NCBI GenBank assembly: GCA_964641225.1
Contig: CAZXKC010000004.1
Span: 29,026 to 93,025, forward strand
DNA: 64,000 nucleotides
Direction of reading: 5' to 3'
DNA from: an uncultured Candidatus Saccharibacteria bacterium
GTDB lineage: Bacteria; Patescibacteriota; Minisyncoccia; UBA6257; 1-14-0-10-44-23
This document shows, one piece after another, positions 1 through 64,000 of this stretch (position 1 is the stretch's first letter; every line of letters begins with the position of its first letter). Below the pieces are notes generated by a model. It was not told the origin of the DNA, did no database searches, and saw only the letters and a list, made by a program, of their open reading frames with translations. The translations under genes and the position numbers were made by a program.

Positions 1-1855
1 TTCTGTCGGTTTTCTGAACACTGGAATCGTCGGGTAGCTGAGTCGTAATCGCAGCGTCTTTGAGCTGTAGCTGCTCACCCGTAAACATATCAGTATATGA
101 TCCGCTCGATTCTCCGATTAACTGAGGAAACTCGCCAACCTGGTCGGCCGCTGGCGTTAATTCAACCTGAAACACAAGCTCAACTGGTGCGCTCAATATA
201 CCCTGCGTGGCGGTAATCGATGGCACAGACCAGGTAATTTCTTGCGTTCTATCGTTATAAAACGGGGATATCGTATTTGAAGACTTGTAGATACCGGTGT
301 AGCGCACGTTTGGGCCTAAAAAGGCCTTGAGCGCTACTGAGGTAACGTCGGTAGAGGTATTTTTTAAGGTCCAATGAATCGTAAACTGCGTCGGCCGACC
401 TACGCCAGCCGGCAATGCGCCTGCATTTGCAATTCCTGATGTTGCATCGCGATAATAGCCTGTTGCAGCAAAGCCGAGCGTACCGCGCATCTTATTGGTA
501 ATCTCTGTTAAGCCGATTGTTTTGCTTGTTGCAACTCCAACCGGTACTGTCGGCGACTCAATTTGCGCCTTGACGCCGACGGTAAAATTTTTAGAGCTCA
601 GGCGTGTAATTGGATACGAGGCCTTTGTCGCGATTTCAAAATTGACAACACCAGTTGCGCCAGCCGCGAGCAAACTTAAATCAGCTATACGCGAGGCATT
701 CCAGATAATCGTGTTGTCGCTCGCCCTCAGAGCTCCTTCTGTTTTAATTGATTTTAAATCAAACATCTCGCCCACTAACTTTGCAGAGACGATAACATCT
801 TTAAGAGCAATCTGCGTATTGTTTGTATAGGTCAAGCGATATTTTATGTTTTGACCGGCGCTCAATATCTGCGTGTTGCCGCCGTCGAGCGCAACTTGCA
901 ACGAGAGCGGCGAAGGAGAAAGCGTAATATTAGCGCCTCCCTGAGCAACATCATATCGAACCTCACCGATCAGTGCACTAAGGGCTCCGCTGATAACAAA
1001 TGCAGCATTGTCCTGTCCCACTACAAATCCTTTAACTGTGACTTTTCCGCTCTGACCTGCGCGAACAACTCCAAGATCCCAGAGTGAACTCGCCGCATCA
1101 AGCGTCGAACTACTAACTGATTTAACGACAAATCCGGTCGGATATTTTAACTTTAATTGCACGGCATCATATTCAATTGTCGTATTGTTTGTATAGGTAA
1201 TCTCGGTCAAAAACTCCTCGCTACTAAGGGCCTTTGTCGGCGCAGCGATAGAAACAGTGAAACCGCCAGGCGCAAGAACGAGATCCTTAGAGATACTTTT
1301 TTCAAAACGTGAACTCAGCGTACCCGGCACATATGAGACTGAGGCCTTAATCTGCCTGACAATATTTTCATCCCCGGTGGCCATCACCATAAATGACTCT
1401 TTACGAACAACGCCACTCTCAATATCGCCCACGGTACGATTTTCGACTGTTTTTTGACTCGGCGAACCAATAAAAATAAGTTCGCTCGGAATTTCTAGGG
1501 CAACTTGCGCCTGCTCAAGCGTGTCTCCGGAATTATTCGTCACGCCGACATCGAGCGTGGTTGGAACACCATATTGCAGTTGATCAGGAAAATTAATCAC
1601 TACGTCAACGCCCTGGCCGTTTGTAGGACGCATCACCATATATACAGCTGCGCCAAGACCAAGAATAATAAAACCAATTAAGCTCAGGAGCAGCTTTTTC
1701 TTAAACGAAGACCTGGGCGGTTCGATAGAAACTCCTCCAGCCGGGCGTTGATCTATCCACGAATTAACTCCACCTTGGCCTGCAGATTGCGGAGCTTGCG
1801 CGGACTGAGGTTGTTCTGACGGCTGCTGAGACAAACCTGGATTTTCTTGTTGCAT
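1..1855 (-). CDS. Large membrane-anchored surface protein with repeated beta-rich domains (DUF11/CARDB-like). It has a Gln/Pro-rich N-terminus and one TM helix, and is partial because it runs off the window start.
   Basis: Hand translation of the minus strand from the ATG at 1855 stays open to position 1. N-terminus MQQENPGLSQQPSEQPQ..., TM helix KKLLLSLIGFIILGLGAAVYMV, then repeated TYTNNT-containing modules. The plus-strand ORFs 495-1457 are shadows of this gene. Confidence 0.45.
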   Translation of the reverse strand, partial: MQQENPGLSQQPSEQPQSAQAPQSAGQGGVNSWIDQRPAGGVSIEPPRSSFKKKLLLSLIGFIILGLGAAVYMVMRPTNGQGVDVVINFPDQLQYGVPTTLDVGVTNNSGDTLEQAQVALEIPSELIFIGSPSQKTVENRTVGDIESGVVRKESFMVMATGDENIVRQIKASVSYVPGTLSSRFEKSISKDLVLAPGGFTVSIAAPTKALSSEEFLTEITYTNNTTIEYDAVQLKLKYPTGFVVKSVSSSTLDAASSLWDLGVVRAGQSGKVTVKGFVVGQDNAAFVISGALSALIGEVRYDVAQGGANITLSPSPLSLQVALDGGNTQILSAGQNIKYRLTYTNNTQIALKDVIVSAKLVGEMFDLKSIKTEGALRASDNTIIWNASRIADLSLLAAGATGVVNFEIATKASYPITRLSSKNFTVGVKAQIESPTVPVGVATSKTIGLTEITNKMRGTLGFAATGYYRDATSGIANAGALPAGVGRPTQFTIHWTLKNTSTDVTSVALKAFLGPNVRYTGIYKSSNTISPFYNDRTQEITWSVPSITATQGILSAPVELVFQVELTPAADQVGEFPQLIGESSGSYTDMFTGEQLQLKDAAITTQLPDDSSVQKTDR

Positions 1856-1910
1856 TGTAAATAAAAAAATCGCATTTAGTCTACGATCCACTGCGTATCG
1901 GCTACTATTT

Positions 1911-2447
1911 TTATGATACCACGACTGCAGACCCAACCGCCCTATTACGCGCAGCCATGGATCGCTGTTTGCAGTTCGCGCACAGATAACTCGTGGTTCT
2001 GATAATAAAATGTTCAGGTCGTTCTTTTTCGCATTCGCCGCAGCGTGCATGCGCCGGATCAAATCCTAATACGCGCAAGGTTGCCGCACTTGCAAGTCGA
2101 CGCGTCTCTATTAAATTCCACACCTCATCATCAGGATGATAGAGATCAGTCATCGCACTAATAAGCCCGGCCACCTCAACCAGAGCTTGAGTGGCTCGCA
2201 TATCTGTACCAACATATTTTTCAATCGCAAGGGCATCAACTACCTGCATACCACGACGCTCGACGAGGCGAACCGTTACGATCGAAAGTGGTTGTAAATG
2301 TGCCGCAAGCTTTGAATGCGCCTTTCGTGCTGCGCGCGCAAACACAATAACTCGTCCGAGTCTCTGGGTGAATAATTGTATACGCAAATCATACTCGCCT
2401 GCCGGCTGTGCATCTAAGACAAACGCTTGCGTAACGTATTCTTGCAT
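1911..2447 (-). CDS. recO: DNA repair protein RecO (short form)
   Basis: N-terminal OB-fold-like YVTQAFVLDAQPAGEYDLRIQLFT and a C-terminal CxxC...CxxC zinc motif (CGECEK...CANCK). Confidence 0.5.
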   Translation of the reverse strand: MQEYVTQAFVLDAQPAGEYDLRIQLFTQRLGRVIVFARAARKAHSKLAAHLQPLSIVTVRLVERRGMQVVDALAIEKYVGTDMRATQALVEVAGLISAMTDLYHPDDEVWNLIETRRLASAATLRVLGFDPAHARCGECEKERPEHFIIRTTSYLCANCKQRSMAARNRAVGSAVVVS

Positions 2448-2629
2448 TGTTTTATTTTATGTACCGCACAATTACATGGATCCACTTCTTATTCGGAGTA
2501 ATTAATACGCTGATTATTTCAAAAGGATGCCTGGCTAATACTATTCTAAGTTCTGTCTCAGAATAGTATTTAAAATATCGAGGCGCATCAACTTTTTCAA
2601 GCGATACTTCATGGCCTCAGTATGCCGTG

Positions 2630-2658
2630 AAAACTAAAATGACTCAATGAGCTGAGTC
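2630..2658 (-). terminator. Rho-independent terminator downstream of tRNA-Leu(GAG)
   Basis: Hairpin GACTCA-gctcat-TGAGTC, followed on the minus strand by ATTTTAGTTTT. Confidence 0.35.
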
Positions 2659-2671
2659 TTTAAGCTAATTG

Positions 2672-2753
2672 TGCACGGGGTGGGACTTGAACCCACATGC
2701 CTTGCGGCGCTACCACCTCAAGGTAGTGCGTCTGCCAGTTTCGCCACCCGTGC
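2672..2753 (-). tRNA. tRNA-Leu (anticodon GAG), class II with a long variable arm
   Basis: Cloverleaf folded by hand: acceptor GCACGGG/CCCGTGC, anticodon loop TTGAGGT, long variable arm, T-loop GTTCAAGTC. Confidence 0.75.
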
Positions 2754-2829
2754 TTGAGATTGAGACAGTATATACAATCTTTACAAAATACTCAAACACA
2801 AAACCGCCTTTTAGCGGTTTTGTTAAAAA

Positions 2830-3207
2830 CTATTTTACTTCAGCTACTTCGTTGCTCTTTGCAACCTTCGCAACTTTTTCAGCGGCAACTGCGGTCTTGC
2901 GGCGCAATTCGCGACGGCTGATATCACGTACGTAGTAAATCTTGCTGCGGCCAACTTTCTTTGGTGAGCTGAGAACTTCTACTTTGCTGATTGATGGCGT
3001 GTGGATCGGAAACACCTTTTCAATTCCTTCGCCGGACATCGTCGCGCGAACAGTAAATGATGCACCGGCCTCTGAGCCATGTTTACGAGCAAGCACAAGA
3101 CCCTCAAAACGAGTTTCTCGTGTTTTGTTGCCGTCTTTAACGGTTTCGATAACGCGTACAGTTGCGCCTGCTTTTATCTTCGGAAGTACTGATTCGTGAA
3201 TAGCCAT
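2830..3207 (-). CDS. rplS: 50S ribosomal protein L19
   Basis: The sequence MAIHESVLPKIKAGATVRVIE...RSKIYYVRD is L19-like. The start was moved to the internal Met at 3207. Confidence 0.75.
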   Translation of the reverse strand: MAIHESVLPKIKAGATVRVIETVKDGNKTRETRFEGLVLARKHGSEAGASFTVRATMSGEGIEKVFPIHTPSISKVEVLSSPKKVGRSKIYYVRDISRRELRRKTAVAAEKVAKVAKSNEVAEVK

Positions 3208-3301
3208 AGATTTGAATTCAAAGAGTATACAGTAATTTAAGAAATTACGCAAGAGGTCTATTACATATACATAAGAAGATTACAGCCTGTATAATGAACA
3301 G

Positions 3302-4441
3302 ATGAAAATCGCGATCGATATTCGCCTGCTTGCACAAGGAGGTACAACGGGTATTCCGGGCTACACGAAAGAGCTTATTGATTCACTGCTCCGTTTTCAC
3401 CCTGAACACGAGTACATTCTTTTTTATAATGCATTTACTAAGCAGCCACTTCCGCCGCAGTGGCGGCGTGCATACAACGTTACTATTGTAGAAAAAACTA
3501 TCCCAAATAGACTCCTTAACGCCTCTTTCAGGCTTTTTAATCGCCCGCACTTTGCAATATTTTCCGAGGCTGACGTTATCTTCAGTCCCCACTTTAATCT
3601 GCTCCCACGAACAAAAACTCCGCGCGTTATCACCTTTCACGATCTCTCGTTTCTACACTATCCTCAGTTTTTCTCAATGCAGCAAAAAATATGGCACTGG
3701 ATGCAGGAGTCAAAACAACAGGCGCAGAATGCCGCACGCCTTATTGCAGTTTCACAGACAACAAAAGACGATCTAATGCATTTTTATACTATTCCTGAAA
3801 AAAATATCAGTATTATATACTCCGGCATCGGAAGCGAATTTAAAAAACTAGCAACAGACAATCAAGATCTTAAACTCTTCAAGCGCAGACGATCACTCGA
3901 GAAGCCGTACATTCTCTATTTAGGCACACTTGAGTCTCGCAAAAATTTGCCGCTTATAATTCGCGGCTTTTCGCAGCTGATTACTCGCCCAGGATACAGC
4001 CAGTATCAATTACTGCTTGCTGGGCGACCTGGCTTTGGATATGACCAGATCAAAAAAGAAATTGCCTGTTCGGCTATTCCGGCAGCGATCAGAGAATTGG
4101 GACCGGTAGCAGACGAAGAGCGGGTATACTTATATAATGCGGCACGCGCATGCGTCTTCCCCTCATTTTTTGAAGGATTTGGATTTCCTCCCCTCGAGGC
4201 GCAGGCATGCCAGACGCCCGTAATCTCATCGAACCGAACCTCGCTTCATGAAATACTGAGCGATTCAGTAGTTACGGTTAATCCCTGGAAACCCGCAGAG
4301 CTGACAGAGGCAATTATCCGTCTGGAATCTGACGCGAGCTTTCGAAACAAGATCATTACGAGCGGAATTAAAAATGCACAGCGATTCACGTGGAAGCAAG
4401 CCGCACAGCAGCTGATGGATGCATTCAAATGTGTTTCTTAA
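3302..4441 (+). CDS. Glycosyltransferase family 1 (GT4)
   Basis: C-terminal GT4 signature: GTLESRKNL...FPSFFEGFGFPPLEAQACQTPVISS. Confidence 0.75.
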   Translation: MKIAIDIRLLAQGGTTGIPGYTKELIDSLLRFHPEHEYILFYNAFTKQPLPPQWRRAYNVTIVEKTIPNRLLNASFRLFNRPHFAIFSEADVIFSPHFNLLPRTKTPRVITFHDLSFLHYPQFFSMQQKIWHWMQESKQQAQNAARLIAVSQTTKDDLMHFYTIPEKNISIIYSGIGSEFKKLATDNQDLKLFKRRRSLEKPYILYLGTLESRKNLPLIIRGFSQLITRPGYSQYQLLLAGRPGFGYDQIKKEIACSAIPAAIRELGPVADEERVYLYNAARACVFPSFFEGFGFPPLEAQACQTPVISSNRTSLHEILSDSVVTVNPWKPAELTEAIIRLESDASFRNKIITSGIKNAQRFTWKQAAQQLMDAFKCVS

Positions 4442-4447
4442 AAAATA

Positions 4448-6436
4448 ATGGAAGAGGTAGAAGAGATATTACAGATTAGACGCAGAACGGCTCCGCGCCA
4501 GAAGATAGCGAAGCCTAGTAACGCAGCGCGCTGGATCACGCTCGGCATCATTGGCGCACTTATATGTGGCTCGCTCGGTTTTTATGGATGGCGACTTCTT
4601 ACACTAAAAGATTTTGCTGCGCAATCTAAAGAACAAATTATTGCTCAGCTTGCCGAGGCACGCGCCTCCTTGCAATCTCTTAACCCTGCGGGTGCTGCTC
4701 AGCCGCTTGCCGACATTCAAACTGAACTTGCGACACTACAAACCGAGGCCGGGAAATACGGCGTACTTACCCTTGCAGGCTGGTGGGGCAATGTACAAGA
4801 AAAATTTCAAGCACTACCAGGTATTTTGCAAGACCTTACCGGTATTTCCGGGACAGCAATTCATATTAATGAAGACCTTGCATATCTTAAAGAACATACG
4901 CTCAGCCTGATGCTGGGTGGAAAAGGAGAGGAATTACTTGAGCGGCTTGCCAGCCTGCAAGACAAGCTCGCCCGGCTGACTATATACGTTGAACATATTC
5001 GCTCTCAAGCACCACTTGATGCGGCAACACAAAAAACTCTCTCTGGGTTTAATGTTGAGCTCACCGAAGCCACTCAGTCACTAGGCGCCCTTCGGACACT
5101 GCTAAGCCCGCAGAAAGAACGCCACGTATTAGTCATGTTTCAGAATGAAAGCGAATTGCGTCCTGGCGGCGGCTTTTTAGGAAGCTATGCCGATGTCACT
5201 ATTGCGCACGGCGCTGTTACCAACATTGAAGTGCGCGACATTTACGATCCGGACGGACAGTTATTTACAAACGTTATCCCGCCGCGACCGCTGCAGCGCC
5301 TGACTAAAGATTGGGAGGCGCGCGACGCAAACTGGTTTGCAGACTTCCCTGCCTCTGCTCAAAAAGTGCTGAGCTTCATGAATCAATCGCGTATCTATAC
5401 CGACAGACAAGTCACCTTTGAAGGCGCAGCCGCTATCAACACACACGTTATTGGCGACATTATTGATTTAGTTGGACCTATTGAGCTGCCTGAATTTAAA
5501 CTGACTATTACCGGTGACACATTTATGCGCGAGCTGCAAAAAGAAGTAGAGGCCGGTGAAAATAAAAAAATTAATCAGCCAAAGAAAATACTACAGACAC
5601 TTGCACCTATTCTTTTAGAACGCCTTAAAACCCGGACTAGATCACAAGATGCGGCATTTTTAGAAAAAATCCGTTACAACTTTACGCGCAAAAATATCAT
5701 GCTGTATGTAGACGATCCAATTCTCGAGCATCAATTTACAACCCGCGATGTTGGCGGAAACCTTACGCATCTTGAAAAAACAAATTCCGCAACAATCAGC
5801 GACTATCTGGCAGTAATTACCGCAAACATGGCTGGCGGCAAAAGCGACTTTGTAACCCGGCAGTCTATCAAGCTCGTAAGTACATTTACCGCAACTGGTA
5901 CGCTCGTTAATCAACTCACGATAACTCGTCAGAATAAAGGCAACACAGAAACAGAGTGGTGGTATAAATCACCACATAAAACATATACCCAGATATATAT
6001 GCCACTTGGTTCAAAAATATACTCAGCGCAGGGCAACAAAGCCTGGCCAGATCCTATTGTAAGAGATTATAGCAAGTACCAGGAAGATCCTGATGTTGCC
6101 GCGATTGAAGCTACACACCTGTTTCTTGACACTGAACAACTGGATCGTTTTATCGCTTTCAATAAAACTGTTTTTGCCGGCTGGATAACAACTCCGACAG
6201 GAGCCACATCAACATTTACGATGAACTACAGAAATCCGAAAAAATTTACCCCTGCTGTAAAAAACTACGAATTCTATTTTGACAAACAATCCGGCGCCAA
6301 CACATCATTAGAAGTTTCTATTATTGCACCACCTGGTTTTATCTGGCAGGAAACTTCAAGTACGACGCTCAGCTTTGCAGATGAAGACCCGCCGGGAAAG
6401 ATAAAGATTGCAGGAACGCTTGTACGGCAACCGTAG
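4448..6436 (+). CDS. Membrane-anchored DUF4012-like protein
   Basis: N-terminal TM helix, coiled-coil, and the motif LVMFQNESELRPGGGFLGSYADVT typical of DUF4012 proteins found next to glycosyltransferases. Family assignment is from memory only. Confidence 0.35.
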   Translation: MEEVEEILQIRRRTAPRQKIAKPSNAARWITLGIIGALICGSLGFYGWRLLTLKDFAAQSKEQIIAQLAEARASLQSLNPAGAAQPLADIQTELATLQTEAGKYGVLTLAGWWGNVQEKFQALPGILQDLTGISGTAIHINEDLAYLKEHTLSLMLGGKGEELLERLASLQDKLARLTIYVEHIRSQAPLDAATQKTLSGFNVELTEATQSLGALRTLLSPQKERHVLVMFQNESELRPGGGFLGSYADVTIAHGAVTNIEVRDIYDPDGQLFTNVIPPRPLQRLTKDWEARDANWFADFPASAQKVLSFMNQSRIYTDRQVTFEGAAAINTHVIGDIIDLVGPIELPEFKLTITGDTFMRELQKEVEAGENKKINQPKKILQTLAPILLERLKTRTRSQDAAFLEKIRYNFTRKNIMLYVDDPILEHQFTTRDVGGNLTHLEKTNSATISDYLAVITANMAGGKSDFVTRQSIKLVSTFTATGTLVNQLTITRQNKGNTETEWWYKSPHKTYTQIYMPLGSKIYSAQGNKAWPDPIVRDYSKYQEDPDVAAIEATHLFLDTEQLDRFIAFNKTVFAGWITTPTGATSTFTMNYRNPKKFTPAVKNYEFYFDKQSGANTSLEVSIIAPPGFIWQETSSTTLSFADEDPPGKIKIAGTLVRQP

Positions 6437-6437
6437 C

Positions 6438-7187
6438 CTATGCAACCTCAAGTTGTCTGAGCACCTGCTGCAGGTCTGCAGGTAGTTCAGCGGTAAGCGA
6501 AAGCTTCTTGCCGTCTTCAAGCGGAAGCTCTAAATGCTCCGCGTGCAAAAATTGTCGATTTAGTTCTTCGATTGGCTCACCAAGCTCAAACACCATAATT
6601 CCCTTTTTGCCATACAGCTTGTCGCCCACCAGCGCGTGGCCGATTGAACTAAAGTGAACACGAATCTGATGCGTGCGGCCTGTCTTTGGCATCACCTTCA
6701 CAAGCGTGAGCTCATCGCGATGTTTACCGTGCCGATATAAATAATGTCCGAGCGTTTCGTATTCAGTAACAGACTCGCGCGGCATACGCCCCTTAAACAC
6801 GGTACGCTTCACGGTACCGTTGATAATACTGATTGGCTTATCAATAACGCCCTTCTTTTCGTGGATACGACCCCAGACGAGCGCAATATAGGTCTTTTTT
6901 ATTTTCTTCGTTTGAAAAAGTTTTTTTAAATACTCAAATGTCTTTTGATTGCGCGCAACAATCATCGCACCGCTCGTCTCACGATCAAGGCGGTGCACAA
7001 TCCCCGGTCGCTCTTCTGGCTTATCGCCTACTTTCGCAATCTCCGGATATTTTTTAACGAGCACGTCAGTCAGCGTCTCTTCATTGTGCTTCGAGCCGTG
7101 CTTGTCAAAAATTCCGTGCACCATTAAACCCGCGGGTTTATTTATCCCGAGAACGTTTTTGTCTTCGTAAAGAACTGGGATATCCAT
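6438..7187 (-). CDS. RluA-family pseudouridine synthase
   Basis: Catalytic HRLDRETSGAMIVARN motif. Confidence 0.8.
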   Translation of the reverse strand: MDIPVLYEDKNVLGINKPAGLMVHGIFDKHGSKHNEETLTDVLVKKYPEIAKVGDKPEERPGIVHRLDRETSGAMIVARNQKTFEYLKKLFQTKKIKKTYIALVWGRIHEKKGVIDKPISIINGTVKRTVFKGRMPRESVTEYETLGHYLYRHGKHRDELTLVKVMPKTGRTHQIRVHFSSIGHALVGDKLYGKKGIMVFELGEPIEELNRQFLHAEHLELPLEDGKKLSLTAELPADLQQVLRQLEVA

Positions 7188-7188
7188 A

Positions 7189-7770
7189 TTATTGAGTAAA
7201 TACTTTAAATTCTCCTTCGCGCAGCGTTACTGTTTCAAGCTCGGGGTGAAATGCTTTTACAAAATCATGCGCCTTCTTCCAATCTTTGATTTCGGGGTTG
7301 TAATTAGATTCAAAGTGAACAATTATTTTAACCGGTAATAATCCCAATCCTTCGTGCATATCAAAGTCACGCAAACCGTAATAATATGTTGAAAGTAAAT
7401 TAGCACCAGCAGAGTTTCCGGCAATGACTGATCCTTTGAATGCCTGCCTCCAATTCGGATATTCAGCGAAGCCTTCATTAATAAGGTCCATCTTGCCGCC
7501 ACCAATATACAGAACATCTGCCTGCGCTAACTGGGTGAGGAAATTCTCGTGCGAAGCAAGTTCTATTTTTTCAATGCTATCACCCAAGTGTTCTTGAAAA
7601 AAATCGACATCTTTTTGAAAATTTTCAGCTTTGTTTTGCTCAGGAACAGCAAAAAGACATACCAAAATTTTTATTGGCTTGCTTTTATTTTCAACAAAAT
7701 GCTGGCAAAAAGCTTTGCCTTTATCTGCCGCCTTACTGCGATAACCACCAAAAAGAAGATACTTTGTCAT
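7189..7770 (-). CDS. Peptidase S51 (dipeptidase E-like, class I glutamine amidotransferase-like fold)
   Basis: Nucleophile motif IAGNSAGANLL (GxSAG) plus the LYIGGG motif. Confidence 0.5.
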   Translation of the reverse strand: MTKYLLFGGYRSKAADKGKAFCQHFVENKSKPIKILVCLFAVPEQNKAENFQKDVDFFQEHLGDSIEKIELASHENFLTQLAQADVLYIGGGKMDLINEGFAEYPNWRQAFKGSVIAGNSAGANLLSTYYYGLRDFDMHEGLGLLPVKIIVHFESNYNPEIKDWKKAHDFVKAFHPELETVTLREGEFKVFTQ

Positions 7771-7771
7771 G

Positions 7772-7843
7772 TGCGCCTTGCTGGGATCGAACCAGCGGCC
7801 TTTTCAATGTCAATGAAACGCTCTACCACTGAGCTAAAGGCGC
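7772..7843 (-). tRNA. tRNA-Val (anticodon GAC)
   Basis: Hand-folded cloverleaf: acceptor GCGCCTT/AAGGCGC, anticodon loop TTGACAT, T-loop GGTTCGATCC. Confidence 0.75.
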
Positions 7844-7881
7844 GTGAATAAATTTTCAATAAACCAGAAACGCTATACAAA

Positions 7882-8020
7882 ACCCACTGAGCTATCGCGA
7901 GCCGCCCTTGGCGGCGGTTACGAATGCGGCGGTGGCCGCAACCTTGAGCGACAAGGCCCTGGTACCTCGGCGCTCCTGGTCTTAAAATAAGAGCCGAGGG
8001 GCCGCCATAGGCGCGAGAGT
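7882..8020 (-). repeat. Copy A of a roughly 140-nt conserved structured element, 5' of tRNA-Val
   Basis: About 85-90% identical to the elements at 12763-12904 and 56702-56840. It contains covarying hairpins and ends with GGCTCGCGATAGCTCAGTGG. Confidence 0.45.
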
Positions 8021-8124
8021 ACAGATATAGTACAAAAAAATGCCCATTTGGGCAAGAGAAGTCTCCTTCCGAGCGGCACAACAAGGGTCGCGCCGCTCGG
8101 GGAAATGGTTGCTGTTGTTGAGGT

Positions 8125-9582
8125 TCAGACGTGCAGTTCGGCGGTGCCGGAAAGCACGTCACAGTACTTCATCAGTGCGGGATCCACATAGGTGGCGAGG
8201 AACTGATCCACCTGCCGGGGAGCGCACCCGATGAAGACAGCGGGATCAGTGAGCAAGCGCATGCCACCACTGACTGCCATCTCGGCGAAGTAGGGATCCT
8301 CGCAGAGCCGATCCAGCAGGTCGTTGGCGCCGTCACCTTCCTTCACGCGCTTGCCGGCTTCCTGCGAATGAACCCGGATCTTCTCGTGGCAGACCTGGCG
8401 ATCCGCCCCGTACCGCTCCACCATCTCCATGATCACCTGTTCGGTGGCCAGGAACGGCAGTTCGGCTCGCAGGTTCCGCTCGATGACTTTGGGGTAGACC
8501 ACTGTCCCCTCGAAGACGTTCTGCATGATGATCAGAATGGCGTCGATCGACAGGAAAGCCTCCGGCAAGTAGATCCGGCGACCCGCGCTGTCGTCGAGCG
8601 TGCGCTCGAAGAACTGAGTCGCCTGCGTCATGAACGCATCGAGAGGCAGGATCATGGCGTGGCGCGAGAGCGAATCGGCTCGCTCGGACCGCATCGGGTT
8701 TCGCTTGTAAGCCATTGCGCTGGAGCCGATCTGGCCCTTCTCGAACGGCTCCTCGATCTCCTTGAGCATCTGGAGAACGCGCAGGTCGAGACAGATCTTA
8801 TGGACGCTGGCGGCCAGCCCGCCGAGCGCCGAGAGGACCATGGCGTCGATCTTGCGCGGGTAGGTCTGCCCGGGCACCATGAACCGCTCCGAGAAACTGA
8901 AGGCGGTCGCGACCAGGTAGTCGAGCCGCTCCACCTTTGCCTCGTCCCCCTTGAACAGCTTGAGGAACGAGTCCTGGGTGCCAGTGGCACCCTTGGCGCC
9001 GAGGAAGAAGATCTTGGGGATCAACTCCTCGATCGCCTGCAGATCCAGCAGCAGGTCCTGAATCCACATTGCAGCCCGCTTGCCGACAGTAGTCGGCTGG
9101 GCCGGCTGCAGATGCGTCCTGCCCAACGTCGGCAGTTCACGGTACTGCAGAGCGAACTTCCGCATCCGGTCGATCACTCGAGCGAGCGAAACGCAGGTCA
9201 TGCGCAGCGCGTCACGCAGGATCACCAGGTCGGCGTTGTCGGTCACATAGCAACTGGTGGCACCGAGGTGGATGATCGGCTTGGCCAGCGGACAGATCGC
9301 GCCGAAGGTCTCTACGTGCGCCATCACGTCGTGCCGCTTCTGTCGCTCGAAGGCAGCGGCGGCCGTGTAGTCGATGTCACGCAGATGGGACTCCATCTCG
9401 GCGAGCTGCGCGCTGGTGATCGAGAGCCCGAGCTTTTGCTCGGCGCGTGCGAGCTCCAGCCAGAGCTTGCGCCAGAGATAGAACTTGTTGTCGTCGCCAA
9501 ACAGCTTCTGCATGGCATCCGACGAGTAGCGGCTGACGAGCGGATTTCGCCACCGTTCGGTGGGACTTTCGGTTGCAGTCAC
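8125..9582 (-). CDS. purB: Adenylosuccinate lyase
   Basis: Fumarate-lyase signature GSSAMAYKRNPMRSE and an N-terminal region typical of PurB. Local GC is about 64% against a background of about 45%. Confidence 0.85.
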   Translation of the reverse strand: MTATESPTERWRNPLVSRYSSDAMQKLFGDDNKFYLWRKLWLELARAEQKLGLSITSAQLAEMESHLRDIDYTAAAAFERQKRHDVMAHVETFGAICPLAKPIIHLGATSCYVTDNADLVILRDALRMTCVSLARVIDRMRKFALQYRELPTLGRTHLQPAQPTTVGKRAAMWIQDLLLDLQAIEELIPKIFFLGAKGATGTQDSFLKLFKGDEAKVERLDYLVATAFSFSERFMVPGQTYPRKIDAMVLSALGGLAASVHKICLDLRVLQMLKEIEEPFEKGQIGSSAMAYKRNPMRSERADSLSRHAMILPLDAFMTQATQFFERTLDDSAGRRIYLPEAFLSIDAILIIMQNVFEGTVVYPKVIERNLRAELPFLATEQVIMEMVERYGADRQVCHEKIRVHSQEAGKRVKEGDGANDLLDRLCEDPYFAEMAVSGGMRLLTDPAVFIGCAPRQVDQFLATYVDPALMKYCDVLSGTAELHV

Positions 9583-9663
9583 GTAGCACTCCTTGAGGGG
9601 TTGTTACGCTCCTGCACACGCAGTCGCTCTTCCCCGCACCCACCCTACCAAAATATTCTGCTC

Positions 9664-10449
9664 TTAAGCAACTAATGTATAAAAATTTGAGAACAGCATT
9701 GCCACCACAATTGGCCCTGTTCCACCGGGCGTGGGAGTGATGTGGCCTGCAACGCGCGAGGCGGATTTAAAATCAACGTCGCCCGACAGCGTATCACTCT
9801 CGTCGCGGCCATATCCGTAATCAATTACAACAGCACCTTTTTTGAGATGATCGCCGTTAATGAGGCGCGGTACACCAGTACCGGTAATCACGAGGTCGGC
9901 GTTACGAACAATTTCCGGCTTATACCCGCCCTTGTTCATAATGGTGACGTGTTTAACTTTGCCCATGAGCCAATCTGCAATTGGTCGGCCGATGAGAAGT
10001 CCTGAGCCAACCACCACCACCTCCTTATCGGCCACATCAAAGGCGACTTCTTTTAAAATTCGCTTGAGCGCACCAGCGGCCGGGGCCAAAATTTTGCTGG
10101 TCTCGCCGTTTAACACATCAACATCTTTGTCGATACCAATCTCATTGAGCACCGCAATGCGGTCGTACTTGACCGGAAGCGGCAACTGAATAATGACTGC
10201 ACCGACGTCAGGATTGGTATAAATTTCATGAACTTTTTTCTGTAACTCAACCTGCGCGAGCGTGTCTGCAAAACGATATAAATGAAATTTGACCCCAAGC
10301 GAGCGAGCCGCCATCTCTTTTTGTTTAAGAAAACTTAATGAGGCCGCATCATCGCCCACTAAAATTGCCGCGAACTCCTTTTCGGGAACAAGTTGCTTTG
10401 CAAGTTCCTTTAAAATCTTCTCCGCTATTTTTGCACCGTCAATAATCAT
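9664..10449 (-). CDS. folD: Bifunctional methylene-THF dehydrogenase / methenyl-THF cyclohydrolase
   Basis: IIDGAKIA..., VVVGSGLLIGRPIA, PTPGGTGPIVVAML. Confidence 0.85.
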   Translation of the reverse strand: MIIDGAKIAEKILKELAKQLVPEKEFAAILVGDDAASLSFLKQKEMAARSLGVKFHLYRFADTLAQVELQKKVHEIYTNPDVGAVIIQLPLPVKYDRIAVLNEIGIDKDVDVLNGETSKILAPAAGALKRILKEVAFDVADKEVVVVGSGLLIGRPIADWLMGKVKHVTIMNKGGYKPEIVRNADLVITGTGVPRLINGDHLKKGAVVIDYGYGRDESDTLSGDVDFKSASRVAGHITPTPGGTGPIVVAMLFSNFYTLVA

Positions 10450-10485
10450 AGTTATTTACCTATTCGCGCGAATTAGAGAATAGGA

Positions 10486-11760
10486 TTAGTACGGAAGTGG
10501 AAACTTTTTACAGAGCGCAAGCACCTCTTTGCGAACCTTAACCGGCGACTCTTTTAAATCAATCAACCTATGAATCCAACCGGCAAGCATTTTCATTTCT
10601 TTTTCTTTCATACCGCGGCTGGTAATCAGCGGCGTACCCATGCGCACCCCAGAGGGCCGAAACGGCTTGTCGTCGCCCGGGACGGAATTGCGATTGGCAA
10701 TAATTCCAGCTTTTTCAAGCAGCTGCTCCCCTTCTGAGCCGGTAATCCCCTTATTTTTCATATTCAGAAGCAGCAAATGATTTTGCGTCCCACCGGAGAC
10801 AATCTCAAAACCAAAGCGCATAAGTTCATCTGCAAGCACCTTCGCATTTTTCACGATCTGCTGCCCGTACTTCTTAAATGCCGGTTTTTGCATAAACTCA
10901 AACATGAGCGCAATTGCCGCCGTCTGGTTGTTGTGTGGCCCCCCTTGAATACCCGGGATAATTGCTTTGTTAATCGCCATCGCAATCTGCTGGCCTTTAG
11001 AAAAAATGACAGCGCCGCGCGGTCCGCGCATGGTCTTATGCGTTGTTGCCATCACGACATCAGCATACGGAAACGGACTTGGGTGTGTTCCGGCGGCAAT
11101 CAAACCGGCAATGTGGCTAACGTCAGCGACGTGATATGCGCCAACTTTTTTAGCAATTTCACCGATACGTTTGAAGTCGATCAGATGAGAATAGGCCGTT
11201 GCGCCGGAATAGATCATTTTCGGTTTGTGCTCGTTTGCCAGTTTTTCAATCTGTGCGTAATCAAGCAAGCCTGTTTTTTCATTGAGCTCATACTGTACCG
11301 AATTATAAAATGTTCCGGAAAAATTCAATTTAAAGCCGTGGGTTAAATGACCGCCTGCGGCCAGCGCCATACCGAGCACGGTGTCGCCCGGCTTCATTAG
11401 CGCAAAATAAATTGCCATATTTGCAGCTGAACCTGAAGCAGCTTGGACATTAAGATACCAGGTGTTTGCGTCAGCTGGATTAATATCTTCAACTTTCGTC
11501 GGTAATTCTATGGATGGCTTTCCTTTTAATTTAAAAGCCTTAAAACCCTCAACTTGAGCCATGGTTTCAATCTCATCGCAAAATTCGTTGCCGGGGTAAT
11601 AGCGACGCCCCGGATAGCCCTCTGAGTATTTATTAACAAGCGGCGTGCCAAGGACACGCAAAATTTCCGGATCAACAATATTTTCGGATGGTATTAAACC
11701 AATCGTTTCATTTTGGCGCTTTGTTTCCGCGTGTATAAATTTCCAAAGTTTTTGTGACAT
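10486..11760 (-). CDS. glyA: Serine hydroxymethyltransferase
   Basis: LIPSENIVDPEIL..., PLP-binding TTHKTMRGPRGA. Confidence 0.9.
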   Translation of the reverse strand: MSQKLWKFIHAETKRQNETIGLIPSENIVDPEILRVLGTPLVNKYSEGYPGRRYYPGNEFCDEIETMAQVEGFKAFKLKGKPSIELPTKVEDINPADANTWYLNVQAASGSAANMAIYFALMKPGDTVLGMALAAGGHLTHGFKLNFSGTFYNSVQYELNEKTGLLDYAQIEKLANEHKPKMIYSGATAYSHLIDFKRIGEIAKKVGAYHVADVSHIAGLIAAGTHPSPFPYADVVMATTHKTMRGPRGAVIFSKGQQIAMAINKAIIPGIQGGPHNNQTAAIALMFEFMQKPAFKKYGQQIVKNAKVLADELMRFGFEIVSGGTQNHLLLLNMKNKGITGSEGEQLLEKAGIIANRNSVPGDDKPFRPSGVRMGTPLITSRGMKEKEMKMLAGWIHRLIDLKESPVKVRKEVLALCKKFPLPY

Positions 11761-12053
11761 ACCCGGTGCTACAACTGCGATTAGGATTTATATTACTTCA
11801 CGAGTCGACATTGCTTGATTTCTAGAACGACTATGGTGCGCCCGATACTGTGTGAGCCCGCAAGATACAATCGCGAAGAAGATCGCAGTTGTCGCACCGG
11901 GCATAATTATGTACTTTACACGAATTTATTAATTATAACAAAAAACCGCCTTCAGGGCAGCTTATATCAAAACATAAAGCCGCCGCGCGTTATGAAGCGG
12001 TGTTAGAGGTAAACGATGACCAGGTTGTACGATATTTTGAAGTAATCATAGCA

Positions 12054-12266
12054 TTACGGTTGTGCCGTATTGTAAGCGACTAACAACTTTTCTTTAAGAT
12101 TGCGCACAACAATAGAGAGCGTCATCTCTTTGTTTCGGATAAGCTCAAGCGTTACGGCCAAAAGCTGCTCCTCCGCTGTTTCGATAAACAAACGCAAAAG
12201 CTCTTTGTCATCTGCAGACACGTCTGACTCGGCAATAAGTTTTGATAAGGCCTCTTTAGTATTCAT
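12054..12266 (-). CDS. Small hypothetical protein, 70 aa
   Basis: The ORF is co-oriented with, and spaced tightly against, the 12272-12493 gene. Confidence 0.25.
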   Translation of the reverse strand: MNTKEALSKLIAESDVSADDKELLRLFIETAEEQLLAVTLELIRNKEMTLSIVVRNLKEKLLVAYNTAQP

Positions 12267-12271
12267 ATTCT

Positions 12272-12493
12272 TTAGTGATGTCCTCCGCCATGCCCACCGC
12301 CGCCGCCATGACTCTTACCACCGCCGGAAGCTACCTTGCCCGACATAAGAGCCTTATCGGCCTTTTCTAACCCACCCTCTTCGTTAACAGTGCCAAAAAG
12401 ATGATATGGGATAAGCGCGTAATTTAAAATAGACCACGCGGCAATGCCGCCTAAAAATTTACCCGTATTTTCCATTGCCGTTTCAAATTTCAT
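12272..12493 (-). CDS. Small protein with a Gly/His-rich C-terminal tail (GGGKSHGGGGGHGGGHH)
   Basis: ORF with a hydrophobic central segment and a Gly/His-rich tail. Function unknown. Confidence 0.3.
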   Translation of the reverse strand: MKFETAMENTGKFLGGIAAWSILNYALIPYHLFGTVNEEGGLEKADKALMSGKVASGGGKSHGGGGGHGGGHH

Positions 12494-12674
12494 ATAGTGG
12501 CACTATATCAAAAAATGGTGTTCGTGGGAAGGATACTCTATCGTTTATTTTTTACCTACGTAAGCTTGGTGCGCGCGGGAAGGACACCCCTTCGCTGGGC
12601 GGCTTCGGGGTGCAAGTCTCCTGAAATACATAGCAAGATACCACTAAGATAGTCAGATGACTGATGCGGTTTTG

Positions 12675-12746
12675 TGCGCGTGGGAAGGATCGAACTTCCG
12701 GCCTTTTCATTATCAGTGAAATGCTCTACCACTGAGCTACACGCGC
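12675..12746 (-). tRNA. tRNA-Ile (anticodon GAT)
   Basis: Hand-folded: acceptor GCGCGTG/CACGCGC, anticodon loop CTGATAA. Confidence 0.75.
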
Positions 12747-12762
12747 ATACGGGTATTCTATA

Positions 12763-12904
12763 CTACTGAGCTATCGCGAGCCGCCTTTGGCGGCGGTTAC
12801 AAAAGCGGCGGTGGCCGCAACCCTGAGCGACAAGGCCCGGGTACCTCGGTCCTCTTTTATTCTATAACAAGAGCCGAGGGGCCGCCACACGCGCATGTAG
12901 TCGA
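12763..12904 (-). repeat. Copy B of the roughly 140-nt tRNA-associated structured element, 5' of tRNA-Ile
   Basis: Shares its core with copies A and C. The first hairpin shows compensatory changes (CUCUU...AAGAGG here versus CUCGGCUC...GAGCGCCGAG in A and C). Confidence 0.45.
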
Positions 12905-12954
12905 ATAGGAAATATTTTAGACTAAGTCGGCAACTTTGGCAACAAGTGTATTTT

Positions 12955-13287
12955 TTAGGGCTTACTCGTGGTTGCCGGCGTCGTGGTGGTCGACGTAGCC
13001 GCTGGCGCCAAGCTCGGCGTCACCTTTACCGCAGAGGCAGGTGCATAGGTACTAAGCACTGTTGAATTGCCCGGATAAATCTCCTTCATAAGCGCATCGT
13101 ATTTTTCAAAATTAAATGTCTGCTCAGCGTGTTTTGTAAGCACATCAGTTCCAAAGACCAGCTGCGCCTTGAGCGTTATCGAATGAACAAGAAAAATCAA
13201 ATATGCAATTAAACACGTTGCGAGCACGCCGGCGATCGAGACATATATAACCTCTTGCTTGTGATTGCTTGTATTTTTAATACGCAT
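12955..13287 (-). CDS. Small membrane protein, possibly a pilus-assembly PilN-like protein (uncertain)
   Basis: Single N-terminal TM helix and a Thr/Pro-rich C-terminus. Sits next to a PilO-like gene. Confidence 0.3.
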   Translation of the reverse strand: MRIKNTSNHKQEVIYVSIAGVLATCLIAYLIFLVHSITLKAQLVFGTDVLTKHAEQTFNFEKYDALMKEIYPGNSTVLSTYAPASAVKVTPSLAPAATSTTTTPATTSKP

Positions 13288-13298
13288 ACAAATTCTTT

Positions 13299-13826
13299 TT
13301 ACTTTGTGTAGATGGCACCGGTAGTGGTCAAATTATACTGATTGTTGAGCTGATAACTTGTTGTTACCCCATCGAAGCGGATAAAATACGGAAGCTGCTC
13401 GAGAAATTGTAAAAATGAAATAATGTCATCAAAGTGACCGGTTGCACTTAACGTAAAATTAACTGAGCCTGAATCAGTCGCCGTTGCCGCTGTTTCTGTG
13501 CCAAAACTAAACCCAACATCAACATTAAATTTCTTTCCATAATTACTGATATCGCGAGAAAAACCGATCAATTGATCTTTTGGCGGTATAATACTCTGAA
13601 GACGCGCAAGTAGCGGATCCGCTTTCTTAAGATCAGTATTGCTACCTGCAATTAATTCAATCGTTCGATTGCGCAGCGTAATCTCTGCTTTTTCTTGATC
13701 GATTTGCCTAACCAGCTTGTTTAAGTGACTATTAAAAATAACTAAACCTGCACTTAAGACAGAGATCAAGCCGGCGGCAATTGATAACTTTATTAATAAC
13801 CGTTTATAAAAATGCGTAAGAACCAT
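13299..13826 (-). CDS. Membrane-anchored coiled-coil protein, PilO-like (uncertain)
   Basis: N-terminal TM helix, coiled-coil, then a C-terminal globular domain. Confidence 0.3.
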   Translation of the reverse strand: MVLTHFYKRLLIKLSIAAGLISVLSAGLVIFNSHLNKLVRQIDQEKAEITLRNRTIELIAGSNTDLKKADPLLARLQSIIPPKDQLIGFSRDISNYGKKFNVDVGFSFGTETAATATDSGSVNFTLSATGHFDDIISFLQFLEQLPYFIRFDGVTTSYQLNNQYNLTTTGAIYTK

Positions 13827-13843
13827 TTCAGTACAAGTATATC

Positions 13844-14875
13844 ATGACGTCAGAACAGATATATTATAACGCGCTGGCTCTTACCTATCGCTGCTCATAT
13901 AAGACTATGCAGCGACTTTGGGATGAACACGGCAACTGGCAGACGGCATATACACAGACAACCGACAGAAAACGCATTGATGCGCAAAAGGCTGCCGATG
14001 AACTTAAAAAGCATGACATACGCGTTGTACTGCGTAACGACGATGACTTTCCGGAATTACTCCGCGAGATCCCCTGGCCGCCGTTTGCCATCTATGTACG
14101 CGGAAAACTCCCGGCATTTAAAAGACCGGCCGTTGCAGTTGTTGGTACACGCAAAGCAACTCCAGTCGGGCTACAAACGGCGCAGCGTTTCGCTGCTGAT
14201 CTTGCCCGTAAAGGGGTTCCAATCGTTAGCGGACTAGCGCTTGGCATGGATGCAGCCGCGCATGAGGGTGCACTTGAAGCCCACGGAACTGCCGTTGCTG
14301 TACTTGCCTCAAGCGTTGATAACATTACACCGCGAACAAACGCGCAACTCGGCGAACGCATTCTTAAAAACGGCGGCGCCATAATTTCAGAATATCCGCT
14401 GGGTACAGAATCAATTCCCCGATTATTTTTAGAACGCAACAGGATCGTCAGTGGTCTTTCAAAAGCTGTGCTTGTAATTGAGGCGCCGAAACGCTCTGGT
14501 ACATTAGCAACGGCTCGATTTGCAATTGAACAAAACCGAGAACTATTAGTCGTCCCTGGTGGGATCTCAAATCCCAATTACGAAGGCTCAAATGACTTGA
14601 TAAAACAAGGCGCGCAACTGGTTACCAGCAGCGAAGACGTACTACATGTGTTAGGGATTGAGGAGGATAAAAATGCGGCAACAGAACAACAACTTCCCTT
14701 CCTCGATGAGACGCAACAAAAAATTGTTGCGTATTTGACAGAGATCGGAGAGCCGATGCATACTGACGCCTTGTGTGAAAAAGTCGCACTCTCTGCAGCC
14801 GTTCTTTCCGAAGCTTTAGCGATGTTAACTATTGCGAACATTGTGAAAGAGTCCGGTGGCAGGTACTATATATGA
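13844..14875 (+). CDS. dprA: DNA processing protein A (Smf)
   Basis: Rossmann-like core VAVVGTRKATPVGLQTAQRFAADLARKGVPIVSGLALGMDAAAHEGAL. Confidence 0.8.
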   Translation: MTSEQIYYNALALTYRCSYKTMQRLWDEHGNWQTAYTQTTDRKRIDAQKAADELKKHDIRVVLRNDDDFPELLREIPWPPFAIYVRGKLPAFKRPAVAVVGTRKATPVGLQTAQRFAADLARKGVPIVSGLALGMDAAAHEGALEAHGTAVAVLASSVDNITPRTNAQLGERILKNGGAIISEYPLGTESIPRLFLERNRIVSGLSKAVLVIEAPKRSGTLATARFAIEQNRELLVVPGGISNPNYEGSNDLIKQGAQLVTSSEDVLHVLGIEEDKNAATEQQLPFLDETQQKIVAYLTEIGEPMHTDALCEKVALSAAVLSEALAMLTIANIVKESGGRYYI

Positions 14876-14973
14876 AGAGAGAACAGTAAACTGTAAACCA
14901 TAAACTATAAATCTGAAGACTCTTGCCATTGTTTATAGTTTGGAGTTTATCATTTAAGTTTGAAATCCATTAC

Positions 14974-17133
14974 ATGAAACTTGTTATTGTCGAGTCGCCG
15001 ACAAAGGCGAACACCATAAGTAAATTTATCGGAAAAGAATATCGAGTTGAGTCATCCTTTGGGCACGTCCGCGACTTGCCCAAAAGTCGTTTTGGTATCG
15101 ACCTCGAAAAAAACTTTGAACCGACCTATATCATCCCCGTAAAAGCCAAGACCCGGGTTACTGAACTGCGCAAACTTGCTAGCAAGGCAAAGGAGATTAT
15201 TCTCGCAAGCGATGAAGACCGCGAAGGAGAGGCCATTGCCTGGCACCTGCGTCAGGTATTAGAAGGAAAGGGTTCGAAGACTAAACGCGACTCAGTCTCT
15301 GTAATCGAAGGCAAGCCGATTAACCGCATCGTCTTTCATGAAATTACTGAAACTGCGATTAAGAATGCGCTGACTCACCCGCGCGAACTCGACCAAAAGA
15401 TGGTTGACGCTCAACAGGCTCGACGTATTTTAGACCGACTTGTGGGTTATAAGCTTTCACCGTTCCTCTGGAAAAAAATTGCAAAGGGACTTTCTGCCGG
15501 TCGCGTACAATCCGTTGCGCTGCGGTTAATTGTTGATCGCGAAAACGAAATTCGCGCCTTCAAACCCGAAGAGTACTGGAGCATCTCGGCAAAACTCAAA
15601 ACTCAAAACTCAAAACTCAAAACTGAAGATGGGTTCGAAGCGGATTTAATTAAAGTTGCCGGTAAGGTACTCGATAAGTTTGATATTAAAACCAAGGCGG
15701 ATGCGGAAAAGATTGCCGCAGACCTAAAGAACGCGAGCTATTCAGTCACGAGCGTAAAAAAGACAGAGACCAAAAAGAATCCCTCCGGGCCTTTTACGAC
15801 CAGTACCCTGCAGCAAACTGCCAGCACCCGCCTTGGTTATTCTGCCAAGAAGACCATGACGCTGGCGCAGATTTTGTATGAAAACGGACACATCACGTAC
15901 ATGCGTACCGACTCTTTGAATCTTTCAAAAGAGTCACAAGCTGCCGCGGCAGAATATTTGCAAACAACCTTTGGCGAAAAATACGTTTCAGTAAAGTCAT
16001 ATCACACTAAATCAAAAGGTGCGCAGGAGGCGCACGAGGCTGTCCGCCCGACGAAACTGACTCATCCGGATGAGCTGCCGGTCTCCGACGAGGCTGTGCG
16101 CAAACTCTATCGTTTGATCTGGCAGCGCTTTTTGGCGTCACAAATGCCGCACGCTGTTTTTGATGCAACTCAAGTAGACGTTGAGACTGCCGATAAAAAA
16201 TACACGCTGCGCGCAAATGGCAATACGATGAAGTTTGATGGATTCCTTAAAGTCTATCCTCAATCATTTGAAGAAAAACAGTTGCCGGTACTCGCAGAGG
16301 CCGACAAACTAAAATTAGAGAAAGTTACGCCGGATCAACACTTTACGGAGCCCCCGGGTCGCTACTCTGAAGCCAAGCTGATTAAAACCCTTGAAGAGTT
16401 TGGTATTGGCCGTCCTTCAACCTACGTTTCGATCATTTCCGTGATTCAGGCGCGTAATTATGTGCGCAAAGAGGGCGGACGCTTTCATCCAACCGAAATC
16501 GGGGAAATGGTCAGTAAGCTTTTGACGACCCACTTCCCGCAGGTAGTCGATATTGGTTTTACGGCAAAAATTGAAAGCGAATTAGACGAGGTCGCCGAGG
16601 GCACGATTGTGTGGCAGGCCCCACTGCGCGAATTTTACGATCCGTTTGCGAAATTACTTGAAGAAAAATACGCCAGCGTTGAAAAAGAAAACCCTGACGA
16701 GGCTACCGACGAGGTCTGCGCCTGCACCGGCAAGAGTAGTTCGCCTAACTCAAAATGCGAACACGAGGGGTCCTGTGGCAAGCCGATGATTATCAAATTC
16801 GGACGCTTTGGAAAGTTCCTCGCCTGCTCCGGTTTCCCGGAGTGTAAAAATGCAAAGAACGTCAATCGCGCCGAGGCGTTGACGATTAATATGAAGTGCC
16901 CGAAGTGTCTTGAAACCCCGGAACGAAAAGATAACCCTGGTGACGTTGTCGTTAAACAAACCCGCAAGGGCCGTAAACGAATGTTCTGGGGCTGCAGCAG
17001 ATATCCAGACTGTACGTTCGCCACTTGGAACGATCCTACCAAGACACCGGAACAAATAGCGGAAGAGAAAGCAAAAGCCAAGGCGAAAAAGTTTGAAGAG
17101 AAGGATGAAAAGGTAGTTGAGGAGGAGTCGTAA
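14974..17133 (+). CDS. topA: DNA topoisomerase I
   Basis: TOPRIM N-terminus MKLVIVESPTKANTISKFIG...SFGHVRDLP, C-terminal C4 zinc ribbons, and a Lys/Glu-rich tail. The start was moved to the ATG at 14974. Confidence 0.9.
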   Translation: MKLVIVESPTKANTISKFIGKEYRVESSFGHVRDLPKSRFGIDLEKNFEPTYIIPVKAKTRVTELRKLASKAKEIILASDEDREGEAIAWHLRQVLEGKGSKTKRDSVSVIEGKPINRIVFHEITETAIKNALTHPRELDQKMVDAQQARRILDRLVGYKLSPFLWKKIAKGLSAGRVQSVALRLIVDRENEIRAFKPEEYWSISAKLKTQNSKLKTEDGFEADLIKVAGKVLDKFDIKTKADAEKIAADLKNASYSVTSVKKTETKKNPSGPFTTSTLQQTASTRLGYSAKKTMTLAQILYENGHITYMRTDSLNLSKESQAAAAEYLQTTFGEKYVSVKSYHTKSKGAQEAHEAVRPTKLTHPDELPVSDEAVRKLYRLIWQRFLASQMPHAVFDATQVDVETADKKYTLRANGNTMKFDGFLKVYPQSFEEKQLPVLAEADKLKLEKVTPDQHFTEPPGRYSEAKLIKTLEEFGIGRPSTYVSIISVIQARNYVRKEGGRFHPTEIGEMVSKLLTTHFPQVVDIGFTAKIESELDEVAEGTIVWQAPLREFYDPFAKLLEEKYASVEKENPDEATDEVCACTGKSSSPNSKCEHEGSCGKPMIIKFGRFGKFLACSGFPECKNAKNVNRAEALTINMKCPKCLETPERKDNPGDVVVKQTRKGRKRMFWGCSRYPDCTFATWNDPTKTPEQIAEEKAKAKAKKFEEKDEKVVEEES

Positions 17134-17213
17134 AAAGCAAAGAGGCTCCGGGTCGCTTGCGCAAACCGGAGCCTGAGACTCCAAGGGGCAGAGGGTCGGG
17201 ATAACCGAGCAAC

Positions 17214-17819
17214 CTAAGCCCCAAGTTTCGTTACTTGACCTCGACGAGCCACCGCAAGAGGTAGCTCCAGCCGCGGCCAGCCTGGCGGAAGAACTCGACG
17301 CCGTCGCTTCCCACGTACGGGAAGAAGACGCGGTCGGCCGGACCGACCCACGAGGCATCGGCGACTCCGACCCAGCTTCCGTCGGTCTTCGGGTAGGCCT
17401 TTCTTAAAGGCCTTGCGCCACTGGCCCTGCGGGATCTTCCCGTGCCTGGCCAGCTCCTCCTTCACCGCCTCGAAACTCGGCTGGTAGCCGATCGAGACCA
17501 GCTTGAACTTCCTGGTCTGCGGCTCGGCGATCTCCTGGCCAGTGAAGCGCCAGGTGCCCGTGAAGCCTTCGTCCGTGATCATCTGGAGTCCGGTGAAAGG
17601 CTCCGTGATGGAAAGTTCGAAGACCTCGCCGTCCTGCGGATAGGTCCGCAGTTCGGGGATCTTCCGCACCGCCTCCTCGATGGCGTCGGCGCAGCGGTTG
17701 ATGGCGAAGGCGTCGATGCAGACGCCGGTCGCGGCCAGTCGCTCACGCTTGATGCCGCGCTTGACCAGCTCCTTCGCGATCGCCGTACCGAGCGCCAAAT
17801 CCACTTCGTTGCCTCTCAT
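17214..17819 (-). pseudogene. Frameshifted high-GC gene of unknown function
   Basis: GGAGGA RBS then ATG at 17819 (MRGNEVD...). About 62% GC. The last 50 or so codons continue in another frame as ...TDGSWVGVADASWVGPADRVFFPYVGSDGVEFFRQAGRGWSYLLRWLVEVK*. The ORF-track tail (Arg-rich) looks like out-of-frame translation. Confidence 0.4.
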
Positions 17820-17890
17820 CGGAATCCTCCAAGCTATTCTTGAAAACACCTACGCGGCGCATTCTTGAACAGCGGTAAGGCGGCTTTTGT

Positions 17891-17941
17891 AGCCGCACAA
17901 ATTGGGTCGTTTTTGGCCTAAAAATAGACCAATTTGTGCGG
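17891..17941. promoter_or_regulatory. Perfect 16-bp inverted repeat (TAGCCGCACAAATTGG ... CCAATTTGTGCGGCTA) upstream of the high-GC pseudogene
   Basis: Seen directly in the sequence. A stem-loop with a loop of about 20 nt. Confidence 0.3.
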
Positions 17942-18432
17942 CTAATTCAGCACAAGTAGCTTTAAAAGAACTTTATGCAGTATACATCCTTTTACTAAAT
18001 TTGTCAAAGGTCTAAAAATGTCGATTTTAAGGCTTTTTTGTAATTATCTAAAACCAGAAAGCCGCCGAAGGCGCGACTCCTGGTCAACCTTACGGCGGCT
18101 AGTATTCCTGCTTCTTTGAGATTTGCTGCCTCTCGGCAGCAAAATGCCACAGATGCTGTATGGCACAGTCCCAGCAATAGATTGCGCCAATCTGCGCATC
18201 AGGGAATTTCCAGAATTCCAAGACTGCGCCGCACCCGCCCGCACACGAAGCTACTGCCAATACGACTGGCACCTGCGAGTATCGCGGCCTCCTAGACTTC
18301 TCATTTTTCGGAAAAGTCCACGAAGCATTTGCAAGACCTGTTTGCATGGCCCCCCCCTTCTACTTATAAAACTAGAAAGCTGACTCTCTAAAGAGTTTGC
18401 CAAAAAACAAATCAACTGTAAACACGTAGAAC

Positions 18433-19353
18433 CTAAAGCGTGAACTCCTGCTCGCCCGTCGGAACTTCAGTAAAAGAAAGCTTACCTGCTACAGGGGCGG
18501 ATGGAGTTGCGGCGGGATGTGGAGCCGGCACAGACTTCACGCGCTCTAAAATTGTGTACAATTCTTCAGGGGTTGAAAATGCAATCGTGATTTTGCCCAC
18601 GCTACCGTCCTTGGTAACTTGCACAATAGTGCCGAGCGCCTCTTCGAGCTGCTGCTTGATTGAAATAGCCTCGGCATCCACCTCACCGACTGTTCCCGCA
18701 GCAGAAACGGGTGGCGCCTTCATGTAGGCAACCTTGTTACGAATCTCACGAACCGAAAGACCACGAGCAATAATATCGTCAAAAAGAGCTTGTTGTTGCT
18801 TAGGATCATCGAGCGAGAGAATTAAACGCGCCTGGCTTTCACCTATCTTCCCCATCGCGATCGCGTCTTGAACAATCGTCGGTAAATTCAAAAGACGCAT
18901 CGTATTGGCAACCACCTCGCGACTCTTACCGATACGCTGAGCGATCTCACGCTGAGTTAAACGAAACTCGTCTTGCAGTCGAGCATAGGCACGCGCAGCT
19001 TCAATTGGGTTGAGATTTGCTCGCTGCACGTTTTCAACGATAGCCAGCTCCAGCTTTTCTTTATCAAGTCCAACATTCTTAATTACGGCTGGCACGCGCT
19101 CTAAGCCCACTAACTGTGCGGCGCGAAAACGGCGCTCACCGGCGATAAGTTGATAATGGACCGTTGCTCCGTCTGGCGTTATCTCTTCAACTTTAGAAAC
19201 TACGAGCGGCTGTAAAATGCCGTATTCTCGAATTGAGTTTGCTAGCTCTTTGAGTTGCTCTTCATCAAAAAATCGCCGTGGTTGAAACGGGTTCGGTTCT
19301 ATTTTGTGAACTTCAATTAAAAAAACGTGTTCTTGAATTTGCGGGTCGGGCAT
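18433..19353 (-). CDS. parB: Chromosome partitioning protein ParB/Spo0J
   Basis: ParB box GERRFRAAQLVGLERVPAVI and an HTH. Confidence 0.85.
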   Translation of the reverse strand: MPDPQIQEHVFLIEVHKIEPNPFQPRRFFDEEQLKELANSIREYGILQPLVVSKVEEITPDGATVHYQLIAGERRFRAAQLVGLERVPAVIKNVGLDKEKLELAIVENVQRANLNPIEAARAYARLQDEFRLTQREIAQRIGKSREVVANTMRLLNLPTIVQDAIAMGKIGESQARLILSLDDPKQQQALFDDIIARGLSVREIRNKVAYMKAPPVSAAGTVGEVDAEAISIKQQLEEALGTIVQVTKDGSVGKITIAFSTPEELYTILERVKSVPAPHPAATPSAPVAGKLSFTEVPTGEQEFTL

Positions 19354-19380
19354 ATGCGTGCGTTAATTATAAAACGAATC

Positions 19381-19409
19381 TTGAAATAAGCCAACAGAAA
19401 CGGTAGAAT
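19381..19409 (+). promoter_or_regulatory. Sigma-70-like promoter for tRNA-Leu(CAA)
   Basis: TTGAAA, 17 nt, TAGAAT, ending about 8 nt before the tRNA 5' end. Confidence 0.45.
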
Positions 19410-19417
19410 GCTTTTAT

Positions 19418-19503
19418 GCTCGGGTGGCGGAATGGCAGACGCTGACGACTCAAAATCGTCCGATCGCAAGGTCATGTGGGTTCGACTCCCACCCCGAGCA
19501 CCA
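19418..19503 (+). tRNA. tRNA-Leu (anticodon CAA), class II, with CCA encoded
   Basis: Acceptor GCTCGGG/CCCGAGC, anticodon loop CTCAAAA, long variable arm, T-loop GGTTCGACTCC, 3' CCA. Confidence 0.8.
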
Positions 19504-19647
19504 AACAAAAATGGCGGGCTTTACGCCGCCATTAACACTACGGGGGCCGACGATCTTCGTCTGGCCCCCTCCCCGCTGCGTTACGCTTATTTGCGTCACA
19601 ACTGGTGACTTAAGCGCTTCGCTTCCCACCTACTACCCTGCTAGAAC

Positions 19648-20481
19648 CTAGAGCGAATTGATCATCTCCGATTCGACCTGAGCGCCCTTGATCAGGCCGT
19701 TTTCGATTGCTGCTTCAATACATTCCTGAGACTCCGATCCGGCGTAGTAGAGCATTCCAAGCTCGACGCCCTCCTGAGCCTTCTTGTTGTGGTCGGGTTC
19801 GCTGAGATTGTGCGCCCCGACGTAAGCATCGCCGGTAACAGATGCATATCCTGCAAACGGCATCTTCACCTCATGAACCTGTGACCGCAGGTCGTTGTCT
19901 TCATTGATGAGCACCTTCCACCACTTCGGAAAGGCACCGGCTGCAGCATGTTCGCCGCCCTGATGTGCGGCGATCGCCGAGAGCATCTCCAGACCGGTGA
20001 GTTGCTTGCCGACACCGTAGGCCTCACGGATTCCCGCGTGTGCCTTGAGGTCTGCACTGGTCAACGCAATCCTGTTGAGTGTTGTCGGATCCACCTTGAG
20101 CACCTTGCACCATGAGCGCAGCAGGACCTGTGCCAGAGTGCGATGCGACGGACTCTTACCGCCACTGCCACCGAAATCGTCATTGGTTGCAGCATTGAGT
20201 CGCACCACGATCTCAGAGCTACGATCACGCGTCCAGATGCAGGCGTCGTTCTTGTCCATGAACAAATTCGACGCTGCGATCTGACCCATCAGATGCAGCG
20301 GGCAGTGCATCGCCACGCGACTGTACTCGATGTAGCGAAGCATGAACTCGAGTACCGGCTCCCACGAAGCCTCGCTCCGGCCCAGGCGCACAGCACGCTT
20401 CCACGCACGTACGAACGCGTCACTTGCGTCGTAGCGAGCCAGAAGACTATCAAGATGAGCACGAAAACGATCGGTCATCAT
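19648..20481 (-). CDS. Hypothetical protein, with GC (about 56%) above the local background
   Basis: Start reassigned to the ATGATG preceded by a GGAAGGAGA RBS. No recognisable domain. Confidence 0.4.
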   Translation of the reverse strand: MMTDRFRAHLDSLLARYDASDAFVRAWKRAVRLGRSEASWEPVLEFMLRYIEYSRVAMHCPLHLMGQIAASNLFMDKNDACIWTRDRSSEIVVRLNAATNDDFGGSGGKSPSHRTLAQVLLRSWCKVLKVDPTTLNRIALTSADLKAHAGIREAYGVGKQLTGLEMLSAIAAHQGGEHAAAGAFPKWWKVLINEDNDLRSQVHEVKMPFAGYASVTGDAYVGAHNLSEPDHNKKAQEGVELGMLYYAGSESQECIEAAIENGLIKGAQVESEMINSL

Positions 20482-20656
20482 CAGCTGTCTCCTTCCGTTT
20501 TCACGGTTCCCAAGACTATTAGCATAGCCCCCTTCCACAAGGAGCTGGACTATAAGACGTTCAGCTCTCAAAAACCATTACAACTCATCCACACCTTGCA
20601 CCGCCACAAGCTTTTTGGTAAAATACGCTTAGCGACGTAATCGCTGAGCACCTCCT

Positions 20657-21058
20657 TTGGGAGGCGCTTATATTTTTTATTTCATCTCTATGGACTCAAC
20701 AGGAAAAAGTGTCAAAATTGTTGCATTATATGTCTTCCCGGCCATCATTCTTATCTTGATGACGGTTATTTTTATCGTCCCCGTTCCAAAGCGCACGGGA
20801 ACACTTGAAGGGCGCCTGGTCCTAAGCAGCGGCGAAACCCCTATCACCCGAACAATTGTTGTATACGAAAAAGGCTCAAGCGTAATCATTGCTAATATAC
20901 ATCCGGATGCTACTGGCTCATATTCCGTTACGCTACCGGTCAACACCTACGTTGTTGATTTGGCAAAAAACAAAACTGACCGATCAACAGATGTACCAAA
21001 AGTGATCCACATCGATCACGATGTGGTTACCCGTGTTGATATTGCCGTTACGCCCTAA
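20657..21058 (+). CDS. Membrane-anchored protein with a carboxypeptidase-regulatory-like (transthyretin-fold) domain
   Basis: TM helix followed by TGTLEGRLVL...ATGSYSVTLPVNTYVV. Confidence 0.4.
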   Translation: MGGAYIFYFISMDSTGKSVKIVALYVFPAIILILMTVIFIVPVPKRTGTLEGRLVLSSGETPITRTIVVYEKGSSVIIANIHPDATGSYSVTLPVNTYVVDLAKNKTDRSTDVPKVIHIDHDVVTRVDIAVTP

Positions 21059-21112
21059 AAACGGTAGGATACTGTAATTGGACTGCATCAGCTCCTGCGC
21101 TGATCGTCCGAA

Positions 21113-21197
21113 GGAGGGGTGGCAGAGTGGTCTAATGCACCGCACTTGAAATGCGGCGTGCCGCAAGGCACCGTGAGTTCGAATCTCACCTCCTCCG
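21113..21197 (+). tRNA. tRNA-Ser (anticodon TGA), class II
   Basis: Acceptor GGAGGGG/CTCCTCC, anticodon loop CTTGAAA, long variable arm, T-loop GTTCGAATC. Confidence 0.75.
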
Positions 21198-22790
21198 CAA
21201 GTTGAGATTCTTGTCATACCGAGCCTCCAAAGACCCCGTTCCGACGCGGGTTCTTGGAGGTTCGAATGAAGACTTGGTCTCTGGAACAGCAGCCGTGTAT
21301 TTTCTGATAAGAAACGCCGTGTTGCCGTTATCCCACTTCACTTTTTTGTCTAAGAGGCGGAGGTTCGAATCCTGCCCGAGGGCAGCGACAAATTCCCGTC
21401 GTTTTTCTGGCGTAGCCTTATCCCAGCGTTTAGCGACCTCAGTAGCGAAGACAAATCCTTCTTCGGCTTTATTAACCCAGTTCACCACCTCTGCGTTAAC
21501 CTCGTTAGCAACTTGATTAAGCCTAGCCTGGTCTTTAAGAAGCTCCTTTTTACGCTCCGCAAACTGCTTAGCATCAATCTCCTCATCAGCACGCATATCA
21601 ATGAGACGTTTGAGCCTCTGAGCACAGGCATCGTCGGCCCTACGCTGGGCGGTCAAGATTGCTTCCCGCTCACGGAATTGGTTCTCGTTTTCCTTTCTTA
21701 GTTTTGCCAAAGCCCAATCCCGGAAACGCGGAGAGATATCCATACCCTCAACAACCTCCTCGATCTGTTTTTCTAGAGCCTTCTCTTCCACGAGAGGCTG
21801 CGCACAGCGAGGTTTCAGCTGTTTAGTACAGTGATAATAGATATAGGTATGGACATTGCCGTTTTTCTGTCGTTTTATACGTTCCTCGGCAGTTATAGCT
21901 GCGCCACACGCCCCGCACCGAAGTATGCCGACATATTTAAACCAGCGTCGTTCCTGGGGCCGAGGCATACCTTTGCGGCCCAACAATTTTTGGACGCGAT
22001 CAAACTCTTCGAGGGTAACCATTGGCTTGTGATTTCCTTTATATAGCTTCCTGTTTTCTTCATTTCCATATTCAAACCACCCGTAGTAGAAGGGATTGTT
22101 AAAGAGATGGTAAATAGCTGCCCGAGAGATTGGATTACCACCACCGTTTCTTCGTAGAGGTGTTCGTAGGCCCCAATCCTTCGTAGCGATGTCGAGTACC
22201 TGCGGAGCGGTATAAGCACCAGTCAGCATGAGGTCCCATGCCTTGCGAACTAACGGGAAGATTTCCTCATCAACGAGAATCGTATTTGAACCCTTATCGC
22301 GCAGCCTGCTATTTTTATAGCCGATCGGAGCTGGCCCAGGACGCCAACCCATTCCGACCTTAGTATTCTGTCCGCGTTTTACGTTGGTGCTGAGGTCATC
22401 TACATATTTCTTGGCAATACCGAAGTCCAAGCTCATCATGAACTTGTCATCACCGTTGTTTCGGAAAACTTTCTCAGGTGTACGGATTTCCGTAATGAGG
22501 CCGCGATCCATAAACCAAGAAATTTTTCCACCATCCAACGCATTGCGTGCCAAACGGTCGAGCTTCCAAACTAGAAGTGCGCAACTTTTTTCTTTTTCGA
22601 GATAAGTGAGCATCTCTTCAAAGTGCGGGCGGCCCGGAGACTTGGCCGACTTGCTCTCCTTGAAGGTTGCACAAATCGTGAGCTTCTCGCGCCGCGCATA
22701 ACTCTTAAGTACCTCCTCTTGGGAATCTATCGAGAGAGCCTGCTTATCGTCTGATTCGGAACTTTTGCGGCAGTAGACAACGTACTTCAT
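21186..22790 (-). CDS. Large serine recombinase (integrase)
   Basis: N-terminal resolvase domain with catalytic Ser (YCRKSSESDD), a recombinase domain, a Cys4 zinc ribbon (CGACG...CTKQLKPRC) and a coiled-coil. The ORF 3' end overlaps the tRNA-Ser 3' end, so the true stop may lie earlier. Confidence 0.8.
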   Translation of the reverse strand: MKYVVYCRKSSESDDKQALSIDSQEEVLKSYARREKLTICATFKESKSAKSPGRPHFEEMLTYLEKEKSCALLVWKLDRLARNALDGGKISWFMDRGLITEIRTPEKVFRNNGDDKFMMSLDFGIAKKYVDDLSTNVKRGQNTKVGMGWRPGPAPIGYKNSRLRDKGSNTILVDEEIFPLVRKAWDLMLTGAYTAPQVLDIATKDWGLRTPLRRNGGGNPISRAAIYHLFNNPFYYGWFEYGNEENRKLYKGNHKPMVTLEEFDRVQKLLGRKGMPRPQERRWFKYVGILRCGACGAAITAEERIKRQKNGNVHTYIYYHCTKQLKPRCAQPLVEEKALEKQIEEVVEGMDISPRFRDWALAKLRKENENQFREREAILTAQRRADDACAQRLKRLIDMRADEEIDAKQFAERKKELLKDQARLNQVANEVNAEVVNWVNKAEEGFVFATEVAKRWDKATPEKRREFVAALGQDSNLRLLDKKVKWDNGNTAFLIRKYTAAVPETKSSFEPPRTRVGTGSLEARYDKNLNLRRR

Positions 22791-22972
22791 AGGGAATATT
22801 TTAATTTAACCATGCGAATTATATTTGAGACAATATCCGGTTTTCATATAGCTTCTGAGGGTCAGCGACCTACATCTTCTACATCACCCCAGACTCTCCG
22901 CGCAAACAAAGAAGCGCTGGGGTGTAGCCGCTCATAAACTAATCTACAACGTGCAGGCCTCTATATACACGC

Positions 22973-24409
22973 TCAGATTCCCAAGCTCCCGTCTACATTG
23001 CCAGGAGTGGCCGTCCTTTCTGGGTCAGGAGCTTCAGGTGTAGATGGTGTAGAGAAATAAGTGTCCCGGACAAGTTCTACCTTTGCCTTTTCGAAAAGAT
23101 ACCAATTTCCCTCCCCCTTTCGTTTCTTCTCGCTGTGCATGTTGTAATTTTTAATGCTCCACCCAACCCTGGCTGCTATCTGGTTTGAGCTCATTTTCCG
23201 ATCGAATAAATTTACGTCTAGAGCCTCAGCTATAAGTCTCGGTGAGAGCAATATCTGGGTTATGCCATCTTTGAACTGCTCAAGGATGTACGCCAAGACA
23301 GCATGGTCTAGCTCAGATGGCTCAGACTCAGCAAAGTCATACCGTGACAAGAAGCGCTTCCTTGCCTCTGGTATTTCTTCGGCTACGTTCATGGCACGGA
23401 ACATAACTTCAAAGGGCAACCATAATTCGAGTGTTCGTCCTGATATCTCTTTTTTTGCCCTATGCTCGACTTTGAGGATTGAGTAATCTATGGCTACCGA
23501 AGAGCCATGACCAATAAGGAACTTATAAAGTTTTCCCCTTAGGCCGCCCCAGATATCACTCTCCTCATCTGGGTCAAAAAAATTTTTGTGGCTCCGTAGT
23601 AGAGGAATAATCAGGCACCTATCGCGTAAGTCCTCTGGAAGGTCCTGTATCGAAGCGAATACCTTAGGCCCATAAGTGCTGTGTTCGACAATGCTCCTTT
23701 GCTTCTCTTTATCGAGCTGAATAATTCTTCGCTTACCGCCGCTACCCTTATAAGAATCAGCAAATATATCAAGCAGTTCTTCGCCACCCTTGCGCTTCAA
23801 CCCATCTGCTTGATCGACCAAGAACGTTCCTCTTAATGCATCCACCGTATCTCCAAGGGCCGCAACACTAGGCCGGCTCTTAACTGCGTTGAAGCAGAGT
23901 TGCTTCAGAAGATTCAGAAACTGGCTTTTGCCAGAGTGCTTCGGAGCCTTAACGTTTAAGAACGGATACGCCGAAAAGATAGGGTGGAAATATGTTCCCA
24001 CTATCCAAGCTGCTGCTAGTGAATAATCAACCTCCTTTTCTAGGCCGACATAGTCTTTAATCGTCTTTTTGATTTCCTCGAAAAGCTCCTTTGGCTCAGG
24101 GATGACATTTAAGCGGACGTCTGCGTATTCAGCTATGAACTGATTGAGGTCTTTGATGCTCCAGCGCTCCTGAAGCCAGATAAGCCGTCGACCCTTCTTC
24201 TCGATGAAGTATTCCTTGTCTTCGATAACCAAAGAATCTTCTGTAGCGAAGCGAATCGTTCCTTTCCATACTAGTAGAATTAAATCCTCAACCTTTCGTA
24301 ACTTTGAGTGGTAACGGAAACCTAGAACCAAAACACCGTCTTTTATATCAAGCGAAGGGTGGAGCGTTATTCCAGCGAATCCCTCAATGATATTTTTGTT
24401 TTCATCCAT
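22973..24409 (-). CDS. P-loop NTPase, replication-associated (D5/P4-primase-helicase or VirE-like; uncertain)
   Basis: Walker A APKHSGKS, Walker-B-like FLVDQAD, and a C-terminal winged-helix-like region. It sits next to the integrase, as in satellite or integrative-element replication modules. Confidence 0.4.
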   Translation of the reverse strand: MDENKNIIEGFAGITLHPSLDIKDGVLVLGFRYHSKLRKVEDLILLVWKGTIRFATEDSLVIEDKEYFIEKKGRRLIWLQERWSIKDLNQFIAEYADVRLNVIPEPKELFEEIKKTIKDYVGLEKEVDYSLAAAWIVGTYFHPIFSAYPFLNVKAPKHSGKSQFLNLLKQLCFNAVKSRPSVAALGDTVDALRGTFLVDQADGLKRKGGEELLDIFADSYKGSGGKRRIIQLDKEKQRSIVEHSTYGPKVFASIQDLPEDLRDRCLIIPLLRSHKNFFDPDEESDIWGGLRGKLYKFLIGHGSSVAIDYSILKVEHRAKKEISGRTLELWLPFEVMFRAMNVAEEIPEARKRFLSRYDFAESEPSELDHAVLAYILEQFKDGITQILLSPRLIAEALDVNLFDRKMSSNQIAARVGWSIKNYNMHSEKKRKGEGNWYLFEKAKVELVRDTYFSTPSTPEAPDPERTATPGNVDGSLGI

Positions 24410-24421
24410 AATGATGGTTAA

Positions 24422-24598
24422 TTAATTATTTTCATCAGCGCCAAGCCCGTCGACCTCGGGCATTGGATCGATAGCAAATTTTATGAGAGCAAGAAGCCTG
24501 CACGCTTCTTTGGCGGCGTGTTCATCAGTAAGCTCTACGCCTGTCTCGGCGAGATATAGCTGCTTAAAATTTTGGATTTCCTCTGTCGATAACTGCAT
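24422..24598 (-). CDS. Small ORF (58 aa) not in the ORF track, possibly an island regulator or excisionase-like protein
   Basis: Hand translation gives MQLSTEEIQNFKQLYLAETGVELTDEHAAKEACRLLALIKFAIDPMPEVDGLGADENN. It ends 13 nt before the start of the 478-aa gene. Confidence 0.2.
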   Translation of the reverse strand: MQLSTEEIQNFKQLYLAETGVELTDEHAAKEACRLLALIKFAIDPMPEVDGLGADENN

Positions 24599-24657
24599 TC
24601 ACTGACCTTATCGTTCAGACCTATATGCCTGACATCCGTTTCTTGTATGCCTGCAAA

Positions 24658-24682
24658 CTAAAAAAGCCGCTTATTCGCGGCA
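24658..24682 (-). terminator. Rho-independent terminator after the 237-aa minus-strand gene
   Basis: GCCGCGAATAAGCGGC hairpin followed by TTTTTT on the minus strand. Confidence 0.5.
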
Positions 24683-24728
24683 CATTTATTGAGGTTATTA
24701 ACAGGACAAGAGGCAGACTAAAAGAATC

Positions 24729-25442
24729 CTAGCTACTGAGTAGTATTTTGAATCCCGGATTAATCCCGTAGCCGCTGCCTCGTTTGCTCACAATTAATTT
24801 ATCCTTAACGCCTAGGTACTTTTTAAAATTCCTATTAATTTTTTGGATTTCTGCGCGTATCGTCTTTAGATTATCCTTGTTTAGAGCGGAAGCAATATCA
24901 CCCGTTAATTTAAATTCGGAGCCAACCTTAAGAAATTTAACAATTTTAAGGCGGTCAGATTTTTGACCCATTGGATAAGAATATTTATCCTTTGATTCAC
25001 GCCACAAATTGCCAAGCTTATCGATGGAAATAATTTCTCTCTTTTTCTTCAGGTTATTATTTTCTGCCTGCAGCAACTCAGATTGGTCGGAATACTTTTG
25101 ATAAAGCTTATCGAACTTTCCGTGGTTCACTACTATCAGGCAAACCCTACCACTTGCTGGCCGAGAAAAATCATTTGGTAGTCCTATGGTGACATAGTGT
25201 TCAGCAAGGTTCATCGAAAGATGTATTACACCCATTTCACTAAGCCAGAGAAGAATCCTCCGGCGCATTATGGGATGGGGCGCAGAAGGAAGATTGGTGC
25301 CGATGTCATCGAAAGGGGCGTTGTAGTCCGTCATTATGATGCCCTTATTTGGCTTAAAAGAGGCAGCAATTTTAATTGCCGTCATAACCCACGCGGTGGC
25401 CCCTTCCCGATAATGCTCGGCGTTAGTAGTGTCCATATACAC
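24729..25442 (-). CDS. Hypothetical island protein with a C-terminal winged-helix-like DNA-binding region (candidate replication initiator or primase-like)
   Basis: N-terminal region has an FDDIG acidic motif. C-terminal region KIVKFLKVGSEFKLTGDIASAL... has an HTH-like pattern. No confident family assignment. Confidence 0.3.
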   Translation of the reverse strand: MYMDTTNAEHYREGATAWVMTAIKIAASFKPNKGIIMTDYNAPFDDIGTNLPSAPHPIMRRRILLWLSEMGVIHLSMNLAEHYVTIGLPNDFSRPASGRVCLIVVNHGKFDKLYQKYSDQSELLQAENNNLKKKREIISIDKLGNLWRESKDKYSYPMGQKSDRLKIVKFLKVGSEFKLTGDIASALNKDNLKTIRAEIQKINRNFKKYLGVKDKLIVSKRGSGYGINPGFKILLSS

Positions 25443-25589
25443 TCTTTATGGACGAGTTGACAGGGTTATGTCAATAGACTCCATATCTTACTTCCAAGCT
25501 AACTCAAGAGGTGATAAAATGTGCTTACAATTTAATACGCCGCAAGGCAGAGCCTAAACCGCCAAGAAATTGACGGCATGGCTCCGAAG

Positions 25590-25700
25590 TCCAATAACGA
25601 CCATTAAGCTCCTAGTCAGAGCGTCGTTATTGGCTATCCAGGGAAACTTGGGTAGGTCCCGTAAGGGATCGCTGGCTGGGAGCTTTGTGTTTCTCAGCCC
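25590..25700 (+). ncRNA. Structured 5' leader RNA, copy 1 (candidate riboswitch or cis-regulator), upstream of the 25719 operon
   Basis: Four helices, each with compensatory changes relative to copy 2. Hairpin 1 has an invariant 21-nt loop CAUUAAGCUCCUAGUCAGAGC. Hairpin 2 has loop GGAAAC. Hairpin 3 has a GNRA tetraloop. Hairpin 4 has loop GAGCUUUGUG, complementary to the loop-1 sequence AAGCUCC (predicted pseudoknot). Confidence 0.45.
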
Positions 25701-25718
25701 AAATAAAATTAATAAACT

Positions 25719-26156
25719 ATGCCCAAGACTGAACCAGAAAATCAGGGCGATGGGGAAATTCAATGGGTTGAGGCTGGTCTGATAAAGCCAGAGGGAGAAA
25801 TTAAGCATCCTGTATTACCAGTTGATCTGGTTACAAGGATAGAACGATTCGTAAAAGTATTTGGCGAAACATATCCGCTCTCGCTTGAAAGGACAATTTA
25901 TAATTTCAAACGGGAAGCTCATCCCGGCAGCGAAGTGGAAAGATGGGAAGCGATGGCGGAGGTTTATAGAGATTACCTTGTGAAAACTGAAGGTCTCTCT
26001 GCTGACCAGAAAAAGGAACTACTTTCGATATTGCTTTTTAGTGCAAGCGCGGCCAACAGACCGGGTGGATTTAGGTATTTCGATAAGCCAGCAATTCTGA
26101 GAATCACGAAAGAGCTGGAGAGGGCCTATGCAGTAATCCAATCAAGTAGAACTTAA
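25719..26156 (+). CDS. Hypothetical protein (145 aa), first gene after leader copy 1
   Basis: ATG follows the leader element. No recognisable domain. Confidence 0.4.
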   Translation: MPKTEPENQGDGEIQWVEAGLIKPEGEIKHPVLPVDLVTRIERFVKVFGETYPLSLERTIYNFKREAHPGSEVERWEAMAEVYRDYLVKTEGLSADQKKELLSILLFSASAANRPGGFRYFDKPAILRITKELERAYAVIQSSRT

Positions 26157-26170
26157 AAACTAATCACTAT

Positions 26171-26362
26171 ATGAACATCTTACTGATAGCGATAGTAGTA
26201 CTCCTGATAGTTATAGCCACGGCAGCAGTTATTAGTGCACTTAGCCAATCGAGCTTCGAACTAAAAGAAGTCTGGGTTATATTTTTGTGGGTAGTCGTTG
26301 GGGCGGCCGCAGTGACTGGAATAACTTACTGGGCGCTGAACTTTTTTAATATAATTCATTAA
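26171..26362 (+). CDS. Small two-TM membrane protein (63 aa)
   Basis: Two hydrophobic helices, tightly spaced in an operon. Confidence 0.35.
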   Translation: MNILLIAIVVLLIVIATAAVISALSQSSFELKEVWVIFLWVVVGAAAVTGITYWALNFFNIIH

Positions 26363-26366
26363 TATC

Positions 26367-26615
26367 ATGAAAAGAATTATCTACGCGATTGTATGCGCCA
26401 CCATTATCATTTCCTCGTACTGGCTATGGCACGCGGATAGATTGCAGGTTGAAAATGCAGAATGGTGCCTTACGCAAGAGGTATATCAATACGAAGTTTG
26501 TGGAGCTAAGGCTGAGCGTGACATTCAGCGAACGGTTTATCTGAAGGTGCTGATGTTTTCGTTCCTGGTCTTCGGCTCAACCAGTTTAGTTCTTAAGGCC
26601 AGGAAAATTTCTTAG
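26367..26615 (+). CDS. Small membrane protein (82 aa)
   Basis: N- and C-terminal hydrophobic helices, tightly spaced in an operon. Confidence 0.35.
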   Translation: MKRIIYAIVCATIIISSYWLWHADRLQVENAEWCLTQEVYQYEVCGAKAERDIQRTVYLKVLMFSFLVFGSTSLVLKARKIS

Positions 26616-26624
26616 AGGCCCGTC

Positions 26625-27656
26625 TTGGTATTTCCCTTGCCTCCGGAGCCGCTTTCGCTATTGGAAGGCCATAGCAGTAGCCTCAGTTATATCGAGATAC
26701 AAGAGAAGGGCAGGAAAAGCCCGGAACCCTTTATTTACGGGGCTAAACATAGTAGTCTCAAGCTAAGATATATGGTGATACCGGGCACAAAGGGCGTAGA
26801 TACCACAGGAGTCACGGCGGGCAACACCGGGAACGAATTGTTTTATTTTTGCATATCCGACACAGAGGATTCAGGCTACCTAGAGCGATTTATCGAACAA
26901 TTAGACGCCCACATACCGTCATTTGTTTTTTCAAAGGACACCCTTGCGAATTATGAGAGGCTTTTAGCAGAGGGAAAAACTTCAAAATCCCCACTGGAGC
27001 ATGCGCGACACCTTCTGCAAAAGACCAGGGCGGGCGGAACGGCCGGATCAGGAGAGCTAGGAGAACTACTGATGTTTCTTTTCGCTAAAAACGTAAAAGG
27101 TGCGAACAAGCTGGTTTCCAAAATTCAGAGCCGGACTAGCACTACGACAACCCAACAGGGGCGCGACGGCAGCTTTATATTGCAGGATGAGCGAGGGGAA
27201 ATTTATATGCTTCTAGGAGAGGCTAAGATGCACCAAGACTCCAATGACGGCTTGAGAGAGGCGCAAACAGATATGAATGCATTTTGGGGCGATCAGGAAC
27301 GTTTGAGCCACGAGATTCGCCTGGCTTCCAGCCACCTCCGCGATGAATTAACTCCCCAGAACACCGCGGCTTATGAAGCCTATTTCATCGACGATAATCC
27401 TAGGCATCAAGAATTGAAATATAAGAGTGTTGTTTTTGTGGGATTCAACTTTCCAGCGTTTTCTGCGCTGATTCAGAAAACAGCAGATTTCAACGCATTC
27501 AGTCAGGAAGTATTAGCCGACCTAAACCGATGTTTCAATAATCAGGCCGCACACATTACTGCTTCTCCGCACCCCAACATTTATTGCTTCGTACCCTTCG
27601 AATCAGTGGAAAGCGCACGGACAGCATTCGCTAGTCGCCACTCATTAACCCACTAA
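26625..27656 (+). CDS. HamA-like (DUF1837-like) putative PD-(D/E)xK effector of a Hachiman-like system
   Basis: Immediately precedes a large SF2 DEAH helicase, with stop and start adjacent. Possible D...(E)xK motif in FILQDERGEIYMLLGEAKM. The true start may be the internal Met (MVIPGTKG). Confidence 0.4.
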   Translation: MVFPLPPEPLSLLEGHSSSLSYIEIQEKGRKSPEPFIYGAKHSSLKLRYMVIPGTKGVDTTGVTAGNTGNELFYFCISDTEDSGYLERFIEQLDAHIPSFVFSKDTLANYERLLAEGKTSKSPLEHARHLLQKTRAGGTAGSGELGELLMFLFAKNVKGANKLVSKIQSRTSTTTTQQGRDGSFILQDERGEIYMLLGEAKMHQDSNDGLREAQTDMNAFWGDQERLSHEIRLASSHLRDELTPQNTAAYEAYFIDDNPRHQELKYKSVVFVGFNFPAFSALIQKTADFNAFSQEVLADLNRCFNNQAAHITASPHPNIYCFVPFESVESARTAFASRHSLTH

Positions 27657-27657
27657 T

Positions 27658-30333
27658 ATGCCAGACCCGGTCATAAACTTATCCAATAAGATTCGGGAAA
27701 GCGGGAAATTCAATGAACGTTTTCTTGCGCTGCAAAAATATGCCGCTAAAAAGCGACTCACCTTTAGCGCTGAGGATGCAACCCCTGAACAACTGCAAAA
27801 ATTGATACTCCAAGCTTCGGTGCTTGCATTGAGCGATGACATTGAGCACAAACGTACAGCTCAAAAAATCATGGCCTTGTTCCACGAGATAAAGCCGGAC
27901 AATCATTTACTAAGCTACGCGATACAAATTTTAGCATCACGACTTGGAAATTTTCCTGTCGTAAGTAATGCATCCACAGTCTTTGGTGAATCCAAAATAT
28001 TTAAAGATGCTTCTGATGAGGCTTCGTTGGATACAGAGTATCTTTTTGACCCTGAAATAATCGCCAACTTATACTCTGAAGAGGCTCAGTCACGATTACA
28101 GATACAAGATAAGGTTTACCATTTTAATATTTTCCAGAAAGAAATACTTGATGCCCTGTCAGAGAAGGCGTTGGTGAGCTTTTCTGCTCCCACATCATTT
28201 GGAAAATCATTCATCGTTCGGCAGCACATAGCGCATCTATATGCTGGTCAGAAAGTTAAACGGGTCCTAGTACTTGTTCCTACCAAGTCCCTGATCGATG
28301 ATTTCTTTGCGGATTTTGTAAAAATAAAACGAGAGCTGAATCTTGATTTTGGCATTTTTACTCACGCCCGTTCCGTAGATGCGGTTCCGGAGAAGGCGGT
28401 ATTTATTCTGACGCAAGAACGGATATCATTCCTCATCACCAAGAATCCTGAATTTGTTAAGTCTTTTGACTTGATTTACTGCGACGAAGCCCACTACATC
28501 TCCAGAGGATATCGCGGATTTGTTTTGCGAAGTGCTCTGAAAAAACTTATCGAGCTGTGCGGAGTGGGCATCGAGGAGGGCAAGGCTCGATATATTTTCA
28601 GCTCCCCATTGATTAAAAATCCTGAGTACTACAAGGGGAAGCTATTTCCCTTACTTTCCTCAGAGCAATCGTTTCATAAAGAAATTCTCTATTCACCGGT
28701 CGAAAAGAATATCCATTTTATTGCCAAAGAAGAGCGGCAATTTAAGTATTATCTTTTGAAGGATTCTTTTGGTGAAGATTCATTCGATGATCGGCTGGAA
28801 GAGCTCGGTTCCAGAAATTTTCCCCAAGGATTAATGACCGAGGATACGAGAGCACAAAAAATCGACCGAGAGATTCGAATGGTTCTGGACTGCAGTGGGA
28901 CAAGCCCTTCAATCTTGTATACCACCAGCCCAATTTTCGCCCACAGATACGCCTTAGCATTGGCCGAGGCTCGACCGGAACGCAACCGAATATCTAGTCA
29001 AGAAATCGAGGATTTGAGCAGATACATTAAAGACCATTACGATGACAACTTTGGCCTAGTGAATATCTTAAAGAAGGGCATCGGCTTGCACTATGGGCCG
29101 ATGCCGACTGGGCTTCGGAGAGCAATGGTTGACCTCTTCGAGCGAGGCCTGATTGATTACATGGTTTGCACCCCAACTCTTCTTGAGGGGGTCAATCTCC
29201 CAGCAAAAAATATCTTTTTATTCTCTGATAGGTATGGAGGGCACGGTGGCAAAGAAAAACACTCGGCGCTATCTTTCTGGAACTTAGTTGGTCGAGCCGG
29301 CAGAATCACTTATGGTCTTTCTGGAAATGTATTCTGCATTGAAGATGAGCCTCAAAAATACGAAGACCTCTTCGAAAATACTGAAACCGAGATAACTGAC
29401 CCGGAGGCGAACGTCATGGAGAATGACACTCGGAGGAGTTACATTGTAAAAACTTTTCTTTCTGAAACTGATAGGTTTGACTATTTTCGGTCACATAGTC
29501 GAGGTGATATAGAATACCTAATATTTGAACTTTTGACCCGTGAAAATCCCGAACGAATCTTGGACAATTTCAATCTTAACCCCGAAGAAAAAGCTAGGAT
29601 GCTTGCTGCTATTCAGCAGCAGAGAGCGGAACTGAGCATATCGTTAGAGCTGGTCAACAAGAACCCTGGCATCGACCCGCGCTTGCAGGATAGATTGTTA
29701 GCCAATCTGCGATCGCTCCCAGAAGAAGAGCTTCGTGGTTACTTGGAAATTCCAGGTAATACTTTGGCAGTTACCGGTTCGCAGCTAGCAGATATCCTTG
29801 GGTACGTAAAACGGGATTTGGCCTGGCCAAAAAGGGATGAAAGCAGAACTGCGAACCGAATTATCCAGTGGCTACACGAACATCCTATTTCTTTTTTTAT
29901 TAACCAAGTTTTGCAATATATCGAACCGGGCAGCGAATTCGACACCCACTTGGGGAAGATTGAAAAAGCTATCGAAATTCTTCGGGAGGTTGACCGAGAG
30001 TTATCCTACAACGCTCCCAAATATCTTAAATGCTTCTACGATTTACTCATTCAAATCGCCGCTGAACAAGGGATTGCCGATATAAATATCTATGAGGAAA
30101 AAATTGAATCATTCCTATTTTCGCTCGAGTCAGGCGTCTCTTCTGTAATAGCAAAATTTCTCCTCGAGAAGGGTGTTTCAAGGCCAGTTGCCATACGAGT
30201 AAGCAGTTTAGTTGATGATATAGCTTCAATCCCAATCTCAAATGATTTTTTCGAGAAACCCGAAGTCCTCGAGAGATTGAGTCGCCTCTCAAAACTCGCC
30301 CTAGATGAGCTTAAGGAGCGACTCGGTGTTTAG
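27658..30333 (+). CDS. SF2 DExH-box helicase (Ski2/Hel308-like core), HamB-like
   Basis: Motif I SAPTSFGKSF, motif II LIYCDEAHYI, helicase C-terminal motifs GIGLHYGPMP...MVCTPTLLEGVNLPA, and a long C-terminal extension. Confidence 0.6.
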   Translation: MPDPVINLSNKIRESGKFNERFLALQKYAAKKRLTFSAEDATPEQLQKLILQASVLALSDDIEHKRTAQKIMALFHEIKPDNHLLSYAIQILASRLGNFPVVSNASTVFGESKIFKDASDEASLDTEYLFDPEIIANLYSEEAQSRLQIQDKVYHFNIFQKEILDALSEKALVSFSAPTSFGKSFIVRQHIAHLYAGQKVKRVLVLVPTKSLIDDFFADFVKIKRELNLDFGIFTHARSVDAVPEKAVFILTQERISFLITKNPEFVKSFDLIYCDEAHYISRGYRGFVLRSALKKLIELCGVGIEEGKARYIFSSPLIKNPEYYKGKLFPLLSSEQSFHKEILYSPVEKNIHFIAKEERQFKYYLLKDSFGEDSFDDRLEELGSRNFPQGLMTEDTRAQKIDREIRMVLDCSGTSPSILYTTSPIFAHRYALALAEARPERNRISSQEIEDLSRYIKDHYDDNFGLVNILKKGIGLHYGPMPTGLRRAMVDLFERGLIDYMVCTPTLLEGVNLPAKNIFLFSDRYGGHGGKEKHSALSFWNLVGRAGRITYGLSGNVFCIEDEPQKYEDLFENTETEITDPEANVMENDTRRSYIVKTFLSETDRFDYFRSHSRGDIEYLIFELLTRENPERILDNFNLNPEEKARMLAAIQQQRAELSISLELVNKNPGIDPRLQDRLLANLRSLPEEELRGYLEIPGNTLAVTGSQLADILGYVKRDLAWPKRDESRTANRIIQWLHEHPISFFINQVLQYIEPGSEFDTHLGKIEKAIEILREVDRELSYNAPKYLKCFYDLLIQIAAEQGIADINIYEEKIESFLFSLESGVSSVIAKFLLEKGVSRPVAIRVSSLVDDIASIPISNDFFEKPEVLERLSRLSKLALDELKERLGV

Positions 30334-30808
30334 AATTACCTTCCTCGTCGTTACGATGAACATTAAATTGCATGAGGATTGGGCGAGGTTCAACTTGCCC
30401 GTCACCGCTCAAAGCCTCTTTGGTACTGAAATGTTTTCGGTCTAGTCGCTCAAGTACGAACTTAGAAAGATCGGCCTTGATTGCCATAATCTTGGTGTTC
30501 CGGCGCATGATGGGCTGGCCGGTGGCCTTATTCTTCATCGGTCCGAAGGCTGTCATTACCGGCTCGCTTTCATCGAGGGTAAGCATATCTTCTAGATTAC
30601 GCTCGGCTTTTTCAATCATCGCCTGATGCATGGTGACGGCTTCCGAAAGTACTTTTGGCGATTGATGAGTTATCTGCTTAGCGTAGGCGACGCTGTACCC
30701 GGCCTTCACAGCCGACTGATAGGCGTTTGCAAAGGTGGAGCTTTTTGGATCCACGTAGTAGGCCTGAAAAGCCAACTGTCTCATATCTCTTTGTTTGATG
30801 CCCGGCAT
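30311..30808 (-). CDS. Phage terminase small subunit-like protein (Terminase_2-like N-terminal HTH)
   Basis: N-terminal pattern RQLAFQAYYVDPKSSTFANAYQSAVKAGYSVAYAKQITHQSPKV matches the TerS consensus (QeaF..Yl...N...A...AGYS...A). No terminase large subunit or capsid genes are nearby. Confidence 0.45.
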   Translation of the reverse strand: MPGIKQRDMRQLAFQAYYVDPKSSTFANAYQSAVKAGYSVAYAKQITHQSPKVLSEAVTMHQAMIEKAERNLEDMLTLDESEPVMTAFGPMKNKATGQPIMRRNTKIMAIKADLSKFVLERLDRKHFSTKEALSGDGQVEPRPILMQFNVHRNDEEGNSKHRVAP

Positions 30809-30990
30809 GAAAAAATTTTATCATCCGCTATTCCAGGGGGACAAGTGTATCGATGTGGTTGACAAGATAGAGGGGCTATGTTATCTTGTTTTTGATATGA
30901 AATCCGTGACCGCACAATTTAGTTACTATTACGCCGCATATATAACCACCCGGGTGCGGTAACTTTGTCTTAAATAATATTGTCTCTACC

Positions 30991-31016
30991 AACCGCCCCC
31001 GAGCGGTTTTTTTGTT
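30991..31016 (+). terminator. Terminator-like hairpin (AACCGC-ccccga-GCGGTT followed by TTTTTTTG)
   Basis: Seen in the sequence. No plus-strand gene lies immediately upstream, so its function is uncertain. Confidence 0.2.
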
Positions 31017-31121
31017 TTCGCGATCTCGGGGGTATAGAGCAGCGTGTTTCTGAACGATCGTTCGTTCAGGCGCTGTAGAGGCCCCGGAGCCTCAAGAGTT
31101 CTTTGAAAGGAGAATAGCGTC

Positions 31122-31391
31122 ATGGCCACGATTCGCATTACTCAGGTTCTGGCTGGCGGGAAGATACTCGACCACGACTTCGCTGTGCCGGAGTCAGATC
31201 CGGTCGGTTTCGGCTGCTCCTGCGGGTTCATGCATCCCACATGCTGCGCCCGCGGCTGTGGGTGCATGCCGCAGATCCACCGCTACGTCAAGAAACTGCC
31301 TCACTCGTTGGAGTGGGGCGACCTGGTGGAGCGTCGTGGGAAGGTCGTGGCTGTGCCCGACAAGAAATCTGACGGTGGAGAGACGTACTAG
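31122..31391 (+). CDS. Small Cys-rich protein (high-GC cassette)
   Basis: Multiple CxxC/CC motifs (GCSCGFMHPTCCARGCGCMPQ). GC about 62%. Confidence 0.3.
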   Translation: MATIRITQVLAGGKILDHDFAVPESDPVGFGCSCGFMHPTCCARGCGCMPQIHRYVKKLPHSLEWGDLVERRGKVVAVPDKKSDGGETY

Positions 31392-31393
31392 CT

Positions 31394-31969
31394 GTGCGCG
31401 ACATCCTCGGCATCATCGCCGCAATCCTGACGCTCGCTGGGTTCATCCCGGCGGGCGTCGGAGCAGTACGCGGACCAGTTCGCCCAAGCAGGGCGACATG
31501 GCTCATCTGGGCGGCGGAGGCGGTACTCATCTACCAGACCTTCGCCGCCGCAACTCCGGACTCAAGCGCACTCTGGATTCCGCTGGGATTCACCGTAGGA
31601 GCGGCAGGGATGTTTCTCCTTTCGGTTTCATTCGGGGAGGCCGGGTGGAGTGCCCTCGACAAGTGGTGCCTGGCAGGAGCGGGTGGCACGATCATCGTCT
31701 GGCAACTCGTTGGACCTATCGCGGGGCTACTAGCTGGTATCGCTACCGACATGATCGGAGCGGTGCCGACGGTGGTCAAGACATGGAGAGATCCAAGTAG
31801 CGAAAGTCGTGCACAGTGGTTGCTTTGGTGGCTCGGTGCCATCTTCAACCTCTGCGCGATCAAAGACTGGCAATCCGTGGAGGCGGCGTACCCGCTCTAT
31901 GGAATTGTTCTGACAACTACAGTAGCCGGCATTATGGCCGGTAGAAAGAGGAAGTATGCCCAAGGCTAA
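31394..31969 (+). CDS. Polytopic membrane protein (high-GC cassette), paralogous to the native gene at 61801-62355
   Basis: GTG start. Shares ATWLIW...W...P...E...W(L/M) motifs and TM topology with the 61801 protein, although the two genes differ in GC by about 17 percentage points. Confidence 0.45.
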   Translation: MRDILGIIAAILTLAGFIPAGVGAVRGPVRPSRATWLIWAAEAVLIYQTFAAATPDSSALWIPLGFTVGAAGMFLLSVSFGEAGWSALDKWCLAGAGGTIIVWQLVGPIAGLLAGIATDMIGAVPTVVKTWRDPSSESRAQWLLWWLGAIFNLCAIKDWQSVEAAYPLYGIVLTTTVAGIMAGRKRKYAQG

Positions 31970-32519
31970 GGAAAAGGGATGGGTTCGTGCCCGCGACGAG
32001 AAGTACTACGTTGGCCAAGAGATCGACTTCACGGCCAACTACGACGACCACGCTCCCGAGGCGGTATTGAAGGCCATGTTCCACAACTACATGCCCGACA
32101 GGGCAGACGCCAAGTACGTGGACCTCAACCAGAAGGGCAAAAAGCCTCTCAGGGGCTACTGGTACTTCAAGGTCAAACTGCTCAACCCGTCTCGCGGTTT
32201 CTCGTACGAGGAGTCCGTAGAGTGGGCTCAGAGCTCGTACGTCGGGGGCAAGGGCGTAGTTCCCGGACATCTGGCGGTCGCCTTCGCCGAACAGTTCCCG
32301 CTCCTCGTCATGCTCGGCGACGTGAAGCTCACGGGAGGAATCTGGCGGCACGAGAACAGACTCACCTGCATCGAGCTCACCCAAGGCATCAACGGCAGCC
32401 AAGACATCCTCGCGTTCCGCTATCAGGACGGAGGAATGGTCTCGGATCACGACATCTGTCCGGTGATCATCGAGCAGGAGCAGATCGTGGTCCCGACTCG
32501 GAGAGGCCACGGCTACTAG
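31956..32519 (+). CDS. Hypothetical soluble protein (high-GC cassette)
   Basis: Protein-like composition. The overlapping minus-strand and Arg-rich alternative ORFs look like high-GC shadows. Confidence 0.35.
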   Translation: MPKAKEKGWVRARDEKYYVGQEIDFTANYDDHAPEAVLKAMFHNYMPDRADAKYVDLNQKGKKPLRGYWYFKVKLLNPSRGFSYEESVEWAQSSYVGGKGVVPGHLAVAFAEQFPLLVMLGDVKLTGGIWRHENRLTCIELTQGINGSQDILAFRYQDGGMVSDHDICPVIIEQEQIVVPTRRGHGY

Positions 32520-32575
32520 CCCACAGCACGCGCGGCGGCATCGACCCACAAGGTTGATGACCGCCGCGCTTCATT

Positions 32576-32980
32576 TTATACTTTGACGGTCTCGCGGTTC
32601 TGGAGTAAGGTTCGAACATCGTCTAACAGCTGCCGCACAGTAAGACTATCGGTATGTGTCAGCAGTAGATTGAAGGGAGAACGTAGCGTAAAATCTAGCT
32701 TCTTGCCATTCAGGACGCAGTTCTGAAGTAAGAAGCCCAAAAACTGGCGCTTTTCTTCAACTTCGGCACTATCAAATATCTCTTTTGCCCTCTTAGCGAT
32801 GTTAAGGGTCATATTTGCTGTGAGATAGAACTGCTCGTCGGCTTCCGAATGATCTTTCATTTGATCCAACACTTCGGCTTGCTTCTCTTTGTACTCTCTC
32901 AAGAAAGTGTCATACATTTCATCCGTAATCCGCCTTGATCTGCGGTAAATCCTAGCGTTTTTTATTTTGACCGACTCCAA
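32576..32980 (-). pseudogene. C-terminal fragment of a second large serine recombinase (remnant)
   Basis: Region TFLREYKEKQAEVLDQ...KRQFLGFLLQNCVLNGKKLDFTL resembles the conserved C-terminal coiled-coil region of large serine recombinases. No catalytic domain is present. Confidence 0.35.
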
Positions 32981-33071
32981 TAAAAGCTATACTATAAGCA
33001 TATCGTTTTTATAACAATTTAATGCAGTGAAGCCTAACCCGCGCGGGCAACCACGTGGTATGGCATCAAAT

Positions 33072-33185
33072 CCGGTAAAGGTCATTAAGCTCCTAGTCAG
33101 AGCTACCTTTACCGGTCATATCTGGAAACGGATATGGGTGGGCGCAAGCCCATCGCTGGCTAGGAGCTTTGTGATTTCTAGCCTG
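33072..33185 (+). ncRNA. Structured 5' leader RNA, copy 2, upstream of the 33201 operon
   Basis: Same four-helix architecture and conserved loops as copy 1, with different stem sequences (see copy 1). Confidence 0.45.
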
Positions 33186-33200
33186 TCTGAAATTAAAATT

Positions 33201-33878
33201 ATGGACAAGCAAAAAGAGAATGCCGCAATTAAGTTCTTTCGTAAGCATCCGATCCTTTCCTCAAATATAATCGGCATCATCCTCGGCATAGCGATAGCGT
33301 GGTGGCTCTGGCTTATTGCCTGCGTTCTCGGCTTTGTATTTTATTTCCACTACCAGAAAACACTGAAGCATGAAGTTGCCACAAATAAAGCGGCTAGCAA
33401 TGATGCCGTGAAAACCAAAAAGTGCCGTGCCTGCAAAATGGATATCGCGGCAGGGGCAACAAAATGTCCGCATTGCAGAACCGCTCAACCAAATAGCGTG
33501 GCGGCTGTATTTGGGCTATTTGGAATAATAGTTGCCGTTGTTGCCATCGTCGTTATTAGTAGTAATTCCGATACTTCCACGCCAACAAAGCAGAGCAAAT
33601 TAAATGATCCCACTATTGATTGGCAAAGTATCTGTTCAGCTTTTGACAATTTGAAAACGGCAAATATCGTCAAAAAAGTTGAGGGACGAAGTGTTTACGT
33701 TGCTCCTTTTTGGTGGAATGTGGCAAACATTGAAGATAAAAAAAATATTGGCTTTGGCTCTGCCTATTGCATCGCCCGCGACTTAAACTCAACGACTGTC
33801 TGGTCAGATATTTATGACTGGCAATCTGGCAAGAAATTAGCCCATTACAGTGAAGCGTGGGGCTTTTCAGTTGAGTAG
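33201..33878 (+). CDS. Membrane protein with a cytoplasmic CxxC...CxxC zinc ribbon
   Basis: The true start is the ATG at 33201 (MDKQKEN). The ORF-track start at 33027 would translate the leader RNA. Two TM helices flank CRACKMD...CPHCRT. Confidence 0.45.
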   Translation: MDKQKENAAIKFFRKHPILSSNIIGIILGIAIAWWLWLIACVLGFVFYFHYQKTLKHEVATNKAASNDAVKTKKCRACKMDIAAGATKCPHCRTAQPNSVAAVFGLFGIIVAVVAIVVISSNSDTSTPTKQSKLNDPTIDWQSICSAFDNLKTANIVKKVEGRSVYVAPFWWNVANIEDKKNIGFGSAYCIARDLNSTTVWSDIYDWQSGKKLAHYSEAWGFSVE

Positions 33879-33916
33879 TTTTCGCCGGCGAACACAATCG
33901 CTAAAATGGCGATTTC

Positions 33917-36900
33917 TTGATATGCTCAAAGGAAGACTTTGATAGAAAAGTTATGGATGGATTAGACCTCAATAAGTTTATTAAGTATTGTCTCGGCTAT
34001 ATTCAACTTACACGGCAGAGGGCTTTTGCGGTACAGCAAAAATCAGCAGTTGAGTTCCCAAAAAAGTACTTTGAACTTTCCGGCTTACTAAACGGCGAGG
34101 AGGACGATGCGCTAGGCGAGACAATTGCATTGCCGCTTTTTTATGATCTTGATCCTAAAGAAGTGAAGAAGGAGCAGAGGGATGAGTATGAAAAGCAAAA
34201 AATGTTTGCCGCAAAGATTGAAGATATCTATAACAAATATCGCAACGATCCTTTCACAAAACAAATAGCATTCAGTTTCGGTTATTTTGAAATTGAAATC
34301 CCAATTGAGCTTGAAGGCGAAGAGCTTGAATCAATTGAGAATGGAGAATCAGAGCCGCCGCCAAAGCAGGTAAAAATTGATCGCTACCCGCTCTTTAGTC
34401 TGATCGTGAAGATTGAAAAAGAAGAGAAGGGCAAGTATGTAGTCTACGCCGTGGATCAAGACATTCAGGTTAATCTTGGCGTACTTGAGCCAGTACTAGG
34501 CGAGAATCTTTATTACCAGTTATTAGATGACGTCGGCAAGAAAGAAATGGATGGGCTTTTTTCTTTGCCGCTCAAAAACATAGAAATCTTTACAGAGGTT
34601 TGGCACAAAATAAAGACAGTATTAAAACACACAAAGGCAAACTTTGATGAGGATTCTTTTAAGTTAGAAGAGATGCGCATTGCTATCGCACCTCGCGCTA
34701 ATTATTTTTTGGCAGAAGATTTACAGAAGCTCGCTAAGGTAGATCAGGATGCAATGAAGGATACATCGCTTTGCAGTTGGACGAGCAATGAAGGCATTAG
34801 CGGTACAAGTGAGATTCCTGAAGAGAAGGACCTATATTTTCCCTTCCTTTACGATAAATATAAGTTAAAAGTTCTATCGGTAATAAACAATAAAGGTGCG
34901 ATTGTTCAAGGACCGCCGGGCACTGGAAAATCGGAAACAATTGCTAACCTACTCTGTCATTTAGCCGCTCACGGCAAGCGCGTTTTATTTGTTAGCCAAA
35001 AAGCTCAAGCACTCAAAGTTGTAAAAGATAAGTTACGCAAACTAGATGTTAAATACCTCTTTGGTTATATCCCAAATCCAAGCTCGGCACAGCTTGGCGA
35101 AGATGACGAGGCTGATAGTATATCGCCGCAACTCGCCGGCCTTGGAGCGCATATTGATTCAATGGGTTATAAGTTTTATCCCCGAAAAGCAGGGATTGCC
35201 CAGCACGGCGACGGTGTCAGCGGGAACGTATCGCTAGCGCATCCTACGGCTTTAAAAGCAAAGCTAAAAAATGACTTCAACCAAACTATTGAGGTGCAAC
35301 GCAAGGCGTGGAAATTGGATCAAGAGTTTAAGGCTCTAGCCCTTTTTGATTTGCCGGTCGGAAATCCTAGCGCATTCACTAGTAATTTTAGCGAAAGTAA
35401 CCGCAAAGAAGTTAATCATCTGAAAGACGTAATCTCAAGCGCAATCAAGACGACGCAGAAATATGACGAAAGCGAATCTAAAAATGGTTTTGATGGTCTG
35501 TTCGGAAAAATAAATCTTCGGGAAAAGAGTTTCGCTACTGCTACTTATAAAATCAAAGAAGACATCGCCCGTTCGGGATTTGACGGACACGCACAGATGC
35601 TACGAGGCATAAATAATTTTATGCGTAATATGCGGCTGGGAGGCGTTCGTTCGGAATTGCCCCGCGAGGTTAGAGATTACATTGACCAAGAGTTAAAAAA
35701 GGACATCTCGCGCAATGATGCTTGTAAGCTCTTTGAAGACCTACACGTTTATTTTTGCCACCACGAAAATCTTATCAATCTTGAACAGGCAAAAAAGAAG
35801 CTATCGGCTACTTTAGAAGCTATAGGTTTGTCCGATAAAGAGTTTGGAGCAATAGAAGAGGTCATTGGAAAAACTGGTGAAAATGTTACGGACGTTAAGG
35901 AAAAAGTTTTGAGAACGAGGGTACTTCGGAAAGAACTACACGAGCTTGGCAAGCTGGGCGTTAATCCAAACGACGTAACTGAAAACATCAAAGATGCCGA
36001 AACGGAACGCAGGGATCGCGTGGCTTTATATCTCCAGAACATCGTCAATAGAAACATCCTAGAAAAGCTCGCGCAAGGACCAACGATTCGGCAGATTGTA
36101 GCTCGCTTGGCAAAAGCATTCGGCAAATCAAAGCGTGCGTTTAGGACATTTGATAAACTTCGCAAAGATCCTGATAACTTCAATGCCATTATGGACTTGA
36201 TTCCAGTCTGGATTATGGAGCTAGATGATGCCAGCCGCATCATTCCGCTTGAAGCCGGCGTGTTTGATTACGTCATTCTGGACGAGGCTTCACAGTGCAA
36301 TGTAGCATATACCCTCCCTGTTATGTTCCGTGCCAAGCAAGCCCTATTCGTGGGCGATAGCGAGCAGATGCGCGACAGTACGGTAATGTTTAAGTCCAAC
36401 CGATCCTTTGACGAATTGGCGCGTCGTTATGGTGTTCCCGAAGAAATGCAGATCAAGGCTAGCCAAGCAACTGTTCAGTCGGTTCTAGACATAGCTACTC
36501 TCCGAGGATTCCTGCCAGTACCGCTACGTTACCATTACCGCTCGCCGAACGAGCTAATTGGCTTCAGTAACCAGTATTTCTATAAACCCAAGTCAAAGGA
36601 CCTTATAGCCCTCAATAACACTTATTTGACCTACAAGGACACTAATCGTGTGATGCTTGTCCACGAAGTGAAGTCAGATTGGTCAGATGAGATTTCTGAC
36701 AACGCTAACGTTGCTGAAGCAAGTGAGATTCTAAAGCTTTTTAAGGAGCTACGTGATGATGCCAAATATGCTAGAAAATCAGTGGGCATTTTAACATTCT
36801 TCAACGCGCAAGCCGCTTTATTGCGTAAAACTTTTGAAGATGCCGGTTTTAAAGAAGATGAAGATAATTTCAAAATCAGCATCATTGAGGGCATTCAAGG

Positions 36901-37516
36901 CGACGAAAAGGATATCGTTATTTACTCCTTTGTTATCCGTAGTCCAGAACAAAAGAAACGCTACTTGCCGCTGACCGGTGAAGGAGGCGATATACGCGGC
37001 GATATCAATCGCGGCAGAGTAAACGTTACCTTCTCGCGCGCCAAATTGCAGGTCCATTGTTTTATCAGTATGCCAATAACGGCATTACCCGAAGGCATTT
37101 GGATCAAAAAATATCTTGAGTACGTGCAAAAGCACGGCGAGGTAGATTTCTACGCAACAGAGCTTCGCCCCTTTGATTCATATTTTGAAGAAGAGTTTTA
37201 CGCACTTTTGAAAGCAGGTTTGAAGAAAGATTATCAAATCCGGAATCAAGTTGAGAGCTGTGGTTTTAAGCTGGATTTTGCCGTCACCAACACACGGACG
37301 GGCAAACAGATCGCTATTGAGTGTGATGGTCCAACTCATTTTGAAGACGAACTTGATGAAGAGTACGGTATTTATGTTGAGGATGACGAAGAGCGTCAGC
37401 GCGTTTTAGAGTCAGCCGGCTGGACCTTCTATCGCGTCAAATACCTTGACTGGCTCAATGAATCGTTTGATCGTAAAGCGGTAATAAAAAACCTTATTAA
37501 GTTAATGGATGATTAA
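33917..37516 (+). CDS. Upf1/Dna2-like SF1B helicase fused to a C-terminal DUF559/Vsr-like restriction-endonuclease-fold domain (Nhi-like architecture)
   Basis: Motif I IVQGPPGTGKSE, motif II YVILDEASQC, motif III GDSEQM, motif V/VI IEGIQGDEKDIVIYSF and NVTFSRAK. C-terminal IAIECDGPTHF...GWTFYRVKYLDW resembles the DUF559 core. Confidence 0.65.
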   Translation: MICSKEDFDRKVMDGLDLNKFIKYCLGYIQLTRQRAFAVQQKSAVEFPKKYFELSGLLNGEEDDALGETIALPLFYDLDPKEVKKEQRDEYEKQKMFAAKIEDIYNKYRNDPFTKQIAFSFGYFEIEIPIELEGEELESIENGESEPPPKQVKIDRYPLFSLIVKIEKEEKGKYVVYAVDQDIQVNLGVLEPVLGENLYYQLLDDVGKKEMDGLFSLPLKNIEIFTEVWHKIKTVLKHTKANFDEDSFKLEEMRIAIAPRANYFLAEDLQKLAKVDQDAMKDTSLCSWTSNEGISGTSEIPEEKDLYFPFLYDKYKLKVLSVINNKGAIVQGPPGTGKSETIANLLCHLAAHGKRVLFVSQKAQALKVVKDKLRKLDVKYLFGYIPNPSSAQLGEDDEADSISPQLAGLGAHIDSMGYKFYPRKAGIAQHGDGVSGNVSLAHPTALKAKLKNDFNQTIEVQRKAWKLDQEFKALALFDLPVGNPSAFTSNFSESNRKEVNHLKDVISSAIKTTQKYDESESKNGFDGLFGKINLREKSFATATYKIKEDIARSGFDGHAQMLRGINNFMRNMRLGGVRSELPREVRDYIDQELKKDISRNDACKLFEDLHVYFCHHENLINLEQAKKKLSATLEAIGLSDKEFGAIEEVIGKTGENVTDVKEKVLRTRVLRKELHELGKLGVNPNDVTENIKDAETERRDRVALYLQNIVNRNILEKLAQGPTIRQIVARLAKAFGKSKRAFRTFDKLRKDPDNFNAIMDLIPVWIMELDDASRIIPLEAGVFDYVILDEASQCNVAYTLPVMFRAKQALFVGDSEQMRDSTVMFKSNRSFDELARRYGVPEEMQIKASQATVQSVLDIATLRGFLPVPLRYHYRSPNELIGFSNQYFYKPKSKDLIALNNTYLTYKDTNRVMLVHEVKSDWSDEISDNANVAEASEILKLFKELRDDAKYARKSVGILTFFNAQAALLRKTFEDAGFKEDEDNFKISIIEGIQGDEKDIVIYSFVIRSPEQKKRYLPLTGEGGDIRGDINRGRVNVTFSRAKLQVHCFISMPITALPEGIWIKKYLEYVQKHGEVDFYATELRPFDSYFEEEFYALLKAGLKKDYQIRNQVESCGFKLDFAVTNTRTGKQIAIECDGPTHFEDELDEEYGIYVEDDEERQRVLESAGWTFYRVKYLDWLNESFDRKAVIKNLIKLMDD

Positions 37517-37521
37517 ACTTC

Positions 37522-38172
37522 GTGGAAGAAATCTTGTATAGAACATACGCAAAGGTTGGAGCTTTCTTTACTGGTTCTCAAAGAAGGTATTTGTTTTACT
37601 CTATAGCTTTAATGGGACTAGCTATCGCCTTATTGTCTGGATTTTATTTTCAATTCAACATTGGAACTGAAACCCTATCTCTCATTTTTAACTCAATTGT
37701 TCAATCGCTTATAGCATTGGTTGGTCTTATGGCTGTAGTAGTCGTTTTTAAGTACCAGAGTATGGCAACACGGGAAGATCGGCTTTTAGAAGAACTGAAT
37801 AAGACGACTTCAGATCTTGCAATGCTCGGCGGAAATCTAAACGCAACCTCTGGAGAAGATTTAATTAACAATATCAATCCGCACGTACCCAAAACGCCAA
37901 CTGCTAATGACGGATTTAGAACTATTAAACTCAGGCGAGTTAAGCAGGAGTTGGAAGCTCATAATTTTTTGAAAACATTTTTAGGAGATTATATGATTAA
38001 AATGAGTATTTATGGTTTTACTATAGTTTTATTAAGCTTCCTAGCTCTAATTTTCGTCCCCTACTTTTCACAGCACTATTATCTAGCAATCAGTAGTCTG
38101 TATGTCTCATTATTCTTCGTTGCTGATATACTACGGCTAGTAATCAAGATTATCGCCGAAGCCGTATCTTAA
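37522..38172 (+). CDS. Four-TM membrane protein
   Basis: Hydrophobic helices at the N- and C-termini. Follows the helicase-nuclease gene by 6 nt. Confidence 0.4.
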   Translation: MEEILYRTYAKVGAFFTGSQRRYLFYSIALMGLAIALLSGFYFQFNIGTETLSLIFNSIVQSLIALVGLMAVVVVFKYQSMATREDRLLEELNKTTSDLAMLGGNLNATSGEDLINNINPHVPKTPTANDGFRTIKLRRVKQELEAHNFLKTFLGDYMIKMSIYGFTIVLLSFLALIFVPYFSQHYYLAISSLYVSLFFVADILRLVIKIIAEAVS

Positions 38173-38178
38173 AACTTT

Positions 38179-38652
38179 ATGGACGCTGAATACGTTAAGA
38201 ATCTAATCAAGGGGAAAATTGCCGAAATTATCTTTGAGCAGATGTTTAGGGAGTCTGGGAAATACACCATACTTCATTCCGGCTATGAGTATACGCTTCC
38301 AGAGCTAGCGCAATATGGTCATCTGGCGGAAGTGAAAGCAGTTATGGAAAATATCCGCAATGCGCCGGATTTTATTCTTATCTCGCAGGATCACAAAGAA
38401 GTTCATTTGGTTGAGGTCAAATACCGCCGTCATCGCGATTCAAAAAACTTAAAAGAAGTTGTCGGCAAGACTCTAGAAATCTGGAATCCTTCTTGGTTAT
38501 TCGTTGCTTCGCCGGATGGATTTTTCTTTGAACCCTGTAATACAGTATTGAAAAATGATGGTAAGATTGGCGCACTCTACGAGAAATGGGTTGATCCCTC
38601 TATTCAAGCTCAATACCTAAAACTCCTGAATAAGTTTGAGCCGACATCCTAA
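38179..38652 (+). CDS. Small PD-(D/E)xK-fold nuclease-like protein
   Basis: PDFILISQDHKEVHLVEVKYRR gives a D...E-V-K arrangement. Overlaps the next gene by 17 nt. Confidence 0.35.
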   Translation: MDAEYVKNLIKGKIAEIIFEQMFRESGKYTILHSGYEYTLPELAQYGHLAEVKAVMENIRNAPDFILISQDHKEVHLVEVKYRRHRDSKNLKEVVGKTLEIWNPSWLFVASPDGFFFEPCNTVLKNDGKIGALYEKWVDPSIQAQYLKLLNKFEPTS

Positions 38653-39229
38653 GAGTATGGAGAAAACTGACCGATTTCAAAAACTGGTACAGCTCATTCA
38701 AGCAAAAGTATCTACTAATAAACTATTTGTAATTGGTATCTGCGGCTTCGGTGGTGCTGGGAAAACGACGACAGCCCATATGCTTGCCGAATTATTAGGC
38801 AACGCTAGCGTAATTAACGTGGATGACTTTATCGTAAATCGGCTCAAAGAGCGTTCAGCTGATTGGGATGGATTTGACTGGGAACGATTAGAAAAGGAGG
38901 TCCTTGAACCAATCAGGCAAGGTAAGACTACGATCACTTATGGCATTTACGACTGGAAGTCCGACAGCACCCCAGAAACAAAGACTTTAAGCTTAGAGAA
39001 GTACGTCATTCTTGAAGGTGTCGGTCTTTTTAAGCAAGAGTTCAAAAAGTACTTTGATTTCTTGGTATACGTTGATGTCCCGCATCATATTGCCCTAGAA
39101 CGTGGGAAGAAGCGCGACATACAAGACCATTGGGCTCTCTGGGATGATCTTTGGTCAAAGAATGACCACGACTACCACGAGAAGCATAAGCCTAAGGAGC
39201 AGGCTGATTTTATTCTTGAGAATAGCTAA
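38636..39229 (+). CDS. P-loop nucleoside/uridine-kinase-like protein
   Basis: Walker A IGICGFGGAGKTTTA and a lid-like YVILEGVGLF. Resembles the Udk/zeta-toxin kinase fold. Confidence 0.45.
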   Translation: MSRHPKSMEKTDRFQKLVQLIQAKVSTNKLFVIGICGFGGAGKTTTAHMLAELLGNASVINVDDFIVNRLKERSADWDGFDWERLEKEVLEPIRQGKTTITYGIYDWKSDSTPETKTLSLEKYVILEGVGLFKQEFKKYFDFLVYVDVPHHIALERGKKRDIQDHWALWDDLWSKNDHDYHEKHKPKEQADFILENS

Positions 39230-39326
39230 TTTGTCTTAGTTGCAAAATACCGCTAAACTCAATTTCTTGTTTAATATGACCCCAATCAACAGTTCTGAAC
39301 GCATCTAACCACTCCCGCCAGAAACA

Positions 39327-39352
39327 ACACCCGCTGCATAGCGGGTGTTTTA
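39327..39352 (+). terminator. Rho-independent terminator after the kinase-like gene
   Basis: ACACCCGCT-gcat-AGCGGGTGT followed by TTTT. Confidence 0.5.
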
Positions 39353-39360
39353 ATTCTTAA

Positions 39361-39816
39361 CTAGATACTCGCCGGGCGTCGCAGCTTCTTTTCAAACATG
39401 CCTGCCGCAGCGGCGATGACAACAGAAATAAAGGTAGTTACAATGCACATCGCAAGAAAACCCGCCGGATCATCGTCGACAGCATGAAATATACGGATAT
39501 ATACTCCGGCGCTCACGATCAAGAGAGCGAGGATGAGCGCAGAGTATTTAATAGTTTTTACAGCCTTCACAGATTCCGGCGAAAAGAGCTTATTCTGTCC
39601 GATATAGCCGAGTAATTTAAACGCTTGGTAGAGGGCAATAAAAAATGCGATCGATGCGAGATAGCCGTAGAGAATAAATGGATCAGAGTAAATACTAAGG
39701 AGATCTAAATTTGTGGCTCTGCCCTCTGTCAAAGGAAACCAGATCATGGCAACGAGCGCCAGGACGCCAATAATTACAATACCTGTACGAAGAAATACTG
39801 TTACACTTTTTTTCAT
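39361..39816 (-). CDS. Membrane protein (four TM helices)
   Basis: Hydrophobic ORF. Confidence 0.4.
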   Translation of the reverse strand: MKKSVTVFLRTGIVIIGVLALVAMIWFPLTEGRATNLDLLSIYSDPFILYGYLASIAFFIALYQAFKLLGYIGQNKLFSPESVKAVKTIKYSALILALLIVSAGVYIRIFHAVDDDPAGFLAMCIVTTFISVVIAAAAGMFEKKLRRPASI

Positions 39817-39946
39817 AACATAATAAATAGTTTGTATGTATCTAGCCTACTCTAGCACTTATCGTTTGTCAATATATTTTTATTGTTAATAAACCTAGTT
39901 CAACACCCGTCCACACCATATGTAATGCTAAACTATTAAGAGGTGT

Positions 39947-40567
39947 ATGATCTTCTTTAAAGGAATTCTTGTCGGACTTTTGATGGCCGTACCAGTTGGC
40001 CCGGTTGGAGTGCTCTGCATTGAACGAGCACTTCTTAAAGGCAGAGTATCAGGATTTTTATCAGGCCTCGGTGCAGCAACTGCAGATGCACTCTATGCCG
40101 CCGTAGGCGCCTTTGGACTGACTATTATCTCTTCATTTATCACCGAACATGACTTGTTTATTCGACTGATCGGAGGAGGTTTGATTTTATACCTGGGACT
40201 CAGTTCCCTGTTTGGACATAAAAAAACAAAATTGCCGAGACAAAACCAAATTTTTGAAAAAGGCAGCGACTATGTCTCAACATTTTTACTAACACTGACA
40301 AATCCTTCCACGATCGTTACCTTTGGCGTTGTATTTACACTCACCGGCTTTGATCCTAATCTTGTTTCAAATCTACTAACGCCTTCCGTGCTGGTAATTG
40401 GTGTCGGCGTTGGCTCAGCGCTCTGGTGGTGGATTTTAAGTTACGGCGTTGTGTTTCTCGCATCAAAAATGCCCTCATTCTCGCTGGAGATGGTTAAAAA
40501 AATCGCCGGGATACTGATCATCATCTTTGCCTTAGTAATCTTGAGCGGTATGAAATTTCACGGCTAA
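39947..40567 (+). CDS. LysE/RhtB-family amino-acid exporter
   Basis: N-terminal pattern GILVGLLMAVPVGPVGVLCIERALLKG with six TM helices. Confidence 0.55.
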   Translation: MIFFKGILVGLLMAVPVGPVGVLCIERALLKGRVSGFLSGLGAATADALYAAVGAFGLTIISSFITEHDLFIRLIGGGLILYLGLSSLFGHKKTKLPRQNQIFEKGSDYVSTFLLTLTNPSTIVTFGVVFTLTGFDPNLVSNLLTPSVLVIGVGVGSALWWWILSYGVVFLASKMPSFSLEMVKKIAGILIIIFALVILSGMKFHG

Positions 40568-40585
40568 TTTGATATCCTAAACATT

Positions 40586-40870
40586 ATGGCCACACAACAA
40601 TTACCAGAGGGCACACCATTTCAGCAACAAGTCTGGGCGGCCTTACTGACTATCCCGCGCGGGCAGACCAGGACGTATGCGCAGATAGCGGCGCAAATTG
40701 GCAGGCCAACATCAGCACGCGCAGTGGCAAATGCCTGCGGTGCAAATCCACATCCAATTGATATTCCCTGCCACAGAGTGATTGCCTCAGATGGATCGCT
40801 CGGCGGCTACTCAGGAACCGGCGGCGTCAAAACAAAAATCAAGCTGCTTAAGAAAGAAGGCGCCCTCTAA
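40586..40870 (+). CDS. MGMT-family (O6-alkylguanine-DNA alkyltransferase DNA-binding domain) protein
   Basis: IPCHRVIASDGSLGGYSGTGGVKTKIKLL (PCHR active-site motif). Confidence 0.6.
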   Translation: MATQQLPEGTPFQQQVWAALLTIPRGQTRTYAQIAAQIGRPTSARAVANACGANPHPIDIPCHRVIASDGSLGGYSGTGGVKTKIKLLKKEGAL

Positions 40871-41085
40871 ATTCGATCTAAGAGCGCGCGAAGCTCATCA
40901 ATAGTCCACTCTACCTCAGAGCGTATTTTTGCACGATTACTGCGCACCGATTCTTCGCTCGTCGGACCGCTTTGCCCATAGGGCCCAATCACCTTTTCAG
41001 TTAAATTCCGCGCGGCAGTGCGCGCTTTATCAACTAATGCCGTCTGATCGGCTGCGGCTTTCTGAGCATCAAACTCCTGCGCCAT
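40867..41085 (-). CDS. Hypothetical protein (72 aa)
   Basis: ORF only. Confidence 0.25.
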   Translation of the reverse strand: MAQEFDAQKAAADQTALVDKARTAARNLTEKVIGPYGQSGPTSEESVRSNRAKIRSEVEWTIDELRALLDRI

Positions 41086-41089
41086 AGCG

Positions 41090-42019
41090 TTATTTCGTAG
41101 CCGGACGCGGCGGGTATAGATCCATATCGATCATGCGCGTAAAGCAGGTTTGCCCGGCGCCATGCACCCAGGTTTCATTTCCAGCACCGGTGATTGGTTT
41201 AACCATACCGGTTGAATCGGTCGCCTGCAGGCTAAATGTGGCGCAGACTTCAAACGAGGTGTTACCTGTTTTTTTATAGCCATACGCAGCACCCTCTGGA
41301 TCCACCGGAACCATATAGCCGCTAATTGGATCATTTAACTGATCAAGAGAGGCCGGAAGCATTTGCTTACTTTGCCAATAATTTACGAGCTGCCACTGAA
41401 TAGTTTGCAGATCACTAACCCGCTGCATGTCATACTGTCGCTGACGCGCCGTTGTTGGTGAGCCGACAATAAAGAATCCGCCAATGATCGTGATGGCAAC
41501 AAGGGCAATTGATATATAGCGGAAAATCATTCTGCTGGGCGCATGCTTACCTGCGTCACGGCGCAGCTCGTAGTAGTAATATCCCCAGACAAGACCGCTA
41601 ACAACAGCAACTGCGAGTACCTTTAAGAAAAAGGTCAATGCAAATTCGCCCGAGAGGAATTGATAGAGTAACGCAATGACATCAATAATCAAAGCAAGGC
41701 TTGCCAGAGCAAGCGTTAGATACATCATCCACTTGCGAATCCGCAGATCTTTTTTCTCAGGGTGCTTTGCCAGATCGCGATTAATAAATCGAGTCACTAA
41801 AACATATACCGGAAATACAATTACCAGGCTGGCGATTGCCCAGCGCATTGAACCGCTAAACCAGGCAGAGCCGCCATAATAATAGCCGCCGGTAGAACCA
41901 AAGGCGAAATTAATATAGTCGTACAACAGGCTGACTAACCAACCTGCACAGTAATACAGAAATAAATTTGAGAGCACCTGCAGGAAAAAGTCCCGCGGAG
42001 AGGTTTTAATGTGTTCCAT
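41090..42019 (-). CDS. Polytopic membrane protein with a C-terminal pilin-like region
   Basis: Multiple TM helices. C-terminal motif QRQYDMQRVSDLQTIQWQLVNYW resembles type IV pilin/pseudopilin globular domains. Confidence 0.35.
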   Translation of the reverse strand: MEHIKTSPRDFFLQVLSNLFLYYCAGWLVSLLYDYINFAFGSTGGYYYGGSAWFSGSMRWAIASLVIVFPVYVLVTRFINRDLAKHPEKKDLRIRKWMMYLTLALASLALIIDVIALLYQFLSGEFALTFFLKVLAVAVVSGLVWGYYYYELRRDAGKHAPSRMIFRYISIALVAITIIGGFFIVGSPTTARQRQYDMQRVSDLQTIQWQLVNYWQSKQMLPASLDQLNDPISGYMVPVDPEGAAYGYKKTGNTSFEVCATFSLQATDSTGMVKPITGAGNETWVHGAGQTCFTRMIDMDLYPPRPATK

Positions 42020-42126
42020 ATGGTTTTAGTATAAGACGCTTTTGTGTATTTGACCATTACGTCTAACGAGGGTATAACGAAGCTACGGTTTAGCGCGTAT
42101 TAGGTAATACGCCAGCCGACGAAAGG

Positions 42127-42315
42127 ATGGTTACCGTGGAGGTAGCAAAGCTCGACAGAATGGTGGCTCGTCATCTGGGTCGCGGCAGAAGCGCTCAGGT
42201 GATCGCATCACAGATCGGTGTGCCGATCGAAGACGTCGAGGCATCGATCGCCCGACTCAAGGCGGCGGAGACGTCGCCGCAGGAACCCGCAACGCCTGAC
42301 GCGGAGAAGACCTAG
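42127..42315 (+). CDS. Small HTH-like protein in a high-GC (about 63%) patch
   Basis: RSAQVIASQIGVPIEDVEASIARLK resembles a sigma-70 region-4 or LuxR-like HTH. Confidence 0.3.
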   Translation: MVTVEVAKLDRMVARHLGRGRSAQVIASQIGVPIEDVEASIARLKAAETSPQEPATPDAEKT

Positions 42316-42627
42316 ATGGGCAACGCTACAATGCCCGTCGTGACCGACTGCCGCCACCCGGACCTGTACGGAGACGTCAGCGGATGCGTATTTTGTGAGC
42401 CCTGTCCGGACTGCACCATGCGGATTCCGGTCGAGCATCGGAACGCGCACGAGCGATCACATCGCCCCGCGCCGGCTAGACCTCCTCTGTCCGAGAATTT
42501 CATCGAGCAGGCCAGCGCAGATGCGGCAGCACTGAATCCGGAAAACGACCCACTCATCAATCAGGCTCAGGAGGCGGCCCGGCCTCGGACCGGTGCCGAA
42601 GGCGGCGCCACAATGAGCCCTGAGTAA
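42316..42627 (+). CDS. Small Cys/His-rich protein in the same high-GC patch
   Basis: CRHPDLYGDVSGCVFCEPCPDC, zinc-finger-like. Confidence 0.3.
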   Translation: MGNATMPVVTDCRHPDLYGDVSGCVFCEPCPDCTMRIPVEHRNAHERSHRPAPARPPLSENFIEQASADAAALNPENDPLINQAQEAARPRTGAEGGATMSPE

Positions 42628-42680
42628 GATGAGGGCCACGCACCACATAGGACCACGGAAGCCCGTGGTCCTTCACATTT

Positions 42681-43376
42681 TTAGGCCTTTTTTGAATGAT
42701 GCGACTGGATAGTGTCGGAGACAATAATCCCATCTTTAAGCATGATAACGCGGTGTGCTTTTCGCGCATACTCTTCTTCGTGCGTCACCATCACAATTGT
42801 CTGACCGCTCTTATGCAGATCCAAGAAGGCATCGATAACCGGACCGGCACTCGCCGAGTCTAAATTGGCGGTTGGCTCGTCGGCAAACAAAATATGCGGG
42901 TCGTGTGCAATCGCGCGCGCAATGGCCACACGCTGCTGCTGACCGCCCGAGAGCTGGCTCGGCTTGTTACTCAATTTATCTAATAAGCCTACGCGATCAA
43001 GCGCCTTCTTGGCCTTTGCTTCAGCTACTGGTTTTGCTATCTGCTGCACAAGCATAGGCAGCATCACATTTTCCAGTGAGGACAGTTCGGGTAGTAGTGC
43101 ATAATCTTGAAACACATATCCAAGCTTACTCAGTCGAAGTGCCGTCTTTTGAGTTTCGTTCATACCGGCAGTACGTACGCTGTCTAAATAAATTTCACCG
43201 GCTGTTGGCGCGTCAAGTAAAGAAAGCTGGTAGAGCAACGTTGACTTACCTGCTCCAGATGGCCCGATAATGGCGACAAATTCACCGTCTTTAATCGTTA
43301 AATCAAGGTGCTTAAGCACCTTGACCTCCAGCTCACCTTTTCCATAACTTTTTACTAATCCTTTTGCTTCGATCAT
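42681..43376 (-). CDS. ABC transporter ATP-binding protein (MacB/LolD-type)
   Basis: Walker A GPSGAGKST, ABC signature LSGGQQQRVAIARA, Walker B ILFADEPT. Confidence 0.85.
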   Translation of the reverse strand: MIEAKGLVKSYGKGELEVKVLKHLDLTIKDGEFVAIIGPSGAGKSTLLYQLSLLDAPTAGEIYLDSVRTAGMNETQKTALRLSKLGYVFQDYALLPELSSLENVMLPMLVQQIAKPVAEAKAKKALDRVGLLDKLSNKPSQLSGGQQQRVAIARAIAHDPHILFADEPTANLDSASAGPVIDAFLDLHKSGQTIVMVTHEEEYARKAHRVIMLKDGIIVSDTIQSHHSKKA

Positions 43377-43377
43377 A

Positions 43378-44688
43378 TTATCGTCCTAAAATTGCGTCGA
43401 GCGTGTTGCGACGCACAATTAATTTTGCAGGAATGTATCCGGCAATCAGGGTAACCACGAGCAAGATAATCACACGAATCGCCGCGCCATCAGGCGTGGC
43501 CACCAAAATACCATCAGAAAACGGAAAATCAATCGGGTGACCGGCAAAATACGGCTTAAGCAGTCCAAAGGTCAGGGCAAGTCCGATTGCTGAACCGATG
43601 ATACCGTAAAACATCGCCTGGAAAATATACGAAAATTCAATAATCATAGGCGTGATTCCAATACCCTTCATGATGCCGATAAATTTACGCCGGGTAATTG
43701 CGTTAATAAAGACGACGATGAAAATCGTGATCGAAGCTACAATCAGCGCGATCGATGAGAGCGCATTACCCAAAATACCGAATGTAGTCTCAACATCACG
43801 CAAAAACGAGGGCACGGCATCGCTAGCCGTCTGAATACGCGCTGCATAACCGTCCATAAAGGCAGTGAGCTCGCTCACCAGTGTCGGACCATACGAGGCG
43901 GGCGTTGTCAGTATTGCGATCTCCTGAAGCTGCTCCTGATTGACCGGCAGCATGCGCTTAAGCTCTTTGTCGGTAATAAACATACGCGTTGAGATCTGGT
44001 CCACCTTACTCTTAACAATCCCTTTGATAATAAAATCTTTAGCAATTTTATTGCCATCAGCGCTTGTTATTGAAACGCGCACACGACTACCTACATCGAC
44101 ATTAGTCAGCAAATCAAGTCCGGGAATATTTGCGTCGGCAAATGAAGAATATTTTTTAATCATATTTGCGCCAATGAGCGCATATCCCTCCTGAGAATCA
44201 GTGATCATATCGCCAAATTTTACAAACCGCGAAAACCCGGTCGCCACCTCTTCTTTAGCCAAATCAATTCCAACGAGCTGGACGCCGATTTGATTACGGC
44301 GCTCGCCTTTTGCCGGCAAATCATCAAGCGTCCCAAGCACCTGTGCCGAAGCCGTGTGACGCGGCGAAATTGCCGCGACGTGCGGGTGATGTTCTAAAAA
44401 CGAAATAAGGGCCGGTGAATTTTCAATATAATTTTTTTGCGCCGCCGAGGTAACAATCACGTCGCCTGCATAACTTGAACTAAATTGCGCAAAAGAACCC
44501 GCAATCAGTCCGACAAGCAGCCCGGAGACAACCACAAGGTTAAGGAAGGTCAGCACCATGATAAAGATAATTAACCCGGTCGTCCCCTTACTGGAATGTC
44601 GAATGCTGCGCACAGCTAAAAACCAGCCGACACGAACTGCGTTACGATAGCGAGAAAGTGTATGTGAAAACCACTTCAGCAGAGCCAT
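43378..44688 (-). CDS. ABC transporter permease (FtsX/MacB-like)
   Basis: N-terminal TM helix, large periplasmic domain, C-terminal FtsX-like 3-TM bundle. Confidence 0.7.
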   Translation of the reverse strand: MALLKWFSHTLSRYRNAVRVGWFLAVRSIRHSSKGTTGLIIFIMVLTFLNLVVVSGLLVGLIAGSFAQFSSSYAGDVIVTSAAQKNYIENSPALISFLEHHPHVAAISPRHTASAQVLGTLDDLPAKGERRNQIGVQLVGIDLAKEEVATGFSRFVKFGDMITDSQEGYALIGANMIKKYSSFADANIPGLDLLTNVDVGSRVRVSITSADGNKIAKDFIIKGIVKSKVDQISTRMFITDKELKRMLPVNQEQLQEIAILTTPASYGPTLVSELTAFMDGYAARIQTASDAVPSFLRDVETTFGILGNALSSIALIVASITIFIVVFINAITRRKFIGIMKGIGITPMIIEFSYIFQAMFYGIIGSAIGLALTFGLLKPYFAGHPIDFPFSDGILVATPDGAAIRVIILLVVTLIAGYIPAKLIVRRNTLDAILGR

Positions 44689-44693
44689 ATGCT

Positions 44694-46229
44694 CTATTGG
44701 GTGCCAACAATAATACTCTGACCAACCTCTAATCCGCTGATCACCTCGACATCGCCGACATTACCGCGCAGCCCGATAGTAACCGGAATTTTGTTCGGCT
44801 CCGCGCCCTCTGCACCCTGCGTACGCACGAATACGCCATCGGTGGTCATAGTCAGCGCGCGCTGAGGAATAACCACTACGTCCTGATGGCGATTTGTCGT
44901 AATTACAATATTGGCCGTCATACCAGAGCGAATGTGCTCATCAAGCTTAGCAAAGGTAAAGGTTGTTTTATACGTTGCAACGCCATCGACAATCGTCTCA
45001 GCCGGGTCAATCTCGCTCACTGTTGCCTCAAAGGCGGCACCATTCTTGTATGCATCAAGACCAATACTGGCCGCATCACCGACTTTAATCTTAGCAATAT
45101 CCACCTCTGGAATATTTGCAGTAACCTCTAATCCGCCCTCGCCGATAAGGTAATAGGCCTGATCAGTCGTAGTGACTAATTCGCCCACCTGCTTGCTTTT
45201 TACAGCAATAGTACCGGAAAACGGAGCGCGCAAATATGCCTCGGAAAGATTTTGCTGAGCAATCTCAAAATCCGCCTGCGCTTTTTCAAGATTTGCCTGC
45301 GCGGTGCGGTATGAGGCACCTGAAGAATTTACGTTAAGACTATTTTTCACCTTAGTATCTGCAAGCGTCGAAGAAGTTGTCGACTGCTTAGAAATTGCCG
45401 AATTTAAGTTTGTCTGCGCGGTTGAGAGCGAGTCTTTATATGACTGGAGAGTCGAGGCGCTCATCGAGCCGGCGGGTATGGCAGCGACCGCATTGATGAG
45501 CATCGTCAAACTCGATTTTATTTTTCGAAGCGGATCGGCAATTTTAAGAAGTGTCGCGTCAACTTGTTCACGCGTTGCATTTGACGGGAAATTTTCCGCA
45601 GCGGCACGCAGCACAATCACGGCGTCATCAGCGGTTTGCTTGCCATTATTTGCATCTAGAATCAATTGGCTCGTTAAAATCTGATTTGCAATGGTGCCAT
45701 TTAACCGATTTCCTGTGTCATAAAATGACACAATGGTCGCATATGACTGCTGCGTAAGGTTAACAATATCAGCAATTGTCTGCGGTGCATCAGCATACAG
45801 CAGGGTCAGAGACTGATTGTTCTTAATGCTCGTATCGCCAACATCTTGGTTGCTATTTTCAAGGGCGACTTGTGCGGTGACCAGATTTGCGCGCGCCTTA
45901 GTCACCTCTTTATTTAGCGATGAGGTATCCAGCGAGGCTAATGCCTGACCGGCAACGACCGTATCACCAACGTCAACGTTTGTACGCGCAATCACGCCGC
46001 TAATCTTAAAACGCAGCGAGGCATAGCTCTTTGGTTTAATCTGTCCGGTTGCAGCAACCGTCTCAGTAACAGTGCCGCGGGTAACCGTGGCTGTTTCATA
46101 GACCACCGGCTTGCTCTTACCAAAGAGTACATATATCAATGCAATTACGACAACGAGATATACTACGCGACGAACCCACTTTTTTGCCCAGATAGTTTTC
46201 AAACGATTTTTCATCCCGTACGAGATCAA
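44694..46229 (-). CDS. Periplasmic adaptor (HlyD/MFP-like) for the efflux ABC system
   Basis: N-terminal TM helix, long coiled-coil, beta-barrel-like C-terminal domain. Confidence 0.55.
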   Translation of the reverse strand: MISYGMKNRLKTIWAKKWVRRVVYLVVVIALIYVLFGKSKPVVYETATVTRGTVTETVAATGQIKPKSYASLRFKISGVIARTNVDVGDTVVAGQALASLDTSSLNKEVTKARANLVTAQVALENSNQDVGDTSIKNNQSLTLLYADAPQTIADIVNLTQQSYATIVSFYDTGNRLNGTIANQILTSQLILDANNGKQTADDAVIVLRAAAENFPSNATREQVDATLLKIADPLRKIKSSLTMLINAVAAIPAGSMSASTLQSYKDSLSTAQTNLNSAISKQSTTSSTLADTKVKNSLNVNSSGASYRTAQANLEKAQADFEIAQQNLSEAYLRAPFSGTIAVKSKQVGELVTTTDQAYYLIGEGGLEVTANIPEVDIAKIKVGDAASIGLDAYKNGAAFEATVSEIDPAETIVDGVATYKTTFTFAKLDEHIRSGMTANIVITTNRHQDVVVIPQRALTMTTDGVFVRTQGAEGAEPNKIPVTIGLRGNVGDVEVISGLEVGQSIIVGTQ

Positions 46230-46339
46230 GCAATTAATTAACGACTATGAAGATTTATTATAAATGAGAAGGCCCGTACTAGATTGAATAAATAAATTCC
46301 AGAAGCGGCGGAGCCGCTTCTTATCTCGTACGGGATCTA

Positions 46340-46813
46340 TTGCAGGAGTATACAGGAATTAAGCACGTCATTCAAGGTAAGTGGCCCCCGCCCCATAGTG
46401 CTATACTAAATGGCATGGAACCAAAGATCAACTCAGAGACATTTCATCAAGAAATTGCTCATTTAGAGGCACAGCTCGCGGCAAAGAAACAAGAGTTCAT
46501 GAAATCCGGCGAACACCTACCGGAAAAACAGGTGTTTAAAGAGGTTGTTCGCGAACACGCATTCGCAGGCGAAGGAGTTGCGTCAGCCACTCCGAGCGCT
46601 GGAACAACAACCGCTGCGCCCGCTCGAACGACGACACAAGAAGACGAGGAGCAGATCAATACGTTGATCGCTCAGGCGTTTACAAAAGGCATCGCAAGCG
46701 CCGTAGCCGAGGCGCGCAAAATTGGCGATCCATACCTGATTGATATGCTGCACGACCGACTCGCCGACGAATACTATCAAAAGCTTCTGGCTGCTCGAAA
46801 AATTAAATCCTAG
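46340..46813 (+). CDS. Hypothetical protein
   Basis: ORF with a Thr/Ala-rich linker. Start uncertain. Confidence 0.3.
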   Translation: MQEYTGIKHVIQGKWPPPHSAILNGMEPKINSETFHQEIAHLEAQLAAKKQEFMKSGEHLPEKQVFKEVVREHAFAGEGVASATPSAGTTTAAPARTTTQEDEEQINTLIAQAFTKGIASAVAEARKIGDPYLIDMLHDRLADEYYQKLLAARKIKS

Positions 46814-46818
46814 TCGCA

Positions 46819-49296
46819 ATGTACATCGGAATCGCCATCACACTTCTGCTGGCTGTGGCCGCTATCGGTTATATTTCAACACGTTTCAAGCGTACCGGCG
46901 AATTCTCGCACTCACTCGGACTTGGCCTTCTTAAGATAGAGCTTCCTCCGGCAGATCAGGCGCAACAGCAGGAGCAAAAATTTACAATCAATGACCTGCG
47001 CGAAAAAATCGCCGTGATGGAGCAGGTATATAGCCAACTTGCCGCAATTCACGAGGGCGCCTGGCATACATTTTTATATGGAAAACCATTTTTCAGTCTT
47101 GAATTAGCCGTTCCCCACACCGGGCAGCAAATTATTTATTATCTGGCAATTCCGCGGCGGTATCTTAGTAGTGCCGAAAAATTAATCCAAGGTATCTACC
47201 CGGAGGCAACAATTGAACCGGTTTCAGATTACACGATTTTTAACCCGCACAGTGCAGCCGCAACCGGCATTGTCCGTGCGCGTAACCGCTATCTGCCGAT
47301 AAAAAGCTATCAGGTGATGGAGGCAGACCCGCTGGCCACTGTTTTAAACTCATTCAGTAAAATTGCCCACACGGGCGAGGGTATGGCCCTCCAGCTTGTC
47401 TGCACAAAAGCGCAGACTGAGTGGAATCAAAAATTAGGACGCCTTACGCGTCATTTGCGCGCCGGAAAAACACTCAGCCGCGCCCTCACTGATGTGAATA
47501 AAAATCAGTTTTTAAAAACCTTCAAAGACTCGATGAAGACAACTAATAAAAATCAGCAAGAGATCAAGCCAAATGTTGAAGAAGAGGAAAAAGGAGTGGT
47601 TAATGAGTCGCTCGTAAAAATTGTTGAATCAAAGGCCTCGAAAATTTTGTTTGACGTAAACCTGCGCCTCGTCACCTCAGCGCCGACACAAGAACGCGCA
47701 CAACAACTGCTTCAGGAGCTTACAATTCCGTTTGCGCAGTATACCAATGAAGAGACAAATGGCCTGACGGTTTCTGCAGAGAGCGGCCGTTCGGCCCAGC
47801 GCGCTATTTATCAGTACTCGTTTCGAGTACCGGATGCAAACGGCCGGATGACGCTTTCTGCCGAAGAACTCACGAGCATTATCCACTTCCCCAACACCCC
47901 TATCGGCGCCCGCAACGTCTCGTCAGTAAAAGCAAAAGCTGCGGCCGCACCGGTTACTATGCCGCGCGAAGGCATGCTGCTAGGCGCCAACGTCTACCGC
48001 GGCGCAGAGACACCGGTTCATATGACCCCGGAGGACCGACTGCGTCACTTCTATATTATTGGGCAGACCGGAACCGGTAAAACGTATTTGATGCGCAACA
48101 TGATCATTCAAGACATTGCCGCAGGCAACGGCGTCTGCTTTATCGACCCACACGGTGATATGGTTGAGGAGATTCTTGGCTGCATTCCTGAGTCGCGCAT
48201 CAAAGACGTTATTTACTTTAACCCCGGAGACGTCGCCCGCCCGATGGGACTGAACATGCTTGAATACGACACTAATTATCCGGAGCAAAAAACCTTTGTC
48301 ATCAACGAGCTCTTGGAGATTTTTAACAAATTATATGACATGAAGACGGCCGGCGGCCCGATGTTTGAACAGTACTTTAGAAACGCCACCGGTCTTGTCA
48401 TGGAAGACCCTGAAAGCGGTAATACCCTCCTTGAAATCAACCGCGTCTTTGTCGACAAAAAATTCCGCGACTACAAACTTTCGCGCTGCACTAATCCGCT
48501 CATTAAAACTTTCTGGCGCGACGTTGCCGAAAAAGCCGGTGGTGATGCCTCGCTGCAAAACATTGTCCCCTACATCAGCTCAAAGTTTGACTCGTTCTTG
48601 AGCAACGAAATCATGCGTCCGATTGTCAGCCAAGAACACTCGGCCTTTAAATTGCGCGACGTAATGGATAACCAAAAAATCCTGCTCATTAATTTGAGCA
48701 AGGGACGCCTCGGCGAATTAAACTCCTCACTAATCGGACTGATCATGGTCGGCAAAATTTTAATGGCCGCGTTCTCGCGTGGCGATATGCCGGCCAGCCA
48801 GCGCAAAGACTTTTTCTTGTACGCCGATGAGTTTCAAAACGTGGCAACGGCAACTATTGAAACAATCCTTTCCGAGGCTCGTAAATATCGCTTAGGCCTG
48901 ATTATCGCCCACCAGTTCATTGCCCAACTGGAAGATGATATAAAAGACGCTGTATTTGGCAACGTAGGATCGCTGGCAGCATTTCGCGTCGGTGCAGAGG
49001 ATGGCGAATTTTTAGAAAAACAGTTTGGCCCCGTCTTTTCTGCGCGCGACTTAATAAATATCGATAACCGCAACTGCTACGTTAAGATGCTCATAAACGG
49101 TCAGACGGCTCTGCCGTTTAGCATGAAAACGCTCGCTGGCCCCAAGAGTGACCCGGCAATTGCCGCAAAAGCGAAGGAGTACAGCCGTTTAGTTTACGGC
49201 CGCGACCGTGCGATCGTTGAAGCTGAAATGATGGTGAAATTCAACGCCGTGGATGCTGCGAAACAAGTCGCAAAAGCTCCTGCGAGTCCGTTTTAA
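46819..49296 (+). CDS. VirD4/TraG/TraD-family coupling-protein-like ATPase (T4SS DNA-binding domain)
   Basis: N-terminal TM helix, Walker A IIGQTGTGKTYL followed by FIDPHGD, and a C-terminal AHQFIAQL motif. No other T4SS genes are nearby. Confidence 0.5.
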   Translation: MYIGIAITLLLAVAAIGYISTRFKRTGEFSHSLGLGLLKIELPPADQAQQQEQKFTINDLREKIAVMEQVYSQLAAIHEGAWHTFLYGKPFFSLELAVPHTGQQIIYYLAIPRRYLSSAEKLIQGIYPEATIEPVSDYTIFNPHSAAATGIVRARNRYLPIKSYQVMEADPLATVLNSFSKIAHTGEGMALQLVCTKAQTEWNQKLGRLTRHLRAGKTLSRALTDVNKNQFLKTFKDSMKTTNKNQQEIKPNVEEEEKGVVNESLVKIVESKASKILFDVNLRLVTSAPTQERAQQLLQELTIPFAQYTNEETNGLTVSAESGRSAQRAIYQYSFRVPDANGRMTLSAEELTSIIHFPNTPIGARNVSSVKAKAAAAPVTMPREGMLLGANVYRGAETPVHMTPEDRLRHFYIIGQTGTGKTYLMRNMIIQDIAAGNGVCFIDPHGDMVEEILGCIPESRIKDVIYFNPGDVARPMGLNMLEYDTNYPEQKTFVINELLEIFNKLYDMKTAGGPMFEQYFRNATGLVMEDPESGNTLLEINRVFVDKKFRDYKLSRCTNPLIKTFWRDVAEKAGGDASLQNIVPYISSKFDSFLSNEIMRPIVSQEHSAFKLRDVMDNQKILLINLSKGRLGELNSSLIGLIMVGKILMAAFSRGDMPASQRKDFFLYADEFQNVATATIETILSEARKYRLGLIIAHQFIAQLEDDIKDAVFGNVGSLAAFRVGAEDGEFLEKQFGPVFSARDLINIDNRNCYVKMLINGQTALPFSMKTLAGPKSDPAIAAKAKEYSRLVYGRDRAIVEAEMMVKFNAVDAAKQVAKAPASPF

Positions 49297-49334
49297 AAAG
49301 AAAGAGGCCCCGCACGGTGAGGTGCGTGACCTCT
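49290..49334 (-). terminator. Hairpin terminator between the convergent T4CP-like gene and the 198-aa gene
   Basis: AGAGGCCCCGCAC-ggtgag-GTGCGTGACCTCT hairpin, with a U-rich tract on the minus strand. Confidence 0.4.
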
Positions 49335-49355
49335 CCACTGCAGGGCCGAACTACT

Positions 49356-49952
49356 CTACTGAACGACTGCCGGAGCCGTGACGTCCTGCTTCTTGCCATC
49401 CCAGCTATCGAGATGACCGTGAGAGCTGAACACGAACACGCCTCGTTGCTCGGACTCTACGTCCCAACGCTTGCACTGCCACACCTTCACTTTGACGTAG
49501 TCCCAGTTGCCCTTCACGCCAGTGATACTGGCGATTGCACGGATTGTTATCCAGCGACAGGCCCCTCCGCTGGGCTGCTTCTCGTTCAACTTCACATGCA
49601 CGACGAAGAAGACGATCCGGGACTGAAAGTTGTCCTCGGGTGATGCGGGCCGACCGTAGACGCCACGCTTGTAGGCGTATTTCTCCACGGCCTCATGTCG
49701 AAACCCTCTGGCATGCGCGATGTCGACTACTGCTTCGGCGAGCCTATCGGGCTGAGGAAGAACTCGAATCTCTCGCTCTTCCGTCTTGGGCGGGACTCGA
49801 AATTCCCATTCCTCCCAAGCCGCGACCGGCAGCTTCAGACCCTTCTCGACGGCGGCTCGCACCGCTTCTTGAGCAAAGGTCATCCACTTGGAAATCTGAA
49901 GGACCGTCAGACCATCCCGCTCACGAGCAAACCTATTACGGTGACGACGCAT
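49356..49952 (-). CDS. Hypothetical protein in a high-GC (about 58%) patch
   Basis: ORF only. Basic N-terminus. Confidence 0.35.
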   Translation of the reverse strand: MRRHRNRFARERDGLTVLQISKWMTFAQEAVRAAVEKGLKLPVAAWEEWEFRVPPKTEEREIRVLPQPDRLAEAVVDIAHARGFRHEAVEKYAYKRGVYGRPASPEDNFQSRIVFFVVHVKLNEKQPSGGACRWITIRAIASITGVKGNWDYVKVKVWQCKRWDVESEQRGVFVFSSHGHLDSWDGKKQDVTAPAVVQ

Positions 49953-50115
49953 GGGAACCTCCTTTTAGGTGTAACCTGCATATGCAGGCGCCGCCACTAT
50001 GGCAGCTTTCCCATAGAATATATTATAGCACACATTATTGTATTTTGTCAATAGATACGTTAAAACGCCTCATTTTAGGAGGTTTTTAGAATTTAGCCGT
50101 TAAAAATAACGGCAA

Positions 50116-50895
50116 CTATTTGTTAAACTCATCTCGCGGCTTTGACGCTCGTACAATCTCCATCGCCTCTTTCGCAGAATCAACGATAGTGAAAATCTGC
50201 ATGTCTACCTGATCAATTGCTTTGAATTTTGCAAACACGTCGTTTTCAATCCAACGAATAAGCGGATCCCAATATTCTTTACCTACCAAAATCACAGGTA
50301 TGTGAGTTGCAATTTTTTTGGTTTGAATAAGGGTTATAAGCTCAAAAAATTCATCAAGAGTACCAAATCCGCCGGGGAAATATACGTACGCTTGCGCGGA
50401 ATAACTTAACATCAACTTACGTGTAAAAAAGTAGTGAAACCCGTGACCACGATTTACGTAGGGGTTAATACGTTGCTCTACAGGCAGCTGGATATTCAGT
50501 CCAATTGAATTGCCCCTTGCCTCATGCGCCCCTTGGTTAGCCGCCTGCATAATACCTGGACCGCCGCCAGTGACCACCGCAAACCCTGCTGTGGCAAGTA
50601 AATTACCGAGCTCCTGCGCCTCTGCATACCACCGATCAGTGGCCGGAAAACGCGCAGAACCAAAGACAGTAACTGATTTACGATATGAGGCAATAAACTC
50701 AAATCCTTCGACAAATTCCGCCATGATACGAAAAATGCGCCAGTGCATAGACGCGCGAAAGTCAGATGGCTCTTCGAAAACAGGAAGATGCGACGCAGGA
50801 AGATTTAAAGATCCGATCTTGTGAGGCTCGTGCCCCTTGTGTTCCATTTTTTTACGAAAAAGCATATGAGTTAGTATATCAGAGAAAGAATTCAA
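50116..50895 (-). CDS. LOG-family protein (cytokinin riboside 5'-monophosphate phosphoribohydrolase-like)
   Basis: VTVFGSARF..., GGGPGIMQAANQGA, PGGFGTLDE motifs. Confidence 0.75.
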   Translation of the reverse strand: MNSFSDILTHMLFRKKMEHKGHEPHKIGSLNLPASHLPVFEEPSDFRASMHWRIFRIMAEFVEGFEFIASYRKSVTVFGSARFPATDRWYAEAQELGNLLATAGFAVVTGGGPGIMQAANQGAHEARGNSIGLNIQLPVEQRINPYVNRGHGFHYFFTRKLMLSYSAQAYVYFPGGFGTLDEFFELITLIQTKKIATHIPVILVGKEYWDPLIRWIENDVFAKFKAIDQVDMQIFTIVDSAKEAMEIVRASKPRDEFNK

Positions 50896-50898
50896 AGA

Positions 50899-51321
50899 CT
50901 ACAATTTTATTCGATAAAAATTCGTTTCTTTCTTTTCAAATCCCATTTTCTCGTACAAAGCAACTGCCGCAGTACGCTCAGGGCGACTTGTGCAATGGAT
51001 TTCAGTAACTCCTTTTTCTTTAGCTTTTTCTAGCATCGCAGCCATCAATAATTTACTTAATCCCTGCCCGCGGTGACTTTCGCTGACGAATACATCATCA
51101 AAATGAGCATCTGTTCGAGAAGCTGTCGGCAAATAGCCGACCGTCGTCATCCCGACAATATGGTCATTGTCGCGGATCACAAATAAATCGCTTGAACTCT
51201 TCAGAAATTTTTTGAAATCAGCGACATCTAATACCGCACGGTCGGGCGAAAACTGCCGGTACAGCTCCTTAATATCCTCAAAATCCGCCTTAGAAAACTT
51301 TTTTAAAACCTGCGCTTTCAT
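50899..51321 (-). CDS. GNAT-family N-acetyltransferase
   Basis: Acetyl-CoA-binding motif VSESHRGQGLSKLLMAAM. Confidence 0.7.
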   Translation of the reverse strand: MKAQVLKKFSKADFEDIKELYRQFSPDRAVLDVADFKKFLKSSSDLFVIRDNDHIVGMTTVGYLPTASRTDAHFDDVFVSESHRGQGLSKLLMAAMLEKAKEKGVTEIHCTSRPERTAAVALYEKMGFEKKETNFYRIKL

Positions 51322-51333
51322 GCCGTACTAAAT

Positions 51334-52803
51334 CTACGCTTCTTTTGACACATCAACCCGCGTCTTAAGTTTAACGACTGTTTTGCCGTCGGCTCCTTTG
51401 GCTAAAAGCCATCCACGGCCGTCAGCGGTCTTAAAGGTATATGACGATCCCTCCTGTGTATAGGTCAGATACTTTCTCTGCTCAAGAATTTTTAAAAGTA
51501 TCGGCTTTAGCAGTACATCCGTGTTGCTATCTTGAAGGGTATCAAATAAAATCCTGTTTTTTGTCTGCTCAAAACGTGCAATATCTATTTTAGGATATTT
51601 TTGTTCGGCTAAAAGAGCCAGCTCCTCAAACGAAGGTAGTTCTTCCCCATGAATAAATTCATCAAGCGTGGTATTAAATTCAGCGGCGGCCAGGTAGTCT
51701 GGTGAACCCTCGAGCGGCTTAGTCGTTTCTTCTACGGGCGCAGAAGGCGCGACGGGCGCTATAACGATCTCCTCGTCTACAACAGCCGACCCGCTGGCGT
51801 CCTCAAAGACACGCGGAGCTGGAGCCTCAGCGGCAACTTGAGCTGGTTCAGGGGTCGCAGAAAACTCTTTCGGCGTTTCCGTAGCAGGAGCAACAATGGC
51901 AGGTTGCGCAACTTCCTGTACTGCAGGAACATCCGCAAGGATATTGGCGCTCGTATGAGCAGGAGCGGCCTGTCTATCAAACGAAGACTGTACCGGAATC
52001 GACTCTTTTCGAATAATGGGCGTCTCAACTCCATTTCGCGCAGCGGGCGAAGTAGCGGGTTTTTGAACTGGTTGAACCTCTGGCTTCTTCGCGCCATTTT
52101 TACCAATACCAAACAAACGTTTCCAAAAAGAAGGCTTTGCCGAGGCAGCAGGTTTTTCTTGCCCATTACGAGTATTTGGTGCGGGTGCAACAATTTTTTC
52201 TGCCTGAATTTGCTCCCATGTTTTGCCGGCAACATCCGGCCGTAATCGATAGAGCGGCCCTTCTTTTTTCCCAACAGGCGCCTCAACCAACACCGCCAGT
52301 CCATCGGCGAGCAGCTTCGCAAGAACTCGGTCTGCCTGCTGCGCAGTCATACCTTGATTACTCATCTGAATCGTACGAGGCGATATTTCAGGGCCGAGTC
52401 CGGAAATATACGTATTCCAAAAATCACTCCAAAAAACAGGCTTTTCAAGATTGCCGGCAAAATCAGTGAGTTTCTCTGCCCGACTCTGCCCATTCAATTT
52501 CGCTTCGGACTCACTGAGAAATTTTCCTAATTGTGCCGGGCTTTCAATGGCTTTTTCGTCGACAGAAGACCTCTTCCTGAGCAGGCCATACAGCCCCAAC
52601 TGCTCTTTTCGTAACTTAGCAAGCTTTTTGTCTAACGTAAGGTATTGTGCATTATGACTTACACCGCCGCCCTGCTTTGTGCGAGTCTGGAGTATAAGCA
52701 TCTGCTCTTCAAGTCCGGAGGCTTCGTTTTCAATCTCTTCAATACGCTTTTTTACCTGATCAAGACTTTTCTCAGGAGCAAAAACTTTTTCAAATCCAAG
52801 CAT
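51334..52803 (-). CDS. Hypothetical protein with an N-terminal coiled-coil and a Pro/Ala-rich linker
   Basis: ORF only. Internal overlapping ORFs are in alternative frames. Confidence 0.4.
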   Translation of the reverse strand: MLGFEKVFAPEKSLDQVKKRIEEIENEASGLEEQMLILQTRTKQGGGVSHNAQYLTLDKKLAKLRKEQLGLYGLLRKRSSVDEKAIESPAQLGKFLSESEAKLNGQSRAEKLTDFAGNLEKPVFWSDFWNTYISGLGPEISPRTIQMSNQGMTAQQADRVLAKLLADGLAVLVEAPVGKKEGPLYRLRPDVAGKTWEQIQAEKIVAPAPNTRNGQEKPAASAKPSFWKRLFGIGKNGAKKPEVQPVQKPATSPAARNGVETPIIRKESIPVQSSFDRQAAPAHTSANILADVPAVQEVAQPAIVAPATETPKEFSATPEPAQVAAEAPAPRVFEDASGSAVVDEEIVIAPVAPSAPVEETTKPLEGSPDYLAAAEFNTTLDEFIHGEELPSFEELALLAEQKYPKIDIARFEQTKNRILFDTLQDSNTDVLLKPILLKILEQRKYLTYTQEGSSYTFKTADGRGWLLAKGADGKTVVKLKTRVDVSKEA

Positions 52804-52835
52804 AGTATAAAAATTTGAAATTAATAAATCACGTG

Positions 52836-52906
52836 TGGACCTGAGGAGAATCGAACTCCTACCTCCTCCATGCCATGGAGATGTAATACCATTTTACTAC
52901 AGGCCC
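52836..52906 (-). tRNA. tRNA-Ala (anticodon GGC)
   Basis: Acceptor GGGCCTG with a G3-U70 pair (the Ala identity element), anticodon loop ATGGCAT, T-loop GTTCGATTC. Confidence 0.7.
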
Positions 52907-53061
52907 TGATGAGCGAAGTGATACTGGGCGAACTACACGTATCGGCGGAGCCGATACTAATAGTAGCAAGATTGCCCAGGTTCGCCAGTACTCTGGCGAC
53001 AATCTTACGTACAGGCCCAGCGACGAGCGTATCGCTATTGTACGATAAAACACTGTTCATT

Positions 53062-53595
53062 TCAAGACGCCGCCTTCGCACGCTTGGCTTCTTCATAGGC
53101 TTTCATAATTGTATCGCGCGCATACTCAGGATAGCGTATCCCGTAAATAACCATTTCGCGCATCTCGCCGGCGGTTTGAATATGAATATTTCCGAATTTG
53201 AAAAAAGTTGCAAAGATTCCAAGCACCTCGATTTTTACGTCTTCTATTTTCTCAAGCGGTGAAGAGGCAATATCGCGGGCAAACAAACTCACCTGATCAA
53301 CGTCAATGAGTCGTTCATTGGTAATAACCAAAATATCCAGATAATGCCCGGTCAACATTACAAAAAACGCAATCAGCATCAGGAGCATCCATGCGGCTAC
53401 GAGAAAAATTGTCAAAGACTGAAATTGATCGCCACCGATAGCAGCAGCCGTAGAGCCAAAGATGCTCTTATAAAATGGCAGCAATATAAGTGGTACCACG
53501 GCGGCAATAATCAAACCTGAGGTCTGCATCAAAAATATAAACCAGTGTTTACGCATGCCCACAATCACCTTTTCGCCAGGTAAAAAATGTATCAT
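53062..53595 (-). CDS. Membrane-anchored bacterial PH-domain protein (YdbS/YdbT-like)
   Basis: Two TM helices and a C-terminal bPH-like domain. Confidence 0.5.
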   Translation of the reverse strand: MIHFLPGEKVIVGMRKHWFIFLMQTSGLIIAAVVPLILLPFYKSIFGSTAAAIGGDQFQSLTIFLVAAWMLLMLIAFFVMLTGHYLDILVITNERLIDVDQVSLFARDIASSPLEKIEDVKIEVLGIFATFFKFGNIHIQTAGEMREMVIYGIRYPEYARDTIMKAYEEAKRAKAAS

Positions 53596-53822
53596 AGAGA
53601 TATAAGGGCAAGATACATTACGCCTAAGAGTACAATCACGCCTACTACAAAAGACACTCGAAACTCCAAAAGCTTTATCAGGCCGATACCATACGTCCGC
53701 CAGTGATAATCAAGAATGCCTCCGGCAACAACGCAAAGCACGACCGTTAACCAAAACAGGTATGGGGCGGCTTTAACCAAAATACCCGTAAAAGAAATTG
53801 ACGAAATATCTGGAAATGGCAT
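53592..53822 (-). CDS. Small two-TM membrane protein
   Basis: Hydrophobic ORF overlapping the next gene by 4 nt. Confidence 0.3.
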   Translation of the reverse strand: MPFPDISSISFTGILVKAAPYLFWLTVVLCVVAGGILDYHWRTYGIGLIKLLEFRVSFVVGVIVLLGVMYLALISL

Positions 53823-53829
53823 GTAGTTA

Positions 53830-54867
53830 TTAACGCAGCGCTAATTTTTTACGTTTACGGGCGGCAATCAATCCGTCGAGGCTCCAATTGCCTCCGTCGT
53901 TTATGACCAGATAGAGCGCGAGCGCGAGCAAAATATAATGCGGCCAGACGGCTTCTTTGAAAAAGATCACCGAGAGTAAATACAAGAAAAAGGTCATAAA
54001 GGAGGCAAGTCGTGTCTCAAAGCCCAAAATAATACATAACCCAACAAGCACCTGCGCGGCTCCTGTGCCGAGCGAAATTAAGAGCGGATCCGAGGGGAAT
54101 AGCCAGTTGATGTGGTTGAGACCATATTTCTCAACGATTTCGAGTATGATTATTGGGTGCAAAAACTTAATCGTAATTGCCGGAAATAATACTGAAACAC
54201 CATAGGTAATTCTGATAATCGGCAACTCCCACTCCTTCCATTTTTTTATAAACGTGTTCGCTTTAGTCCGCACTCCATCGAGTGAGAAAATCATTGAACC
54301 AAACAGTAGCAATGCGAGAAATTCACCAACATAGTTAACGTAGGTGAGCATATAGTCCTTATACACCACCGTCATCAATAGCATATATATAAGACCAACT
54401 GCTCCGGCAATTCGTGTGTAGATACCGAAAAGAATCATAATGCCTAACGCATACAACGCAGGCCGAAGCATGATTCCGCCCGGCAGCGATGAAAGTGGAA
54501 TCTCGGGGCCCAAAAACACATTAAAATGTGCAGAGGCAAGGCAAGAAACAGCAAGCGCAATGCGGAGCGCAACATGGCCAACCGGCTCAAGACGCTTTAA
54601 CTTTACATCGAAGATAAGACCGATTTTTGAGGATAGAAAAAAGTAATAGACAATAAAAAGCGCAGCGATACTTAGACCTACACACAGAGCGATAAACACG
54701 TTATGCGGGTCTTTGAGCGCATCAAAGACATTAATACTCCAATCCTGCATTCCCCGCTCGATAGACTCAGCCGGAAGCACATAATTTTCGTGGGCGCGCG
54801 CAAGTACAGGCACCATGCTTAACAGCAACGTTGTGGATACAAAAAAAATCTTCTGAATCGCTCGCAT
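53830..54867 (-). CDS. Polytopic membrane protein (DoxX/HTTM-like; uncertain)
   Basis: About eight predicted TM helices. Confidence 0.4.
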   Translation of the reverse strand: MRAIQKIFFVSTTLLLSMVPVLARAHENYVLPAESIERGMQDWSINVFDALKDPHNVFIALCVGLSIAALFIVYYFFLSSKIGLIFDVKLKRLEPVGHVALRIALAVSCLASAHFNVFLGPEIPLSSLPGGIMLRPALYALGIMILFGIYTRIAGAVGLIYMLLMTVVYKDYMLTYVNYVGEFLALLLFGSMIFSLDGVRTKANTFIKKWKEWELPIIRITYGVSVLFPAITIKFLHPIIILEIVEKYGLNHINWLFPSDPLLISLGTGAAQVLVGLCIILGFETRLASFMTFFLYLLSVIFFKEAVWPHYILLALALYLVINDGGNWSLDGLIAARKRKKLALR

Positions 54868-55202
54868 ATGATTACTATTTAGGATACCACACCGTGCTAC
54901 TGAGCATGCTCAGTAGCAAAAATTCCGTACATCAAAATTCTCGCGGTGAGCGGGATATTTTGACCTGCGGAAGCGGGTTTTTGTTAGCAAACAAAAACGG
55001 GCGGCTCCAGAAAAATACTCGCTTCAAAGCCGCCCAGGAATGATTCGAAAGAATCCTGCTCTTTGCGAATATTAAAATACCTCGGGTCAGTAGGTATTTT
55101 AATGTGCGGTGTGTCCCGGTCTAGAACCAGGAGCTTTCAATAAACGCAAAAAGCCCAGATGGAATTTAGGGTGTCTCGGTCCTCGATAAAAAATGTTGAC
55201 TG

Positions 55203-55290
55203 CGGTGGGGGTGGGATTCGAACCCACGGGCCTCTTTCGAGGCAGACGGTTTTCGAGACCGACCCGTTATGACCACTTCGGTACCCCACC
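55203..55290 (-). tRNA. tRNA-Ser (anticodon CGA), class II
   Basis: Acceptor GGTGGGG/CCCCACC, anticodon loop CTCGAAA, long variable arm, T-loop GGTTCGAATCC. Confidence 0.65.
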
Positions 55291-56274
55291 GGGAATAAAA
55301 CTTTTATATCGTGCAAGATGCTTCTGATTACTGCTCTTAATTTCAGCAAAATATCTCTCAATCTCTTTCTGTTTACGCAAGTAAACAGAATTTTGCTTAA
55401 CAGTGTTGGTTGGCGAAAATCCGAGGTGGACGAGCAGTTGTACGATATCTTTTCTTAGACTATCTGCATTGCTCGTAATTGTCCAGCCGAGATGATAATA
55501 CTCTTTACTCTTAATTCGGTGACGATCTACATAAATACAGCCATCAGTATCGAATAAGCCCCTTATAAATGCGCGCTGATACTTTATTTCTGAATTAATC
55601 CATCCAGGAATGATCAATCGCCCTTTCATTTTATTACCGGCAACTCCTCCATGCTCCATTAGAAATGATGCCAATGCGCGCGATGAAAACACAACTTCAA
55701 CTGCTAACTGCTCTTTTTTCTTACGAATCCTTGACGATAAACCAAATAATTCTTTAGCAATTCTTTGAACGTACAGAGCATGTTCATAGTCCGTTTCGGA
55801 ATTAGTTGTCACGCTTACCTGATACCTATCAATGTGGCCATCGCCGAATACAATACCAAAAAATTCTGCCAATTTCTCAGAATACTGTGGTTGGCGAATC
55901 TTTTTCAATTGTTTAAAGCCATTACGCGATCCTTTTTGTTCACGTGCCGATATTAATCCGCCTCGTCGACGACCTTCTGGCGTACCAAAATTACCATATA
56001 AATTAATACGCGCTCGACCACCTTTTGATGCGGCTTTCTTAATATGCCAAAAATCTTTTAGATATTGAGGGCTCAGTATTGTTTCAATAATCCCCGCAAG
56101 ATTAACCATCTTTTTAAAAACACTTGATGGTATCGAATTTTTTCCACCCCTCCAATCAGTAATCGTTCTCACGGAAACGTTAAAATATTGAGCAAGAAAT
56201 TTTGAACTATGCCCCTGAGATGATAAAGCGGCAAATAGCAAAGCTGTATTCGCGCGCGTGATCTTAACTCTCAT
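55267..56274 (-). CDS. Free-standing LAGLIDADG-family homing-endonuclease-like protein
   Basis: Two LAGLIDADG motifs (LAEFFGIVFGDGHI and FIRGLFDTDGCIYV) with an N-terminal HTH. The C-terminal 24 nt overlap the 5' end of tRNA-Ser(CGA). Confidence 0.55.
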   Translation of the reverse strand: MRVKITRANTALLFAALSSQGHSSKFLAQYFNVSVRTITDWRGGKNSIPSSVFKKMVNLAGIIETILSPQYLKDFWHIKKAASKGGRARINLYGNFGTPEGRRRGGLISAREQKGSRNGFKQLKKIRQPQYSEKLAEFFGIVFGDGHIDRYQVSVTTNSETDYEHALYVQRIAKELFGLSSRIRKKKEQLAVEVVFSSRALASFLMEHGGVAGNKMKGRLIIPGWINSEIKYQRAFIRGLFDTDGCIYVDRHRIKSKEYYHLGWTITSNADSLRKDIVQLLVHLGFSPTNTVKQNSVYLRKQKEIERYFAEIKSSNQKHLARYKSFIPGGVPKWS

Positions 56275-56387
56275 AATTTAATAGTATCATAATTTCGAGT
56301 TATTAATATAGTAACTAGTCTAGCAAGCTTCTCAAATCGCAAATCAAAAAACACCCCGTTTGAGGTGTTTTTTGAAAGATACGAATC

Positions 56388-56660
56388 TTATTTACCCATG
56401 TTGGCCATTCCGAAATCCTTCGAAACAACCTTCCAGCACTCGTGCGGACCGGCGTTTGACTTGGTTACTGCGAAGTAACGGCCGTTCTTCTCCTCAATTC
56501 TCCACTCCGCTGACTTAAACTTTGCCTTCGACTTTACATCATAAAACTCCATCTCTTCTTTTGCCATACTAAAATTAGTTAGGTTAGTGGCCACGGTCGA
56601 CATCGCAGCCGTTGTTAAGGAAAAGTATACCCTACGGCAAGCTTTTTGCCAAATTGACAA
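56388..56660 (-). CDS. Small hypothetical protein
   Basis: ORF only. The start may be the internal MAKEE. Confidence 0.3.
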   Translation of the reverse strand: MSIWQKACRRVYFSLTTAAMSTVATNLTNFSMAKEEMEFYDVKSKAKFKSAEWRIEEKNGRYFAVTKSNAGPHECWKVVSKDFGMANMGK

Positions 56661-56701
56661 TGAGCTCCCTTAAATGATGTAATTACTGCACAGCAAAAGC
56701 C

Positions 56702-56840
56702 GCCCCTGTAGTTCAATGGATGGCGGCCCCTCGGCTCTTATTATAAAATAGGAGCGCCGAGGTACCAGGGCCTTGTCGCTCAAGGTTGCGGCCACCGCCG
56801 CATTCGTAACCGCCTCCACTTTGTTTCGGCTCGCGATAGA
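56702..56840 (+). repeat. Copy C of the roughly 140-nt tRNA-associated structured element, 5' of tRNA-Arg
   Basis: Same core as copies A and B. Preceded by GCCCCTGTAGTTCAATGGAT, which resembles the 5' 20 nt of the downstream tRNA-Arg. Confidence 0.45.
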
Positions 56841-56858
56841 GCAGCTCCGTCCTCAAAC

Positions 56859-56931
56859 ACCCTCGTAGTTCAATGGATTAGAACAATCCCGTCCTAAGGG
56901 ATTGATGTAGGTTCGATTCCTACCGAGGGTA
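56859..56931 (+). tRNA. tRNA-Arg (anticodon CCT)
   Basis: Acceptor ACCCTCG/CGAGGGT, anticodon loop GTCCTAA, T-loop GGTTCGATTCC. Confidence 0.7.
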
Positions 56932-57023
56932 CACCTGTCAATATTGCATTTCTTGCTAGCGGTGCTACCGTTTATTTGTGTTGGCCATGGTGGCCAGCGC
57001 AGGACCCAAGGAGGATGTCTCAC

Positions 57024-57722
57024 ATGGAAACGCATCTGCGAATCCACGAGGCCTTCTGCCTCGTGTCCTCGCTACTCTCGCTGGTTCTCGAACCAGCCGT
57101 GAAAGAAGGCTGCGGCATCACGATCTGGCACGGTCGCCCGATCTACGACCCACACCTACAGAAACCCCTCAACGAAACGACCGAACTGCTGATGGACCTG
57201 CTGGCGGAAGAGGCGCTCAAGGAAGGGCTGCCCTCTACCCCGGAAGACGCTATCGCAGCAGTGGTGACCTACGACCGCGGTGGCATCCGCCGCACTCTGG
57301 CGGAGACGCTGGCCCGGAAAATCGGGGGTCTCCAGAGGTTCCCCTGCGAACCGTTCATCGTCGCTCACAATAAGGGGGCCGGTGGTGTCCGTGGACGGCT
57401 CGTCCTGGACCGGGAAGGACTGCGGGATCTTCGGAGGCGAAAAGCGAAGGTCTACTTCCTCACCGATCTTCTGGAAACCGAGAGTTACCTGATCCGCATG
57501 GCCAAGACCGCCCGGCAGCCGCGCCATGGTCTCCGCATCGTTCGGTTCAGTGCCGTAGTCAAACGTGATCGAGGCATCCGCAGAGTCATCCTAGATCGCG
57601 TCGGAGAAGAACTCCCTCTCGTGTACTTCCTGGACTGCCAACTGGACCCTCGACAGTCCGCCGAGGACGGCGACGCAGTGCAACACGAGATCGACAGGGC
57701 ATTCGAACCTGCAACCCTGTAG
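57024..57722 (+). CDS. Hypothetical protein in a high-GC (about 62%) patch
   Basis: AAGGAGG RBS before the METHLRIHE start. No recognisable domain. Nucleotidyltransferase- or Abi-like is speculation only. Confidence 0.35.
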   Translation: METHLRIHEAFCLVSSLLSLVLEPAVKEGCGITIWHGRPIYDPHLQKPLNETTELLMDLLAEEALKEGLPSTPEDAIAAVVTYDRGGIRRTLAETLARKIGGLQRFPCEPFIVAHNKGAGGVRGRLVLDREGLRDLRRRKAKVYFLTDLLETESYLIRMAKTARQPRHGLRIVRFSAVVKRDRGIRRVILDRVGEELPLVYFLDCQLDPRQSAEDGDAVQHEIDRAFEPATL

Positions 57723-57782
57723 CCCCAACAACGCTAAGAGAGCCGGCTTCGTGAAGAACGACCGGCTCTCTCCCTTTTAAGA

Positions 57783-58169
57783 TTACTTTTTCTTTTCTAG
57801 CTCCAAGCAAACCGAATTGATACAATAGCGCTTCCCTGTCGTTGCCTTTGGGCCATCGTCAAACACGTGGCCTAAATGAGAATTACAATTGGCGCAGAGC
57901 ACCTCGGTTCGCTCCATCCCATATTTTGAGTCGTGTTCGTATTTAACGGCTCCGGGAAGCGCCTGATCAAAACTTGGCCAACCAGTACCAGAATCAAACT
58001 TTGCATCTGAGGCAAAGAGCTTGTTGCCGCAGACAACGCAGGCAAACATTCCCTCTTCATGGGACGTGGCATATTTGCCACTGAAAGGCACCTCCGTTCC
58101 CTTTTCGCGCAATACCTTGTATTGCTCAGGGGTCAACTTCTTTTTCAGCTCCTCCTCGTTAATCTGCAT
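57783..58169 (-). CDS. msrB: Peptide-methionine (R)-S-oxide reductase
   Basis: Two CxxC pairs and GTGWPSF...HLGHVFDDGP. Confidence 0.85.
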   Translation of the reverse strand: MQINEEELKKKLTPEQYKVLREKGTEVPFSGKYATSHEEGMFACVVCGNKLFASDAKFDSGTGWPSFDQALPGAVKYEHDSKYGMERTEVLCANCNSHLGHVFDDGPKATTGKRYCINSVCLELEKKK

Positions 58170-58174
58170 ATATA

Positions 58175-58567
58175 TTAGACCGTCTTATGCATATCGTGCG
58201 GATGATGCGTATGCGAACCAGTCGTGATTACTAAATAACCGGGCACGAGCCAACCAATAAATGGGAGAGCAACAAGTGCACCGAGCCACCAGGGCTTACC
58301 AAACTTTTTACCGATTTCCGACCAGATGTATCCGGCCACAAAAAAGTTGACGTATGGGATAAACAAGCCAAGCAGCCACCACCACGGTAAGGCGGCCATT
58401 TGCGTAGCCAGATACAAATTAGCAAACGGGATCCATGCAAACCAGGGATTCTTTGCGCCCAATCGGCGCGCGAGCACCATTGTGGTATAGGCCAGATAGA
58501 TATATACGACGATGCCACCTATTGCCTGCTCAACTCCGAAACCGCTTGAAGGAAAAAATGTGTTCAT
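58175..58567 (-). CDS. Small polytopic membrane protein
   Basis: Trp-rich TM helices. Confidence 0.4.
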   Translation of the reverse strand: MNTFFPSSGFGVEQAIGGIVVYIYLAYTTMVLARRLGAKNPWFAWIPFANLYLATQMAALPWWWLLGLFIPYVNFFVAGYIWSEIGKKFGKPWWLGALVALPFIGWLVPGYLVITTGSHTHHPHDMHKTV

Positions 58568-58598
58568 ACGTTAGTTATAGACTTAAGTATATAATTTT

Positions 58599-60383
58599 TT
58601 ACGCAGAAGCAAAACCTCCAGCCTGAATGTTCCACAACTTTTGATACGTTCCTTGCTGAGCCTTAAGTAACTCCTCGTGTTTGCCCTCTTCAATTATTTT
58701 ACCATCAGCAATCACTACGATTCGATCCATTTGCATGATTGTTGAAAGACGATGAGCTACAACAATCGTTGTCCGGCCCTTCATCAAATTCTTAAGCGCG
58801 TCCTGAATAAACATCTCACTCTCGCTATCAAGCGACGAGGTCGCCTCGTCAAGAATTAAAATCGGTGCATCTTTTAAAATTGCCCGAGCAATTGCAACGC
58901 GCTGACGCTCACCCCCGGAAAGCTTAATGCCTCGCTCACCCACAAGGGTCTGATATCCGTGTTGAGACTTACTAATAAATTCGTGTGCATGTGCCAATCG
59001 CGCTGCTTCAACAACCTCTTGATCGGTGGCATCGGGTTTAGCGTAGCGAATATTTTCAGCAAGCGTACGATGGAATAAAATCGGGTCTTGCGGCACGAGT
59101 GAAAGCGCCGAGCGCACAGAATCCTGGGTTGCCTTTGAAATGTCCTGCCCGTCGATCGCGATCGTACCGCTGTTAACATCATAGAATCGGAGCAGCAACT
59201 TTAGAATTGTTGACTTACCGCCACCCGACGGACCAATGAGGGCAACGCGCTCGCCGGGGTTAATGCTCAGGTTAAATTTTTCAAGCACCGCTGAGCCGTC
59301 ATGGTATCCGAATGAAATATCTTTGAACTCAACTTTGCCTTTCACGCTCCCCAAAGTTACGGCGCCCGGAACGTCTTTAATGTCATGAGGCTTCAGAAGA
59401 AGCTCGGTCATCTCGTTGGCGTCGGCCAACGATTCATAGAGCGCGCGGATGTTTTTGCCTGTATCCCACAATTTTTCGATAATTCTAAATAAATAGACCT
59501 GCAAAAGAGTCACGCCTCCGATGCTAATCAGTCCTTGCTGCCACTGCTTCACAGAAAGGTATACGACAAAAAACTCCAAAGCGACTACCAAAAGACCCTG
59601 GACAAATTCGCCGATGACACCAATATCCCAACTTTTTTTCCGAACTCGAAATTGTTTTTCAGTAACCCCTGCAAAACGTCCATTTTCAGTAGCATAGCTT
59701 GTGAACACCTTAAGATTTACGTTATTAGTAATACCATCAGCAAGTTCTCCAGTTGTATGCGTATCCGCATGCGCACGTCGAATATCATAAGGCATTTTAA
59801 AACGCGCAAAATAATAAACGAAAACTAAATATACAGCACACCATCCAAGGATAATAAAACCAAACAGCGGATATTGTGCCAGCAAAACAACTAAAATCAT
59901 TGCCGTGATAACGAATGTGCGTCCTAAACTGAAAAATAGCTGGTTCACAAAAACTTCAAAAGCACGCTCAACTCGTTTTACTTTTGTAACTAAACTTCCA
60001 ATAAATTTTGATGTAAAAAACCCGTAAGAATGCTGTTGTAGATACTGATAGCAGGTGTTTGTCAGCTCGCTCATTACCTTTGGCAAAAAATAATTATTTG
60101 TTAAATCGGCAACGCGCCAAAAAACAACCTCTATAAGATTAATTCCTAAGATAAGTAAAATGAGATGGACGGCAGGCGCAATATCAGCCTGCGCTGTTCC
60201 GCTTGCCAGCACATCAACTAAATTACGATAGAGAGTAGCGACTCCTGTTTGTACAGCAGTTACTATGAGAACACTTCCGAAAATCAAAAAGACCTGCCAG
60301 CGGTATTTCCGCGCATGCTGCCAAAAAATTTTGAGCGTCTGTCGTGTAAGCGATTGCATGGAACTAAAATATAAACATATCAA
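58599..60383 (-). CDS. ABC exporter, fused permease and ATPase (MsbA-like)
   Basis: Six-TM domain followed by Walker A GPSGGGKST, LSGGERQRVAIARA and ILILDEATS. Confidence 0.85.
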   Translation of the reverse strand: MICLYFSSMQSLTRQTLKIFWQHARKYRWQVFLIFGSVLIVTAVQTGVATLYRNLVDVLASGTAQADIAPAVHLILLILGINLIEVVFWRVADLTNNYFLPKVMSELTNTCYQYLQQHSYGFFTSKFIGSLVTKVKRVERAFEVFVNQLFFSLGRTFVITAMILVVLLAQYPLFGFIILGWCAVYLVFVYYFARFKMPYDIRRAHADTHTTGELADGITNNVNLKVFTSYATENGRFAGVTEKQFRVRKKSWDIGVIGEFVQGLLVVALEFFVVYLSVKQWQQGLISIGGVTLLQVYLFRIIEKLWDTGKNIRALYESLADANEMTELLLKPHDIKDVPGAVTLGSVKGKVEFKDISFGYHDGSAVLEKFNLSINPGERVALIGPSGGGKSTILKLLLRFYDVNSGTIAIDGQDISKATQDSVRSALSLVPQDPILFHRTLAENIRYAKPDATDQEVVEAARLAHAHEFISKSQHGYQTLVGERGIKLSGGERQRVAIARAILKDAPILILDEATSSLDSESEMFIQDALKNLMKGRTTIVVAHRLSTIMQMDRIVVIADGKIIEEGKHEELLKAQQGTYQKLWNIQAGGFASA

Positions 60384-60394
60384 TAATCATTATG

Positions 60395-60465
60395 CGGGAG
60401 CTGTAGGAATCGAACCCACGTCGGCCGTTTTGGAGACGGCGGTCCTACCATTGAACGAAGCTCCC
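60395..60465 (-). tRNA. tRNA-Trp (anticodon CCA)
   Basis: Acceptor GGGAGCT/AGCTCCC, anticodon loop CTCCAAA. Confidence 0.7.
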
Positions 60466-60551
60466 TAAAACAATCGCAAACGATTGTTCGGGCTGCCGCT
60501 AGCGGCTTAGCCCCTCCGCTCTTTGTATACTACGTAATTTCGCGAAAAAAA

Positions 60552-61211
60552 TCAAAGCCCGGCGGCGGTCTTCCAGAGCGTTAAATCGGTACCGGTTTCA
60601 TACCGTGTCGCGTCATACCCTCCATCGCTCTGCGCCTTTTCTAAAAACTTTTGAGATTCAAGTTGAGCAGCAAATTCATACGTAGCACTTACGCCGCCTG
60701 TTATGTATAAATAAAATAATCCATTGGTCAGATTACTACTTGGATCGAGCGGCAGCGCGCTTAGCGGCGAACCTGCGGTACTAAATGTACCGCCACCCGC
60801 AGCAAGGAATGCGTCAGCGCGAGCGTTGTTTCGTCCTAGCGGATTACTAAAATCAATCGGTATCCAACCCTGCCCATCAACACGAGACGACACATCGCTT
60901 GCACAGGTATATATCCAAGGAAAAACGAGCGTAGGTAATGGCGGAGCTACACACGCTGGATCTGTATTTCTTGCAGATATATATACCCTATTTACACTAC
61001 CGATACTTTTACCGCCAAACTGAATAAAATTAATAACTTTAGTGAGCGTATCTAAATCGCTAATACGCTGCGCATCACGCGCCTGTCGAAATAACTCTGC
61101 CGGATTTAATATTAATACAGTAACCGTTGAAAGCACAGCAAGAATACCGATAACAATCAAAAGCTCGATCAACGTGAAACCCTTCCGTTTGAAGACGGAG
61201 ACGTCGTGCAT
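60552..61211 (-). CDS. Type IV pilin/pseudopilin (prepilin)
   Basis: Class III signal peptide KRKG|FTLIELLIVIGILAVL. Confidence 0.6.
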   Translation of the reverse strand: MHDVSVFKRKGFTLIELLIVIGILAVLSTVTVLILNPAELFRQARDAQRISDLDTLTKVINFIQFGGKSIGSVNRVYISARNTDPACVAPPLPTLVFPWIYTCASDVSSRVDGQGWIPIDFSNPLGRNNARADAFLAAGGGTFSTAGSPLSALPLDPSSNLTNGLFYLYITGGVSATYEFAAQLESQKFLEKAQSDGGYDATRYETGTDLTLWKTAAGL

Positions 61212-61280
61212 ACTCTATTAAGTATAAGGCCTAACTAACAACAATGGCTGGGTATAACCCCAGCCATCATCTGTACGCTC

Positions 61281-61451
61281 TTATTTCTTTGTCTCTTTGT
61301 GCATCGTGTGTGCACGACACTTGCTACAAAACTTCGACAGCTCAATTTTACGCTCAACAAGCTTCTTATTCTTGCGCGTCCAATAGTTGCTGCTCTTGCA
61401 CGTCGGGCAGCGCAACTTGATCATGTTCTTACTGAATTTTGAATCGGCCAT
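61281..61451 (-). CDS. rpmG: 50S ribosomal protein L33 (56 aa, not in the ORF track)
   Basis: Hand translation gives MADSKFSKNMIKLRCPTCKSSNYWTRKNKKLVERKIELSKFCSKCRAHTMHKETKK, with the C4 zinc ribbon typical of L33. Confidence 0.65.
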   Translation of the reverse strand: MADSKFSKNMIKLRCPTCKSSNYWTRKNKKLVERKIELSKFCSKCRAHTMHKETKK

Positions 61452-61550
61452 ACATCAATTAAATAGGTTAAAACGATTGGGATAGTATACATAATCCCCG
61501 CTTTTTTTGCAAGCGTCCCCTTATCTACTATCTACTTACTACTATACTTT

Positions 61551-61570
61551 TGAGCCGATGGCCAGAATTG
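61551..61570. repeat. 20-nt direct repeat of the tRNA-Thr(GGT) 3' end (TGAGCCGATGGCCAGAATTG), about 90 bp from the tRNA
   Basis: Exact 20/20 match to 61661-61680. Confidence 0.5.
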
Positions 61571-61659
61571 CTATCGATTTCTTCGCGAGAGCTTGAGCGA
61601 CTCAGAAATCGGAATCCCTTTAGGGAAACTGGCCTACCAGTTCAACTGACCATTGCTTG

Positions 61660-61732
61660 AGCCGATGGCCAGAATTGAACTGGCGACCTATTCCTTACCA
61701 TGGAATTGCTCTACCATCTGAGCTACATCGGC
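61660..61732 (-). tRNA. tRNA-Thr (anticodon GGT)
   Basis: Acceptor GCCGATG/CATCGGC, anticodon loop ATGGTAA. Confidence 0.7.
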
Positions 61733-61800
61733 ACTATTCCACCATAGGCGAAAATGGTAAACAAATAATACCTGAATAGCTAAAAAATGCAAAGATTCGA

Positions 61801-62355
61801 CTATCCCTTCTTGTCGCGAGCGTGCAAGACCGCCATGGCCCCGTTTGCAAGACAAGAAACAGTCGGATAAAAACTATTCGCAAACGTCCAAGAGCCACCA
61901 CCAATCACACTGAGCAAACCACCAAGAGAATACATCAACCACGGCAAAAACTGTTTCCTTTCTGGTTTGCTATAGGCGTCGCGCAGGCTCGGGGCGATAG
62001 CGATAAAATATTTTATAACCACAATCGTTAGCGTTGCCGCAAAAGCACTCACGTAGTACCAAACGCCCAGAGAAATAATTGCTCCTACCAAAACAGTTGT
62101 TTCGAATGAACGCCAACGCCACTCGCCTCCTTTGAGAATAAATAAAACCACGACAATGTTCCCAATTTCAAAAGCACCCGCGAGGAATGCGCTCGCGTTG
62201 TTCGCCAAAAGTGCAAAAAATAAAACGGCATCTACAAAGGACCATATTAACCAGGTCGCGATGTTAAGCCTTATGTTGCCACGCCAGATATCGAGAAGCA
62301 AAGGAATATAGGCAAGAAAAGCAATCGCGGCACCTGCCCAAACGATGTATTGCAT
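61801..62355 (-). CDS. Polytopic membrane protein (native low-GC paralog of the 31394-31969 gene)
   Basis: Shared motifs NIATWLIWSF... and ...KPERKQFLPWLMYS, with the same TM layout. Confidence 0.45.
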   Translation of the reverse strand: MQYIVWAGAAIAFLAYIPLLLDIWRGNIRLNIATWLIWSFVDAVLFFALLANNASAFLAGAFEIGNIVVVLFILKGGEWRWRSFETTVLVGAIISLGVWYYVSAFAATLTIVVIKYFIAIAPSLRDAYSKPERKQFLPWLMYSLGGLLSVIGGGSWTFANSFYPTVSCLANGAMAVLHARDKKG

Positions 62356-62374
62356 ATATCGCTATAATACCATG

Positions 62375-62447
62375 AGCCACCTCCCAGACTTGAACTGGGG
62401 ACCTTCTCTTTACAAAAGAGTTGCTCTACCAGCTGAGCTAAGGTGGC
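62375..62447 (-). tRNA. tRNA-Thr (anticodon TGT)
   Basis: Acceptor GCCACCT/AGGTGGC, anticodon loop TTTGTAA, T-loop AGTTCAAGTC. Confidence 0.7.
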
Positions 62448-62558
62448 GTGCATCTATTTAAGCTTAAAATCAGTAAATTGACAACATTGCCTTCGAGGGT
62501 GGTATTCTAAAGACGGGTACGGATGGGTGGTCAAACGACATGGAAGGAGGTGATCAAA

Positions 62559-62798
62559 ATGTCGACGACCAACCCCAGTGACCCGAAGCATCGGGTAGCC
62601 AAGCTCGTTACGGAAGGACTCGTAACGCGCGTAGCGGCGATCTGCTATCTGCACAGTAAGGGCCTTGCCCTGCTGCCAGACGGCTTTAGGCATATCAGCG
62701 ACAGCGAGTATGCCGATCACATCGCCGACGTCGAGGAGGTGCTCAAGAAGGAGCCCGAACCGACGCCCGTAGCAAGCGAGAACGGGAGCAAGAACTGA
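62559..62798 (+). CDS. Small acidic hypothetical protein in a high-GC patch
   Basis: GGAAGGAGG RBS with 7-nt spacing before the ATG at 62559. A TTGACA...TATTCT promoter-like pair lies upstream. Confidence 0.3.
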   Translation: MSTTNPSDPKHRVAKLVTEGLVTRVAAICYLHSKGLALLPDGFRHISDSEYADHIADVEEVLKKEPEPTPVASENGSKN

Positions 62799-62944
62799 TG
62801 GGAGGATGGGATGACCCGTGCGCCTGCAGCACCGTCCGGCCGTCGCCGGCGGCTAGTGCCTCACTCATCCGCGATGCGGGTCCGAGCGAGGCACTTCAAT
62901 TTTCATAACAAAAAATACGCGCATGATAGGCGCTTTTTATTTTG

Positions 62945-63028
62945 TGGGCAGAGAGGGATTCGAACCCCCGTAGCCATAAAGGCGTCTCGTCTACAGCGAG
63001 ATGCAATTGACCGCTCTGCCATCTGCCC
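62945..63028 (-). tRNA. tRNA-Tyr (anticodon GTA), class II
   Basis: Acceptor GGGCAGA/TCTGCCC, anticodon loop CTGTAGA, long variable arm. Confidence 0.7.
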
Positions 63029-63087
63029 ATTTCCACTAGACGAGGATACCGTGTTTCTTCAAAAAAATAAAGACCCGCACCGGCTCT

Positions 63088-63441
63088 CTACTTTTTATCC
63101 TCGTCACTCATCACGCTGGCCATGTGCTCCATTTTTTCTTTGAGTGCAGCACCCTGCTTTTCCCTAAGAACTGGCGAGTGTTTCCGCAGATGATCGAGGT
63201 TGCGATTAATCCCCGCGTCGATTTTACCAATTAAGATGCGTGCTTTGCGCAGCATATTTTCAAGCATATGCACCAGCACGTTATCAACCTGCTCAAGCGG
63301 CAACCGGTCAACCAGCTTATCAAAAGCGCTTGACGGAGCGGCGGTCGGATCATCTGCAATGCGTGGGAGCGCCCGCGCAAACAAATAGACCATTACGATC
63401 AGCGATGCAACGAAGATTATGTGAGTTATGAAGTCGAACAT
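63088..63441 (-). CDS. Membrane-anchored hypothetical protein
   Basis: N-terminal TM helix. ORF only. Confidence 0.35.
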   Translation of the reverse strand: MFDFITHIIFVASLIVMVYLFARALPRIADDPTAAPSSAFDKLVDRLPLEQVDNVLVHMLENMLRKARILIGKIDAGINRNLDHLRKHSPVLREKQGAALKEKMEHMASVMSDEDKK

Positions 63442-63550
63442 GCCATTATTATATCCTTAAGCGCCGAATAGGCGCAATTTACTTAAATAATATGGCGCAT
63501 ACCGCCATTGCTTGTACTCACGCAATGCAGACGGTAAATTCCATACATAA

Positions 63551-64000
63551 TTACTGACCAAGCTGATACCGGGTAAATCGATTGATTTTGATGTTCTCGC
63601 CAACTTTAACGATGACGCTTTTAAGGTATTCCTGGATGGTCATCTTGTCATCGCGCAGATACGGCTGAGCTAACAGCTCTTCAACGGTCGCCGGAGCGGT
63701 TGCTGAAATCTGCATTGCAATATTTTTAGCCGCCTCACGAAACACCTCTCCGCGAGTCACAAAGTCGGTCTCCGCGTAGATCTCTAGAAGCACGGCAATG
63801 CGGCCTGAGTGAATGTAGGCCTCAAAATGACCGGCACCCGTCACACGATCGCCCTTCTTGTCTGCCTTAGCAGCTCCAGCAGCCATTAAAGCTGCCTTTG
63901 CCTTTTCCAAGTCCCCGCCTGCGGCGTCGAGCGCGCGCTTAGCGTCCATTAATCCTGCGCCAGTTTCCTCTCTCAATTTTGCAACGTCTTGTGCTGCCAT
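63551..64000 (-). CDS. tsf: Elongation factor Ts (short form)
   Basis: UBA-like N-terminus AKLREETGAGLMDAKRAL, then IAVLLEIYAETDFVTRGEVF. The ATG lies at the window end. Confidence 0.8.
   Translation of the reverse strand: MAAQDVAKLREETGAGLMDAKRALDAAGGDLEKAKAALMAAGAAKADKKGDRVTGAGHFEAYIHSGRIAVLLEIYAETDFVTRGEVFREAAKNIAMQISATAPATVEELLAQPYLRDDKMTIQEYLKSVIVKVGENIKINRFTRYQLGQ

Follow-up and report, generated by a model that had tools for sequence, protein, structure and literature searches.

We propose that the gene at 55267..56274 on the minus strand of the window, by which we mean the whole stretch of 64,000 nucleotides analysed here, belongs to a selfish cassette, composed of a LAGLIDADG endonuclease and a tRNA, that invades resident tRNA-Ser(CGA) genes of CPR bacteria; we put the probability of this reading at roughly 70%. 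Along the minus strand, a remnant of a tRNA 5' half comes first and a -10-like box second; the endonuclease ORF follows, then a complete tRNA-Ser(CGA) gene and last a 3' relic. The mobile reading is favored because the gene is tied to tRNA-Ser(CGA), because decayed tRNA fragments flank it, because a syntenic relative lacks it, and because the linked tRNA follows the endonuclease. An initial annotation of this DNA had noted a free-standing endonuclease coupled to a tRNA gene; the evidence supports a view that reaches beyond this, namely that the endonuclease gene sits in the wreck of one tRNA gene, with a replacement tRNA behind it.

The endonuclease and its overlap with tRNA-Ser(CGA)

The tRNA-Ser(CGA) gene (55202..55290, minus strand) is complete and functional according to ARAGORN and Rfam, with neither an intron nor an encoded CCA, and its match to the Rfam tRNA model (55203..55290) spans the full model (positions 1-71) and, at 52.4 bits, exceeds the gathering score of 29. 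The 3' end of the ORF overlaps the 5' end of this tRNA on the same strand by exactly the 24 nt originally claimed (55267..55290), in phase 0 with tRNA position 1, such that tRNA positions 1-24 code for the final seven residues and the stop codon (G-G-V-P-K-W-S-stop), with the TAA falling within the D-loop. Given its recurrence in relatives (see below), this arrangement lies far beyond what chance would produce.

The ORF begins with ATG, encodes 335 amino acids in what we call the long-form layout (an N-terminal HTH-like domain, a basic linker and a double LAGLIDADG core) and has a GC content of 0.37-0.41, compared with 0.47 for the window. Both LAGLIDADG motifs read from the sequence at the outset were found in their places, GIVFGDGHI at residues 140-148 and GLFDTDGCIYV at residues 239-249, and far from failing HMM confirmation, which had been named as grounds for abandoning the assignment, they are matched by Pfam LAGLIDADG_3 in two stretches (E 4.8e-17; 62.4 bits, cut-off 22.5). 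Motif 1 (LAEFFGIVFGDGHI; 55834..55869, minus strand) coincides with helix H133-145 and carries the catalytic D145, and motif 2 (FIRGLFDTDGC; 55537..55569, minus strand) coincides with helix H230-244 and carries the catalytic D244. In an alignment of 34 family sequences at ~50% identity, GDGH (G144, D145, G146 and H147) and DTDG (D242-G245) are invariant, and the invariant residues of motif 2 further include F236, R238, G239 and F241 alongside D242, T243, D244 and G245.

The N-terminal HTH domain proposed in the initial annotation (residues ~13-59; 56098..56238, minus strand) received a divided answer, in that its sequence matches to HTH_11, HTH_23 and HTH_3 (E 0.007-0.07) stay below the Pfam cut-offs, whereas the AlphaFold model is confidently helical there (pLDDT 92-95 across residues 1-70; helices H7-19, H24-30, H35-43 and H50-60). 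Within this HTH-like domain, which is missing from the short form of the family, W41 is invariant in the same 34-sequence alignment. It is followed by a conserved basic, Gly/Arg-rich segment (residues ~76-110, FWHIK.AA.KGG.AR..LYGNFGTPEGRRKGGL.S; 55945..56049, minus strand), delimited by alignment, in which W76, A81, G85, G94, G97, T98, E100, G101, R102, G105, G106 and S109 are invariant or nearly so. This segment matches no Pfam family and is modelled as two helices at a lower pLDDT of ~70; its role would be to contact nucleic acid.

The AlphaFold2 model as a whole has a mean pLDDT of 87.8, exceeding 90 across residues 130-320, and its helices and strands follow the order expected of two alpha-beta-beta-alpha-beta-beta-alpha domains that form a DNA-binding saddle, with two helices each ending in an acidic residue (D145 and D244), as in monomeric double-motif LAGLIDADG enzymes. 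Foldseek returned I-Tsp061I as the best match in the PDB (2dch, E 1.3e-12), followed by VMA intein endonucleases and I-DmoI, with a probability of 1.00 to I-Tsp061I, I-DmoI, I-AniI and PI-PfuI. The endonucleases I-Tsp061I and I-DmoI, both from archaeal rRNA introns, and the VMA-intein endonuclease domains are the closest in sequence profile as well as in structure and share the monomeric double-motif core; however, they are only ~18-22% identical to the present protein, which has in addition the HTH-like domain and the conserved basic linker and, unlike them, is borne by neither an intron nor an intein. The modelled fold and catalytic residues are those typical of active LAGLIDADG nucleases, and the enzyme is predicted to cleave DNA.

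That the gene is free-standing, as first described, is borne out by several observations. A permissive Rfam scan of 52000..59000 scored zero intron families, and the tRNA follows the Rfam model from end to end without interruption, so that the search for an intron-containing tRNA or a group I intron suggested at the outset came back empty; with a complete tRNA according to both ARAGORN and Rfam, we rejected the intron reading. We likewise rejected the intein reading: the endonuclease does not lie between Hint splicing blocks of a host protein, the Pfam scan of the ORF returned LAGLIDADG and Hom_end together with the weak HTH families only, and NCBIfam matches to intein-containing proteins span query residues 120-319 and are thus confined to the endonuclease core. 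The ORF also begins with a conserved Met-Arg-Val and has an upstream region of its own.

Decayed tRNA sequences around the gene

The ~60 nt upstream of the start codon represent the decayed 5' half of another tRNA-Ser(CGA), which runs into a -10-like box. This remnant, referred to here as remnant A (56293..56333, minus strand), was delineated by colinear alignment; it comprises the acceptor strand, the D-arm and the anticodon loop, and breaks just after the anticodon-loop heptamer CTCGAAA (56299..56293). It agrees with the 5' half of the tRNA-Ser(CGA) of L206, the closest syntenic relative, at 27 of 44 positions (z 4.6, 0/2000 shuffles) and is not similar to the functional tRNA of the window itself (z 1.2). 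In the family at large, the upstream regions are colinear with the 5' halves of real tRNA-Ser genes; a PWM of tRNA-Ser positions 1-16 scores above the 95th percentile of control windows at 12 of the 28 loci (binomial p 3.5e-9) and, in eight long-form loci, has its best match at a fixed -53 to -55 from the start codon, and six of 29 loci have the heptamer CTCGAAA no more than 75 nt away from their start codon (p 5.6e-6), although by the PWM test no more than about half of the loci have a remnant that stands out statistically. When each upstream region was aligned locally with the tRNA linked to the same gene, just ~5 of 28 loci gave a significant result, an nhmmer profile of tRNA-Ser 5' halves reached E < 0.01 for L003 only, and a profile of the upstream regions found only weak matches in independent loci, with 6 of 36 in register on tRNA-Ser genes; these alignments and profiles were superseded by the PWM, heptamer and L206-based tests. 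Judging from these comparisons, the remnants are decayed and derive from a tRNA-Ser type other than that of the linked tRNA. Remnant A backs an insertion into a tRNA-Ser(CGA) gene, which the enzyme would have recognized and cleaved.

The -10-like box (TGATACTAT; 56281..56289, minus strand), as read from the sequence, stands right after the anticodon-loop relic and 6 nt before the ATG, and relatives carry TATGATA, TATAAT or TAGAAT at the equivalent place. No Shine-Dalgarno sequence precedes the ORF, whose start looks leaderless, and the box would serve as a promoter element. A consensus promoter scan picked another site (TTGAGA-16-TACTAT, 56335..56308), likewise within remnant A. Further upstream, a terminator-like hairpin with a T-run (56345..56373, minus strand), read by eye and missed by a simple terminator scan, follows an upstream small ORF and marks the upstream limit of the cassette; its equivalents precede remnant A in L209, the genome with the nearest copy of the endonuclease, and the tRNA unit in L206.

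Downstream of the functional tRNA, the ~92 nt that separate it from the start of homology to the L206 3' flank are filled by relic B (55105..55160, minus strand), which we tentatively identify as the decayed 3' part of a tRNA-Ser, with a variable-arm portion, a T-arm-like CCTGGTTCTAGACCGGG and an acceptor-like ACACACC-G-CA. It agrees with the 3' half of the functional tRNA at 31 of 57 positions (z 3.5, 0/2000 shuffles), and its similarity to the L206-type tRNA is not significant. Since remnant A resembles the L206 type and relic B the functional type, the two do not look like halves of one gene and the history of the locus has more than one layer. Relics of this kind downstream of the tRNA were seen in 2 of 25 testable loci, with a clear one in L022 only. 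The 3' flank of the tRNA-Ser unit (54949..55109) is 69% identical over 163 nt to that of L206 by blastn and is inverted relative to the neighboring genes between the two genomes; within it, 12 nt that perfectly match the 3' acceptor end of the L206-type tRNA-Ser (CCCGCTTCCGCA; 54966..54977, minus strand) belong to an older duplication common to the window and L206.

The gene family and its relatives' loci

In all 28 CPR relatives studied as DNA (27 loci from a scan of species-representative genomes plus L209), the gene immediately precedes a same-strand tRNA-Ser, whose anticodon is CGA in 27 cases and TGA in one, and the ORF mostly ends between -3 and +25 nt relative to tRNA position 1. About half of the family proteins (136/268) end in a translated tRNA-Ser 5' end, and 74 of the 268 carry the C-terminal tail G.VPK[WR]S. 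Presence of the gene at many unrelated loci, which would have pointed to an ordinary gene family, is thus not what we observe, the family being bound to tRNA-Ser(CGA) wherever it was looked at. With 664 clusters at E <= 1e-30, the family is both large and diverse; its distribution is nevertheless sporadic, with ~27 close relatives among 185,579 species genomes, and 3 of the 28 copies (L008, L016 and L028) look disrupted or truncated, a combination of patchy occurrence and degenerate copies that is in keeping with a mobile gene. The tRNAs linked to the short-form clade are diverse, which implies that the tRNA is not always carried along. More distant relatives adjoin tRNAs for Gly, Tyr, Gln, Ala, Arg, Phe and Leu, some of them with 5' tRNA relics upstream; those at tRNA-Gly, Tyr, Gln, Arg, Ala and Phe come from DPANN and Saccharibacteria. 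Among archaeal relatives, we discarded as candidates the tRNA parts seemingly duplicated across the gene, which are mostly adjacent paralogous tRNA-Gly genes.

Comparison of the locus in related genomes, as recommended by the initial annotation, revealed the gene in the window and its absence from L206, whose DoxX neighbor is 75% identical at the amino acid level and which has the tRNA-Ser(CGA) locus and the same gene order. A second such pair is formed by L011 and the gene-less L154, whose flanks are 81-84% identical in nucleotide sequence to those of L011. None of the compared pairs contains a clean empty site that differs by the cassette alone, and other relatives of the DoxX neighbor (P0129, P0133, P0135 and P0140) are not syntenic where their DNA could be compared. 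Loci of the window type and of the L206 type are present in samples SRR14271336 and SRR14271332.

The question of horizontal spread was addressed through tRNA identities. The window and L206 share 100% identity in tRNA-Ala, 92% in tRNA-Arg and 90% in tRNA-Trp, whereas the latter two are only 73% and 75% identical, respectively, between the window and L209, a gene-bearing genome more distant from the window than L206 is. For tRNA-Ser(CGA) the order is reversed, with 67% identity to L206 and 96% to L209. The linked tRNA is therefore incongruent with the host tRNAs; by these identities it tracks the endonuclease rather than the host and appears foreign to the host lineage. The endonucleases of the window and L209, although each other's nearest copies and linked to 96%-identical tRNAs, are just 55% identical, so no recent transfer is documented, and near-identical endonuclease copies in different hosts were not found. 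Phage and plasmid collections yielded no relatives, and the LAGLIDADG matches in IMG/VR were all distant and partial; nothing points to a virus or plasmid as a vector. A search with the D-arm pattern of the window tRNA returned 120 metagenome loci and 4 loci from the viral scan, with the gene in 0 of 124; as these loci are mostly high-GC and non-CPR, they say little about occupancy within CPR.

A proposed selfish cassette: mechanism, rivals and precedents

The cassette model can perceivably account for this arrangement as follows. The enzyme would cut endonuclease-free tRNA-Ser(CGA) genes near the anticodon arm, and the break would be repaired from a cassette-bearing copy, with the tRNA-like sequences on both sides acting as homology arms. 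Such repair would introduce the endonuclease gene and, along with it, the whole or a portion of the replacement tRNA-Ser(CGA), and because this tRNA is brought in, the host would retain a working tRNA while the split old copy decays. The old D-loop and anticodon region would by now overlap the endonuclease promoter and, by analogy with I-TevI, for which autorepression has been described, may serve as an operator through which the enzyme represses its own synthesis. Expression of the tRNA itself may start at the endonuclease promoter, with RNase P cutting the tRNA free, in which case the stop codon would leave the mRNA, or at a -10-like element within the last codons. Several observations are at odds with the model. 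The anticodon arm is intact in the rebuilt tRNA, yet the cassette's own copy would need to escape cleavage, and the inversion of the tRNA unit between the window and L206 is not expected from simple homing by homologous repair. The differing types of remnant A and relic B, the low identity of the endonucleases of the window and L209, the number of loci in which 5' remnants do not stand out, the rarity of 3' relics, the diverse tRNAs of the short-form clade and the lack of a clean empty site count against it as well.

How well do other explanations fare? Remnant A breaks next to the classical position of tRNA introns, and LAGLIDADG-encoding insertions are known in CPR rRNA genes (PMC8172020, PMC11809585), so one could regard remnant A as a true 5' exon and the ORF as part of an excised intervening sequence, that is, as an unrecognized intron or split tRNA. 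This conflicts with the sequence already, since the downstream tRNA is complete on its own, the Rfam scan was devoid of introns, the acceptor strand of remnant A (GAGAAGC) is decayed and unable to pair with the tRNA 3' end, and the remnants in relatives range from intact to unrecognizable; we regard it as highly improbable. Where the initial annotation had offered a choice between an unrecognized intron and a mobile or domesticated endonuclease exploiting the tRNA locus, the former thus falls and the mobile option stands. Domestication would mean a vertically inherited LAGLIDADG-HTH protein that, like WhiA, has a regulatory role, or a helper role, in the expression of the neighboring tRNA-Ser(CGA), with the upstream tRNA-like sequence as its promoter or operator. 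WhiA, which combines a LAGLIDADG scaffold with an HTH, is indeed among the structural matches (E ~5e-7); length and layout are strictly kept at ~50% identity across CPR classes; the upstream element sits at a fixed distance and overlaps promoter-like boxes; and the lack of near-identical copies in different hosts would fit as well. However, WhiA has a C-terminal HTH, has lost its catalytic residues and is near-universal in Gram-positive bacteria, whereas here the HTH is N-terminal, both catalytic aspartates and their surrounding motifs are invariant, and the distribution is very sporadic rather than broadly vertical, to the point that the closest syntenic relative lacks the gene. With some copies disrupted, the linked tRNA incongruent with host markers and relatives joined to many different tRNAs, we consider such a regulator unlikely.

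We are about equally skeptical of a single event in which a free-standing endonuclease, with its target, if any, elsewhere, landed in a tandem tRNA-Ser duplication or beside a tRNA, leaving the fragments as duplication debris. Partial duplications unrelated to the gene do occur at tRNA loci (a 25-nt repeat in L206 and an 80-nt repeat at the tRNA-Glu of L011), and the resemblance of relic B to the functional tRNA is what a tandem duplication would produce. A single landing does not, however, explain why, in divergent hosts and with different tRNA types, the junction repeatedly lies just behind the anticodon loop and the ORF is repeatedly fused to tRNA position 1, or why a foreign tRNA allele travels with the gene; moreover, the relatives at the isoacceptor tRNA-Ser(TGA) and, more distantly, at other tRNAs imply repeated tRNA-directed insertion.

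The nearest known analogue of the proposed cassette is provided by the mORFs of fungal mitochondria, endonuclease genes that bring along a foreign copy of the end of a host gene, as in atp6 of Allomyces macrogynus and atp6, atp9, cox2 and nad3 of Glomus (PMC3630166). In both systems a free-standing ORF, encoding LAGLIDADG here and LAGLIDADG or GIY-YIG in mORFs, is inserted into a gene without an intron and can run in frame with the gene sequence, a foreign, divergent and phylogenetically incongruent copy takes over the function, and the displaced native part is left as a relic, which in the window corresponds to the resident-type remnant A next to the foreign functional tRNA. The CPR arrangement differs in that it occurs on a bacterial chromosome and involves a tRNA instead of a protein gene, that the replacement copy is found 3' of the ORF and the piece displaced upstream is a 5' half, that apparently a whole tRNA rather than a gene end is supplied, and that it characterizes an old and large family bound to a single tRNA identity. 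The match is one of principle and not of common descent. A second parallel is the intronless homing of T-even phages, whose free-standing endonuclease genes lie between or beside conserved genes; these enzymes cut a nearby site in the endonuclease-free allele, the adjoining allele being a resistant variant, and spread with co-conversion of flanking markers. SegB, which acts in the tRNA gene cluster region of T4, shares with the present gene a free-standing position in a tRNA gene region, but the T-even enzymes are GIY-YIG or HNH proteins of phage genomes that neither split nor are fused to a tRNA gene. Finally, group I introns occur in anticodon loops of bacterial tRNAs (PMC3984707), and the rRNA insertions mentioned above represent the known CPR precedent (PMC8172020, PMC11809585); they, too, target a conserved structural RNA gene, and remnant A likewise breaks at the anticodon loop, but here there is neither a ribozyme nor an interrupted gene, and the host is spared by a replacement tRNA instead of by splicing. 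In the CPR literature we found reports of rRNA insertions only and no published tRNA-linked LAGLIDADG gene.

It is conceivable, though we hold this broader idea to be more doubtful than the cassette itself and on balance rather unlikely, that a superfamily of LAGLIDADG cassettes in CPR and DPANN acts as a natural "cleave-and-rescue" gene drive that destroys resident tRNA genes and then replaces them with resistant, ORF-fused copies. If so, each cassette would address one tRNA gene (Ser, Gly, Tyr, Gln, Arg, Ala, Phe and others), tRNA processing would stand in for intron or intein splicing, tRNA alleles would be shuffled horizontally in these lineages, and the old tRNA relic would be promoter and operator for the endonuclease gene at once. 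The usual view of homing endonucleases is that they survive concealed within introns or inteins, which leave the host gene working; a third route seems to be taken here, in which the element supplies its own copy of a small RNA gene. The gene-replacement principle of mORFs, known from fungal mitochondria, would thereby reach tRNA genes and the chromosomes of bacteria, and the unusual tRNA-Ser(CGA) alleles and the tRNA fragments of CPR genomes would find an explanation, a matter of relevance to the annotation of tRNA pseudogenes and of ORFs that run into tRNAs. Since the gene is tied to one tRNA identity, the target hypothesis is open to a direct in vitro test, and the family offers a resource of LAGLIDADG enzymes that are compact, have diversified in nature, possess an additional DNA-binding domain and have guessable targets, namely tRNA genes.

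The endonuclease gene and its link to tRNA-Ser(CGA)

The endonuclease gene, an ORF of 335 aa with an ATG start (55267..56274, minus strand), is predicted to encode an active-type LAGLIDADG enzyme. Pfam LAGLIDADG_3 matches the protein in two stretches (E 4.8e-17), its NCBIfam matches are intein-containing proteins, and an AlphaFold2 model built with 34 homologues as input (mean pLDDT 87.8) has a double alpha-beta-beta-alpha-beta-beta-alpha core, which bears out the double-motif protein read in the initial annotation. The catalytic GDG and DTDG motifs are without variation in the family alignment, and the top structural matches are I-Tsp061I (E 1.3e-12), VMA intein endonucleases and I-DmoI. As for the N-terminal HTH that had also been proposed, sequence support is weak (E 0.007-0.07), but the model does place a confident helical domain there, together with a basic linker of two lower-confidence helices. 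Nearly all relatives share an M-R-V start in the alignment, and the gene has a lower GC content than its surroundings.

The partner tRNA-Ser(CGA) is placed at 55202..55290 by ARAGORN and at 55203..55290 by Rfam (both minus strand; 52.4 bits, full-length model match), with the long variable arm as its sole insertion relative to the model. The ORF ends 24 nt inside this tRNA on the same strand, as first described, and in phase with tRNA position 1; the tRNA 5' end, GGT GGG GTA CCG AAG TGG TCA TAA, therefore encodes G-G-V-P-K-W-S-stop. An intron reading was rejected because the tRNA is complete and because a permissive Rfam scan of 52000..59000 returned only three tRNAs and chance-level matches, with no intron family. 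An intein reading was likewise rejected, given that the ORF begins at a conserved start of its own and that LAGLIDADG, Hom_end and weak HTH families were all that came out of the Pfam scan, with no sign of intein splicing blocks. On this evidence the gene lies outside any intron or intein, as the initial annotation had read it, and the unrecognised intron that it offered as one alternative is not supported. A spurious 74-aa ORF (55137..55361, minus strand) crosses the tRNA in another frame (..GYRSGHNGSVSKT..). The very same kind of tail occurs in three database family proteins (P0042, P0244 and P0248); ORF extension through the tRNA by gene callers is thus not confined to a single frame. The 64-kb window holds twelve tRNA genes, among them a tRNA-Ser(TGA) at 21113..21198; its D-arm belongs to the ordinary GGCAGAGTGGTC type, which that of the endonuclease-linked tRNA does not.

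The gene-tRNA unit extends across the family. A protein search returned 267 relatives, the top matches being nearly all about 334 aa long, 45-56% identical and, wherever named, from Patescibacteria; the family amounts to 664 clusters (50% identity, E <= 1e-30). Most aligned sequences end in G-[GER]-V-P-K-[WR]-S, and in two independent searches the translated 5' end of tRNA-Ser formed the C-terminus of 136 of 268 family proteins (G.VPK[WR]S in 74, G.V[AG] in 35, close variants in 27), while a few more cross the tRNA in another frame (..YRSGHNG.VSKT..). A scan of 185,579 genomes, one per species, gave 27 CPR loci, and in all 27 the gene lies directly 5' of a same-strand tRNA-Ser (anticodon CGA in 26, TGA in one). 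The ORF mostly ends between -3 and +25 nt relative to tRNA position 1; an in-frame D-loop stop, where present, is the stop of the ORF, and otherwise the stop falls just ahead of the tRNA. The gene is distributed sporadically, with some of its copies broken. Two forms occur, the long one of the window and a short one that lacks the HTH-like domain and begins at a conserved basic segment; at L022, a locus in another genome (3985..4060), the short form seems to begin at a GTG 6 nt past a TATAAT box and opens with that segment (..HLRKAGHLGGLAMMKKYGNPGT..), without the HTH-like domain.

A foreign tRNA allele amid tRNA debris

Compared across relatives for presence or absence, as the initial annotation had proposed, the endonuclease gene is missing from the closest syntenic locus, L206. 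This 267-kb contig carries a 75%-identical homologue of the neighbouring DoxX-family membrane protein and keeps the order ABC transporter, DUF5684, MsrB, 229-aa gene, tRNA-Arg(CCT), small gene, tRNA-Ser(CGA), DoxX, 76-aa gene, 177-aa gene and tRNA-Ala(GGC). It differs from the window in the sequence type of its tRNA-Ser(CGA), and between the two the tRNA-Ser unit with 160 nt of 3' flank is inverted (window 54949..55109 versus L206 5617..5777) against the conserved neighbouring genes. L209 carries the endonuclease nearest to that of the window (55% aa identity) and has the same layout: small gene, terminator, remnant of a tRNA-Ser 5' half, endonuclease gene, and tRNA with a 24-nt overlap. Between the window and L206, identity is 100% for tRNA-Ala(GGC) (not compared with L209), 92% for tRNA-Arg(CCT), 90% for tRNA-Trp(CCA) and 67% for tRNA-Ser(CGA); against L209, the last three values become 73%, 75% and 96%. 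By these identities, the endonuclease-linked tRNA tracks the gene and not the host: the gene arrives with a foreign tRNA allele.

A second pair of loci, L011 with the gene and its partner L154 without it, points the same way, the two being 81-84% identical on the tRNA-Glu side and over tRNA-Ser plus 260 nt downstream, with homology beginning exactly at tRNA position 1. In 11 loci where tRNA-Glu(TTC) lies upstream, the identity of tRNA-Ser does not follow that of tRNA-Glu (rho -0.20) and weakly follows that of the endonuclease (rho 0.30), values that are only suggestive because the pairs are not independent. Adjoining the endonuclease locus in L011 is an 80-nt direct repeat (3261..3340 and 3437..3516, about 96 nt apart) that takes in the upstream flank of tRNA-Glu(TTC) and the beginning of that gene, another partial tRNA duplication. 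Among the neighbouring genes, a 248-aa ORF between tRNA-Arg(CCT) and msrB (56976..57722, plus strand; no Pfam match) coincides with a GC island (about 57050..57650; 0.60-0.63 versus a window mean of 0.47), and its positional counterparts are the 229-aa gene of L206 and a 253-aa gene of L209 (27% identical). The small ORF upstream of the cassette (56388..56660, minus strand), also without a Pfam match, differs from the DUF5679 zinc-ribbon protein found at that position in L206, L209 and a further locus, L207.

The gene-tRNA unit sits amid tRNA-Ser debris. In many loci the 60-70 nt ahead of the start codon are a colinear 5' half of tRNA-Ser(CGA) in variable decay, running from the acceptor strand through the D-arm (..GCCAGAGTGGTTGA..) to the anticodon-loop heptamer CTCGAAA or a near copy; next comes a -10-like box (TATGATA, TATAAT or TAGAAT), and the start codon follows 6-8 nt past it without a Shine-Dalgarno sequence. 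The remnant can still be read in two loci, L003 (GGAGAGGTGCCAGAGTGGT) and L009 (GGAGAGGTGGCATAGT), and is hardly recognisable in others. For 12 of 28 loci, a PWM of tRNA-Ser positions 1-16 scored above the 95th percentile of control windows (binomial p 3.5e-9), and in eight long-form loci its best match lies -53 to -55 from the start. Of 29 loci, 6 carry CTCGAAA without mismatch no more than 75 nt from the start (p 5.6e-6). The window remnant (56333..56293, minus strand; CTCGAAA at 56299..56293) matches the 5' half of the L206 tRNA-Ser(CGA) at 27 of 44 positions (z 4.6, 0/2000 shuffles), its similarity to the window's own functional tRNA not being significant (z 1.2), and the break falls where the anticodon loop ends on its 3' side (tRNA position 38/39). 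On direct reading, a D-loop relic (GGTTGACT) lies 17 nt from the -10-like box in several relatives and is -35-like; in the window, a simple scan gave the candidate promoter TTGAGA-16-TACTAT inside the remnant, and a second candidate box, TGATACTAT, lies at 56289..56281.

Downstream, about 92 nt separate the functional tRNA from the onset of homology to the 3' flank of the L206 tRNA. Within this stretch a putative T-arm-like and acceptor-like relic (55160..55105, minus strand) resembles the 3' half of the functional tRNA (31/57 identical, z 3.5) and not significantly the L206-type tRNA (z 0.8), so that upstream remnant and downstream relic do not resemble two halves of one tRNA type. These mismatched types, together with the inversion, point to a history of more than a single event. 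A perfect copy of the L206-type 3' acceptor end at 54977..54966 belongs to an older duplication common to both loci: L206 has the 12 nt that end tRNA-Ser(CGA), together with 13 nt of flank, a second time about 140 nt further downstream (5622..5646 and 5760..5785), the copies bracketing a hairpin-bearing segment and the distal one being kept in the window (54966..54977). This repeat resembles a scar left when something inserted earlier into the 3' end of the tRNA. At L022 a 3'-end relic of 16 nt, a perfect match, follows the tRNA at a distance of 107 nt; most loci searched have no 3' relic downstream of the tRNA.

Proposed mobility and known analogues

We consider it probable (about 0.7) that these loci carry a LAGLIDADG homing-endonuclease cassette that is linked to tRNA-Ser(CGA) genes in CPR and seems to replace them, with biochemical steps that we infer as follows. 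The enzyme would attack tRNA-Ser(CGA) genes that lack the endonuclease and cut them around the anticodon arm, a predicted site that would explain the isoacceptor specificity. Repair from the occupied allele, with tRNA-like arms as homology, would bring in the gene and all or part of a replacement tRNA, and a host so supplied would lose nothing. The remnants of L003 and L009, pristine distally and decayed proximally, fit a crossover inside the 5' half. The HTH-like domain may contribute to recognising the D-arm type, and the relic may double as an operator. If the tRNA were co-transcribed with the gene and released by RNase P, the mRNA would lose its stop codon in loci like that of the window. 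Alternatively, the tRNA may be driven by a -10-like TATAAA that, on direct reading, the conserved R-Y-K/N codons form.

The arrangement is real and family-wide, and apparently undescribed: literature searches found LAGLIDADG genes of CPR in rRNA insertions only, and nothing on tRNA-linked ones. Free-standing phage endonucleases, known for co-conversion of flanks, are a second analogue of the cassette. The nearest described principle comes from fungal mitochondria, where the mORF, which encodes an endonuclease, enters atp6, atp9, cox2 or nad3 and brings along a foreign copy of the gene's end, the native end being displaced (PMC3630166).

More distant relatives at other tRNA genes

Phage and plasmid collections contain no relatives of the endonuclease, and IMG/VR only distant ones. 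More distant relatives occupy 53 loci (L029-L081), mostly in DPANN archaea. A predicted tRNA lies within 350 nt of the ORF ends in 37 of the 53 when tRNA introns are allowed, and in roughly 22 in a plain run; these tRNAs (Gly, Tyr, Gln, Ala, Arg, Phe, Leu, Trp and others) either follow the ORF at its 3' side in the same orientation or converge on it. Relics like a tRNA 5' end again precede the ORF at the tRNA-Tyr locus L039 of Saccharibacteria (GCACCCGTGTATAAC..) and at L059, L060 and L071 (..AGTTCAA[CT]GGA[TC]AGAA..), the last of which has tRNA-Arg(TCG) on either side.
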